A stretch of 64,000 bases of DNA from Lama guanicoe (taxonomy: Eukaryota): the NCBI GenBank assembly GCA_013239625.1, contig MU054469.1, positions 15,735,513-15,799,512 of the forward strand, read 5' to 3'. This document shows, in pieces, positions 1-64,000 of the stretch. The stretch's first letter is position 1. Every line of letters starts with the position of its first letter. The position numbers and the translations under genes are program-made. Under the pieces are notes generated by a model. The model was not told the DNA's origin. It saw only the letters and a program-made list of their open reading frames with translations, and ran no database searches.

Positions 1-1734
1 AAATATAAAGACAAAATCATCTCTTTCAAAAAGTTCACAGTCTTAGAAATACATATACCTAAATCAGAGGTCTGAAATAAAAGATACAGATAGGCCAAAT
101 AATCCATGAAGTAGCCAGCTAAAGCATCTCAAATGGTGAACTGGAAAACACAGGTTCAATCTTTTTTTTTTTCAGTTTTAATGAGGAATAATTGACAAAT
201 ATAATTGTATATATTTAAAATATACAACATATGCCCAGTCTAAGGCAGCCACCACTTGACACCAGCAGATTAAGACCTTGCAGAACGCAAGCTCAATAAT
301 GTCACAGCTTCCGACTTTTAAAGAGAATGAAAGTTAGAGAAATGAGCCATTTAACCTGGAGAAATCAGGGAATGCTTAGCAAAAGAGCTAACACTTGAGC
401 TGACTCCTAAAGGTGAAGCAATGCTCATCAGGTATGAATAAAGATGGTTTATCTCCTGTGGCCACAGCTTAGGGTAGAAAGTGGGGAGGCAAAAGTGACT
501 AGAGAGGAAAGAAGGGATGTTTTGCCATGCGCAAGTCAAAATGTATCCTGCAGAACATGGGAAGCTACTGAAGTCTCTGACCCCACATCATAGGAGGGCA
601 GAATTTATCAAACTGTAGGAAACTTTACCAAAATGCCATCCAGTGAGATGTGAAGATGTGTTAGGCATATAAAGAGGCAGACACCTTGCTCATAATCCAT
701 AAAGCTAGACTGGGCATCACCATATCTAAACACTTGTCTTAGGCCCTTAACTACTGAGATGTCTAAGTGCCCATATGGTTCCAGTAGCAGCAATGGCTGC
801 TTAAACAGATAATAGCCAATTTACCCATGAAGAAGAGTATACCAAACCCAGAAAGAAAGTTTTGTGAGATCGATCATCCCCAGACATTTCCCCTTTACTC
901 CTGGCAAGGGTTAAAAAAAAAAGATAATACCTTATTCATTGCTAAAATGACTTAGAGTTTACAAAACGTCTTGACATATACTATTCTTTCACATCTAAGA
1001 GAACCCCAACTCCCTGTTTTCTGTTTTGTCTGGGTTTATAACACACCCACAACAGCCAATTGTATTCATATTTTGAACTCTTTCCTTTATACTAGACCAT
1101 TTAGAATTCAAGAACTCTAAAATCTAATTCAGGTCCACCAGTTAACCAGCACCCCTATTTTCTTCATCTGCCTAACCCACTAATCAATCCTATTTTACTT
1201 ACAGTTCATTAGTAAAAATATAATCAACTCTAACTCAAAATTAATGTACATTTTGCTTCAGAAAGGATGTGTTTTTGCCAGGGATACTTCCTTGTCTAGT
1301 TAGGAAGGAGGAAAGAAAACTCTGTTGTCGCCTAGGTCTTTTTTCAAGCGTCACAACAGAATAGACATTATTATCCCACAAGACAGGTATTATTATTCTC
1401 ATTTTCAAAGATGAGAAAACTGAAGATCTGAGTAGTTAATGTGTCCAACAGCAGCTAGTAAGTGACATAAGCCAGGTCTGAACAGATCAATTTGTCTCCA
1501 AAACTATGTTCTTTCCACTATACCACACAGCTTCAACTACTGCTTCTAATAACAGTCATAATACTCCACTTCCACCTTATATTTGTAAAGTGCAGCATAC
1601 CTTTCAAATCATTTTCATCTATAATATTTCTTTGGGTTCCTAAAACTATCCTTCAAGCAAACTTAAGCAAAGGGGGGAAAGAAGGCTAACCTAAGAAGAT
1701 CACAGTGAAATGATTATTGGGCACAAAGAGCTAA

Positions 1735-1955
1735 GAACAGCAGCTATGTTTATTGAGCACTTAAGCTAAACATTTTACAGTGTTGTCTCATGTAATCCTT
1801 ATTATAATCCTGTGAGACAGGAATAATAACGATCTCAACTCTTTTACAGATGAGGTAACGGGCTCAAAAAAAATCCATAGTTCACACAGCTAGGAAAAGG
1901 CAGCACTGGAATTCAATTCAGGTATCGGTTAGCTCAGAAGCCCATGCTCTTCTCT
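1735..1955 (-). mobile_element. MIR SINE
   Basis: MIR core ttttacagatgaggtaacgggctc...cacacagctagg...gaattcaattcagg. A second fragment lies at ~1380-1530. Confidence 0.75.
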
Positions 1956-3121
1956 ACAATCTCAGCTAGTATTGCCTCCCTGCACTGCTGTGCTCTTTAT
2001 AGAATATTATGCTTTCAGTGTAATTAAGTTAAACTAAAATTAGTTGGAATTCCAAATTAAAGTTAAAACCAGTATGCACTCCCCAACTCACTACTACATG
2101 AAAGTGGTGGAAGAAGCAAACAGGTGGCAAGATAAGCTCTACCAGAAATATAAGAGAAGTTTTTCACTGGATAACTGACACACAGATAATGAGAAGTTCA
2201 ATATAATCTGGGGGAAAATTAGACCATCAAGCTCCCAGGATTGCCCTCTATGGGCAAGAGACATCACCCTGGCCATTTAACAAATGAACTCATTCTCATA
2301 TACATTCAAAACCAAAGACATTACTTTTTTTTTTAACAGAGCCTATGAAATAGTAAAAATTATCCAGGATGGAAAAGCTCCTCCCCAGTTTTTTCCTAAG
2401 TGGCCCAGGTAAATCCATGAGTATTTTTAAAGTTAGATTAAAATGCTGGGGCCAGGACCGCTAACCTCTAGATGTTCATTTCTGGGGCTCTTTTCTGTGT
2501 ATTCATAAAGTTGTACAACGCACATTTTATTGTCATACAATCACATTTGTTTTTAATTCATGGGTACTAGAGAATTAAAAGTACACAAAAAATAAATAAT
2601 ACTTTAAAATAATCAAACTACATAAAAAATGCTTTTAATAAAAGCTTTGTTAGTATTAACCCTGTGAAACTAAATGACATTCCTTTAAATACACAGCAAC
2701 ATAAAAGAAACAGCCTAAGTTAGAAATAAATGTTAATGAAGTAGATTCGTGAAGCCATTTTTATTCTGAGGATAAAATTAATTTCATTGATTTGGTGATA
2801 TTTGAGTATTCAAGATATAGAAAGCACCTGTCTCAAAGCCCTGTAATTATTAAACACTATAAGGAATATGTTCACACAAATTACCAATACTTGGAAAATT
2901 CAAACAACTACTGCTAAGTTTTTAGAATATGATATAATATTCACTAGATCTATCTCTAGCCTCACAATTCTGGAAATAAAACCAATTCAGTTTGTTAAAA
3001 AAAAAATCTCTGGAGCAAATGAAGTAAAATTCCAAGGAGATTCCAAGAGAAGGGTAATTTTTAAAGCTATTTAAAAATATTTGTTAAAATGAAGTTTCAG
3101 TGCACAAAAATAGAAAAAATG

Positions 3122-3192
3122 AAAGGCTTTGAGAAGCCTTTGTTGAGTCATAGGAAGAAAACCAAATCCAGCTGCACTGGATTTGGTTTTCT
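3122..3192. repeat. Two adjacent perfect inverted repeats (8-bp and 16-bp stems)
   Basis: aaaggctt-tgag-aagccttt (3122-3141) and agaaaaccaaatccag-ctgca-ctggatttggttttct (3156-3192). Confidence 0.9.
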
Positions 3193-3383
3193 AAAGCTAA
3201 AGATATGTATCAAGAACTTCAAGTATTAGATCAGAAACAACTAACTGAATGATTAACATCTAGTACCCATTTTTAAAACCTACTCTAGGGTAGATATTTT
3301 TGGAAAAACATTCATTAAACTCTTCAAACCACAAACACAGAAAAATATTTTTTGGTAACTAAAGGACCTCCAAGGTGTTTAAA

Positions 3384-3385
<2 letters not shown>

Positions 3386-3430
<45 letters not shown>
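3386..3430. repeat. (AC)22 microsatellite
   Basis: Uninterrupted AC run read directly. Confidence 0.98.
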
Positions 3431-3432
<2 letters not shown>

Positions 3433-4719
3433 TCTGAATCCTACAAAAGAATAAAGAAGGGACAATTACAGAGTACAATACTGATGAAAAACAGCTGGCA
3501 GTATAGTGATACTGAGCAATATGAGAAGAGAGATGCAGATGTCTGAATCCTAATTTGTTAGAATCTAAGCACAAAGAATCAAGTAGTACAGCACTTAAAA
3601 ACCTATGACCAACTTATGTTTATTAACTGGGCCCAGAATTAAGAACACAAACTAGTCAGTATTCCCCAATCTTGAGTAATATTGAGAATATTTTTAATGG
3701 GTAAAAATTCAGCCATCCAGTATTGCCTTAAATGATTTTTATTAAAATGTTATTTAAATATGTGTTGATACAAAACTTACAAACACTGTATGGTTACGGT
3801 CCTTATACAACTAAAATGAATAAAATTACAAATTGAATACAAAACTTTTTCATATTGGCATTAATTTACCATAACAGATGATGGTACTTGACTGAATTGC
3901 AATTCCCAGTATGAAAACAGTTTGACCGTCTGGGAAGGTTCTCTGGAATAAGGAAAACCTATGGTGAAGATGTTATTCTCTCACCACTTTTCTCTATACA
4001 AACTATATGACACTTTTATTCATTTAACATACTGCTTTCACCATGTCTCCTCACTCTGGACACAAGAAAAAGACTGGTGAGGGGCACACCACAATCATTA
4101 TGAATCATTCTAGTGGCTCAAAGAAAGGGCTAAGGATTTTGATGGGAGGGACTACAAATGAAAGAGACTCCCTGAACTCGGAAAGCGGTGGGAGGAGGCC
4201 AGGGGAGGCTGGGTCTATATGGTAGCAGCTAATTACCAGAAGCAAAGTGCGCATGGTGACTCTCACAGGTAGCGAGGTAGATATGGGAATATTAGGAAAT
4301 CTCAGGTTTCCTTGTGAGAAGCAGAAATCCCTGTCTATATTTAATCAGTCAGACTTAAGAACTCAAATCAACAGCCATCCCACTAAGATCTGTTTTGATT
4401 TAAGTAACCAAAAGCAAACAAACTCCAGGTCTAGGGAACAGAGACCTGTCTGAAACACTACAGTAGTGAGTTGTGGCCTCTCACCCAAATCTGAGGCCCA
4501 CAGTTCTCAAATGAAGAGGCGGCTAAATCCCTTGTGAAAGATTTTTTTTTCCCCAAATGCATCTTTTGCCGTTACCCAGGTAATCAACAGCTGGCAAAAG
4601 GAAAATGCCCAGTCCTCTTGAGGATTATTACCTACTAGCTCTGAGTTAACATTAATTAGTAGGAATTAAGAATACCACTGGTCCTATTACTAAAGTATAA
4701 CTTTTCTTAGGTCTTTAGA

Positions 4720-5222
4720 ATGCCCAGCTGTTCGGCAAGGTCTTTCAACATTGTCCAGTCAGAACTCGCACGCCTCCGAGCTCTGGGAGAACTCTGAGAA
4801 TTGTACAGCTCACAGCGCCAAAGCCTCATGGAGTTTCATCCTGTGTGCGGCTTAGCATTCAACAGATTCAAGTGTGCACCTTCGATTTCTGGAGACTTTT
4901 TCCACAAACTCCATCCTCTTCTGTATTCTGTCCCACAATTTCCAGCTGTCTCAGCCTCTCCCAAGTCTGATCTGTCTCCTCAACTCAGCAGCACCTGCAT
5001 TCTCTGCTGAAGTTCCCCCTCTCTGTGCTGCTATTTGGAAAGTAAGTCTCAGCAGAAAGTCAGAGTGATCATAGCTCTCACCTCATTTGTTTTCTCACTC
5101 ATAGGAATCACAACCTTGTGCTGCCTGTATTCCAAGCAGAATGTAGTTGTTTCATACATTTCATCCAGTTTTCTATTTGTTTACAGCATATGTTACTCTA
5201 TCTTAGCAGAAGCAGACAGTTC
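4720..5222 (-). mobile_element. Ancient L1M 5'-end fragment
   Basis: ctcacctcatttgttttctcactcataggaatcacaaccttgtgctgcctgt...tccagttttctatttgtttac...gcagaagcagacagt resembles the reverse complement of L1M/L1ME 5' ends. Confidence 0.55.
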
Positions 5223-5514
5223 CAATCTATCCTTTTTGCTTCATCCCATCCCATGTTCAGCACACACCAAACAACTACTTTCCTACACTTTGCTAAGCAA
5301 CTCCTTGTGGCTTAACTTCTTTCCCTGCCTTGGTCATTTTCTTCTCATCCAACATGACCCAACTCATATGCCACCTCAACTTTGGGAGTCTTCAGTTTTC
5401 TCTAGAGAGGTTTTTTTCCTTCTTCTCTGTCTCTACAGCATACTGTTCACACATACTACAGCATTTATCTCAACATACTCTATTTGCATGTCTCCCCACT
5501 AAAGTGAAATTCTA

Positions 5515-5770
5515 ATAATAATGATAATTGCTAACATGTGGCTACTTTCTATGTTCCAGGTACTATTCTAAGTATTTTACGTATATTTGCCCATGTACTC
5601 TTCATAAAACCCTAAGATATAGGAACCATCATTATCCTCATTTTACAAATGAAGAAACTAAGGCACAGAGAGGTTAAGTAAACTGCCTGAGATCACATAG
5701 CTTGGTAGTGGTAGAGCCAAGACATGAATCTAAACAGTCTGACTCCAGAGCTCATGCTCACTATACTGCC
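5515..5770 (-). mobile_element. MIR SINE, near full length
   Basis: cattttacaaatgaagaaactaaggcacagagaggttaagtaaactgcctgagatcacatagc...gtctgactccagagc. Confidence 0.85.
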
Positions 5771-6712
5771 TCTTATGAATTCTTGAGGGGCAGCAACTAT
5801 GTCTTATTCTTGTTTGTATATCCATGCCCAGAGCACCTCAAATATTTGTGGAATGAATTAAAATTTATAATTTTCTCCTAGTCATCCAAGAAAAAGTCCT
5901 TTATAAGTAATGTAGGTTTTCAGTACAGTAATTACAGAACTCAATCTAGAAAGGCTCTTTCATAAACATGGAAGAGACTAAAATTAAATTTCTAATAATA
6001 AATTCAAAGAGCTCTGAAGAATTTTACCATGCAGAAAAGACTAATAGGTTTTTTTAAGTAGCTAAGTAACTGTAGTGAACTCAGTCAGGAACAAAAAGTC
6101 TCTACCAAGGAATCAATACCCTCTAAGAGAGAGGCTAAATGTCATAATTTGTCTCCAATAAATGCACACTAAATTGATCCCATCTATCTAAACCTGAAAT
6201 AGAGATCAGAGTGTTTTGAAGGCAAAAGTAAAAAGAATATTTAAGCAATAATGTCATCCTAAGAGCCAAATCTGTCAAGAGTAATGAATGAAAACAAAGC
6301 CACACTGCTCAATGAAATCAGCTCTGCTAAAGAATAACAAAAATTTAACCAATTCTGCATGGAAAAAAAGTATTAGTCATCACCTTTTAAACAATTAAGT
6401 ATCCTTCATATGTTTATTAAAAGCATTTAAGTTCGTGACAGTAGATAATATATGCAGTGAATTTATAAAACCTAAATGTGATAAAGTAATATGATTTATA
6501 GAAATTTAAGTGATTAAAAATAAAAACATATATTATGCACAAGTGGATAATGAGATTTAATTAGCAAGGCATTAATGAACTATAGGGTACAAGTTAAACT
6601 GGAAGAAAGAGGAGACTGATGCACTGTTACCACCTTCAACCTCTCCCACACTACCACTCCACATCATATGCCTGGACCTCTACTCTATCCTATATACCAC
6701 TGTCCATCTTGG

Positions 6713-7011
6713 ACAGGTCCACAATCTCTCACCCAAAGTCCTTGAAACCAAATGTCTTCCAGAATTCACAATTTTTCTGATTCTAGGAAGGCTCAATTTA
6801 CCCAGCACTCCAGAAAGATCTGGGGCAGCACCTGGTAATCAAACACATTAATATTTCTGTAGTAAAATGCAAGAATATTCATATTAGGTGGAATAAGGAA
6901 AAATTATAAATGATCTCACATCAGTTCAGGTCAGATTTATGAGACTGAGAAAACATTTTTTTCTGAGCTTTCAGGATTTTTAAATAGTAGGTAAAGGACG
7001 ATAGATTTGTA
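6713..7011. mobile_element. TcMar-Tigger-type non-autonomous DNA transposon relic
   Basis: Termini caggtccacaatc... / ...gatagatttgta are degenerate inverted ends. The internal ggggcagcacctggtaatcaaacacattaatatt resembles old Tigger elements. Confidence 0.45.
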
Positions 7012-7319
7012 TCATTCAATGTGCACATTTCCTGCTTGAGAAGTGACGATGGCTCCCTTACCTGCCATGTTCAGTTTTAACAATAATTTCTATACTAGTC
7101 TAGAATTGGCAACACCTTTGGAAATCATTAAAACTTTTTAGTTCATTGGTTAGGAAACTAAAGCCCAGAGAGCTGGAATAACTTGCCTCGGGTCACACTG
7201 TTACCTACTGACAGAGATGAAACTAGAACACACAAGTCTCCCATCTGCTAGGCTTACTTACTGTTCATTCATTCATTCATCTCATTCATCCGACCATTCA
7301 CTCTCTCTCCATTTGAAAT

Positions 7320-9050
7320 TATTTTTTAGCTTTTCAAAATTATGAAATTTCGAAAATTTTCTCACAGAAAGTTGCAAAAATAGTCCAGTCTTCCCTCAAT
7401 ATCCACAGGAGGATTGGTTCCAGGCCCTCCTGAAGATACGAANNNNNNNNNNNNNNNNNNNNNNNNNNNNNNNNNNNNNNNNNNNNNNNNNNNNNNNNNN
7501 NNNNNNNNNNNNNNNNNNNNNNNNNNNNNNNNNNNNNNNNNNNNNNNNNNNNNNNNNNNNNNNNNNNNNNNNAGTTAATACAGTGTAAATGTCATGTAAA
7601 CAGTAGTAAATATAATGTAGATATTCTGTAAATAGTTGCCTGGCTTGGCAAATTCAAGTTTTGCTTCTGGGAACTTTCTGGAATTTCCCTCCATCCCGAA
7701 CATTCCCAATCTGTGGTTGGTTGAATCGATCTGTGGTTGGCTGAAACACAGATGTAGAATTCACAGATAAGGACAGATTGTATAGAGTCCTATGCATCCT
7801 TCATCCAGCTTCTCCTGATATATAGCTGTAGTATAAAATTATCAAAGCCTAAAAATTAATACTAGTATATTAGTGTTAACAAAACTATAGGTCTTGTTCC
7901 ATTTTCAGCATTTTGTTTAAACCTGAATTCATTTACGTGTATGTATACACAGTTCTATGCAACTTTATCCCATGTATAGGTTCATATAACTACCATCACA
8001 ATCAAGATACTGAACTGTTCCATGGTCACAAAATTTCCCTTTGCATTTACACTCCTCCCTGCTCCCCACACTGTCCCAGACTTAGCAACACTAATCTGTT
8101 TTCCATCTCTGTAGTTTTGTCATTTTGAAAATGTTGTATAAATGGAATCATACAGCATATAAACTTTTGAAATTGACTTTTTCCTTAGTTGTGCTAAAAT
8201 ACATATAAAATTTACAATTTTAACCACTTTGAAGCATACAGTTCAACAGTGTAAAGTATATTCACATTATAGTTCATTTCTTTTCATTGTTAAGTAGTAT
8301 TCCATTGTACAGATGTACCATGATTTGTTCAACAATGAATGATATGTGGGTTGTTTCCATTTTTGGCTATTACAAATAAGGCTGTTATATGCATTCACAT
8401 ATAGGTTTTGATGTGAGTTTTTATTTCTCTGGGGTGAATGCTCACAAGTGTGATTGTTGGGTTGTATATGAAATGTTTCTCCCAGTCTGTGGCTAATCTT
8501 TTCATCCTATTAACAAAGTCTTTTGTAGAGCAAAGTTTTTAATTTTGATGAAGTCCAATTATTGATTTTTTTTCCTTTTATGAACTGCATTTTTGGTTTC
8601 ATGTCTCAGAACTGTTTACCTAGCCCTAGGTCTCAAAGATATTCTCCTATGTTTTCTTCTTAAGTTTTATAGTTTTACATTTCACATTTAATTCCATTTT
8701 ACATTGATTTCACAATGACACATTTTACAAAGACCTTTTTAAAATATGGTGTGAGGTTTAGGTCCTGATTCATTTTCTTGCCTGTAATAGTGCAATTGTT
8801 CCACCACTATTTGTTGATGAGACTATTCTCCCTCCATTGAATTGCTTTTGAACTTTTGTCAAAAATCAATTGTGTTGATTGTGTTGAGTTATTTCTTAGC
8901 TCTTTATTCTGTTCCATCCATCTATTCCTCTGCCAAGACCACACTGTCCTGATCAATGACATTATGTATATTAGACTAAATATGAGGTAGAGTGATTCCT
9001 CCCATTTTCTTCTTTTTTTCCAACATTGTTTTAGCTGTTCTAGCTCTGTT
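7320..9050 (-). mobile_element. Old L1M (L1MB/MC-like) 3' region, interrupted by MER2
   Basis: Typical antisense L1 3' text, for example aatggaatcatacagcatat, gagcaaagtttttaattttgatgaagtccaatt and ccattgaattgcttttgaacttttgtcaaaaatcaat. Confidence 0.75.
7385..7782 (+). mobile_element. MER2/MER2B-like (TcMar-Tigger) element, partly N
   Basis: cagtcttccctcaatatccacaggaggattggttccagg ... ggcaaattcaagttttgcttctgggaactttctgg ... cagattgta. Contains an internal 20-bp tandem duplication at 7709-7748. Confidence 0.75.
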
Positions 9051-9273
9051 CATGCTACTCATTTTCTTTATTGTACTGCTTATTCTTGCTTTTAAGGTCC
9101 TCCTTATACCTAGTAAAAGTATGACAGCCTAGGTAAGAAAATAGTGTCATGAAGGAAAAAAATGTCATATATTACCACCACTCTAGAACACTACCTATAT
9201 AATTTCTATCCCTCTATCCTAATGACATCCCAATTTCTTCATGAAAGGTTCTCTACTATTACAGGCCACTTTA

Positions 9274-9618
9274 TTTTTTTTTTAATTCTTTAAATTGAGG
9301 TATAGGTGATGTTCAATATTATATGTTTCAGGTATGCAACATAATGAATCACAATTTTTAAAGGTTATATTCCACTTACAGCTATTATAAAATATTGGCT
9401 CTATTCCCTGTGTTATACAATATATCCTTGTAGTTTATCAGTAGTTTTTATCTCAATCCCCTGCCCCTATCTTCCCCCTCCCTCCTTCAGTCTCCCCCTG
9501 GTAACCACTAATTTGTTCTTTATATCTGAGTTTATTTCTTTTTTTGTCATATTCACTAGTTTGTTTGATTTTTAGATTCCACATATAAGTGATATCATAT
9601 AGTATTTATCTTTCCTCT
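9274..9618 (-). mobile_element. 5'-truncated L1 3' end with target-site duplication
   Basis: T-rich tail followed by aattgaggtataggtgatgttcaatatt...ttagattccacatataagtgatatcatatagtatttatc. TSD ggccacttta at 9264-9273 and 9619-9628. Confidence 0.85.
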
Positions 9619-10913
9619 GGCCACTTTAATATCTCTAAATGTAATAGCTAACATGTCTCTAGTACTCATTAGCCACAAATCATTTACTTCCTTCTGTTAA
9701 ATATTTGTAAATATATTTTGTCCAACACAATGTCTATTCTCAAGGGACACAGCCCATGTTGTAGAAGTCTTTATATTTCTCCATAAACTTTAATAAACAT
9801 GAATTAGTTTACTGAGGTTTATTTATCTAATTGGAAATTACAACAGAGAGATACTAGAAAATCCAGAAGGATGAGGATAAAAAATTAGCTAATTGCTACA
9901 TCTCAAGATTTTAAATTTAACCTCACTTCTCAGTTAAACTGTTATAAAAGTATACTTCAAAGCTGTTTTCCTTTTTCTTGATGAGATGGCTTAGGTAAAG
10001 ACAAAGAAGGTAGTGAATAATGAATTATGGCAATTTCCTTTTTTTCTCCTCCTGTATGCCAAAGATATCACCATTTATCTAAATTTTAGGGCTATCAGTT
10101 GTAACTCATCCCTAACATACCATGTCTATTTATCCAAAAAGTAATATGACCTAAGGGATTAAAGTAATGATTTAAGCAAATAATAGAAATTCAAAATGTA
10201 AAATGGAACTGTAAAAAATTTACCAAATCCAATTTCCTGGTGTCCTAACTATATCAACTATCTGGGGTCTCTGTGCCCTTTGGCTAGCATACTGAGAGGA
10301 TCTCCCTCAGTTATCAAAGCTTTGCTGTCAAGATTTCAACACAGTAAGGTGCAGCATATGAAATAATACAGCTGCTTAATCTATATTTTCAGCTATAATT
10401 TACAGTAAGCACAATCTGCCTACCCTATGGATTAAGTGCCTGCTTCTTTGCTAAAACAAATAGATAAACAATATCCTCCCCAAGTTTTTTGTTCATTAGC
10501 TGCCCGTGCATTTAGACTGTTTAAATAATATAAATAAATGTAATAAAACTACATGCAGATTAGCCATTTCTTTTCTTAGAAAATAAAGTAATCCATATAT
10601 GCTACTGCAACAATTTTGCTGAAACATTTATTTTGCTCCTCTCCAGTTCTTTCACTGTAATATGGGACTAGGCAGGCAGGGCAGGCTACAATCAGGAAAT
10701 CTTCAGAGCCACTAGTCTTACAAGCTCTCATTTAGTGTGTCTCTGGTGGCCTCAGAATGAATCTTCTCTAAGGCCACATTTGATGCTCTGACAACTAAGT
10801 AAATGAATTGCAATCCTCAGAATATGCACATTAATAAGGCTGTTTCTAGCTCCACCCTTTTCACTTCAGTGTTTTATTATAGAGACTACAATATGCATAT
10901 GCACAATGCAAAA

Positions 10914-11250
10914 TGCAGTCCACCAGGGATTGGTTCCAGGAATCCCCATGGACACCAAAATCTGAGGACGCCTCATATAAAATGGTACAGTATTTGTGTA
11001 AAACCTATAGCACATTCTCCCCTATACTTTAAATTATCTGTAGATTACTTATAATATCTAATACAATGTAAATTCTATGTAAATAGCTGTAAATACAATG
11101 CAAAAGATGTATAAGTAGTTGCCAGTGCACAGCAAATTCTAGTTTTGCTTTTTGGAACTTTCTGAAAATTGTTTTTTCCTGAATTTTTTCCATACACAGT
11201 TGGTTCACTCCACAGATGTGGAACCCACAGATACAGAGGGCTGAATGTAC
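10914..11250 (+). mobile_element. MER2/MER2B-like element
   Basis: gggattggttccaggaatcccc...gcaaattctagttttgctttttggaactttctg...gatgtggaacccacagatacagagggctgaatgta. Confidence 0.8.
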
Positions 11251-11269
11251 TATACAACCCCCAAACTAA

Positions 11270-13015
11270 CAGAAATCCACTATTCGATTAGGAAAAAATT
11301 GACACATTATGGTTCTAGTGTTGTGAGAACACAAAGTAACCTGAACTCAGATACCGTAAGTGAGTATGTAAACTGGTACAACCACTTTAGAAGACGATTT
11401 GGTATTATCTTCTAAAGCTGAACACGTGCATACATGCCTTTATTCTCTCAAGACAAGTACACCAGGAGACGCATGCAGCATATTCACAACAGCACTTTCC
11501 ATGACACCAAAAACTGTAAACAACCCAAATGCTGATTGAAAGAAGACTGTGGCATATACACACAATAGGATTTTTACAGACTAGTGAAAAGCTAATGAAG
11601 TACAGTTGAATACAACATGGATAAATCTTAGAAACAATGATAAATATAAAAAGCAAATCATACCAGGCCATATGCAATAAACTACTATATTTATAAATTT
11701 CAAAAGAGCAAAATTAAACACATTATTATTTAAGGAAAACTCATGTAATTTTAAAAAGAAAAAATAAACACAAAATTCCTATAGTGAGGGTCAGGGAGAT
11801 GGAGCAATAAATACAGAAATAAAGCTTCAACAGAATTGATAAAGTGATAGTTCTTCAATTGGATGGTAAGCTCATTTGTTTCATTATTAAGCTTTAAAAC
11901 ATTTATGTATGTGTGTTTTGAGTGTGTATCATCTAGAATTTCTGGAGAACTAACAGATACAGGTCAAGTTTAGCCTACTCTTAAAACAACATTCCTGATA
12001 ACTGGGAATGATGCTAAGAAATAAAATCACTCTACAATTGCTATTTGGTAACTTTTGTAGTAACAAAGAAATGGCAGGTGTCTCATAAAAAATTAAAGCA
12101 AGAGGATGGGCAAAGGAAGTGAAGTTGGTAACAAAAGGGCGAGGTGAGGGATCCCTGAAGGGATAGAAATATTCTGCATCTTGATTGTCAGTGTCAGTAT
12201 CCAGCTTGTGATATTGCACTATAGTTGTGCAAGATGTTACCACTGGGAGAAACTGGGTAAAGGGTACATTAGATCTCTCTGTAGTATTTCTTCCAACTGC
12301 ATGTGAATCTCCAATTATCTCAAAATAAAAGTTTTTTAAAAAACATGAAAAAAAGATAATTTTTGTTCAGGGTTCTTCCACCCTGGTACTACTGACATTT
12401 TGGTGCAAATAACTCTTCTTTGAAGGAGGCTGTCCTGGACATTGTAAGATGTTTAACAGCATCCCTGGACTCTACTTACTAAATGCCAGTAGCAGGCCCC
12501 AGTTGTGACAACATCTCCAAATACTGCCAAATGTTCCCTAAGGGTCAAAACTGCCCCATCTGACAACCACCGCTCTAGTCATAAAAGCAAAGAACTGTGG
12601 AAATGTTCCCAGTTGAAGAGACATGACAACTAAATGCAATACCTGATCCTAGGCTGGATCCTGTACTAGAGAGGAAAGAACGCTATTAAGAAACATTACT
12701 GGGTCAACTAACAAAAGTAGGGTATAAATAGTAAATTAAATTAAAGTACTCTATCAATATTAAAAGTATGTTGATTGCTGTAATGTAGTTATGTAAAGAA
12801 TATTCCTATGCTCCAGAAATACACAAAGTAGTATTTAGGGGTAAAAGACCACGATATATGCAATCTACCCTCAAATGATTCAGGAAAAATATACAAGTGA
12901 ATAGTATATGTATATCATAGGTGAATCTGATTAAAGGGTATACAAAAGTTGTGTTCTTTATACTACTTTTATTCTTGCAACTTTTCAGTATGTTTGAAAT
13001 TATTTACGAATATAA
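11270..13015 (+). mobile_element. Old L1M (L1MC/L1ME-like) 3' fragments, interrupted by MER20
   Basis: gtaaactggtacaaccactttagaa, caacccaaatg, atagttgtgcaagatgttaccactgggagaaactgggtaaagggtac, caactgcatgtgaatctccaattatctcaaaataaaagttt. Confidence 0.7.
12368..12575 (+). mobile_element. MER20 (hAT-Charlie)
   Basis: actactgacattttgg...ggctgtcctggacattgtaagatgtttaacagcatccctggactctacttactaaatgccagtagc...ctgccaaatgttcccta. Confidence 0.85.
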
Positions 13016-13589
13016 AGGTGGAGTTTTTTTTAAGTGTAACCAAAAGTTGTGGTCCTTACAGTCCTAATGGCAGGTTTCACAGTAGTAGCCCAGCATAAGT
13101 GATTAAAAAAAAAAAGGGGGGAAAATGACTACTGATTGGATAAATTCCTACTTCAAGCCTGAGACATTCGTTGCAAAGAACTGTCTACTTTCGGCTTATC
13201 TCCCCCTCCCCATTCTTTATAGAGGTGACCTCTTGAATAATGCGGAACCGAAAATAAATCTATCCCACTTTTAAAAGACCATTTCTAGGAAGTGACTCAA
13301 ACCCACATCCCCACTCTATTTCTCCACAAATCACTGAGGCATCTTAACCCTCAATAGTTAAGCAAAAACGCGAAAAGCGTACGTGTTCTCATTCTTCTTC
13401 TGCAAATGAAGGTAGACTGTTACAGGGAGTGGACTAGAGAAGACACAACATCGGATGTCTAGGAGGGCTGAAGAAAAGAAGAGGTAAAAGGAAATAAACA
13501 GCCAGTTTGAGCAAGCCCGGAACGGTGTATCGGCCAGGAAAAGGGACCCAAGTGGGTGCAAGTGTGTCAAGGCGAGAGGGAGTAGCTCA

Positions 13590-14740
13590 CCTGGCTGTGG
13601 TAAGCAGAGGGTGCTGAGTCCCCACCAGCTTCCGCACCTGCATAGCGATGTTGCTGAGTTCGTCGCTCAGCAGGCAGCGGAGGCTCATGAAGGACGTGGG
13701 GTAGCCCACGATCTTCTCCGCCTCTGACACCACTTGGTTCCAGTGGGCCGGGGATCTGGAAGACTGACCACGCCAGGAGACCACCGAGAAGATGGTGTCG
13801 AGGGACGGGGACCACCACAGGCGACGCGGTGGGGCAGAGGCCCCGAAATAACCGGGCAAGCGCAAAAGCAGCTGCCGAAGGCTCATAGTTTGAGTCTGGG
13901 GGTGTCCGGGACTAGAAGGTGTCCGGAGGTGGCGCGGGAACGAGCCAGGGGTAGATGAGGAACCTGCAGGAACTAGGAGGAAGCGGCGATTCCTGACCCT
14001 CAGAGGAGGGTGGGTTCCTGGAGCTGTGACCAGAAAAGAACTTTAACTGCAGCTTTCTGCAGCCCGGGTTAGACAGATAACAGCCCTAACTCAGCGCTGC
14101 CCACGGCCATCTACGGCAGAAACCACGGCCAATGCCTAAATGGGGGACGCCATGTTGGAGGCTTGAAATGCGGCTTGCCGTAAAGACGGAGGCGGGCTGT
14201 TTAGCAAAGACTGTTTCCTACTTTACTGCACAGCCGTGAACGCACTGAAGGGGCGGGGCTTTGGAGGGGAACCTTGGAAGGCGAAGTTGGGTGGAAGGCC
14301 TCAGCTCCTCCCACCTCCTCATCCCGGTCTGCAAGGACGGAGGTCAGCAGCTATCCGGGTGTGGGCGCCGAGCTCCTCCGGGAAGCCTCTCGTAGCTGTC
14401 CGCCGCCAGCCTTGGATTGGTAGTGGACGGACGTGAGGGCTGCCTCTCGAACCATGGGGCTTCAGGAGCTGTGGGCCGCGGCTCCTGTACGGGGCGGGTG
14501 GAGCAAAAATCCGGACTTGAGGCTGAACTCCCGTGCCCTCAGCTCCCAACTGGACGAAAGGTGGTGTGGCCGGGCAGAAAGGTCCTCTCCCACCCCGCCC
14601 TGTCCCCTAGCCCGAGACTCTCCCTGTTCGGTTCCTGGCCTCGGTTCCCCTGTGTACAGCTGAGGCAGGATCAATCGTGCCTCCCACGTGGGTGCGGAGA
14701 CCACCTCTGGAAGGAAGCTTCGCTCACCATCCGGGATCCA
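13590..14740 (-). promoter_or_regulatory. PDSS2: CpG-island promoter / 5' UTR of PDSS2
   Basis: High GC and CpG against an AT-rich background. Contains a YY1-type motif (gacgccatgttgg, ~14146-14158), a GC box ggggcggggc (~14250-14259) and an E-box palindrome cccacgtggg (14683-14692). Confidence 0.85.
13591..13886 (-). CDS. PDSS2: Decaprenyl-diphosphate synthase subunit 2 (CoQ biosynthesis), coding exon 1
   Basis: The translation [99 protein letters not shown] matches the mammalian PDSS2 N-terminus, including an Arg-rich mitochondrial-presequence-like start. The 296 coding nt end at a canonical donor CAG|GTGAGC (GT at 13590-13589). Confidence 0.97.
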
Positions 14741-14749
14741 AAACTATCA

Positions 14750-14960
14750 CTGACTCTAGTGCTTTCCAGTTATAGCTCAGGTATTAGCTCATTTAATCCT
14801 TAAAACAACCCCATTAAGTAGATAATATTAGTATTCTCCATGATTCATATGAGGAAACGGAGGCAGAGCCAAGTCGTGTAAATTGCCTAAGGCCACACTA
14901 GGCTGGAAACAAGCCCAGACAATCTGGTTTCTGAATCCATGCTCTTAGCTACATTACTGT
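14750..14960 (-). mobile_element. MIR SINE
   Basis: ctcatttaatccttaaaacaacccc...tgaggaaacggaggcagag...ttgcctaaggccacac. Confidence 0.75.
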
Positions 14961-16117
14961 CTGTAAGTAACAGGCTACCAACCACTCTTCTCACTGTTGT
15001 CAATGTGGTTCTGTAATGCTGCCAGTTCTTTCATCAGGCATGTCTACAATTCTCCCCCCTTTCTCATCACCCAAAACAAGTGTTAACCCTTGTTAATAAT
15101 AAAGATATATTACCAAGTTTTACACCCTAAAAATAGCTAGTAAAACTCTCTTTAACTTTCAAAATCCTTTAAAATTCATAGTTGATATTTTTAAAATTAG
15201 CATCATGCATAATACTGGACTAGACTTGGGACTACATAAAAAAATCAGACTTAAAAACGGGCAAATTAAAAAGTATTCACTTTGCACAAAAGATGCTTTT
15301 TTCTAAAAAGATTTAGCCTCAAACTCCCTCTAAATGGAAAATTTCCCTTGTGATTTAAAAATCAGATTTTATTTCCAAAAATTCAGTTTAGGCATTACTT
15401 TTCAGGGGTACATTTAAATATAGTGAATTATGCTCATCAGTATTAAACACAGTCTATGTCCACTAAACAAATAAGGCAAGCTGAAATTCAAAAATAATTC
15501 CTGTGAAGGCGATAACAAACTTCTGACAATAAGATTCAGGTCTGTTCTAGATGAAAATAAATATGGAAAGTGAGATATCTTACCATTCCAAAAAGTTCCA
15601 AGGCCTGAACTTCTGGGTTATCCAAGGTGAAAGAACTCATGAAAAAATGAAGAGAGATAAAAGACTGAATGTAATATATTGTGCATGTGAGGCTGTTTCT
15701 TCGGAATCATGGTACCTTAAGACTAACTTTTCAAGCAATTTCCTTAATACCAATTCACAGCATGTACTTTAATTTCACCACAGAAGCCAAGTGCATTATT
15801 CTCTGGTCATACTCTATTAACCAAGTTTTTGATTATTCATGGGACTTTAAATATCAGCTCTTCCCTTTATTCTTACTGTTAAAAGGTTGCATTATACCTA
15901 ATGATAATCAGTTTTTAGAAGGTTAAAATGGTATCTGTTATTTAATCTTCCAGATAAATATATAACTCCTTCAAGTCTTTCTGCCTGAAGACATTTCTGA
16001 ATTGCTAGTAAATTATGGCAGTGCAAAGAGGGGGAGTATCTGGGATTCCGCCCTTCCTCTGCCACTAGATAATAGTCATTTTGAGGGTATCTGTGAATGT
16101 GTACACAAAGAAAGAAT

Positions 16118-16365
16118 ACATTATTTCTTACCTTGGCATTATTGACATTTTGGACCAGATAATACTTATTATGGGAGGCCGTGTTTGGGGAATGGGAACC
16201 TTGAAGGCTGTCCTGTGCAGAGTAGGATGTTTAGCAGCATCCCTGGCCTCTACTCACTTGATGCCAGCAGTACCCCCCCCCAAGTTGTTACAACCAGATT
16301 TGTCTGAGGACATGGCCAAGTGTCCTCTGGGGTGAGGAGGGAGTAAAGTCACCCATGAGAATACA
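16118..16365 (+). mobile_element. MER20 (hAT-Charlie)
   Basis: ggcattattgacattttggaccagataat...ctgtcctgtgcagagtaggatgtttagcagcatccctggcctctactcacttgatgccagcag...catggccaagtgtcctctgggg. Confidence 0.85.
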
Positions 16366-17989
16366 GGGAAATGGGAGATGCTGGGGGAAAAAAAATCCAC
16401 TCATGACATTTACTTCTACAAAGCAGCAAAAGGAATCCATGCACAGGGACATCTTCTCTTTGGCTTTGGGGTTGTTCTGAAGACACTGAGCTGACAAAAG
16501 ATGTTCACACTTACTCCTTCACCTTTCTCAGGATCCTGAAGCTGGTAGAGTGCCAGTGGACTTCACTTACTATCCTCTGTGTGTTCTGCTGACCTTAGAA
16601 AGAAGTGAAGTTAAATTTGATGTCCTTTTCTTTGGCTGGAAACTCAAACCAGGCTTTGGAAATACAAGGTCTTAACAAGCATGGTGTATGCTTTGGGCTT
16701 TGGCATTTCTGTGATTAGTAGAGTGGAAATAGATAGGGACACTGCAGCCACCCTTATTCTTTCACCCCCAACATAATCACCTATTGTTTATGCTGAGAGA
16801 GTTCTTCCAAAAACAGATGAAAGCATGGCCATATACCTTGGGGCAGAACGATAAAAGGAGGCAAGTAATCAGATTAGCAAAAATCCAAAAGTTTGACCAC
16901 CTACTGAGTTGGCAGGCTAGAGAACAGGGATGGTACATATTGCCAGTGAGAATGTAAAAGGCATACTGTGCAAGATCATTTGATAATCCCTAGCACAATT
17001 ACATATATGTTTATATAATATGTAACTACATACATTTACATTTGACCCAAAAATCCCAATTCTAGAAATCCTTCCCCAAATACAAAATGACTTATGCACA
17101 AGGCTGTATAGTGTTATCTGTAATAGCAAAAGATTGGAAACAAACCAAATAACCACAAGTAGGGGACTAGTTGAATAACCTGGGGTAGATCCATGCAATG
17201 AAACACAGTATATAACTCTAAAAATAGAATTAGGGCCATCTCTTTTTTTTAATTTGATAAACATTAAAATTTAAAACTTTAATACATTAATAATACTTGT
17301 ATCAAATATAAGATATGAGTTGATACTTTTTCTTTGTGAAACATTCTTATAAATCAATGAGAAAAGCACTAAAACTATCTCTTTACACTGATGTGGAGTG
17401 ATCTCTGGAATTTATATCAGCTTTAAACAACAACACAACCAAGGTGCAGAATAGAATAGTATGCTTTTTTGGTAAGATACATATTTATATACATTTGGGA
17501 TGGGGGAAAACAGGTGGACGGGACTGGCGTGGAAGCAGGCTACTCTGATGAATATACCTCATACCTAAACTCAAAACTATATAGTTTTGAGTTTAGAATC
17601 ATGTATAGACATATTCAAAATAATTTTAAATTAAAATGAAAAATGTAATTCCTAAAATTTGAAAACAACTAAAGCAAATTACCTAACTGTATATTAAGTT
17701 GGTGGCATAATCACACCAAGTAAACAATTAAATGACTTTAGAAAATAGTGTTTTCACTGTACATTCATAGAGGAATATATTTTTAGGATAAATAGATTTA
17801 CAAAAAAGTCTTAAACTTTATTCAGTAGTCTTATTGCTGGTAGAAATATAGATAGTATTACCTTCAAACTGTTCTTGTTTATTACAGGTAAAAACCAATA
17901 TTAGAGTTGTTAGGAATGATTATCAGAGAAGTAGAATCCATGTAAGGTTAAAGGTGAATTGGGAATATGAACTAGTGATTCTGTCTTTT

Positions 17990-18082
17990 AAAAAAAAATT
18001 TTTAATGGTGGTAATGGGGATTCAACCCAGGACCTCATGCATACTAAGTATTCACTCTACCACTGAACTATAACCTCCCTCC
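17990..18082 (-). mobile_element. Vic-1-like camelid tRNA-derived SINE
   Basis: The reverse complement reads ggagggaggttatagttcagtggtagagtg...catgaggtcctgggttgaatccccattaccaccattaaaaa: A and B boxes plus an A-rich tail. Confidence 0.8.
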
Positions 18083-18614
18083 TTGATTTTGCCTTCTTAA
18101 AAATGTTTCTTCTATCCAAACAGGAGAATTTTTACATTTATTGAAGAAGAAAAAAACATTTACTTGTTTTATCCCTCAAAAAGCCCTAGAAGTAATGATA
18201 ATCGTGTACCAGTGAGCACCTTTAGCATTCATGTCATATTCTCAATATATCACTTCTTATTAAAATAAAGGAAGTTCTTTGGAGGAATGGCAGATGTCAG
18301 GTCTGGGGCTAGAAATGCACGTGATGATCCTGGGACACCCTGTTTGGTGAATCAAGGAAACTATTAAAGTCTAAAGTCTAATGGAATAGGTCAAAGGGAA
18401 AGAGTGATTGGCATAAAGGAGCTTCCACTGGCTGAAAAGGGGACACTCTGAGCCTCAAAAAAGAGAAGCCAACTACAACTGATTGAAATTCATTGATGAC
18501 ATATAAATCCTTGGGTTGATTATTAGACATAACTAGAGCAATACACTGAGTATTTGCAATATAATGAAAGAATTGAGCATTTATTCTGCCTTTCCTGTAT
18601 GACTTACATTTAGT

Positions 18615-19100
18615 GGTGTCTTAGCCTGGCTTACCCCCTTGGAAGCTGAACATGAGACAAGGGCTTACTTTCAGATAGTTTATTTTGGACAGTGATCTCG
18701 GGAAACAGCAGTGGATGACTAGGAGAGTGAAACAGGAAAAGTCAATACAAGTGTGTTCTTGAGTTAGTCATCACTGTGGGCAAGTAAGGCCTTGAGCCTG
18801 CTGGGCCCCCTTAAGTTGCTACGAGAATATATTCTTCAGCTTGATGCAAGAGAGGAGCAGTTATCTACCAGCTTCCATCTCCCACTGGTCCAAATTTACC
18901 CCTTGGGACCTTAGCCCCCTCACTCTTCTAAGTTGTCACGAAGTCAGAGGAACTCAGGGGACAGAACATGAAATGTATGCAGTACAAATGAAGAGAGGTG
19001 CTGTCAGTTTACTCCCGCAGGAAGCAGGTTGTTTCAGCAATGGCTACAGTAGGAGTCAGGCTGGGAGGATGTGAAACTGGGAACACATGCCTCTTCTAAT
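18615..19100. mobile_element. ERVL-type solo LTR (LTR33/LTR16-like)
   Basis: tgtcttagcctggcttacccccttggaagctgaacatgagacaagggctt...tagtttattttgg...catcactgtgggcaa. Confidence 0.55.
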
Positions 19101-20209
19101 GTGGTAACCAAATAGTTCGGGCTGATGAGAGAAAGTTTATAACACAATTCCATCTGATAGAAGGGGAACAAAGGACAGAATTAGGAAATCACCATATTGT
19201 AATTCCTTATGAAATAATTCAGGCAGCAATCAATAGATGAGAGGCTGGTGGGGAATTCCACAGTGGAGGCAGCAGGCTGACACTACCTGCAACCACTAAC
19301 CAATCTCAGCATCACTAGAAGTGGGGAGTCCACACAGCTGTGCCTCTTATTGTGGTTCATTATGAAATACATAGCACAACCTGTGAAATATTCTTGCCAA
19401 ACTAGGTGAATCTAAATTGCTTCAAGCTTGTAGGTCTAACTTCCAATTTTCTAGAACAAGTGAAAGAGCTTCACAAGGAAGCAAACAGATCAATCCAGCA
19501 AGTAAGATATTCTATAAGCCAACAAGACAAGGGGGTAAAATGGGAATGAGTAAAAAGACTCTTCTACATTGAAAGATTTTTAAGGGGTATGCCAAACCAA
19601 GTGTAATTTGTGGACCTTGTCTGGATCCTGATTCTTATAAGCCAACGGTAAAAAAAAAAAGTAAGTTTTGAGACATTTAAAGAAATCTGATATATAGTTT
19701 TGATATATTAGATATTGTAAAAAATTATTAATTTTATGTGAGTTTATAAGAAAATGTCCATATTTTTAAGCAATGCATACAGGGATAGAATAACACAATG
19801 TTGGGAATTTGCTTTAAGATGCTTTAGAAGGGGAAAAAAGAAATGAAGCAAGTGCTAAAATCTAGGAAGTTGTTGATTCAGGATGATAAGTATGTGATAT
19901 TTGTTATTCAATTTTGTGTATGGTTGAATATTTGCATAATAAAAAAATTAAAGAGGCAAGTAAATATTCTCATCCCTTTTTTTAAAATAAATGGAAGTCA
20001 GTCAAGTAAATTGCCCAAAATCATAAAGCTGGAAAGTGGTAGAGCTAGAATTAAAGCTCCTCTCACTCCTTCCCCTATATCCTGTTGTCTTTAGAATTGA
20101 ATGCATTTGTTTATTTATTTGTTTATTTTCTGGCGTCAGGTACACATAACTGCTTCTTAACACACTTGCATCATTGGGTCACACACTGTTCTTTTTTGTT
20201 TTATTAAGG

Positions 20210-20730
20210 TTGTTAGTAGTCTCCAGGATAGTGCCTAGTGACCCCTGCATCCTAATAGTCATACCCTGTGTAGGCCCCTTCCACCTTGTCTTGGAGTTGG
20301 TATGTGTGATCAGTAGCATCCAGCAAAAGTCATGGTGTGTTAGTTCAATAGTAGTTTTATGAGAGACATTGCAGCTTCTATCTTGGGCTCTCTCTTACTC
20401 ATATTCTCTTTCTCTCTCTCTCTCTGAGTGCTTGCTTTGGTGGGGGAAGCTATGTCATGAGCAGTCCTATGGAGAGGCCTTTGTGACAAGGAACTGAGAC
20501 TTATGCCGAGAGCCCTGTGAATGAGCCCTGTTGGAAGCAGATCCTCCAGCTCTTTTAGAGACTGCAGCCCTGACTCACAACTACTGTAACCTCATGAGAG
20601 ACTCTGACCCAAACCACCCAGCTAAGATGCACCCAGATGCCTGACCCAAGAAACGATGTGAAACAACAGATACTGTTTTAAGTTGCTAAATTATAGGAAA
20701 ACTTGTTATGCTATAATAAAAAAGAACACA
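20210..20730 (+). mobile_element. MLT1 (ERVL-MaLR) solo LTR, MLT1F-like
   Basis: gagcagtcctatggagaggcc...gaagcagatcctccagc...aaccacccagctaagatgcacccagatgcctgaccc...tgttttaagttgctaaatt...ttgttatgc. Confidence 0.8.
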
Positions 20731-20815
20731 AATATCTATTAATCTTTGTATAATATAATATATACAGTAAACCCACCACCAGCACAAGAACTAGAATATT
20801 GAAAATAGCTTACTT

Positions 20816-20944
20816 TTTTTTAAAATTTATTTTGGGGGGGTAATTAGGTTTACTTATCTTTTTTTTTTTTTCAATTGGATTGAACCCAGGACCTTGTGCA
20901 TCCTAAGCTCACACTCTACCATTGATCTATACCTCCCCCCAACC
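20816..20944 (-). mobile_element. Vic-1-like camelid SINE with TSD
   Basis: ttggggggggtaattaggtttactt...ggattgaacccaggaccttgtgcatcctaagctcacactctaccattgatctatacctccccc. TSD aaatagcttactt (20803-20815) / aaacagcttactt (20945-20957). Confidence 0.8.
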
Positions 20945-21565
20945 AAACAGCTTACTTCTGACTGTGTGGCCTTCCTCCATCCCATTCTCCTTACTTCTTT
21001 AACTCAAAGTTATCTTTATCTTGAATTTGTATTTATCATTCTTATGATTTTTAAAACACATAGTTTAATACTATATGTATTCCTAAAAGGTATATTATTT
21101 AGTTCGTTATTTTTAGCTTAAAAAGTAGGTTCCATGCTAGATGTAATTTTCTGTGACCTTTTTTCCTTACTCAACATTATTTTGCTGAGATGCACCCATA
21201 TTGATGTTTATAGTGGCAGTTCATTTGCTTTGACTGCTGTATAATATCCACTGGGTGAATATACCATACTTTATCCCTTCTGTCAATGGGCATTTGGATT
21301 GCTTCCAGATTTTTTTTCCCCTATTACAACAATGTTGCCGTGAAGAAGTTTACAGATGCTTCCAGGTTCACATGTCAAGAGCCTACATCTAGCATTGGAA
21401 TTACTGAGTTGCAGAGTATGTAAATATTTGATTTTAATAGACAATCCCAAACAGCTTTCCAAAGTGGCTTTTCTAGTTTACACTTCCACCAGCCATTTAC
21501 AAGAGATCTTGTTGATCACACCCTCTCAACAGTTGATATTGTCAGGCTTCTTAAAATTTCCAACA

Positions 21566-22876
21566 CAAGAGAAAGAAATAAAAGGGATCTAAATTGGAAA
21601 AGAAGAGGTAAAAGTGTCATTATATGCTGATGACATGCTACTATATTTAGAAAACCCTAAAAGGTCCACACAAAAGCTACTAGAGCTGATTGACGAATTC
21701 AGCAAGGTAGGAGGTTACAAAATCAACGTTCAAAAGTCAGTTGCATTTCTTTACACTAACGATAAATCAACAGAAAAAGAAAGTAAAGAAACAATCCCCT
21801 TTAAAATAGCACCCAAAGTAATAAAATATCTGGGAATAAATCTAACCAAGGAGGTGAAAGAATTATACACNNNNNNNNNNNNNNNNNNNNNNNNNNNNNN
21901 NNNNNNNNNNNNNNNNNNNNNNNNNNNNNNNNNNNNNNNNNNNNNNNNNNNNNNNNNNNNNNNNNNNNNNNNNNNNNNNNNNNNNNNNNNNNNNNNNNNN
22001 NNNNNNNNNNNNNNNNNNNNNNNNNNNNNATATTTCACAGAACTAGAACAAATCATAATAAAATTTATATGGAACCATCAAAGACCTAGANNNNNNNNNN
22101 NNNNNNNNNNNNNNNNNNNNNNNNNNNNNNNNNNNNNNNNNAAACAGTGTGGAGATTCCTCAAAAGACTAGGAATAGACTTACCATATGACCCAGGAATC
22201 CCACTCCTGGGCTTGTATCCAGAAGGAAATCTACTTCAGGANNNNNNNNNNNNNNNNNNNNNNNNNNNNNNNNNNNNNNNNNNNNNNNNNNNNNNNNNNN
22301 NNNNNNNNNNNNNNNNNNNNNNNNNNNNNNNNNNNNNNNNNNNNNNNNNNNNNNNNNNNNNNNNNNNNNNNNNNNNNNNNNNNNNNNNNNNNNNNNCATT
22401 TGCAGCAACATGGATGCTCCTAGAGAATGTCATTCTAAGTGAAGTAAGCCAGAAAGAGAAAGAAAAATACCATATGAGATTGTTCATATGTGGAATCTAA
22501 AAAACAAAAACAAAAACAAACAAGCAAACAAAAACAAAGCATAAATAAAGGACAGAAATAGACTCACAGACAGAGAATACAGACTTGTGGTTACCAGGGG
22601 GGTGGAGGATGGGAAGGGATAGACTGGGATTTTAAAATTGTAGAATAGATAAACGAGATTACACTGTATAGCACAGGGAAATATACACAAAATATTATGA
22701 TAACTCACAGAGGAAAAAATGTGACAATGAGTGTGTGTATGTCCATGAATGACTGAAAAATTGTGCTGAACAACAAATATTTATGTGGTGTCTATTCTTC
22801 AGCGGACACTGTATTAAAAGTGGAGATGTTGACACAACATTGTAAAATGATTATAAATCAATAAAAAATGTTAAAA
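21566..22876 (+). mobile_element. Young 5'-truncated LINE-1 (ORF2 RT C-terminal part, 3' UTR, A tail) inserted into an older antisense L1ME-like element
   Basis: ORF2 peptides [31 protein letters not shown]...[39 protein letters not shown] and FAATWMLLENVILSEVSQ. Perfect 13-bp TSD aaaatttccaaca (21553-21565, 22877-22889) at a TT|AAAA endonuclease site. In-frame stop near the 5' junction. Confidence 0.95.
22771..22828 (-). repeat. Exact 58-bp inverted copy of 23700-23757 embedded in the L1 3' end
   Basis: caacaaatatttatgtggtgtctattcttcagcggacactgtattaaaagtggagatg is the exact reverse complement of 23700-23757; the match breaks at both next bases. Confidence 0.95.
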
Positions 22877-23929
22877 AAAATTTCCAACAAATGTGTATAA
22901 AATGGAATTTCATTACAGTAGGAATCTGCATTTCCCACATCACTGAATGTCCTTTCCATCTTACAGATTAGCCTTCAAAGATGATGTGGGAAAGTATATA
23001 TGACTACAATTCTTTATTTTAATTGTCTCTATTTAATTTTTAGGTCTTCCTTTCTCAAATCCTCCCTCCCCGTGTTCCCAATAGTCCTTTCTTGCCATCT
23101 TCTAATGTTCTTAGTTTTGACCTTAGGACAACTATAATTAGGGAGGAAATGGACCAAGACTACTCTCCTTTTTTCCTAGTTTCTCTCCCTACAGGGCAGC
23201 AATGTGGAATTGACTAGCAATGCTGCTAGTTAATTTCCCACTAGGATTAGCTCAATGAGGGCAGAACTTGTTCCCTTTCGTTTACAAAGACCCTTTCTGG
23301 GAGACTATTTTCTTTTATGAACTTGAAATGAAAAAAATAATCTGCTGAGTTTTTTACTTGAACATAGACAGCATTAAAAATGGTTAGCAATCTGAGTTCT
23401 ACACCTCTGTCCTGAATATTATCATTTTAACCTTTTTAACCCTTTTAAACAAAAGTTTGAAACAAAAGTAGATGATCTCTGTGGTTCAGTTAAGTATCAA
23501 AATGTTTTTATTCCATGAACAAAATTAACTAGTAGACTAATCTGGTCCTTATGGTCACTTCATTCTCTCTCTCTGTCTCAGTCTCTGATCCAACCAACCC
23601 AGTTAATCTTGGCATTAACATAGGTTGAGATGCGAGATCCATAAGGAGGATTTCAGAGAGGACTCTACCATCCTTCTTTAATTGCTCTGTTTGTCATTGC
23701 ATCTCCACTTTTAATACAGTGTCCGCTGAAGAATAGACACCACATAAATATTTGTTGGTCAGTTGAATGCATAATGATTAAATGAGCTAGGTCTTTATTC
23801 TCTATTCCTACCTTCACTCCACTATCACACTCAAAGTTAAAAGTTATTTGAGTTGTATTTTATTTATGATAAGATCAGGAAGCCCAGAGCAGAGAACATC
23901 TCCATGACCACAAGTTCAGCTAGTTCTCC

Positions 23930-24075
23930 ATTGCCTTTTAAACATTTCTCACAAAGACCAAAAAATCACCACAACCAACTGAATCAAAATGTCTGGGCAT
24001 AAGGACCAGGTATCAGTATTTTTCAAATACTCCTCAGGAGATTCTAACATACAACCAAGGTTGTAAATCATTAAT
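23930..24075. mobile_element. MER5A-like (hAT-Charlie) fragment
   Basis: caactgaatcaaaatgtctgggcataaggaccaggtatcagtatttttcaaatactcctcaggagattctaacatacaaccaaggttg. Confidence 0.65.
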
Positions 24076-25319
24076 CTAGAATAATTATAATCTAACCTTT
24101 TTTTCTCATATCTCATTGGTTCTTTCTCTTCCCCTCCTTCCTCTACCCTACCCCATCATTCTATCTCGTCCTTTCTGTCTACTTTCCTTCTTTATTTTCT
24201 CTTTGTTTTTTTTTTTTCCAAGAAGTATATAGGTCAGACTACATCCCCTAGGGTTCTAGAGAAAATGTGACAGAATTCTATACACAGAAAAATCCTCCTT
24301 TTGTTTTGTAGATTGGATATATAGGTAATATCAGGACATACTGCATTTAATATATGTATAAAAGCTGACAACTTCAAATTATAGAGTTTTTTGACTCTAT
24401 AATTTGACAATGACAAAAAGCATTTTGTCAGTAACTGCTGCCCTATAAATCTAGCCCCTAAATTACCTGATAATATTTTCTCTGTCTTAAAAATGCAGTT
24501 TTCTTCTAAAATTGGAAAATGTTTTATTCAGAGATGGATGGATCTATGGGAGAAAAAATCAAATCAGTATGGTCAGTTAATTCTAAGAAATCACTTCACA
24601 CATTTACTGAAACAATTCGGTCAAACCATTCTTTTCATAAGTTCAATGACCAGTTCAATTAAATAAGTCAGTTTGAAGCCCCATGTAGACTAACACTAAT
24701 TCCTGTCTAGAAATAGCTAGTAAAAATCCCCCAAATTAGAGACATCATATGCAAATGCTATTATGATATGGCCCATAGATAAGTGGATCTTTAAAAACTA
24801 TTTTTTTCCCAAATAAAGATGACATATCTGAAATGAGAGGGAGAAAGAGAAGGAGATTCCATTATTAACCTTGGACTTACGGAAGAAGTGATATCAGCTT
24901 GCTGGGCTAAAAAGAATCTGTGCAAGACCATCTGAGAAGATCAGGTGATTAGGAAAAATCATATGAGGTCATTTCCCAACAGCTGACACCCACATAAGAG
25001 AGATGTCCTTATCAACTGCTATGATATCAGAGCTGTTTCTCAAACATATCCTGGTTTAAATCATTCAGAAGAGCTTGCTGTGATATTTTCTGTTCTTTGA
25101 AACCATGCCATAAACAAACATCTGTAATAAATATGTTTGAATATTATACGGCTGGTATGACGATGTTGGGAGTAATAGGTCTGAAGTACATAACCAAATA
25201 AAAGGAATATACTGATGTCAAAGAGAGTTAAAAGTTGCTTTATTTTTCTAAGAATAAGAGACTGGGTCCCCATAGTCTAAACAAGGAAGCATCTATAAGA
25301 CGCTGTTTCCATGGAGAGT

Positions 25320-25580
25320 GACAGAGCTTGGTGATTAAAGGATCACACATGGGAGTTAGATGCCCTGCATTTGAATTCCAGCTTTGCTGTTAACCAATAG
25401 TGCAAAATTAGGCAAATTATGTAATTTACTCTCAGTACTGTGGTTTTCTTAGTTGTAAAATGGGAAGAAAAGTAATCCCTATATCAGTAGGTAATTTTGA
25501 ATATTAGCATGAGTTCATAAACATAAAGTACTTAGATCAGTGCCTGGCACACAGGAAACTTACAACATAAACCCCTATCA
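25320..25580 (+). mobile_element. MIR SINE
   Basis: gaattccagctttgctg...ctgtggttttcttagttgtaaaatggg...taaagtacttagatcagtgcctggcacac. Confidence 0.75.
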
Positions 25581-26827
25581 TTCTCCACTATTAAACCACA
25601 GATCCTCTTCAAATCAATAAAAAAGATAGATATAAAGTGCTTTCATTTCTTACATTCCTAGGAGAATACCTGATTTTAACTCCAGAAGAAAATGTACAGT
25701 TTACCCACATAGTGTAAGCATGTATATACATGCAAAAGACAACTGAAATGCTGTGTTGTGTGGAAGTATTATGGTGAGGTGTTGTTGTAAGGATGTTGCA
25801 AGTTATATGGCTTAGAACTTATTTTATTTAGATAGAAATCTATTAACTGTTGAAGACCTCTTCTGAATTAGACTTTGCTTACAGAGGTCCTTCTGTGGTA
25901 TTTTTAACTGGGTTATTTTTTTTTTACATATTGTTACTTTTTATTATAGTTTTGAAACTTTACACAAAAGTAGGAAAAGCAGGATATGTACTCATTATCC
26001 AATTTTGGCACATTTTTCACTCCTCTTCCAAACACTGCTGGAGTATTTAAACCAAACCTAGCTATCATATTTTGCCTCTTAATATTTCAGAATTTATTTA
26101 TAAGAAATAAAGATCTCCTTTCTAGAAAAAGTAACCAGGATTGCAGTAACCCAGTCATACAATTGCACCTAAAAAAATGATCAAAATTCTTAATATTCAA
26201 ATTGTTTAAAAAATGTCTTTATATAGTTGATTTGTTTAAATCAAGAGCCAAACAAGGTAAAATGGGTAGTTTATGTTGTTAACTATTTGATTTTATATTC
26301 CGGAAGATGTTTCATCTTTATACTCATTCTAAAGGGAAATGAATGACCAAGGCTGCAATTTGAAATTAAAATCATGATGACAGCAGAATAGGAAAACCTA
26401 GAGTGAGACGTGGAAGTCTTACAGCTTTGGGTTTTCACTTGTGACGCTGACCTAGGGTTCTAGTTTATGACAGTAGATTCTTTTGCTACTGTAGAAAGAA
26501 GAAAAATAATCCTTTTAAAGTACTTGTGCTATAGGAAGCATATGGAGATAAAAAACAGCCTGTCTGTAGGCATTCCAAGACCCCGAAGCTGCATGAACTA
26601 GTCAACATCTCAATCTTTGAAGTTCCCTGGGTGTAGAACTCCCTCCTGTTTTTCACCTATCCTAAACTCTGAGTCTCTTCCTTAAAAATACTTACAAGGG
26701 ATTTGTTGGTAACACTTGCTCCTTGGTTCTTGTATTTTATAATCATGTCTCGGGTTTTTACTTTCTGTATAGGACTATTTGCATATGCCTCTTAAAACTT
26801 GAATCTAATGTTTTATTGGATTTCATT

Positions 26828-27195
26828 TTTTAAATTGAATATAGTCGATTTATAATGTGTTCATTTCTGGTGTACAGCATAGTGATTCAGTTATACATAT
26901 ATGTATTCCTTTTCATATTCTTTTTTATTATAGGCTATTACAAGATATTGAATATAGTTCCCTGTGCTGTACAGTGGAACATTGTTGTTAATCTATTTTA
27001 TATATGGTAGTTAGTTTCTGAAAATCTTGAACTCCCAATTTATCTCTCCCTACCCCCTAACCGCCCTGGTAACCATAAGCTTATTTTCTATGTCTGTGAA
27101 TCTGTTTCTGTTTTGTAAATAAGTTCATTTGTGTTCTTCTTTTTAGATTCCACATATAAATGGTATCATATGGTAATTTTCTTTCTCTTTATGGC
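26828..27195 (-). mobile_element. 5'-truncated L1 3' end with TSD
   Basis: aattgaatatagtcgatttataatgtgttcatttctggtgtacagcatagtgattcag...ttagattccacatataaatggtatcatatgg. TSD ttattggatttcatt (26813-26827) / ttattggacttcatt (27196-27210). Confidence 0.85.
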
Positions 27196-27637
27196 TTATT
27201 GGACTTCATTGTTTTCTAAAATATTATTTAATATGACTGCCACTGAAGTCCCCAAGTGTTTTTACAAGGAGAGACTTTATAATCCCTCTATAGGTCGCTT
27301 GTAATTATCAGAATAAATGAGATTCCCCTTTCAAAGGAGATGGATAGGAAAAAAGTAACAAAGGTAGTATTTATAAAGATAAGATGTTAACATCTTTGTT
27401 TGATGGGGGAATCTAAAATTAAATGAACCCACATCCTTCTGTGGATTCCCATGGTATAACCTCTTGCAGCTATGAAAACTAATGAGTAAATCATCTTTAT
27501 TGATTAGGACCTCAAAATAGAGTGTCTTTTATCTTGCATGCTTCTTTCCCTCAGGTCCCATTTATTATTGTAAAATTACCATTGCTTCTATATTTCCTTT
27601 TATAATGTCTTCTGGAGTCTGGTTTGATAAAACTATA

Positions 27638-28325
27638 TAGAGTTAAGATACTAGGCTCTGGAATAAGGCTGGATCTAAATCTTGGTTTCATCACTTCCTA
27701 GCTGAATGTCTTTGGATAAGTCTCTTAACCTTTCTGTGCTTTGGTTTATTCATCTGTAAAATGGATGTAAAATACCTATATACCTATCTTGTTATAAAAT
27801 ATATTTGATTATAGTTCGGCAAATATTCACTGCCATTTCCCTTGGGGTAATTTTCCCTCCCTATCAATGTTGGTCTTGGTTATGGAATGTGGCTGGAAGT
27901 GATGGTGTGCCAGTTCCAAGCCTTGCAGCATGTGTTTTCATTTACCCTCTACCATCACTATGAGAAGAGCATGCCCCAGACAGCTGTTCTTCCCAAAGTA
28001 ATGAGACACATATGCAGCAGATCTAACCTAACAAACACCCTACAGCCAGTCTCCCCTGCCCACAGCCTGAAGCAGAGCTATGCAGCAGCACTTAACCTAG
28101 ATCACCCAAACCACAGCTGGCCTGCAGGGATGAGAAAGAATAAATGCCAGTTGCTGTAAGGTATTGGATTTCTGGGTAGCTTGTTACAAAGTATTATTGC
28201 AGCAATAGCTGACTAATACACAAGATTATTGTGAAGAACAAATAAGATAATTTAGGTAAATCATTTAGCCTAGTGCTAGGCATATAGTCAGTACTCTGCT
28301 CAATTAATGTTTACTATGACATTAT
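27638..28325 (+). mobile_element. MIR split by an MLT1 solo LTR (~27800-28221)
   Basis: MIR 5' half (ggctctggaataagg...catctgtaaaatgg), then an MLT1 ending ttgttacaaagtattattgcagcaatagctgactaataca, then the MIR 3' half (agattattgtgaag...tagtgctaggcatatag). Confidence 0.7.
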
Positions 28326-29042
28326 TATTACTATCATCATCATCATCACTATTACTATTTCTTTTCTGGGTAAAAATGTCCAAGCCATATATTGTGATTA
28401 ATTTATAACACAGCATTAGACCATATACAGTGAACAATGCTCTGAGTTGGCATCCACACAGCTCCTAGCATTGGCAATAGACGGTGCTTATTCTGGCAGA
28501 TGCTGACATCTCTTGAACTCTGCCTGTGGCTCATGTGGTTCCACCTCTTCTCTACTTTAGCCTACTCAGCCTCTTATCTAGTTTTGTATAAAAAACTTGT
28601 TTCACAAGCATACATCCAGAACTTTTTTGTCTTATGTTTATGCCAGTGGTTACTGAACTCCATTTTTGCTACCTTTGTTCACTGATTAGCCCCCAAATAA
28701 TCTAGTGTATGGGCTATGGAGGGCATAGTTAGAGGAGGAAGTCCTTTGGGATATAAGTCAGGAAATTATATGAGGTGTAAGGAGTAGGGACAGACGAAAG
28801 TAATGAAAAGTCCCAGCTTAACTTTTATTTAGTTTGACCTTTGCTTGCTCTATAAATTTTATTTTCCATTACAGTAATACCTAAGGTCATACTGTTACAT
28901 ACAATGTGCTAAAAAGAAAAGGTACGTGTCAAGAATTCTCACTGAAAATCTGAATTCTGCCTCGTGACTTACAAGTCAATAAATAATTATTGGGCAGTTG
29001 AAATATATCTTGTGCTGATATATGACAGTGTATATAATACAT

Positions 29043-29652
29043 ACCATATTTGATTGATTCTAAGACATGCCTTTGTTCATATTTTAACATCTCTGAAATC
29101 AACATGCAGCTTATAATTGGTGGTATGTGGTAGTTTGATTGTCATAGCTTTTGTTGTGATTATTGATATCTCACTGTCTTATGGTGACACTTATTTCTTG
29201 TTCACATTATGCAGAGCAGTGGGGTTGGCTGTGGCTCCACTGGCCTTTGTTCTGGTTGGTCTGACTGGACTTGACTGTACAGCTATGTATGTTGTTCTAG
29301 AAACCAGTCAGAAGGACAGGCCACTTTCTGGGTCTATTCTACTATTATCTCACGGTTGAAGGAAGAAGCAAAAGCTAAATCTAACCTCACAGACGTTTTT
29401 AAAGCTTTTGGACACGGCCTCAGTCATGTCTACTCACGTTTAATTGGTCAAAGCAAGTCACGTGGTCAGTTCTGACAATGGCATGGAGAAGTGTGCTCCA
29501 CACACTGTGAGGCTGGTAAGGGAAGATGTGGACGGACGTTGGGAATAACAGCACAATGTACACAGCACAGCTGCACTTCTCCTTTTTTCATGGTACTTAA
29601 AACAATGGTGTGTCTCACAATAGTTGGCATCTGAAGAGTCAATGTAATATGA
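29043..29652. mobile_element. MER104-like (TcMar-Tc2) element with an internal MLT1-like insert
   Basis: 5' end ccatatttgattgattctaagacatgcc...ttttaacatctctgaaatc and 3' end tcacaatagttggcatctgaagagtcaatgtaatatg. The internal attggtcaaagcaagtcacgtgg is MLT1-like. Confidence 0.5.
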
Positions 29653-29949
29653 TAATCTTTATTAGGATTTAAGAGAATCTGTTCTTTAGGCATAATATCT
29701 TGATGAGCTTCTTTTTACTTTCTTCTAGTTGGGTTTTAAAGGCTAAAAGCAGAAATTCATTTACTTTTTCCATGTTTTTTTTTCCTCATTAATTCAGAAC
29801 ACTTAATAATGGATATAAAAGAGATTCATTGACATTCTTTCGTTAATCCTGAATTAAGTCATTATTGTTACCTAATTTACCCTAATTTCAGTGGGTAAAG
29901 GAAGCTGAATTATGAGAAGTGACCCCAGGACTAGGCTTGTTGCATCATT

Positions 29950-31600
29950 TATTATTAATTCATTCGCACAGCAGATACTTACAGAGTGCCTACTACGTGC
30001 AGGCACGTTCTTGTCACAGGAGATTCAGCAGGATATAAGGCAGACAAGATTCTCGATCTCACAGTGATTGTATTCTAGTACAGAGTGACAGACAACAAAC
30101 AGGTAAATGAGAAAATTTAAGGTGCTGATGAGTGCCATGAAGAATAGAACTCATGATTACATAATAGAGAACAGGACAGGGGAGGGTATTTTAGATGAAA
30201 AAGTGAAACCTGATAGCAAGGTGTCCACCATGGAGGACTCCTGGGAGAAGAGCATTCCAAGCAGAGGGAATAGCAAGTGCAAAGACCTCAGGGTAGTAGA
30301 AGAAGCTAAGTTCAGGTATAGGTTGTGCAGTTGTAGTAAAGAGATAAAAAAATACAATGACTTAAATATAAGAGTCAGCCCTTGAGATGGCCAGTCTAGC
30401 TTCTACCCTTTTACCATCACACTAGTATTCCAGTCAGCAAGAGTGGGGGGAGGGGGGCAGAAGCCGTATTCCTTCCATTTAAAGACACAACTTGGGAGTT
30501 GCACACATCTCTTTGCTCACATCCTATTGGCCAGAATTTGCCATATGACCAAATCTAGTTGTGAGGGAGGCTAGGAAATGTAGTCATTAGTTTGAATTTA
30601 TGTATCTGGATACTTTGGTGACCCTATTTCTAAATAAAGAAGAGACAATTAGTTGTTAAGGGACAACTATAGTCTTTTCCACAAAGTAAGCAGTAGGTAA
30701 AATTAGTAACATAAACAGAATCCTAAGTATGTAGGGCCTTGCTGAATGTGGCAAGGAGTTTGGATTGTATTTTAAGTATGTATATTAGTTATCTATTGTT
30801 GCTTTACAGATTTTCCCCAAAACCTAGAAGCCTAAAATCACTATTATCTTGTAGTTTCTGTGAGTCAGGAATGTGGGAGCTGCATAGCTGGGTGGTTTTG
30901 ACTCAGGGCCTCTCAGATAATGGATTCAAGATAGTGACAATGGGTACAGTCATCTGAAGGCTTGACTGAGGCTGGGGGGTGGGCTTCCAAGTTGGCTCAT
31001 TCATGTGACTATTGGGAGAAGGCTTCAGTTCATTGCTGACTGTTGGCAGAGGGCTTCAGTTTTTCACCCAATGGACCTCTTCATATGGCTGCTTGAATAT
31101 CCTCATGACGTAGTAGCTGTCTTCTCCCAAGTAAGTGATTCAACAAAAGAGAGCAAGAAGGAAACCGCAATGCCTTTATGTTCTAATCTTGGACATCACA
31201 CACCATCACTTTTGCCACATTCTATTTCTTAGAAGCAAGTCACTAAGTATAGCCCATAGTCAACGGAAGGGGAATCAGGCTCCATTTTTCCAAGGGAGAA
31301 GCAACAAAGAATTTATTAACATATTTTACAACCATCACAGTATAACAGGAAGTCATTGGAATATTTTCAGCAAGAGGGTGCAAGGTCTGTTTTACGTTTT
31401 CAAAGAGTTGGTTTGGTTGTTTTGTGGAGAATCGATTGCATAGGGATAGGAGTGGAAGCAAGGAGTCCAGGTAGGTGGCAGTTACTTAGTTTTAGCAATC
31501 AGTAAATAGGCCTAAGATCAGGATGGGTGCAGTGGAATTAGGGAGAAGTAGTGAGATTTTAGAAGCAGAGCAGAGAAGACCTGATAAGATATCGCTGAAT
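29950..31600 (-). mobile_element. L2 3' region interrupted by two MLT1 solo LTRs (~30313-30683 and ~30779-31338)
   Basis: L2 text attcattcg...gagtgcctactacgtgcaggcac, gaagagcattccaagcagagggaatagcaagtgcaaagacc and ggagtggaagcaaggagtccaggtagg. The MLT1 ends are tgtatattagttatctattgttgc...acaaccatcaca. Confidence 0.7.
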
Positions 31601-31899
31601 TTAACATTAGTGGGTGTCATTTCTTTTTCACATTTTCAATTACAGTGCTTTCTTAAATTAAGTGATCACCTGAATCTTTGGAGAGCTTTAAAAATATGAA
31701 TTACTCATCCTCACTTCCAGACAATCTACTTCAGTAAGTCTGGGACAGGGAGATGATCTATCAGAACTGGAATCCACTGCTCCACTTATTGAATGAGCTA
31801 ACAAGAAGTGCAATTATTATTGTTGCTGTTTTTGCAAAAAGGAATTAGTTACAATGCAGTGGGCTCTATTATCCAAATGCTCTTTTTTGTTACACAATC

Positions 31900-32555
31900 T
31901 CCCTCCCCCCTGTTCAATCAGATACCAATTCCTATGGATTCTTTCTGCAAGGTAACTCTTATAAAGAATCCCTCCCATTACTGTACTAGTCTAAACAATC
32001 ATTTACTACCTCTTAGACTATTGCAAACACCTCTTATGTAATTTGCTACTCTGGTCTCTCGTTCTGCCTTTCATCTGTTGTTAAAGTGATCCTCCTGTCC
32101 CACATTTATGATCTTATCACCTTCATATTAAAAAAGACTCAGTGGCTTCCTAGAACTCTCAGAAAGAAGTCCCTGCTCCTTTAGGATGGTTTTTGTGGCC
32201 ACCAACCATCTGGTCCTATCCTACCTTTGGGGTGACTTCATAGCCCCTTCAACACACTCATTGTAGGCCCACTGAATTATTCACTCTTCCCTTAACTCCA
32301 TTTGCACTTTCACATCTTGACACCTCTCTTCATATTGTTCCTTCCGTTTAGAATCTTCCTCTTTCTCCCTCCATCACCTGACAATATCCTACTATTCATC
32401 CTTTAAGGCCCAATTCAGATGATCACCATCTCTATCCTTCACTCAGAATTAGTCATCCCCTTTTCTTAATTCCTATCTCACTTTTCAAACAAGTTTATTA
32501 TTTATGTTTATGTTCACAGTGCCTAGTAGTGTGCTTGCCCTTAGTGGTCTCAAAA
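31900..32555 (+). mobile_element. L2 fragment
   Basis: cagtggcttcctagaactctcagaaagaagtcc...catcctttaaggcccaattcagat...cacagtgcctagtagtgtgcttgcc. Confidence 0.6.
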
Positions 32556-33149
32556 TAAAAAGTTTTCATAGACAGAATTTATTTCCTCATCTTTATTCAG
32601 TTTTTATGCAATGGAGAAAACAAAAGGCAAACTCATATTAGAAATCTGGCTAATGAAATGTGCATGGAACGTATACCATGGGATCTGTACACATTTAGCA
32701 TAGTCGGCACCCACTGCACTTTACAGCCACATATGGTGGCATCAGTAATTCTGAGGCATTGCAAAAATCTTCACAATCTAAATATTTTATTAAGAATTCC
32801 AGTGACAAGAGCTGAAATATAAAGGTTTGTGGGTCTTTTTTAAAGGCTTTATCACGTTTAGTTAGAAATTTAAGTTAACAAGAACATTCCATTCCCTAAA
32901 CATTCCAATTAATTGGTGTTTAGCATATGGGTTACCAAATTTGTCTTTTTGAAGTTTGCATTTAGAGATTGTAAATGAATCTATTAGGATGAATTTCTAG
33001 GTCAGTCAGGTTTTGATTTGCAATATTTAATGTTTGCACAATTCCACCCTTGCCTGACCTTTCAAAATTATTTTAACAGCCCTACATTTACTTTCCTAAT
33101 GGAATGATTTGCTACAAAGTGGCTACAGCGGGAAGTCTGGAAGGACATT

Positions 33150-33620
33150 ATAACATTCTTTTGGCTGTCAAAATCCATCTGTCCTTGTGTTTCTTCATTG
33201 TGTGTGCTCTTGGGATATAGGGCCTCACTTTCCACTGTGGATGCCAAAGAGTTTGAATCTCACTCTCCCCACACCCTGGAATATGGAGCAGGGGCCCCAA
33301 CATCTGGCTGTGGACCCTCCAATCCAGGCCTGTGCTCCCTGACATGAAGGAAGAACATCTGGGGCAGCTCATGGGGTCAGCATGATGTCCAGCGGTAGTA
33401 TCTAGAAGGTGTGGTGCAGCCAAAGCAGAGATGGTGGCATCCTGGATAGTCTTTCTATGGTCTCGTCTCCTGAGGCCCTGGGTTCTTGCCTGGTTCCCAA
33501 GCCTGTTCTCTCAGCCTCTTGGATTTCATGAGCCCCCTTTCTGCCAACGTATTATTATTTTTTCTTCAAACAGTTAGAGCTCGTTTTGTTGCTTGCAAGC
33601 AAGAACCCTCACTAATACCA
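33150..33620 (+). mobile_element. ERVL LTR16-like solo LTR
   Basis: ctgggttcttgcctggttcccaagcctgttctctcagcctcttggatt...gttttgttgcttgcaagcaagaaccctcactaatac. Confidence 0.6.
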
Positions 33621-34262
33621 TTCATAGTGCAAGGTGGCAGAGAGAATTCTAGACTCGAGTCAGACTGCTGGCCCACTTACTAGGCAAATGCTTAGTCTTT
33701 AACTCTCCATTTCCTCATCTGCAAAATAGGACACAATCTGTAATTGTGTCAACTGTGTGAGGACTGAATAGAATAATCTCTGTAAAATACTTAGCATGGG
33801 CCCTGGTGCATGAAAAGCATTCAGTAAATAATAGCTTTTGTATTACTAAATGCTATGTAATTGTCCGTGTGTTTAGGCCACAGAACTCCACTGCTCACCA
33901 AATAAAAAGATGCCCTGTGCACACTCTGTGCTCAGTATTGAACTTCATTTTTTCCCCATGCTGGGGTTTTGTTTTGTTTTGCTTTGTTTTCCAGTTTAGG
34001 ATTTTGGTGCCGTCCCATGCAGTACATCATTATAATACTGTACGTCCTGAGACTTTCTTGGGGAGTGCAGCTTTTAGTCACTGTACCTGGGTCTTCTCTC
34101 TTCTGTCTGTCCCTGCTAGCTCTTCCTCACCTCCAGACTCAAAAGGAGATCACCTGCACTAAAGACTGACTGTCTTCAGATGGCAAGGGCAAAACTGAGT
34201 TGCAGCACGAGTCTTACTTCAGCAACTGGTATATAGATTTAGTAACTTTAATGGGAATTTAA

Positions 34263-34285
34263 ATATATATATATATATATATATA
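34263..34285. repeat. (AT)n microsatellite
   Basis: atatatatatatatatatatata read directly. Confidence 0.9.
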
Positions 34286-36504
34286 CAGCCTATATCCCAA
34301 GACTTATTATAGGATCCTGTATTTATCTACTTAGCTTTTGATGAATTTTTTTTTCTCCCACTGAAATGTATAACGTCCTCTTGTTGTTAAACGGTGGAAT
34401 CTCCTTCACTCAACTTCCTCCCCCTGGGATGTAATAAAGAGACAAGTTACACCCCAACAGCATGTTGGAGAGAAATTTTCTGTGGAAGAAAAATGTTTTT
34501 TACTACATGTAATGTTTCTCAAAGGAGGTGGGTCAAAACATAGGTATCAATCCTCTGTAACCATTTACTGAATACTGTACTTGGTTTGAGAATATTAAAA
34601 ATGTAATATGCTATTTTTGAAAGTTTGTGTATTTTGTTATGGATGTTTTAATTTCTATAACATCCATGTGTAAATGAGAATAAAGAAAAAATTAAAATTA
34701 TTTACTGTGTCAATATGCTCTATTTTCCCAAAAAAGGTGACAGGAGGGCTGAGCAGAGAGAAGCAGAGTCTAGTGAAGGTGAAAGTATACCTCACCAGTC
34801 TGGGAGTTGGCAGACTGGGGACTTTTATCCTGGATTGGCCACTTCCTAGTGGGATCCTGTGCTCAGCCTCACTCTCCTAAGTTGTGGATTGAGAACAAGT
34901 AGATGCTCAAGGGTGGTTGTGAGAAATAAATGACATAATTTGCACAAAACCCTTGACTCATAGCAGGAATTCAATGCATGACAGCTCATGATATAAATCA
35001 ACATAAGATTGTCACAGGTCGAATAATTTTAATGTCACTTGGTTATCTAAAGGAAATGTGATATTATGTGATATTATTATGTCTACTTTAGTTTCTACAT
35101 AAATTGAATGAAGATAAGAGCTCTGTTTCATCAGTGGATGTCATAGAGGAAGGCAATGACAATTCAAGATAACTCAGATATTGAGTTAAGTTTTATATTT
35201 ATCAGAATTTGGAATAATTACTGAAAATATTCTGTGTTTAAGTAGGTCTTATTATGATATTAGGGCCGTAACCCCAAGGAAACTATTCTTGTTTGGGTGA
35301 TACTATTTAGATATTAAATAATTAGGCAGATAATGCCCTCAATTTACTTCAGGATCCAGAAAACTCCATTTTAAAAATTGTTCAAAAGCAAATTTGAGTA
35401 ATAGGGTGAACATACGTGTGAGCTATAAGTATCAATGTAAAAATTTTAGATATTTGCTGCATGTAAACTTTTTTCTTTCTTTATAACTGAACCCAGTCTC
35501 CATTTCACAAGACAACAATGCTAGCAGGTGGAAATGAAACCTCCAGGTAATCCCAGCTGATTTGGTTTTCTCTCATGCCCACCTCCTACACTTTTCTCAC
35601 TGGGCTGGCACCTACATGGCAGGTAGGTGGGTAGGTGGCATTTACTCCTCAGCCACGGTCACCTCTCCAGCTGACATCCTCTGAGATGGAAGTTCTTGTG
35701 GAGTCTCTGATCAAACATTTTGGGTGCAAGCCTACTTCAGTTCTGCAGACTTCCATTCCCGGCCACACATGAAACACACACCATGGTGAGTGGAGAGTAT
35801 TTACAGCCACCCCAGCACCTCTGTCCAGGCTTCTGCACACCACTGTGCCTACCCCACTGGACCTGCCTGTACTCTGGTGGGCTGGTGCTTTCCAGCCTCC
35901 ATCTGGGAAAGGAGGCATGATTCACCTCTACTCTCTGCCCTCTGCCTTCAGATTCCCTCATACCAAGCAAGTGTTCTAATTGTTCCTCTTGCTCCCTAGG
36001 GAACTGGGCCCCAGGTGGGAGGCTACAGTCAGGCTCCTTCCCTTGTGTCAACTCCTTTGCTCCTTCTTTCTCTCAGCTACATAGAATTGTAATCTATTTC
36101 TGGATTGGACTTCCTTTGGCTCATCGTTTCTCTTTTGGAACCTACTTTTTAAGGCACAAACTTTATAATCTAAATCCTTCAAGTCATTGGGTCTTGATAC
36201 TCAAAATCTAGATTTTTAAAACTCAAAGAAAAATGTTTTCTTCCAAACACTTTTTTTCTGCCTTGAATTTCACAAGTCCATTTTAAATCTCAAAAATCAC
36301 AGACAACTCATATTTTTCCATAAATTTCTTTTGTAACATCCTTACCCTGAGGCAATGGATGCCAAAGTCTAGTTTGAACAAATGAGTGCATGGGATAGAA
36401 AGGAATTAACAGGTATAAACAAACAAAACACTTCTCAATACATCAAAATATTGTCTTGCCACAAATGGAATCTGCCTGACACCTGGATTTAGTTTCTTTT
36501 TAGT

Positions 36505-36997
36505 TGTCAGGCCTATATAATTTTCTAGTTAATGGCCTGAGAGACTGACTATACAAATGGACAATGGCCAGACCATGTATGATGACAGAACTCTGGCCCA
36601 TAACCTCTGAAGCAACAAGTCAGAGAAGCCAAACCAACTTCTCTGCCACAATCATCCCAGAATGATTGGAACTTGGTCAATGACTGCCAGCCACCCCACC
36701 TCCTCCTCATCACTTCCTTCCAACTCAGGACCAACCAGAGAAAGTCAAATATGCTCCCCAAACTGATCCTCCTCAAAGCAGGATGCCCTGCTTCTAGTTA
36801 GCCCTCTCCAGCTTCTCCAAGCCAACACCCTCCAATTAGAGCACACCTGAAGACTTTTTTCCCCCTCACTATAAAGTTTTCTTACTTCCATGCCTGCCTT
36901 TGAGTCTCTGCCATATGCAGGTGATGGTGGCTGACTGCCGTGCTCTAAATAAATAGCTTCTACTTGTTCCCATTTGGGTAGTCTCCATTTATTTCCA
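36505..36997 (+). mobile_element. ERV1 solo LTR, MER34-like
   Basis: ggacaatggccagaccat...gaactctggcccataacctctg...gacttggtcaatgactgccagc...caactcaggaccaaccagagaaag...TATA-like cactataaag...aataaa near the 3' end. Confidence 0.7.
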
Positions 36998-37246
36998 TTT
37001 ATTTATGTTTATTACACATAAAGCTATTATATTCAGATATACACATTGGTAGTTAAGTTTAAAAATTTTTTTGAGCATAGAGATGCTTGGGGTAAATAAA
37101 TACCAGACTTTGATCTCTGCTTCAATGGACAAGGATTAAAAGTTATAACTCAAACTGACCTTTTTTTGAACTTATAGTACTGATATGCTTGCCCCTACAG
37201 ATATAGGAGAAATGGTCTTGAAAGTGTATATGAAAATCTCGTTTTT

Positions 37247-37382
37247 GGTTTTTTTTTTACTTTTGGGGGGAGGTAATTAGGTTTATTTATTTATTTTTTT
37301 AGAGGAGGTACTGGGGATTAAACCCAGGACATCATGCTTTCTAAGCATGTGTTTTACCACTTGAGCTATATCCTTCCCCCCA
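37247..37382 (-). mobile_element. Vic-1-like camelid SINE with TSD
   Basis: ttggggggaggtaattaggtttatttatttatttttttagaggaggtactggggattaaacccaggac...cacttgagctatatccttccccc. TSD aaaatctcgttttt (37233-37246) / aaaatctcattttt (37383-37396). Confidence 0.85.
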
Positions 37383-38074
37383 AAAATCTCATTTTTATAA
37401 ATTAAAATTATTATGTTTTAGCAAATTACTATTACAAAGGACCCTGGTGTACATTATTTTGAAAATGAAGAACGTTTTTATTAGGTAGGTGATTATTCCT
37501 CATGTGTCAGCTTTCCTTAAATTGGCACACATCCGTATTAGTCTGTACATATAAACTTAAGGCTATTGTAAGATAATAATGATCCTTAGAAGAGTAGGTG
37601 ATACACATTTGCATACAGAAATTTGTGCAGTTTTATTTTTAGTTCACTTTAATGGATAATATGTGGTCTTAACAACAACACACCAAAATACAACTTACTA
37701 TTCTCATTTCACAAGTGAAGAACTGAGTATTAAAGTAAAATTACTTGCTCAAGGCCTCACTGAAGGCTGAAGCCGCTTATTCTCCTGCAAAGTCTGTTTG
37801 AAGCTACCAGCTGGGAAGCTTCTTCTATCTCTGTGTCTGAAGGAAGGCCCCGCATTCCTTTGGGAAGACCATGGTCTTAACCATGACCCTATGGCAAAGA
37901 GGGTGAGGATGTTCTCAAAACAGTAAGGAGAGGAGGGGATCCCCACCCAGGGATGTGCCATGCTGAGTTAACCTGGTGTTTAATGGCAGAGCTAATCATG
38001 GCCTCATGACCCACATACACAAGTAGTGGAACCAGAAATAAATCCAGGCCTTCCCATGCAAAGGGGATTTCTTC

Positions 38075-38632
38075 ACACTGTGAATTTGACCATCTTGCTC
38101 TTAAAATTCTGACCCCTTCCCATCCCTTACCCCACATAATCTGGCCTCTGCATTCCTCTTTCACTGTTTTCTCCACCACCCACCTCCTCCTCACTCTCAA
38201 CGTTCCAGATACTTTAAATTTCTCAAACATGCTGAGTGCATTCTTCGGCTCCTTTAGAATTCTGACTGGAGCACTTCTCCAGGATTACAAGACCTCTACA
38301 TAGGCAGTTCTTATCTTTCCTGATTCAGGTCAAATGTCTCCTTTTAAAGGTCTATCATGACTCTTTTAGCTAAAGCAGACTCCAACCTCTATACTCACCC
38401 TACTCCAGTTCCTCTTTATCACATTGTTCTCTCATGTCACATACCTGGATCTAAAATTGTGTGCTTTATTACTTATTTGCTTATTTATTGCCGCCTTTGC
38501 AGACTACAAGCTTCTTGAGATTTGGGAACTTGTCTGTCATCTTTGCTGCTGGATCCCAAGCACTCAGAACATCGTGCCTGGAATATAGTGAGCTCCCAAT
38601 ACATATTTGTTGAATAAAGGAATGAATAAATC
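38075..38632 (+). mobile_element. L2 3' end
   Basis: Ends gcactcagaacatcgtgcctggaatatagtgagctcccaatacatatttgttgaataaaggaatgaat. Confidence 0.75.
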
Positions 38633-38964
38633 ATGAATCCCAATTGAGAATGACAGCTCTGGACCCATTCTTCAGAAAAAAATGCCCTGAATTTTTGTAT
38701 ATAATTTCAGGAGAGTCTAAAGCCCTGGGAAAGTCATCTATAGCCTTAGTTAAAGCTCCTGCATTATAGTAATGCTGTTTCATGTTTTTTTGAAATTAAT
38801 TCTGAATTTTGTTCTTTAAATTTAAACATGAGCATGAATTTTAAAAGTATGCTTAAGATGGTGTATAACAAATCATAGGCCAATTGGTTTTGAATAAAAT
38901 AGATCCCTGAGGATAGTTACATCAATGATCCTAATGACCTTATTTCATTAAATGAAGATAACTT

Positions 38965-39390
38965 TGTGGTGTAAATGTTAAATGCTCACCCACATCCAGT
39001 TCTTTTCTCCCCTGGGGAACATGGGTGGATTAAATTCCTAGCTTCCCTAGCGGTGGGATAGAGCCATATGACAAATTCTAGCCAATGGATCAAGGGCAGA
39101 AGTAACCTATGTTACTGCCAGGCTGGAGCATTTAATTGCTGTGTGAGATCCTCCAGGGCTCCATCTTCTCCTACTTAGTGGTTGTGGAAGCACATGCAGG
39201 TGCTGCTGGTACAGAGGTGCATTGTCAAGCCATCACATAGAGGACAGTGGCTCTGGACAGTCACATAGATCTTTAGCAGATTTTGTGTGAGCAAGGGGTA
39301 TAAACCTCTGTTGTTTTAAGTCTTTTGGATTTTCTTTGGATTTTCTGATAATTTGCTATTGCAGCATAACCTAACATAACCAAAAACACC
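38965..39390 (+). mobile_element. MLT1 solo LTR (MLT1H/I-like)
   Basis: gagccatatgacaaattctagccaatgg...gcagaagtaacc...gcatttaattgc...aacctctgttgttttaag...tgcagcataacctaac. Confidence 0.7.
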
Positions 39391-39564
39391 ACTGATTGGA
39401 AAATGTGCTAGTATTTCATATACTGTGGAGGGGGAAAAGGGGTTTCATTTATAATTGAAAGAAACCTTGTAACATATCACAATCCCAGAGATGTTAAAAT
39501 GTGGAAAGTGTGGGCCTTAGATTACATAAAATACAGATTGTTAAAAGAAATTCATTAAAGCAGA

Positions 39565-39770
39565 TTAGCATAGTGTCAAGAACTCCAAATCCAGAGTTGA
39601 ACAGAAAGTTATAGATTCGAATCCCAATAGTTGCTAGTTTGTGATTTAATAACTTAGCTAGTATAAGCCTTGTTCTTCATCTGGGAAACTGGAATCACAG
39701 TAGAAACTGCCTCATAGGGTTTTGTGGGTATTAGATGAGATAATTCTTGTAATGTGTTCAGCATAGTAAT
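39565..39770 (+). mobile_element. MIR SINE
   Basis: gcatagtgtcaagaactcc...ttcgaatccc...cttcatctgggaaactgg...cctcatagggttttgtgggtattagatgagataa. Confidence 0.65.
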
Positions 39771-42700
39771 TATTTCACATATTTTAGTCCCCATATTTGG
39801 TTAGCTCACAGAGCTTGTTCAAGATGGGCATTCATTTCAAACAACGTACAGGAAAAAGTTCTTTGTTAAGTTTATTATGTCATACTAATTGGTCAGCAAG
39901 TAACTATTAATTCCTTACCAAGCATGAAGACTGGGCCTCTGAATTAGGTGTTCTTGGAGATAACAAAGAAGCAGATCTAGAGATTGAGGGTTGAAGGCGG
40001 ATCACCTTGGGGTCTTCCCATCCACTCTGTGATGTATTTTCTGGATGAATCAGGCTAGAACGAACATCAAGAGCAACGCTGAAGGATAAAAGAAGTCACA
40101 GAAATATAGCTGAGGAATGTATGAAAGCAAAGGTCAGTCCTGTACCCATCTTGGTGACTGGCAGGGCTAGTAAAGGGAAAATTGAGGACTTTTTCTATGT
40201 CCAGGGTCTGGGGAGCATAAGAGTAAGTCATAGAAGAAAAACACGGTTCTTCGGAGATATGTATGCGATTGATCCTATCCACATAGGGTTATACTCTTAG
40301 AGACTGTATGAAGTTAATCAGGGAACATTATTGGACTCATAGTATGTCCAGATTCATAATGTAGCAACTCATAACTGTCTTCATCTATAGCACATTTGAA
40401 GAAAGCTACACCTTGTCACCAAGAAGGTGTAACAATCATCAGTTCTCAAGTTTTCTAAACTAAAAGTCTCCCACATACTTCATGAGCTTTCATTCTGTCA
40501 CTGAAGTTATACTTTATGGATTCTAATACAACATTCTCACCTCAGTTTTCTGGAGGACATATGCCTGTGAATGAACAGGTGGCTGGTTAGTATCTTTATT
40601 TTTACTGAATGCCTGAACCATGACAGAACAAGTTATTTTCTTTAAAGAAAGTATAGCTGCCTCTATATAACTCTGGGCTACAGTTCACCTTTTCTGTTTG
40701 TTTTATTCTTAACTTGTGAAACTGTATCTTAGGACTTGGGGTATATAACTTGTTATTTGATATCAGCTGAACAACAGTGAATCAATTGTAATGGTTCTGG
40801 CACCAAAGGAAACATAGGGTACTTAAATATGTTTCCAGAAGACAAAAAGCTTCTCTCTGTGTACACCTTACAACATATGTTTCCACAGTTTTGGATATTC
40901 AAAAGTCCAAAAAAAGTTTTCTCACTACTTCTCATTAAAGATCAAGAGGACGAAACAGAGAAAACAAACTCCAACCCACATATTATTTATCAGATGTTTT
41001 GGATGAAATTCAGATTGAAAAACCAAAAAGTTTCCCTCTTCTCCCTCCCTCCCTCCCTCCCGGCACACGATGCTTATTCCCCACTGCGAAATACACCCAC
41101 TGTCACACACTCCGCCGTGTATCGTTAGCGGTCCAGGAAGGGGGAGGGGGATTGTGTGAATGCAAACAAGTTTGGGCTTCTCTCGGAATCCTTGCTGCCT
41201 GCTGCCTGGGTCGTCGAAGGGCTACCGCAGGCTGGGAGACGTGGCCAGAGCACTTGGGCTCACAATCCGCGTAGGCTCCTAGAGGTTACCGGAAAAATCT
41301 TGAGTAGGGGACGCCTGAACCGCAGAACGCTCCCTGAAACCTCATCGATTCTCCTCTCTTGACATTCAGGCGTCCCGGATAACCTCCCTAGGATTTTTAA
41401 CTTTCCTCGGGGCAAGTGTTTTACGTGGACCCCTTGCACGAGCAGAGCCTGACTTGGCCCCGCTCACTCTGGCCTCCTCGCTCGCCTGGGATCCAGGAGC
41501 CACGCGGAGCGGGTGCGGCTTCTCGTCGCTTTCTCCTGATAGGGAAGAGAAGAGGAGAGAGGAGGTGCTCAGCTCTCCTGGGTACACTCCCAAGCATCGG
41601 TAATTTGGCCTTTACGAAACAAAATGATGCTAAAAGGCAAAACAGCCAACCCGGAGGTGCTCAGCCCTCCCGAGTACGTTCCTAAATAGCTCTAATTCGA
41701 TGTTTAAGAAACAAAACAATGACAAAATGCAAATTAGGCAATATAACATTCAGGATGAGACTCGTTTGACAGGCCAAACTGAGATTTTAAAGGAAAGCTT
41801 TCTCATATCCGCACACCGAATTCATTCTATCTTTTAGTACTTGGGGAAAGAAACGGTGTAATTTTAAGTCCCACCACTGTCACAATGCACACTCCACAGT
41901 AACACGCAGTGAAACAATGGACAGCCCCATATCGCATTGTGTCAGTAATTACGAAGTGCCGCGGCAGGGGCAAGCGAAGTCGGAAGCGTCAGTGTATCCC
42001 CCCGCCGCGAGTGGGAGCAGTTAAGGGCCGCGTTTCTCACCGAAAACTCATCAAAACATTTAGGCCAGTCCCTCAACCCAGAGATGGGCAAACGACATCT
42101 GAGCTTGGCCCCGGGCGGACGTGGACTGAGAGGGCCAAAGAGGCGGCGCGCGAGCGCAGACGGAGCGATCACGACTAGGGGAGAGCAAACGCGCGCAATG
42201 AAGTCGAGGGGAAAGAGTGCACGCCAGAGGGTGGGGAGAGTCCCGTCAGGTGTGGCCAGGGCGCCTGGTCCCTGGAGAATGGAACCCCACGCGGGACACT
42301 GCACTCCTGGCTGCATCCCATCTTTGGGGGTTGGGGGTTAAACCCAGGTCACCAAGACAAGGGTGCACGCGGGGTCACAGGATAACGCANNNNNNNNNNN
42401 NNNNNNNNNNNNNNNNNNNNNNNNNNNNNNNNNNNNNNNNNNNNNNNNNNNNNNNNNNNNNNNNNNNNNNNNNNNNNNNNNNNNNNNNNNNNNNNNNNNN
42501 NNNNNNNNNNNNNNNNNNNNNNNNNAAAAAAAGAAAGAACAGGGAGCTGAAGGCCGAGATGTCCTACTTCTAAGTGGTTCATTGAAAGGCAAAAGCTTTC
42601 TTGCAAGCACAGTCGTAGCTCACGCCGCGTTGGGGACCAGCCGAAACAAGGCGCGGAGACCTCTCCAAGGGACATTTCCAAGGGACCTCCAGCCTCACAC

Positions 42701-43439
42701 GCCCTGAGGTGGTCCCGAAAGGGGGACACTCTATACCGACAGCTGTGGGGAGGTCAGAAGACTGCGGTCTCCTTCTCCCGAGACCCCAGCTCTGCCAGTC
42801 AGAGGCGGGGAGCTCAGTCCACCTTCCCCAGGCGGAGAAAAGCGGCCCTCTAGCAATGCGACCTCAGGTCCCCGCGCTCTCAAACAGCCCAACCTCCTCC
42901 CCTCCTCCCCCCACCCCCATTCATTTTTCCTCAGCAGCTTCTAGTTCCGGCTCAAAACCCAACTCCAAGCACACTCGAGCCCACATCACGGAGCTAAGGG
43001 GAACAACCAGGGTCTTAGCGGGCCCGGGGGCCTCCATGCCGAGGTGGCGGCCGCCGAGGGGCGCCGCGTCCCGCCGGTGCCAGCCGCAGATGAGCCCTTG
43101 GCCACGAGCAGCCCCCTGAGCCGCGCAGCATCCGCGTCTACAGTGACGGTGGAAGCCACGCCCGCTCTGGAGCTGGGGGCAGTCCCAGCCCCCCCACCTT
43201 CTCCCTGCCCGCCCGCCCCCTCCTCCCCGNNNNNNNNNNNNNNNNNNNNNNNNNNNNNNNNNNNNNNNNNNNNNNNNNNNNNNNNNNNNGCTGGCGCGCT
43301 CTCTCGGGTGGACACAGACTCCACGCACGCACGCCCAGAGCCGCTCTCTCCGCGCCCGGCCCTCGTTCCCCTCGCCCATGCAGACGGACAGAGCGACGGA
43401 AGATGGCTGACGACTCCACGGGGCACCGAGAATGCAGCC

Positions 43440-43479
43440 CGGCGGCGGCGGCGGCGGCGGGAGCGGCGGCAGCAGCTGC
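43440..43479 (+). repeat. SOBP: (CGG)n / GCN-rich triplet repeat in the SOBP 5' leader
   Basis: cggcggcggcggcggcggcgggagcggcggcagcagctgc, followed by N. Confidence 0.9.
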
Positions 43480-43577
43480 NNNNNNNNNNNNNNNNNNNNN
43501 NNNNNNNNNNNNNNNNNNNNNNNNNNNNNNNNNNNNNNNNNNNNCCAGCACCGCTACCTCCGCCAGCATTGCCACCA

Positions 43578-43769
43578 NNNNNNNNNNNNNNNNNNNNNNN
43601 NNNNNNNNNNNNNNNNNNNNNNNNNNNNNNNNNNNNNNNNNNNNNNNNNNNNNNNNNNNNNNNNNNNNNNNNNNNNNNNNNNNNNNNNNNNNNNNNNNNN
43701 NNNNNNNNNNNNNNNNNNNNNNNNNNNNNNNNNNNNNNNNNNNNNNNNNNNNNNNNNNNNNNNNNNNNN
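43578..43769 (+). CDS. SOBP: Inferred position of SOBP coding exon 1 (hidden in an N block; not readable)
   Basis: Positional inference only. The block follows GC-rich leader sequence (ccagcaccgctacctccgccagcattgccacca) and precedes intron-like sequence. The expected MAEMEKEGRPPENK start is not visible elsewhere in the window. Confidence 0.5.
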
Positions 43770-44508
43770 TATATTTGGACTTCGGGGCTGGAGAGACTGA
43801 GCTCTTTCTTCCGTCTGCTCCCTTTGGGCCGTTGTATGGATTTGGGGGGTACAGGGGAGCGCTTGTCAGTTTCTGTAGGATGCCCAGAACGCCTCAGCTC
43901 CTCCTCCAGGTGCAAAACAGAGGCCAACTCGCGGGTTGCGTCCCCGAGATTTGCCTATCTCAGATTCGATGAGGGTGGGGGGCGGCTGGGAGACCATATA
44001 CTATTTAACCTTATAAACCCCTGGTTGGTACACGCGCGTTTCAGAGGGAGGGGACCGGGGGCCCATGTGGCGTGTGGGCATGGTGAAGAGACTCCCTAGT
44101 CGGTGGAATAGTTTTTCCCTCTTCTTCGGGAACCATCCTTTGGATCTCTCCAAAGTTAGGAGCCACCGGGCCGAGGCACCTCGGGAGCGCACAATTTCCC
44201 CCTCCCCCCAGTTCATCTCCCGGCTCCTCGATGCCGCTTCTCCCCTAGTAGCCAGCTGCGAGGGTATGAAGAGGCTGTCAAGTGCCGAAGCGAGTTGCGG
44301 CCCGAGCGGCGCGGGTCGGGTACCGTTTTGACGGCCGGCTCGCCTCGCCCGCCCCTGCCCGCTCCTCTCACTCGGCGGCCTCTGCCTCCCGCTTGCCTTT
44401 GCATGCTCCACTTCCCAGTTAAGCGGACCTGGGCAAGATCCACTGAAAGATAGCTGTCTGAGGGGCGGCCTTCGCAGAGCGCCTGCCCATTGTTCCGAAA
44501 GGCCAGCC

Positions 44509-44549
44509 CCGAGTCCTGTCGGCGAGGCCGAGTCCTGTCGGCGAGGCCG
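44509..44549. repeat. Perfect 19-bp tandem duplication
   Basis: ccgagtcctgtcggcgagg x2 followed by ccg. Confidence 0.9.
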
Positions 44550-47500
44550 GGCTCCCCGCCAAGCCAGCGGTGCTCCAGAGGTGGCAAGGGCAGCAGCCTG
44601 ACGCTCCAGCTGTTCGCGTTGGAGTGATTGCTCAAGACCGCTCAGCTCCGGACCTCCCTTGTCCCCCCACTTATTTTTCACGGAGTTGCAGCTTTCACGC
44701 GGCGAGGGTTTTATTTTGTGTTGATTTCATGAATCCCTTTTTATTTTTTTAAATTCTTTTATTTGTATTTTTTGTCTTTCTGTAAGTTACTAACAAGTAG
44801 CAGATTTCGGGGAGGGACTTTAGTTTTCATTCTGCAGCCGTCTTGGTGTTCCCCATCTTCTGCATAGAATCCTTAACACTGACAACTGACTTGGTCAGCT
44901 TGGTTGAATTTGTATTTAAAAGACAAACGATGAAAATGGCAAGCAACTAAGTAAAATTTCTTGCAGTTTGACCTTGTCTTGATTAGAACAAGTATATTCT
45001 CAGAAGGTGCCTTGTATGAAGCCCGTATTTAGAAAGGGGCACATGGATAATACAACCTGTATGTGTACTTAGGTGCATATGCTTAGTGTTCCTTTCTTCT
45101 AGAAAATGTCTGTAGCAATCTACATCTTGGAATTAGGGTTTTTATTTTGGGGTGAGGCCATTCCTTGGGATAGAAACCACCGTTGATTCCACTGATAGTT
45201 TTTTTTTTTTAAAAAAAGAGACTGGTAGGAGTTGTTGTCTTCCCATGGGGGTGGAATTCAAACAGCCTACAATAACCATGATTCCTTACTCGCCCTTCTC
45301 TCCTGTCCTGCGTTTCCAGATTACTTTTCCATTTCATTTTAAATAGGGGGTGGAGGAAGAGGAGAGAGGTGAAGCCACTAAGAAATCACAGTGTGTGCTG
45401 GCCCNNNNNNNNNNNNNNNNNNNNNNNNNNNNNNNNNNNNNNNNNNNNNNNNNNNNNNNNNNNNNNNNNNNNNNNNNNNNNNNNNNNNNNNNNNNNNNNN
45501 NNNNNNNNNNNNNNNNNNNNNNNNNNNNNNNNNNNNNNNNNNNNNNNNNNNNNNNNNNNNTGACTTTGGCTGNNNNNNNNNNNNNNNNNNNNNNNNNNNN
45601 NNNNNNNNNNNNNNNNNNNNNNNNNNNNNNNNNNNNNNNNNNNNNNNNNNNNNNNNNNNNNNNNNNNNNNNNNNNNNNNNNNNNNNNNNNNNNNNNNNNN
45701 NNNNNNNNNNNNNNNNNNNNNNNNNNNNNNNNNNNNGAATTTCCTCTTTTAAAAATGTTATTTTTTTTCCCAAATCACCACCTACTATTTGAAATTTTAA
45801 TCCTCATCATTTCAGTACAGAGTAGCATTAAATAAGAAGTTTTATGCAGCAAATAACTCAATTGCCTGAAGGATCAGTATTTTCTCCCTACTTTAGAGCA
45901 GTGTATAAGAGAGATCTCTGGTGGAAATCTTCAGCTGTGTCAATGGACACCATGCCAGAGAGACATGAAATCCCATTTCTAGCAGAATTGTTCAGTATGC
46001 ATTCTTCTAATATAATAGCACCCAAAGTCCTCTTTTAAAAGGTGATTTCGTTAAAGTCAAAAGGTGGAAGGGTTATTTTGAGCGCATTAATATTTTTCTG
46101 CTTTTAATATTAATAACCATATCAATAAAACCCCTCCCCAAACCTCGTGGCATTACCACCCATCCATCTCCCCAAACCTAAAGTGTAGAGTAACATAACA
46201 CGTTGATTGCCCTGTATAAAAATACGTGTAACAANNNNNNNNNNNNNNNNNNNNNNNNNNNNNNNNNNNNNNNNNNNNNNNNNNNNNNNNNNNNNNNNNN
46301 NNNNNNNNNNNNNNNNNNNNNNNNNNNNNNNNNNNNNNNNNNNNNNNNNNNNNNNNNNNNNNNNNNNNNNNNNNNNNNNNNNNNNNNNNNNNNNNNNNNN
46401 NNNNNNNNNNNNNNNNNNNNNNNNNNNNNNNNNNNNNNNNNNNNNNNNNNNNNNNNNNNNNNNNNNNNNNNNNNNNNNNNNNNNNNNNNNNNNNNNNNNN
46501 NNNNNNNNNNNNNNNNNNNNNNNNNNNNNNNNNNNNNNNNNNNNNNNNNNNNNNNNNNNNNNNNNNNNNNNNNNNNNNNNNNNNNNNNNNNNNNNNNNNN
46601 NNNNNNNNNNNNNNNNNNNNNNNNNNNNNNNNNNNNNNNNNCCGCGAGCTGAAAGAAAAAGGACTGGTGTGTATGTGATTTTTTTTTTCCCCTTCGGGTA
46701 ATAGAGGGGACATTGGTACAAGTGTCTATTTTAAGTACAGCAAATGCAGGGCACTGAGAATGAGCAACAAAATTGTCTCATCATAGAGATTTCCTTCAAG
46801 ATTTCCTCACTGAGATAGTCACATATTTATTTAAACATGGCTGGAGAAGGCAAATTGGCAGAGGTTTAGCTGACACCAGTAATGGCATTGGAGGTTGTCT
46901 TCATGTGGCTGGGAGCTAATGTTGGTTGCTGTTTCACTAGATCAGATATTGAGTTACATTTTCGTTATCACTGGTTTAATGCACATGGCAGTTGTAACAA
47001 ATTTAAATTTGATACAATGTAATTTTGTGTGTGAAAAGTACATGACTTGGCATAGCTTTAGTGTCCTTTAGTGAAAATAGCTTCAAGTAGAAATGTTTGT
47101 CTCATTATGACCTTTACAATGTTTCCTTATCTTTCCTTTTCTTCTTCCTCACTTCATCCTGGTTTTTCTTAATTAAAAATACTTGGTACTTTATTGTACT
47201 TATAGTCAGTCTGCCTTATTTAATTAGTGACCAATAGAGAGCATTTTAAAAAAATCAGATTGCAATGCAATTTATAAATTTTGACTACTTTCGGTTTCTA
47301 AAGCTCACATGGATTATAATAAATGGATCTTAGGAGGGAATTCTGATATATAGAAGTGTTAATTCGTTTCAGGAGTTCATCTAGAACATTATATAAAAAC
47401 TAATTTGTGATACTGGATATGTAAATACATGAATAAGTGTAAATATAGTTGCACTTAAGGGTATGTATTTTGTGCACATAGATCTTGGGGAACATGATTA

Positions 47501-50419
47501 ATGACTACCAAACAGTAATACAACTCAAAATAATCTAAACTGTGAGTAAAGAAAATGAGTCAGATTTTCATCTTTTAAAACTCTTTGACAAAACCAATGT
47601 GATTAGATCAAGCACTCTGCCTTGGACACCTTCCTAAACAAACCATAATTAATGCACTTACAATGTTTGGCTTCCTTATCAATTGTTCAGCTCCAGGATA
47701 ATCTGTGTTAAATGTCTCAGGGTCTCCTCTGCTGAAGAAGTTTTCTGTCTGTAAATGTTCTCAGTAAGTAATTTGTATCTAAAATTATGCTTCAGTCCTG
47801 TTGCCTGCAGTTAGAATCAGGCACATCTGTTAGAGTTTAGTAGTAAACTCACCATAAGATTTTTTAGTTTGGTTTCTGATGGTCTCCATTTGGCATTAAA
47901 AATGACCTGTGTTATTTGCATAGACAATAAAGCATATTGCAGAGCTGTGCTGGTGAGTGCAGTGATTTAATTAGCTTGCCATAAAAATTAAAAAAAATAA
48001 ACAACTAGAGATATCACAGTGTGGGTTGGAAAAGTCAGCATATTTAAGGTTGAAATCAGCTCATTACTAAAACAGGTATACTTCAAGTTTTTCTCCTGAA
48101 ACTCCATCCTGATGTCAGAAACAGTAAGTCTCAGGAACCTAGAAAGTGAATTTGGGACCAGATCTCACTGTGACATTCACAAATGATGTCAGACTCCCGG
48201 GCTGAGCAGTGGTGCAACGTGTGCCATGTATCAGGGCTGGGACCTGGCCCTTGCCCCTTGGAAGCTGGTATAGGATGTTCCTGAGCCTGCCAGCCCTGTC
48301 CTCCACGTTGCTGTCAGTTGTCCAGTGCAAGGCTCTAGTCTAAACCCATAAGAGAAGGTCCTGGGAGGGCACAGAGAGCTATGAATTCTGCTCTGTTCAA
48401 ACTGGAGGTTTTCTGAAAAGAGTCTCTTTCTCCATCTGTGAACCTGTGAGTATGATGTGTGGCAGAGTGAGATTCTCTAAGCCTTATACAACTCGCANNN
48501 NNNNNNNNNNNNNNNNNNNNNNNNNNNNNNNNNNNNNNNNNNNNNNNNNNNNNNNNNNNNNNNNNNNNNNNNNNNNNNNNNNNNNNNNNNNNNNNNNNNN
48601 NNNNNNNNNNNNNNNNNNNNNNNNNNNNNNNNNNNNNNNNNNNNNNNNNNNNNNNNNNNNNNNNNNNNNNNNNNNNNNNNNNNNNACCAAGAGGTAACAG
48701 AGTTTTTAAAGGAAAGTCAAAAACAGGGCCTCAAAAAAGGCAAATATCAGTGAATGCAAGTGACTGTCTGAGAAAGGAGAGTTCCAGGGAAACAGAGTGT
48801 CTTGCTAGGGTGACTAGACTTTTTATATCTTCTAAGAAAGTGTCTTTTTTATTGTCTTTATCCTTCTTTAAAAAAAAATTACTAGAAGTAGTAGAAGGTG
48901 GATCATTTGAAAATCTCTAAAGTCTAAAACTTTCTCTTGCGGAATGGGAAGTCAGCCACACTTGCACTCTCAAACTAATAAGATTATTGAATATTTTCCT
49001 AAAAGAGAAGGGATTTTACAGGCTAAAATGAAAAAAACCGCCGAACTTTGTTTTTGATGGTGCCAATTGAAACATGTAAACAGACAGGAAAGCCTGTGGT
49101 GAGTGAGATTTACTGAATGTATATTTTAGGATCTGTGGACTGATGAGTATTAATAGCTTTTACATAACTAAGGGACCGTGGAACTCTGTCCTGCTGTAAG
49201 GCCAGTGGCTTTGGCATGGACAGGAAAACAATGTAACAAGTCTTGGCGATTTTGAGGCCAGTGCTGCAGCTGTGAAAAGACACAGCTGCACACAGCTGCA
49301 CACCTGCCACGCCTGCCACAGTGTTAGCCCCAGGGCTGGTCTCTACAATTTCACAGCATTTGTTTGGCCTTTTTAGGATATTTGATGTCCTGGCCATTAA
49401 AACAGGGGATGTAATTGTTCCATGTCACAACAAGATGATAAAACAACATAGAATTTTTAATGTGGAAACACATAATTTTGGTTTCATATGACGCTTAAGA
49501 CTTTCTCCTCAGGTCTGCTCCAGGCCAGAGCTGGATTTTAGTGTTATGACATGTCCTCTGTCCTTAGAACTGCTTCATAATCATCGTGTTGTGGCTGAGA
49601 ACAGTGCTGCAAAATGACCCAAATGGAGTGCAGTGACCATCTTCAAAGGATTTTGGGCCAAAAGTCTGTGTGTAGTTCAGATGAAAACAACAGGGCTCAA
49701 TGAGTAATGTCTGCACCAAGAGTATGAATCTGGCCACTCTTGTAGCAGGCATGTGGATGTGCCTCGAATTGGACATCTGTGGGGAGCAGCTTGTCCTTAG
49801 GATACCATCTTATCCAGTGGGATCATGAGTGTGGAAGTGCTTTGTAGTCTGTAAAGGGCTCTTCCAACATTTCTTTCGCACTATTTAAATTTTTCCCGCT
49901 TCTTGGTAGAACCATAAAATATTACCGATCCACTAAGTCTGTGTTAAGAGAGATGACTTAAACTCAGCCCTTGGCCAGACCTGGGCATAGACAGAGCTAG
50001 AAACAGACTTCTAATCAAGTGTAATTCCTACTTTCTACAGAAGAAACTGCCTCCCCCTGCCCTTTTAGAATCTTAATTAGCGAGTCCAGTGATCCTTTTC
50101 ATAGAAATCTATCTCGGAAGTCAGTCAGAACCCATGAAGGTGAAAAGGGAGATAAAATAACCATAATTCTATTATTCGAACCTTAAGTGGCAGAGATACT
50201 AGCATTTTTTTCCTGCCTTGTAAATTGTTCAGGATTGGGGGTTTCCTTTTGCTTTCAAAGTATTTCTCTTATGCTTCATTTTCTTGGATAATGTATGTCA
50301 GAATGTTTTGAAGTTAAGTACTGTAACTGACAGATCCTTTTATTGTCATTAGGACTGTGGATATGACTGACATGGTTCTCTATGAGAAGACTATGTTTTA
50401 ACTAAGTTTTAATTAAAAC

Positions 50420-51050
50420 TATTTTTTATTTTTATAAAAATAGCACATGGACATGACAGATCCAATAGAATAAGCAATACAAATAAGCAAAAAGAAAAAC
50501 AAAGCCTATAATTTTCCCACCCAGACACAATTACTGTCAACATTTTGATGTATGTCTTTTCATGTCCTTTTCTATGTGTGATGTATGTTTAAAAAAAATG
50601 GTCTTATAGTATACTAACCTTCCTTTTAAAGCTTAATATATTGTTAATAGCTTTTCATGGCAGTAAAAATTTATCCATGGCATATATTTTAGTGGCAAAA
50701 TAGTATTCCATTTTAGTTATTTCATGACTAAGCTGTAATTTATTTAACCAAATTCCTATTGTTTGGCATTTATTTGTTTCTAAGAAAACAACACAGATAA
50801 ACATTCCTGAACATGCATATTTTAGCACCTATTTCCTCAGAATAGTCCTCACTCTGCTTAGAAATAAAATTGCTGAATCAAAGCGTAGATACATTTTTAA
50901 GGCTTTTGTTGCATAGAGTCAAATCATCTTTTCTAAAAGTTGAGCTAACTTGAATTCTGAATAGTCTGAGAGTTCTCATTATCAGTGGATATTGCAAATT
51001 ATTTTAACTTTCACATATTTAGTTTTAGAATCAGTTTTTCTGAATTTTGT
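50420..51050 (-). mobile_element. Old L1ME-like 3' fragment
   Basis: cccacccagacacaattactgtcaacattttg, tagtattccatttt, taatttatttaaccaaattcctattgtttggcattt, aaattgctgaatcaaag. Confidence 0.6.
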
Positions 51051-54000
51051 TTGATCATTTTTCTATATTTATACATTAAAAAAATATCTGTGGAATGTAT
51101 CCAAACATGTTAGCACATCTATTGAGTACATTCTAACTGGTAGGCATCGTGCTGAATGGGGCATAAGATGAAAAAAAAGTTTCTGTCCCCAAGTAACTTA
51201 CAGGGTGTTTGGGAGAGATGACATATTTTACTAGCACTGTGGAGGGAAGTAGGACTTGGAGCGAAAATGGGAATTATGTTTGTGGGAAGAGGGAGGGCAT
51301 GGCTTTTCCCTCATTTGAATGAATGATTGGGAGCTCTCTGAAAACTTTCTGCTTTCTTGGGTAGGATACCAAGTTGAAAACAGATCGACATTCAGTTATG
51401 CCAGGTCTGAGATGAAAGCAATCAGAGGAACCTACCCTATATTTTTAAATTTGTTTGGTGTTTTCAAAGCAAAGTCATTAGTCCTTTCTGAAGACCTTGC
51501 ATTTCAGAGGTATTTTGAGACTTTGTAATTACTGTGATTTTCAAAATGACTTGAAGTCAAGTCTTTATTATTTATCTAGTAAAATGTTCAATTAAAAACC
51601 ATTTAGATTGAACTTTGACGTGCATACAGTACTTCTAGTTGAATAAGTGAATAAGTGAATGTCCTGGGAATTAAGTTCCAACAAAAATAAATTTTGCCAG
51701 TATAGAAAGAACTCAGGGGAGTGGGGAAACAGTAGTTTCCTGTCTTACTGCTATCTTTCTATGACCTTTTTTTTTGTTTTAATTCTAGGAAGAGATCATG
51801 CTTTCAGAGTTAATGTTAAGATTTTCTTCTTTCCTTAGGAGCCCTGGAGGTGAGAGGGGGGAATTGGAAAGGGTGAAGAAGGGGTATGGGGATAAAGTAT
51901 TAGAAGTACAAAGCAATTAGAGTCAGGCGTGCTGTCAAAAATTGTCAAATGAGAAGATTAAATTTTAATTGCAAATTTTAAGAACCCATATTCCAATAAT
52001 ACAAATAATTAAGGAGAGTAGGGGCCAATGAGCAAAGCTGGAAGCAAGCAAAGTTTAATGTAGCTAGATGTGTCCTTGTTGGAGAGCTCTTTATATGTGA
52101 CGTTGACATCCTGTGATATGATTTCCTTGCAATTCTTTGATTGGTCTGAAGAAGTAGTAGCTCCTTTGGAACTGCTGACACATTGGGCTATACAGAATTT
52201 ATAATAGAAAGAGTTCTGATATAAGAATCAGAAGATCTGTATTTTTGTTCTGACTTTACTGGATGATCTCTCCTGCCTGTCATTTACCTTCTGTATGCTC
52301 TCATTTTCTGTTGTGAAATGAGGATGTCACATAGGTTCATGAAAAGTTTATTGTGGAAATCAAATACCTAATGCATAGGGTTATTGACAGGAACAAGAGA
52401 GTTAAAGGATGTGGAAACCCTATAAAGTGCTATAAGAGTGTTAGACATTATCATTATAATTATAGTGACCTATTTTCCAAACCCAAACTGGACCACATGG
52501 TATGAGAGAGGATTTTTGTGCCACTTCCAAGGGTGAGAGGCAGTCTGCAAAATGTGATTTGGATGCCAGAGTATTGACATTTCTGGCACATTTTGATGGT
52601 TTATGGTAACAGTGATAAAATATTTGAGATAGTGGCTGTTCAGTAAAATTTATGATGTGTGATCACTGTAATTATGATACTTCTTTGCAAAAGGTATTTT
52701 ATTTCTTGTATAAGTAGAAGCTCTTCAATTTCACAGAATTTTAGAGCTGGGAGGGGCTTTCAGAGACTCTACTTCGGTTTCTTGCTCTAAGTCTACAGGA
52801 GACAATCTGGGTGAAGATTTGGGGGGAAGCAAATTTTACAACTTCCCTTAGTACAATGGCTGGTCCTATTATTGAACATTCTTATCTCAAAAATCTCTCT
52901 GCATTTTAACTCTTATCACCTTTATTTTCTGGTAGAAAAACTTGAAAACCCTTATGGGCTATAAACATTAAATTCACTTCTTCTAAAATGTATTATGTTT
53001 CTTGGATGGTAACTGGAAAAACCCATTTCATTTCTTTTGGTTTAGCACTGTTAACAAGCCCATATAATGTCTAGCATCCAATTCTATCTAGAAATGACAA
53101 ATTTTGAATTATTAATTCCTTGGGGTTCTTTGATTTCTTAACAATAAGGTATAAGACAGAGGTAATAGTCTATTTCTTGTAGTTATACAAGAAACTTTTG
53201 TGTTTGTTTTCTCTTTCATCTTGTTCCTCTTTTTATGAAAGGTTTGGGATTTATGGCTCAAGATTTTATAAGCCTTTTGTTTTCTGCTTTTGCTGTCATA
53301 CATCAAAACATTAAGGTGTTTATTTTTATTTTCAGTGACAAGAAAGGGAATGTTTTAGAGTTTATTTTCACTGACATTTATACTAACTCAAAAATCATGG
53401 AATAGATCAAGTTCATATTGATTGTTCTGTGAAGCCGCTGAGTTTTCAGCACAAACCATAAACCAAGTGATGCAGTTATGATGCCCAAATAATATGAATT
53501 TGGTGTTAATAATCCAGTTGAGGTTTCAGTTTTTACCCAAATGTCTGAAACTTCTGGATCCCATCCCTGAGATTGGTTCTGAAAGGCTGAATGGATTTGC
53601 AGCTGGACTAAAACAAACAAATCTATATCCTTGGCTGGGAGGTTGCTCCATGAATTATGCATCTGTAGCCTTTGTGTCACTTCAGAGGTTAGACAGAACC
53701 AGTGAGAGAGGCGCCTAAGATACAAATGGTCTAGAAAATTAGATACGATGGCCAGGAGTTACTATGCAAAAGATTTTCTGTCTTTGGCACATTCCTCTTA
53801 CAGATTGAGGCAAATAGTATACAGACCAATATGATGACTTGAACCTGGCTTTTAACACTGTTTCGAATTGGTTTTTTGATGCAAGGTGTAATCCTTATCC
53901 TTGGAGATTGCTGCTGCCAGACCACTGATAGAGGACCTTGATTTGTGAGCTTAAGGACTGTCATTCTCCAGTCTAAGCACTCAGCTCAGTGTAAGAGATT

Positions 54001-54749
54001 GGATGTTAGGGGAGACTGACCATCATTAAAGGGATCTCTTTTGATTGAGTAGAGCAGCGTTTAGCCGAATCGTCCTCAGTGGTATTCCAGAAGTTGCCGA
54101 GCTTATTACACATATCGATCATATCATCTTTGTGCATTCATGAAAAGAATGTCTATTTAATGTGGACATGACCAGCCATCAGAGAGAATAAATGCCCCAC
54201 TAAAACTTGATATGGCTGACTGTTGGCCTTGTGGATGGTAGCACTGAATCAATCTGGCTAGATTTTTAAAAATTGCTTGTGCATTATAGTATCACAGATT
54301 GACCCATTTGGAGCTCTGAGCTCAAGTGGGTACTAAAGAAAAAAATAAAATAAAATCTGGCATCCTGTGGTAGTTTGAAATGCCTGGTTTGTTTTTGTGG
54401 AGTCAGTAGTGTAATATCTTTTTTTTATGCAACCCCTGATGAAATCTAAAGTCGTGAAATTCAAGAGAACATGGAACTCACACGTTGAGGCTGTGCACAC
54501 CCTGGTTTAGCCTGGGTGCTCTGTTTCAGGTATATAAATTCTATGTCCCAGTGTAATTCAGCAATGACAGCTTCTAGGGAGAATGAGAAAAGATTCTTTG
54601 AGCCACAGAGAAGGTTAGAATATATAGTTTTTCTAGCTTAGTCTAGGAAGCTCAGGCTGCCTTGCCAATAGAAGTGCCTTAAAAGAATTCATTCAACAAA
54701 CATTTATTAAGTCCCTACTCTATAACATAGGGTCCTTCTTTTAACTTAA

Positions 54750-55108
54750 AAATTTTTTCCCCAGATTTAAAGAGATGTCCTTGACACATAACATTGTGTA
54801 AGTTTAAGATGTACAATGTGTTGATTTGATACATTTATATATTATAAAACGATTACCAGCATCAGCTACCACCTCTATCCTGTCACATAGTTATCATTTC
54901 TTTTTTTGCAATGAGAAGACTTAGGATGGACTCTCTTAACAACATTCAAGTATATGATACAGCGTTGTTAGCTGTAGTCACTATATTATACATTAGATCC
55001 TGAAATTTGTTAATCTTATAACTGGAAGTTTATAGCCTTTGATCAATATCTCCCCATTTCCCCCACCCTCCAACCCCTGGTAACCACCACTCTACTCTCT
55101 GTTTCTCA
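54750..55108 (-). mobile_element. L1MA9/10-like 3' end
   Basis: ttgacacataacattgtgtaagtttaagatgtacaatgtgttgatttgatac...cttataactggaagtttatagcctttg...cccctggtaaccaccactctactctctgtttct. Confidence 0.8.
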
Positions 55109-55264
55109 GATAAAGATACTTTAATGCACTTACAAGCATTAAGATTTAGCAGTTGTTAAGTTCATTGAAAACAGTCATCTGACAGATTTAAATTTGTCCA
55201 ACTATACCCATTATTTCCACAGCTTGATATCTATAAGAACAACAATGATCATACCTTACAATTA

Positions 55265-55613
55265 TACAGTTATTCCTCCACTATCCATGGGGGAGTAGTT
55301 CCAGGACACCTCTCCTCCAATACTAAAATCCCCAAATCCAAGGATGCTCAAGTCCCTTACGTAAAAGGTGTAGTATTTTCATTATAACCTATGCACATCC
55401 TCCTGAATCCTTTACTCATCTCCAGATTATTTATAATAACTGATACAATGTAAATGCTAGGTAAATAGTTGTAAATACAGTATAAATGCTATGTAAATAG
55501 TTGTTTGCGTGGCAAAGTCAAGTTTTGATTTTTGGAACTTTCTGAAATTTTTTTACTAAATACTTTCCATAAATCTGCAGATGCAGAACCCGCAGATATG
55601 GAGGCCTGACTGT
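55265..55613 (+). mobile_element. MER2/MER2B-like element
   Basis: tacagttattcctccactatccatggggg...ggatgctcaagtcccttac...gatgcagaacccgcagatatggaggcctgactgta (TA-flanked inverted ends). Confidence 0.8.
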
Positions 55614-56336
55614 AAACTGATTTATAGTTCATAGAGTATTTTTATGTGTTATCCAAAACCTGGACTGGCTAGTAACCTTGAAGTTATTTGGTACTTTTAT
55701 GTTACTTGTCAGAAGACAATCATAGTGACCTTTGATTTCATGGGGAAAGAATCTGTCACTAATGGAATTCATAAAGCAAATTAGGCTTCGATTTTTAAAG
55801 AATACTGTTATAAAAGGGAAAATCAACAAAGGAAACCCTTGTGGCCTATTCACCTTTCTGGATGGTAGTGGTTGACAATTGAGAAATTAATTCTTTGCTG
55901 AGATTTTGCTTTATGTGATATAAAAGTCATGTTAAGAAACACCACCTGAATTAGGAAGCAATTCTAATTTAAATTAATCTGAGTCACAAAATGGTCGATT
56001 GTTTTCAGTTTCAAATCTTTTCTTAGCTCTGTTTGTGCTTTACCTTTCAATATTTTTGTGTTAGTATGGGATATAGTCTTTGCAGAAGAATATGCCAAAA
56101 TATGACTTCCTATTCGTAAGCAAAACTGATAAATACCTTTTTTCTTATTATCTCTAAATTGCAAATGTCTGAAAGCCCGTCATAATTGGATGCGTCATCC
56201 TGAGATTTAAATGCATGACAATTTTTGAACGTGTTTTGAAAAATGAACACGACTCTAAGGGAGGTACGGCAGGGCTGGCAGTGAACGGGTAGTGCAAACA
56301 GAATTTGATTTATGCATTCCTTTCAAATAGTTATTG

Positions 56337-56635
56337 NNNNNNNNNNNNNNNNNNNNNNNNNNNNNNNNNNNNNNNNNNNNNNNNNNNNNNNNNNNNNNNN
56401 NNNNNNNNNNNNNNNNNNNNNNNNNNNNNNNNNNNNNNNNNNNNNNNNNNNNNNNNNNNNNNNNNNNNNNNNNNNNNNNNNNNNNNNNNNNNNNNNNNNN
56501 NNNNNNNNNNNNNNNNNNNNNNNNNNNNNNNNNNNNNNNNNNNNNNNNNNNNNNNNNNNNNNNNNNNNNNNNNNNNNNNNNNNNNNNNNNNNNNNNNNNN
56601 NNNNNNNNNNNNNNNNNNNNNNNNNNNNNNNNNNN
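56337..56635 (+). CDS. SOBP: Inferred position of SOBP exon 2 (hidden in an N block; not readable)
   Basis: Positional inference only. This 299-nt N block lies ~12.6 kb after the exon 1 region and ~1.7 kb before exon 3, fitting my recollection of a long intron 1 and short intron 2. The exon 2 peptide is not visible elsewhere. Confidence 0.4.
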
Positions 56636-58305
56636 TGTAGTGTTTTCCCATAAGCAGTATTCCACGGAATATAAAAGCACAACATAAAACAAAAATAGAC
56701 ACAGCTTAATCTTTCAGCAACGGGAGAGCCAGCTAGACAAGGACTAGGGATCTTAAGCGCTGTGGTCCTGCCCACAAACTTATGGAAAGGGACCATATTT
56801 ACTAACTTCTCCTAGTTTCCCAAGCCCTTTGATTTATCAATTGTTGAGGACTGGTGCTTTCTGTTAAGTGAAATGTTAGGGTTAGATTTTCAGACTGTAG
56901 GAGAGAACCATTGTCCTTTTGGTAATTTCTTCCCCCCCACCCCTCTTTTGGTAGGAATTCTAAAGGAAAGTCCTATTTTTGTTTTATGTTTGAAGTTTTC
57001 ACCCTTCTCTCGTCCCCACAGCCTTGGATAGTGTAAGGAGAGTAAGAAAGTGGTAGAGTAAGAAAGAAATTCTATAAGAATTTTCATCAAAGCCCAACCA
57101 AAGAGTAGAAATTAGCGGTTTGGCAGAGCTGAATCAACACTGATTCTGCTGGTGAGTAGCACTGCCAGATATGTCATGAGGGAAACCTAGAACCATTGGT
57201 GGGGATTGATATGGATACTGAATTTATGAAGCTAAATTTGGATCAAGGGTTTGTTTGTCAAAGAAAAGGAGTATATGAGGAAGCAACCCATTTGGGGAAC
57301 TTTAATAAAATGTGGGTAAAACTAATTGTGTGTCATCACTGGCAATTTGATCAGTATTTGTATTGCGTTCAGAATCTATTGGCGTAAACTACTTGTTCAT
57401 GCATTTTATTTTCAGTCTCTAAGATAGCGCTTTTCCTTCTTATGTACCAAGCAACGAAATCTAAATGAGCTGTCCTGCAGGCATGTGGAATTGAACGTAC
57501 GTGACAAATTTTATGTTAAGTTTGCTATGAAATTGTACACATCATGTTACAGAGATAGTATCATCAATTTCACTGTAAATGAAAAATGCAAGTCATGAGT
57601 TTATATCCCATAAACTAATCGCTCATATAATACTTGGTCTAGGTAAAAATCTTTGCCTCTGGGGAACATGGGAGAGTACCAGGATATGCTACTGGAGGGA
57701 AAAAGTTGTTTTCCATGTTGAGTTTTTTTTTTTTTTAATTCACATGAAAGGATAAAATTCATTATGTTTTCTTTATTACCATTTTTGTTAATTTTTAATG
57801 GGTATTAATGGGTTAAATTAATCGGTCTATCCTGTGAAACAACAGGGTTTTTCCCCTCTAATTATTGGCTTCTTTCTCACTGGTTCTTTTGATTATATTA
57901 TCACCCAAGTTTGTAATATAGTGGGACATAGTTACAGTACTGGGTTGGGGGTGCTTTTTAACCTTCTCCCCTGGTAGCCAGAGAGCGATACCTGCTATGT
58001 ATCATTTTGTACATGGAAAAGGTTAATTGCCTCTCAATTTTCTATGGGCTTTTACAGTGCTAAAATTCATCACCACGATACAGTTGGGATATTAGCTATC
58101 ATAGTGGAGCAAATTATAAAGGAGCCCATTGGAAATTTATGGTAACACGCCTGAAAAGGTCCAGAATGGTCTGTGGAGTTCTGGTAAAGTGTTTAAAGAT
58201 TTGCAAGAAAACATTTTTATTCCATAGCCATTTTACTTGAGAAAATGTGGTTATAAGGAAAATAAGTCCTTTTGTCATATTGAATGTAATTTTTTTCTTT
58301 TACAG

Positions 58306-58491
58306 AAAATTCTTTGCCAAAACCAAAATTACCTGAGGACAGTGTTATCTCACCATACAATATAAGCACAGGCTATTCAGGGCTTGCCACAGGAAATGGA
58401 CTCAGTGACTCACCCGCAGGGTCAAAGGATCATGGCAATGTGCCCATTATTGTACCTTTAATTCCGCCACCTTTCATAAAGCCTCCGGCAG
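58306..58491 (+). CDS. SOBP: Sine oculis-binding protein homolog, internal coding exon (exon 3)
   Basis: Polypyrimidine tract and acceptor ttttttcttttacag|AAAAT; donor GCAG|gtaagt; 186 nt, phase 1-1. The peptide (E)[61 protein letters not shown] matches SOBP. Confidence 0.95.
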
Positions 58492-59884
58492 GTAAGTCAC
58501 TACTGGGGCTTCCCATGATAACGACTTACAGAAAATTGTTTTAACCAACCTATGATAATTATTAAATGTTCAAGTTAATTTTGGAAAAGACTATTTTAAG
58601 GGACTTTGTAGATAAGAAATATTAGTGCCTGTATTATTTAAAATAGTATTGTTTTTTAAACAAATTCCCCAATCTACAACTGCTTAGGCTGTCAGTTTTC
58701 AGCTGACAATAAACTTTTCCTATCCCTGGCTATAAAAAAAATATTTTCCTTCTCTGAAATCATGTTTAAAGTTAAAAAAGGATGAACTAATTTAAAAAAT
58801 AAAATATAGACTGGCTGGTTAGCAAGAACAAAAGTAACCATGGTTGAGCCGGGTAGTGGTACAGTGGGGACCACGTCTCCTCTGTGAATTTTCTGAAGGA
58901 TGGGGCAGTTTGTAAAGCATGTATGGCAGGCTTGTTCCTCAGTGTGCCTTCTTCTAAATCCACTTAAGAAGCAACCTGGGTTAGCCATCTCTGCTACAGA
59001 GTTCTTTTTAATTCCTGGAAAGCTCTCTTTGAGAGCTTAAAAAAAAAGTGGAGATCTGACTTTCACTTGCATGAAAATATAATCAGTGCTTTTATGTTTC
59101 CAGAAAATTAGATGGTGGTATATTAAGCTGGATGGCAGTGGGCTGAGCATGATGTGATATTGCAAGCTAGGTTACAGTTATGCTCCACACAGACAGAGGC
59201 GTTCAATAATATTGTATCTGGTTTGCTGTAAAGTGTTAGAATTATGCTAGAATGATTAATTGCTATACTGGTTATATTTCTGTATGTTGAACAATGATAA
59301 ATACTGCATTTTGATAGCAGTACTTATTGTAACTCACTAAAGGTAATGCTTGTTTTTTGTTTGGTTTTTTTTGTTTGCTTGTTTTTCTAGGGAAGATATG
59401 TGTTCGGTTACATTTCCGTAAACAATGAAGGTATTTGTAGATATAAATTCCTGGGCTTACGTTATAGATATATTTACCGTATCTTCTAAGTGTTACTAAC
59501 ATTTTCTTTCATGATATGGGCACATTCTCTTGCTTGCCTGCTACATTTTAGCAGTAAAAGTGTCCTTTCACACCGAGGTCCTCAGATATGTTATCAAAGT
59601 CCATTTACCTATCAAAATCATTTGTAATTGTGTTTGTCTACTAAATACTAACGTTATTTGTATATCATAAAAAGTTTGTCTTTCGAATGACATTATTCTC
59701 TTTTGGTTGATTATTTTGTGGTGCTGAGGGGCCCAAATTTATCTCCCAAAGGTCAAAGGACATATTTTGCATAGGACAACGGGAGAGAAGGGTGACTAAT
59801 TTTGTAAATGTAGGTTCCTGTTTGCATGTAGGTCCAGTGGCTTAGGTGAGTGAAGCTGATGATGAGGGTATCAATAAGGCAGAG

Positions 59885-60095
59885 TGACTAAGTAGAAAGA
59901 ACATGGGCTTCAGATTCAGACAGATTGGGTTCAAATCTGGGCTTTGTCATTTGCCAGCTCTGTGAATGTGGACAAGTTACGTAATTTCCCCGTCTGTAAA
60001 ATGGGGATCACAGTTTCACCTCATGGGATAATTGTAGCCACGAGATGAGAAAAAGCACTAGCATAGTGCCTGCCACACGAAGAGCATTTAGTAAA
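59885..60095 (+). mobile_element. MIR SINE
   Basis: gggttcaaatctgggctttgtcatttgccagctctgtgaatgtggacaagttac...ctgtaaaatgggg...gcatagtgcctgccacac. Confidence 0.8.
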
Positions 60096-60702
60096 CACCA
60101 TGCCTCTTTTTCTTTTTTCTTTTTTCAGTCCTTATTCTGCCCTAGAGTTATCATGCACATAATGTGTGCATAAAAAGGTATGCATCCAAATGCAAATTCC
60201 CCTCTAAGATTTATTTGAGCAGAGCAAACAGCTCTAGAAATTAGCATAGCTGAGNNNNNNNNNNNNNNNNNNNNNNNNNNNNNNNNNNNNNNNNNNNNNN
60301 NNNNNNNNNNNNNNNNNNNNNNNNNNNNNNNNNNNNNNNNNNNNNNNNNNNNNNNNNNNNNNNNNNNNNNNNNNNNNNNNNNNNNNAGAGGCCAAAAATT
60401 GAGCCTTGGAAGCCTTAGATGTAGGAACTCTGAGGAATTAGAAGCCAGAGTAACAACACCAGCGGTTTTATACTGTCTTCCATGGAACTCCAAGGTGCTC
60501 ATCTGTTGAAAGCAGAACATGGGGAAGGACGTGTTTAATTTTCTGTATCTGCTCTAAACCTTGACTTGGTCCTACTCCAGGGTTCTATATGACAAGACCA
60601 AGATACACAAAGTTTCTCTGCCTTCAAGGAGCTGACTCTGTTATTCCCTAAGCAAAAACTTAGAGGAGAGGTGAATTTTTGATTTAGTCATGTTATCTGG
60701 TG

Positions 60703-60921
60703 CAGTGGTCTGTAACCTTTTTCTGTAAAGGGCCAGATAGTATTTTAGGCTTTGGAACTATACCGTCTCTTTCATGACCACCGAGCTCTGCTGTGACAGC
60801 AGAAAAGCAGCTACAGATGATACGTAAACAAATGGGTGTGGCCGTGTTCTAATAAGACTTCATTTACAAAAAAAGGCAGTGGGCCTGGTTTGGCTCAGGG
60901 ACCATAGCTTGCTGACCCTGG
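60703..60921 (+). mobile_element. MER58A-like (hAT-Charlie)
   Basis: cagtggtctgtaacctttttctgtaaagggccagatagtattttaggc...gggtgtggccgtgttctaataagacttcatttacaaaa...gcttgctgaccctg. Confidence 0.8.
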
Positions 60922-61679
60922 CATTAGGGTAAGATTGGCAAAAGTCTCGTGGTAACAGGAAGGTGAATAGAGTTTCTAAAAGTCAGGCCGTGAGCTTTGC
61001 CAGGGTGCTCTGTGTAATATCAAAAGGAAGGGACAGTGACAGAGCAGAAAAATAGCAGTTTCCAGGGTGTGTGGTGGGCTCCGGCACATAATAGATACTC
61101 TATCAGTGTTTGTTGAATAAATGAATGAATGATATTCAAGTTCCTCTTGCGCATGCATAATAAGATAGTACGGGCTGCTTTGTTTTTCTCTGAGAAAATG
61201 CTAAGATCATGTTTGAATTAGTTCCAACCTGTCTGACCTTGACCATAGCCTTCCTGACAGTGAGGTATTTATCCATAGATAAGTATAAAGTCTACACTTT
61301 GTTCAAAAATTTCCCACTAGTTAATCATTTCAGTTCTTCCTTTCGCTAAAACCTTTCCCCGAATTGTTATTCAAGGTAATCGAGTTGAGGGATGCTCACT
61401 GTCACTTTTCTAGCCATATATAGGTTAACGTGGCGTTCCTGTGGGACACTAATAAATGATACAATGACGAGGAGCAAAAGGTCCCTTGATAATCAGCCCC
61501 TGAATAATTAAGAGTTGACTGTATCCTGCACGTGTCCACCTCTTGGGATAGGGGAGATGAGGATTGTATGTATGCTTTGGATTCCTGGGAAGAAAATAAT
61601 GATTAGCGTTTAACTTGTTCCTGTTGTACTATAAACCTATTAGCTATGTGAAAATGCAAATAATACCTTATGCCTGTAT

Positions 61680-61882
61680 CAAACCCTGTACAGTTTACGA
61701 AACTCATTCAAATTTATTATTTTATTTAATTTGATCTTAACAATAACCCTGGTAAATAGCATTTTAGGTATCATTAAATAAAGAACTGAAGCTCAAATAG
61801 GTTAAAAAGCTTTCTCAAGGTCAGGTGGCTTCTAAACACCTGAGTCAAGACTAGCAGTAAGGTCTTCTGACTCCCAATCCAA
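61680..61882 (-). mobile_element. MIR SINE (degenerate)
   Basis: tttgatcttaacaataaccctg...actgaagctcaaataggttaaaaagctttctcaaggtca...aggtcttctgactccc. Confidence 0.6.
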
Positions 61883-64000
61883 TATAAAGTTGCCTTTTCA
61901 GTGTATTTATACAATACCTCCTTGGACCGTATCCGAGTAAGAAGACTTATTAATCTGCTTCTTCAGAGTCCCTAGTGACAGGGGATACAACTTGTTCCTT
62001 CACAGGGTTGTTTTCCCCAAATCCACATCTTTTGAGAGACTTGCTAAGTTCTCTGAGTCTGAGCATCTGTGGTTCTGTGAACCTGGATGACCTAGTAGGC
62101 GTAAAACCCCAGCTTGGTTTTAAGGTCTTGCCATCATGAGGCGAGTTGCTTCTGCTCCGAGGTACCAGAGAGCTCCGTCTGGTCAGACACTAGCTCCAGA
62201 GAGTGTTTCATGTGCTCAGGCGGGCTCACCACTGGATCCCATCCATGTCTGGCAGCCAGTGGGCCCAGTGGAATACTCGTGATCGGGAACACGGTGATAC
62301 CACACTCTCTTGGATTTCCACTCTCCTTTTGCACAGCTGCAGACAGAAGTGTGGGTGTAGCTTATTCCCGGGCCTGGGGAGCTGCTTGTCTCTCCCCGCG
62401 CCCCTTTCCTTCCGAGAATGGGAACTCCTTGGGCTTTGGTGATTACCACAAGCACTGACCCTGCTTTGGCTACATGTTTCAATCCAATTTCATCTGATTT
62501 CCGAGGCTAAGCCGTCCTTCCCCCCTCAGAGACAGAAGCTGGCCCTTGGTGTAGGGTTTGTGACATCACAGTCGTTACTATGGTAATAGACTTGCTATAA
62601 ACACAGAATAATAGCCCTGCTTTTACTTTTGTTTTCTCTCCAAGCAGTGAAGGGAATCACCATGCTTCTTAAGTAAGAATTACAGACTTTCCTACAGACT
62701 CGAGAAGTGTACAGAATAAGGTTTTGCTGTGCAGACTCGCCATTTAAAAAAATGTTATAAGAATCATATTAGAAAATAATAGAAAATATCAACCAACTCT
62801 CTTTTTTTAATGCCAATATTCCTTTATCCTTTAAGTCAGAATGAATATGAAAATCTCCTTCTTTGCTAATTTAAAAAACCACAGCATAAGCATGGTCTGA
62901 AGTGGCAGAATATGTATCAGCAAGAGTTTTGAGAGATAACTCAGGTTAATTACACTGTAACCTTGCTGTCATTCTTCTCATATTAGAGATTTTAATATGG
63001 GTTCAACCCTTTGGGACTGCATTCAAAGAGAGTTGTGCCGGTAAAGGACTTTCAGCATGGATGGTAAGAACTGTACAATAATGAGTCTCCATCAAAATGC
63101 TTACGCCTGCTCTGCTCCCCTACAAGTCTGACTATTGAAGTAAAGCCATTCAAAATGAATTTTAAATGGATTTTTTAAAACAAAGATCTTATATTGGTCT
63201 TTATTGCTTTACAAGTGTAATAACATCTAGCTCCATTTATCAGACATCAGTCCTCTGTAGTGGTTGGGTAAGCTTGGGTCTCCCCAGCCTTGCCTACCTC
63301 TGGCTAAAGCAACCAGCTGGGACTTTTGAACCAGGATTTTTTATCTCCTAGTCTCAGACTTGTTCCATAAACAACATTTTGCTCTCCAAACTTAAAAAAG
63401 TCAGTAAAACTGTTAGCGTAATTGTTTTTATTCATAAGGTAAAGACGAAATCCAGTGACTTAGCTAGAGAAAGTTTCACTGAGCCTGGCTGCAGAAAACA
63501 CTGTGTATCTAGGAAATGATATTTTAGATCTGAGTCTTTTGACAGGCTTTTTCAGAGGCTTACAACTTGCCTATTACAAGTCCACAAACCCTCTAAATCC
63601 CTGAATACTTTAAAATAAAATGAAACATGAAAAACGGAGTGAATATACTTCTCTGGATGCATTTATATGGCAGTTTTGAAGAAAATGTCTTTTACCTCAA
63701 ATAATAAGTGACCTTATTCTCATTCTCTCGTGTGTTCCCACGTGTGAGGTGAAAGGTAGAGTCCACACACACAGCGCACACAGGTTTGTGTGGAGGGACA
63801 TGAGATTAAGCTCCTAAGACCAGCTTGATTTCCTGTGTACAGAAAAGTCTTGCCTTTCTTGGAAAACAATGACCATTTCCTGTCTTCCAGGATGGTTTGC
63901 TTTCAGCGAGCGTTCCAACTTCGTGTTCAGTCATAGTCATGGAAATATGATATATTTTTTCAGGCAAATCTTTAAATTCTTAAGGGGTTATAGGAACTGG

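Follow-up and report, generated by a model that had tools for sequence, protein, structure and literature searches.

The 3′ end of a young L1 copy in the window (the whole 64,000-nt stretch of Lama guanicoe contig that was analyzed) carries an exact inverted copy of DNA from its own flank. The two arms, 22771–22828 and 23700–23757, are reverse complements at 58 of 58 positions with 871 nt between them, as the original prediction had it, and the match grows to 63 nt with one mismatch when taken as 22766–22828 and 23700–23762. Across 264 kb, made up of the window and 200 kb of contig around it, no other non-simple exact inverted repeat reaches 20 nt with its arms no more than 5 kb apart. Within the assembly, the inverted copy is real and lies far beyond chance expectation. 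Its leading explanation, to which we give slightly less than an even chance, would be that a DNA polymerase, repairing a break or replicating the locus once the L1 was already in place, switched template a single time and returned. What remains is likely a commonplace trace of DNA being repaired or copied.

The insert and its host L1

The first arm sits in a 5′-truncated L1 (21566–22876; Table 1), which we take to be a camelid element and whose body contains a Pfam RVT_1 match (E = 1.5e-9) in 21593–21868. The perfect 13-bp target-site repeats (TSDs) expected around it are present (13/13 bp) together with a TT/AAAA site, so the insert lies inside an insertion that has intact TSDs and an endonuclease site. 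No microhomology was found at the 5′ junction of the L1 body (21566).

Sister L1s were sought in the same genome, and 40 of 1,001 candidates were scored, 39 of which were sisters. The L1 text preceding the insert is matched by all 39 and the tail by 38 of them, and no sister matches across the middle. In the 29 sister loci with text compared, the L1 is continuous and has 7 nt where the window has 56 new nt. These 7 nt are the replaced L1 bases that the original prediction had proposed to define. That prediction had also described a 58-bp insertion; the copy is exact over this length, but its first two nucleotides are common to the L1 sisters and thus only 56 are new. No 16-mer of the insert occurs in any of 58 sister loci (0/58), in agreement with the expectation that the 58-mer is foreign to the L1 subfamily, and an origin as a subfamily feature was rejected on this count. 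A 3′ transduction was rejected as well, given that the insert stands upstream of the poly(A) tail and is carried by none of the 58 loci; a BLAST search of the window with one sister locus found no source L1 for transduction of the donor region.

Across 22090–22142, this L1 is about 826 nt shorter than all 29 sister loci, in which the two anchors are 876–877 nt apart (29/29; L002 and L037 among them represent one L1 copy). The unreadable stretch between these anchors may reflect a true internal loss of about 826 nt, or else a gap whose size the assembly underestimates. Assembly gaps of 29–1432 N are present in 8 of the 58 sister loci, and a real, gap-free deletion of about 0.3 kb was found in one of 42 aligned sisters (L009:1183; G000:C7460).

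Several other features of the L1 copies were observed. The segment 21638–21736 departs from the sister L1s at six near-private positions within 100 nt, half of these changes being transversions, and three other L1 segments (202 nt) have none; the segment is possibly an older or recombinant 5′ piece. The sister L1s L003, L006, and L018 have 5′ inversions typical of twin priming. An older minus-strand L1 3′ fragment at 26824–27206, 66–77% like other L1 copies, makes imperfect inverted repeats with the young L1 at a distance of 4.2–4.6 kb.

Table 1. Positions of the host L1, the insert, the donor, and the associated signals in the window.
Feature	Positions	Strand	Remarks
Left TSD, 13 bp	21553..21565	+	Identical to 22877–22889; after a TT/AAAA endonuclease-type site
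L1 body (ORF2 end and 3′ UTR), 5′-truncated, young	21566..22772	+	95.7–100% identity to sister L037
Unreadable 51-nt stretch	22091..22141	+	Sisters hold 876–877 nt there
5′ junction, 7 nt of L1 text	22766..22772	+	6/7 match to the 7 nt upstream in the donor; putative priming end
Net insert, 56 nt, inverted copy of 23700–23755	22773..22828	+	Replaces 7 nt of L1 3′ UTR
L1 3′ tail, 48 nt, resuming after the insert	22829..22876	+	Matched by 38/39 scored sisters, up to 100%
Right TSD, 13 bp	22877..22889	+	Identical to left TSD
9-mer common to donor start and target-site edge	22884..22892	+	P about 0.02 vs 7,896 control positions, post hoc
U/GU-rich stretch, 22–45 nt past the putative cleavage site	23447..23470	-	Source sequence
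Span copied elsewhere (G000:C4027, L034 5396–5833)	23492..23927	-	Likely L1-made retrocopy; putative RNA 3′ end
AATAAA signal	23507..23512	-	Distant copy ends 15 nt past it
Donor (23700–23755) and putative priming site (23756–23762)	23700..23762	+	In old repeat tail

The donor and a putative minus-strand RNA

The donor lies in the tail of an old repeat, presumably L2-like, and similar old repeat tails occur nearby. Besides the insert, the sequence has two copies in the genome (3/3 candidates), the local one, at 100% identity, and a distant one, at 92%. The distant copy keeps the 58-mer in the context of the flank and differs from it at 4 of 58 nt. Since the insert agrees with the local flank rather than the distant copy at all four of these sites, and the distant copy shares the flank context, the flank copy is identified as the donor and the copying as having occurred in cis. 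The earlier proposal that the second copy served as a local template is thereby supported. The donor parent is unambiguous (4/4 sites), but under the criteria of PMC2671141 a strict filter might have dropped this case.

The span that includes the donor aligns with the distant copy over 436 nt, with 34 mismatches, and the flanks of the distant copy are unrelated to the window. Direct repeats flank the distant copy (16/18 matching, with an exact core of 10 nt), and a short A-run follows its end, the A-tail being eroded to about 7 nt and lying partly within the direct repeat. The chance of an AATAAA signal so placed at a random end is 0.028 (46,015 positions). The U/GU-rich stretch beyond the putative cleavage site is presumably of the poly(A) downstream-element type, as we read it from general knowledge. 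The direct repeats, the signal, and the A-run suggest that the distant copy is likely an old retrocopy that L1 machinery made from the 3′ end of a polyadenylated RNA of the minus strand. Such a germ-line RNA would have its terminus near 23492, leaving about 0.6 kb between it and the L1 site. In the parts of PMC5110952 drawn on here, class 1 templated sequence insertions have a TSD, an end 10–30 nt after a cryptic poly(A) signal, and an A-rich start of the duplication. The distant copy is alike in its 16/18 repeat, its end 15 nt after AATAAA, and its short A-run, and it differs in being old, only 92% identical, and worn in its A-tail.

The source of this RNA may be a CpG island at about 41–45 kb. 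The region 41000–45000 has a GC content of 0.52–0.68, a CpG observed/expected ratio of 0.67–0.80, and plus-strand GCG repeats, and is likely a first exon. The distant copy would be a fossil trace of germ-line transcription antisense to the CpG-island gene and upstream of it. A 19-bp tandem duplication was also observed at 44509–44549. Searches for the host gene gave no Pfam match in 80 N-free ORFs of at least 70 aa at 24–63 kb (an 81st ORF, in the L1, gave RVT_1) or in 80 of the 281 plus-strand ORFs of the next 100 kb.

The donor lies 208–263 nt upstream of the putative cleavage site, and the insert, relative to the L1, reads in the sense of the putative RNA. Only 4–18% of inverted donors within 1.1–5 kb would fall in the span of this RNA end, a context that the original prediction lacked. 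The two arms are predicted in silico to pair strongly (−105.6 kcal/mol as RNA and −74.5 kcal/mol as DNA). The idea of a 58-bp stem in transcribed or single-stranded nucleic acid stands for RNA only in the case of read-through, because the putative poly(A) site falls between the arms. A functional hairpin was rejected for the same reason. No function is evident for the insertion, and the mechanism implies none.

How the insert may have arisen

At the 5′ junction, the last 2 of the 7 nt match the donor perfectly, and the single mismatch holds the base of the L1 instead of that of the donor. A 6/7 in-register match was reached by 12 of 7,896 control positions (P = 0.0015), a value to be relaxed a few-fold because the 7-nt length was picked after seeing the data. 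The L1 base kept at the mismatch fits an L1 plus-strand DNA end as the primer, to which the left junction would point, and could also remain after repair of a DNA heteroduplex; it fits poorly with a first-strand cDNA, in which the donor base would be expected. The 3′ junction has 0 nt of in-register microhomology and a gapped likeness of 15/21 (P = 0.013). The junction similarity originally noted where the L1 resumes is therefore present but out of register, and the clean similarity is that of the 5′ junction. The 9-mer noted earlier as common to the start of the donor and the target site is confirmed, and is probably a chance match. A model in which the target plus-strand end used it as a primer, copying the donor first with the L1 body placed between later, was set aside, as it leaves the rarer 6/7 match unexplained (P = 0.0015 vs 0.02).

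For the age of the L1, 800 positions (about 60% of the L1) were compared with the sister majority, leaving out N, the insert, and 22397–22479. Differences were found at 19 of the 800, of which 12 are near-private (not common to a sizeable sister group). On this basis, co-insertion predicts 1.7–2.7 differences between the insert and the donor, and none was seen (P = 0.07–0.19), which favors a later date roughly 2.5–5 fold. The earlier view that zero mismatches imply a recent event holds only loosely, as the dating is hardly finer than that of the L1 itself. Sequencing runs are uninformative on this question: 18 of 23 listed runs (7 studies) contain 0.89–0.90 of 120 sampled words and none contains 1.0, and about 0.85–0.92 would be expected alike if the L1 were absent, if it lacked the insert, or if repeats had been left out of the contigs.

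Repair or replication after the L1 insertion accounts for these patterns best. A plus-strand end at 22772 would have come free, at a break or a stalled fork, and would have paired over 7 nt, 6 of them matching and the final 2 without mismatch, with plus-strand DNA at 23756–23762, bridging about 0.93 kb as it was before the event. The paired end would then have copied 56 nt, after which loose, out-of-register similarity would have let the strand rejoin the L1 tail at a point 7 nt beyond. Such a process would be a proximal repair-mediated duplication, SDSA/MMBIR-like, with the four-point order 1-4-3-2. The exact copy, its direction, the 7-nt loss, and the absence from the sisters are direct observations, as are the junction matches; we infer the priming strand, the timing, the enzyme, and the minus-strand RNA. 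The rarity of the 6/7 match among controls and the retained L1 base speak for a plus-strand primer, interrupted microhomology is common in germline templated insertions according to passages of PMC8421209, and the sequence features agree with the criteria given in PMC2671141. The date weighs on the same side, although zero mismatches have P = 0.07–0.19 under co-insertion. Other points sit less easily with repair after insertion: 48 nt separate the insert from the L1 end, and a second break (the missing 826 nt) may have occurred in this L1, two features in keeping with an unstable insertion reaction; the donor falls in the putative RNA end, as few inverted donors would; and the 3′ junction lacks in-register microhomology. 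Rough priors are about equal for events after and during insertion, taking the 0.18–0.26 duplications per Mb in the available parts of PMC2671141 over a young 1.3-kb copy against the 22 of 3,611 somatic L1s in those of 10.1101/2024.08.27.596794.

An unlikely alternative places the event in first-strand reverse transcription: after 48 nt of L1 RNA had been copied, the enzyme would have jumped to the 3′ end of a host RNA of the minus strand whose synthesis was being completed about 0.6 kb away, copied 56 nt, and returned to the L1 RNA. In a variant, included in the same estimate, the enzyme would have landed not on the RNA but on single-stranded DNA of that same strand, freed by displacement. 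The orientation of the insert is the one that an RNA jump needs, but every fold-back model yields the same orientation. The position of the donor in the putative RNA end would arise by chance in the 4–18% given above, and the retrocopy suggests that the L1 machinery had used the same RNA in the germ line before. The retrocopy is older than the L1 (divergence per branch 3.9% vs 1.5–2.4%), so transcription of the RNA at the time of L1 insertion can only be presumed. As far as the cited passages go, ORF2p switches templates in vitro, uses 5-nt primers, and tolerates terminal mismatches (PMC10830420), one somatic co-insertion has been attributed to local pre-mRNA (PMC10191854), and nine inserts are made of two RNAs (PMC11702581). 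The junction argues against an RNA jump, because a cDNA running through the 7-nt match would hold the donor base where the L1 base is present, and the extra match at the 5′ junction would have to be chance (a few percent).

A switch of the second strand during insertion, in which the plus strand would have left the cDNA 55 nt before its end, primed on the flank, and returned, is likewise unlikely. It shares the junction logic of the 6/7 match with repair after insertion, the site is close to the cDNA end, and a deletion of 826 nt, if real, would fit. ORF2p copies DNA as well as RNA (PMC10830420, in part), and new L1 insertions can carry inserts templated from nearby DNA, with three cases in the excerpts of PMC11702581 besides the 22 mentioned above. 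However, the reported templates are typically within 15 bp of the site and the donor here is 0.8 kb away, the clean TSD indicates that the flank was little processed, and the zero mismatches favor a later date.

Fold-back by polymerase theta is decidedly unlikely. At a break in the L1 tail, a minus-strand end would have folded back, copied 56 nt off its own resected strand or the local RNA, and joined the left end through a 7-nt heteroduplex. As described in passages of PMC7165422, fold-back yields inverted copies from the same side, and the newly made end would provide the 6/7 match; however, the inserts reported there are 3–30 bp, with single tracts rarely above 10 bp, and the case here is one 56-nt tract from about 0.9 kb away, which would require about 0.9 kb of resection and a priming end with no terminal base pairs. 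The original prediction of a template switch to nearby DNA, in target-primed reverse transcription or by polymerase theta, is upheld for local templating; polymerase theta fits poorly, and a first-strand reverse-transcriptase switch fits poorly with the 5′ junction.

An assembly or library chimera is very improbable: the assembly is fragmented (55,231 contigs), gaps affect 8 of the 58 sister L1 loci, and an artefact would give perfect identity, but a chimera needs two junctions 56 nt apart with the L1 resumed exactly 7 nt on, one junction match that only 12 of 7,896 control sites reach, and agreement of both target-site repeats, in an event class that is common and validated in other mammals (PMC2671141, in part).

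Known classes and meaning

The original prediction gave the event no named class, and in its sequence features it fits proximal repair-mediated duplication (RD) as defined by Pace, Sen, Batzer and Feschotte (2009; PMC2671141). In the main passages of that paper, an element is interrupted by at least 50 bp with its halves within 30 bp in consensus position, the donor is 50 bp to 5 kb from the acceptor, the insert has no poly(A), and the junctions have microhomology of 2–9 nt, with a deletion of 1–15 nt or filler. The same passages report 824 RDs in human, with a mean length of 162 bp, a median of 147 bp, and a distance peak of about 1.2 kb, and 0.18–0.26 RDs per Mb of element DNA in non-primate mammals. 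Here, 56 nt are inserted between halves 7 nt apart in the sisters, the donor is 871 nt away and hence near the peak, and the 5′ junction has 2 perfect nt (6/7) with a 7-nt deletion and no poly(A) tail. Compared with the reported RDs, the insert is at the short end (56 nt vs a median of 147), its host L1 is young, and its donor lies in a putative RNA 3′ end.

Related classes agree in part. MMB-TI (Osia et al., 2021; PMC8421209), in the portion of the paper drawn on, shares the inverted nearby copy, the interrupted microhomology (here 6/7 in register at the 5′ junction and loose similarity with P = 0.013 at the 3′ junction), the return to the original template, and germline occurrence; its templates are within 100 bp and the donor here is 871 nt away, so the event works alike but falls outside the operational definition. 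The points 22772, 22829, 23700, and 23755 make an inverted repeat as in the four-point template switch 1-4-3-2, a type that accounts for 31% of human–chimp template-switch events in the cited parts of PMC5453318 and PMC7954356. That model is short-range, with copied lengths of 12 (median) to 128 (maximum), whereas the jump here is about 0.93 kb. For polymerase theta templated insertions (PMC7165422, in part), one 56-nt tract from about 0.9 kb away lies outside the class.

Inserts in new L1s, as presented in parts of 10.1101/2024.08.27.596794 (22 templated pieces in 3,611 somatic L1s, mostly from within 15 bp), PMC11702581 (3 L1 inserts with local DNA and 9 with two RNAs), and PMC10191854 (one somatic case attributed to local pre-mRNA), are alike in having near-site non-L1 DNA inside a TSD-flanked insertion. 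They differ in being somatic or from cell lines and in their typically closer templates, and their main-text passages describe no out-and-back jump inside the L1 3′ UTR. A partial literature search found no germ-line out-and-back RNA capture by L1, which may still have been reported, and the portion of PMC12016303 that was covered holds nothing on templated inserts. No look-alike stretches were found in the other genomes scanned.

Taken alone, one such repair scar is of little consequence: mammalian genomes are known to carry hundreds each, and this one shows no evident function. The insertion is usable as a homoplasy-free marker for camelid populations. Its value otherwise is as a test case, with a young L1, clean junctions, and a donor in a putative RNA end that the L1 machinery likely copied before. 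The link to this RNA 3′ end is the one feature beyond routine. With low probability, the insert would be a germ-line fossil left when L1 reverse transcriptase switched from the L1 RNA to a host transcript undergoing polyadenylation 0.6 kb from the target site, and then back again. If the RNA reading is true, some "repair-mediated duplications" in young L1s would represent RNA captured in zones of transcription termination, and local transcription termination would be linked to what L1 carries into the germ line.
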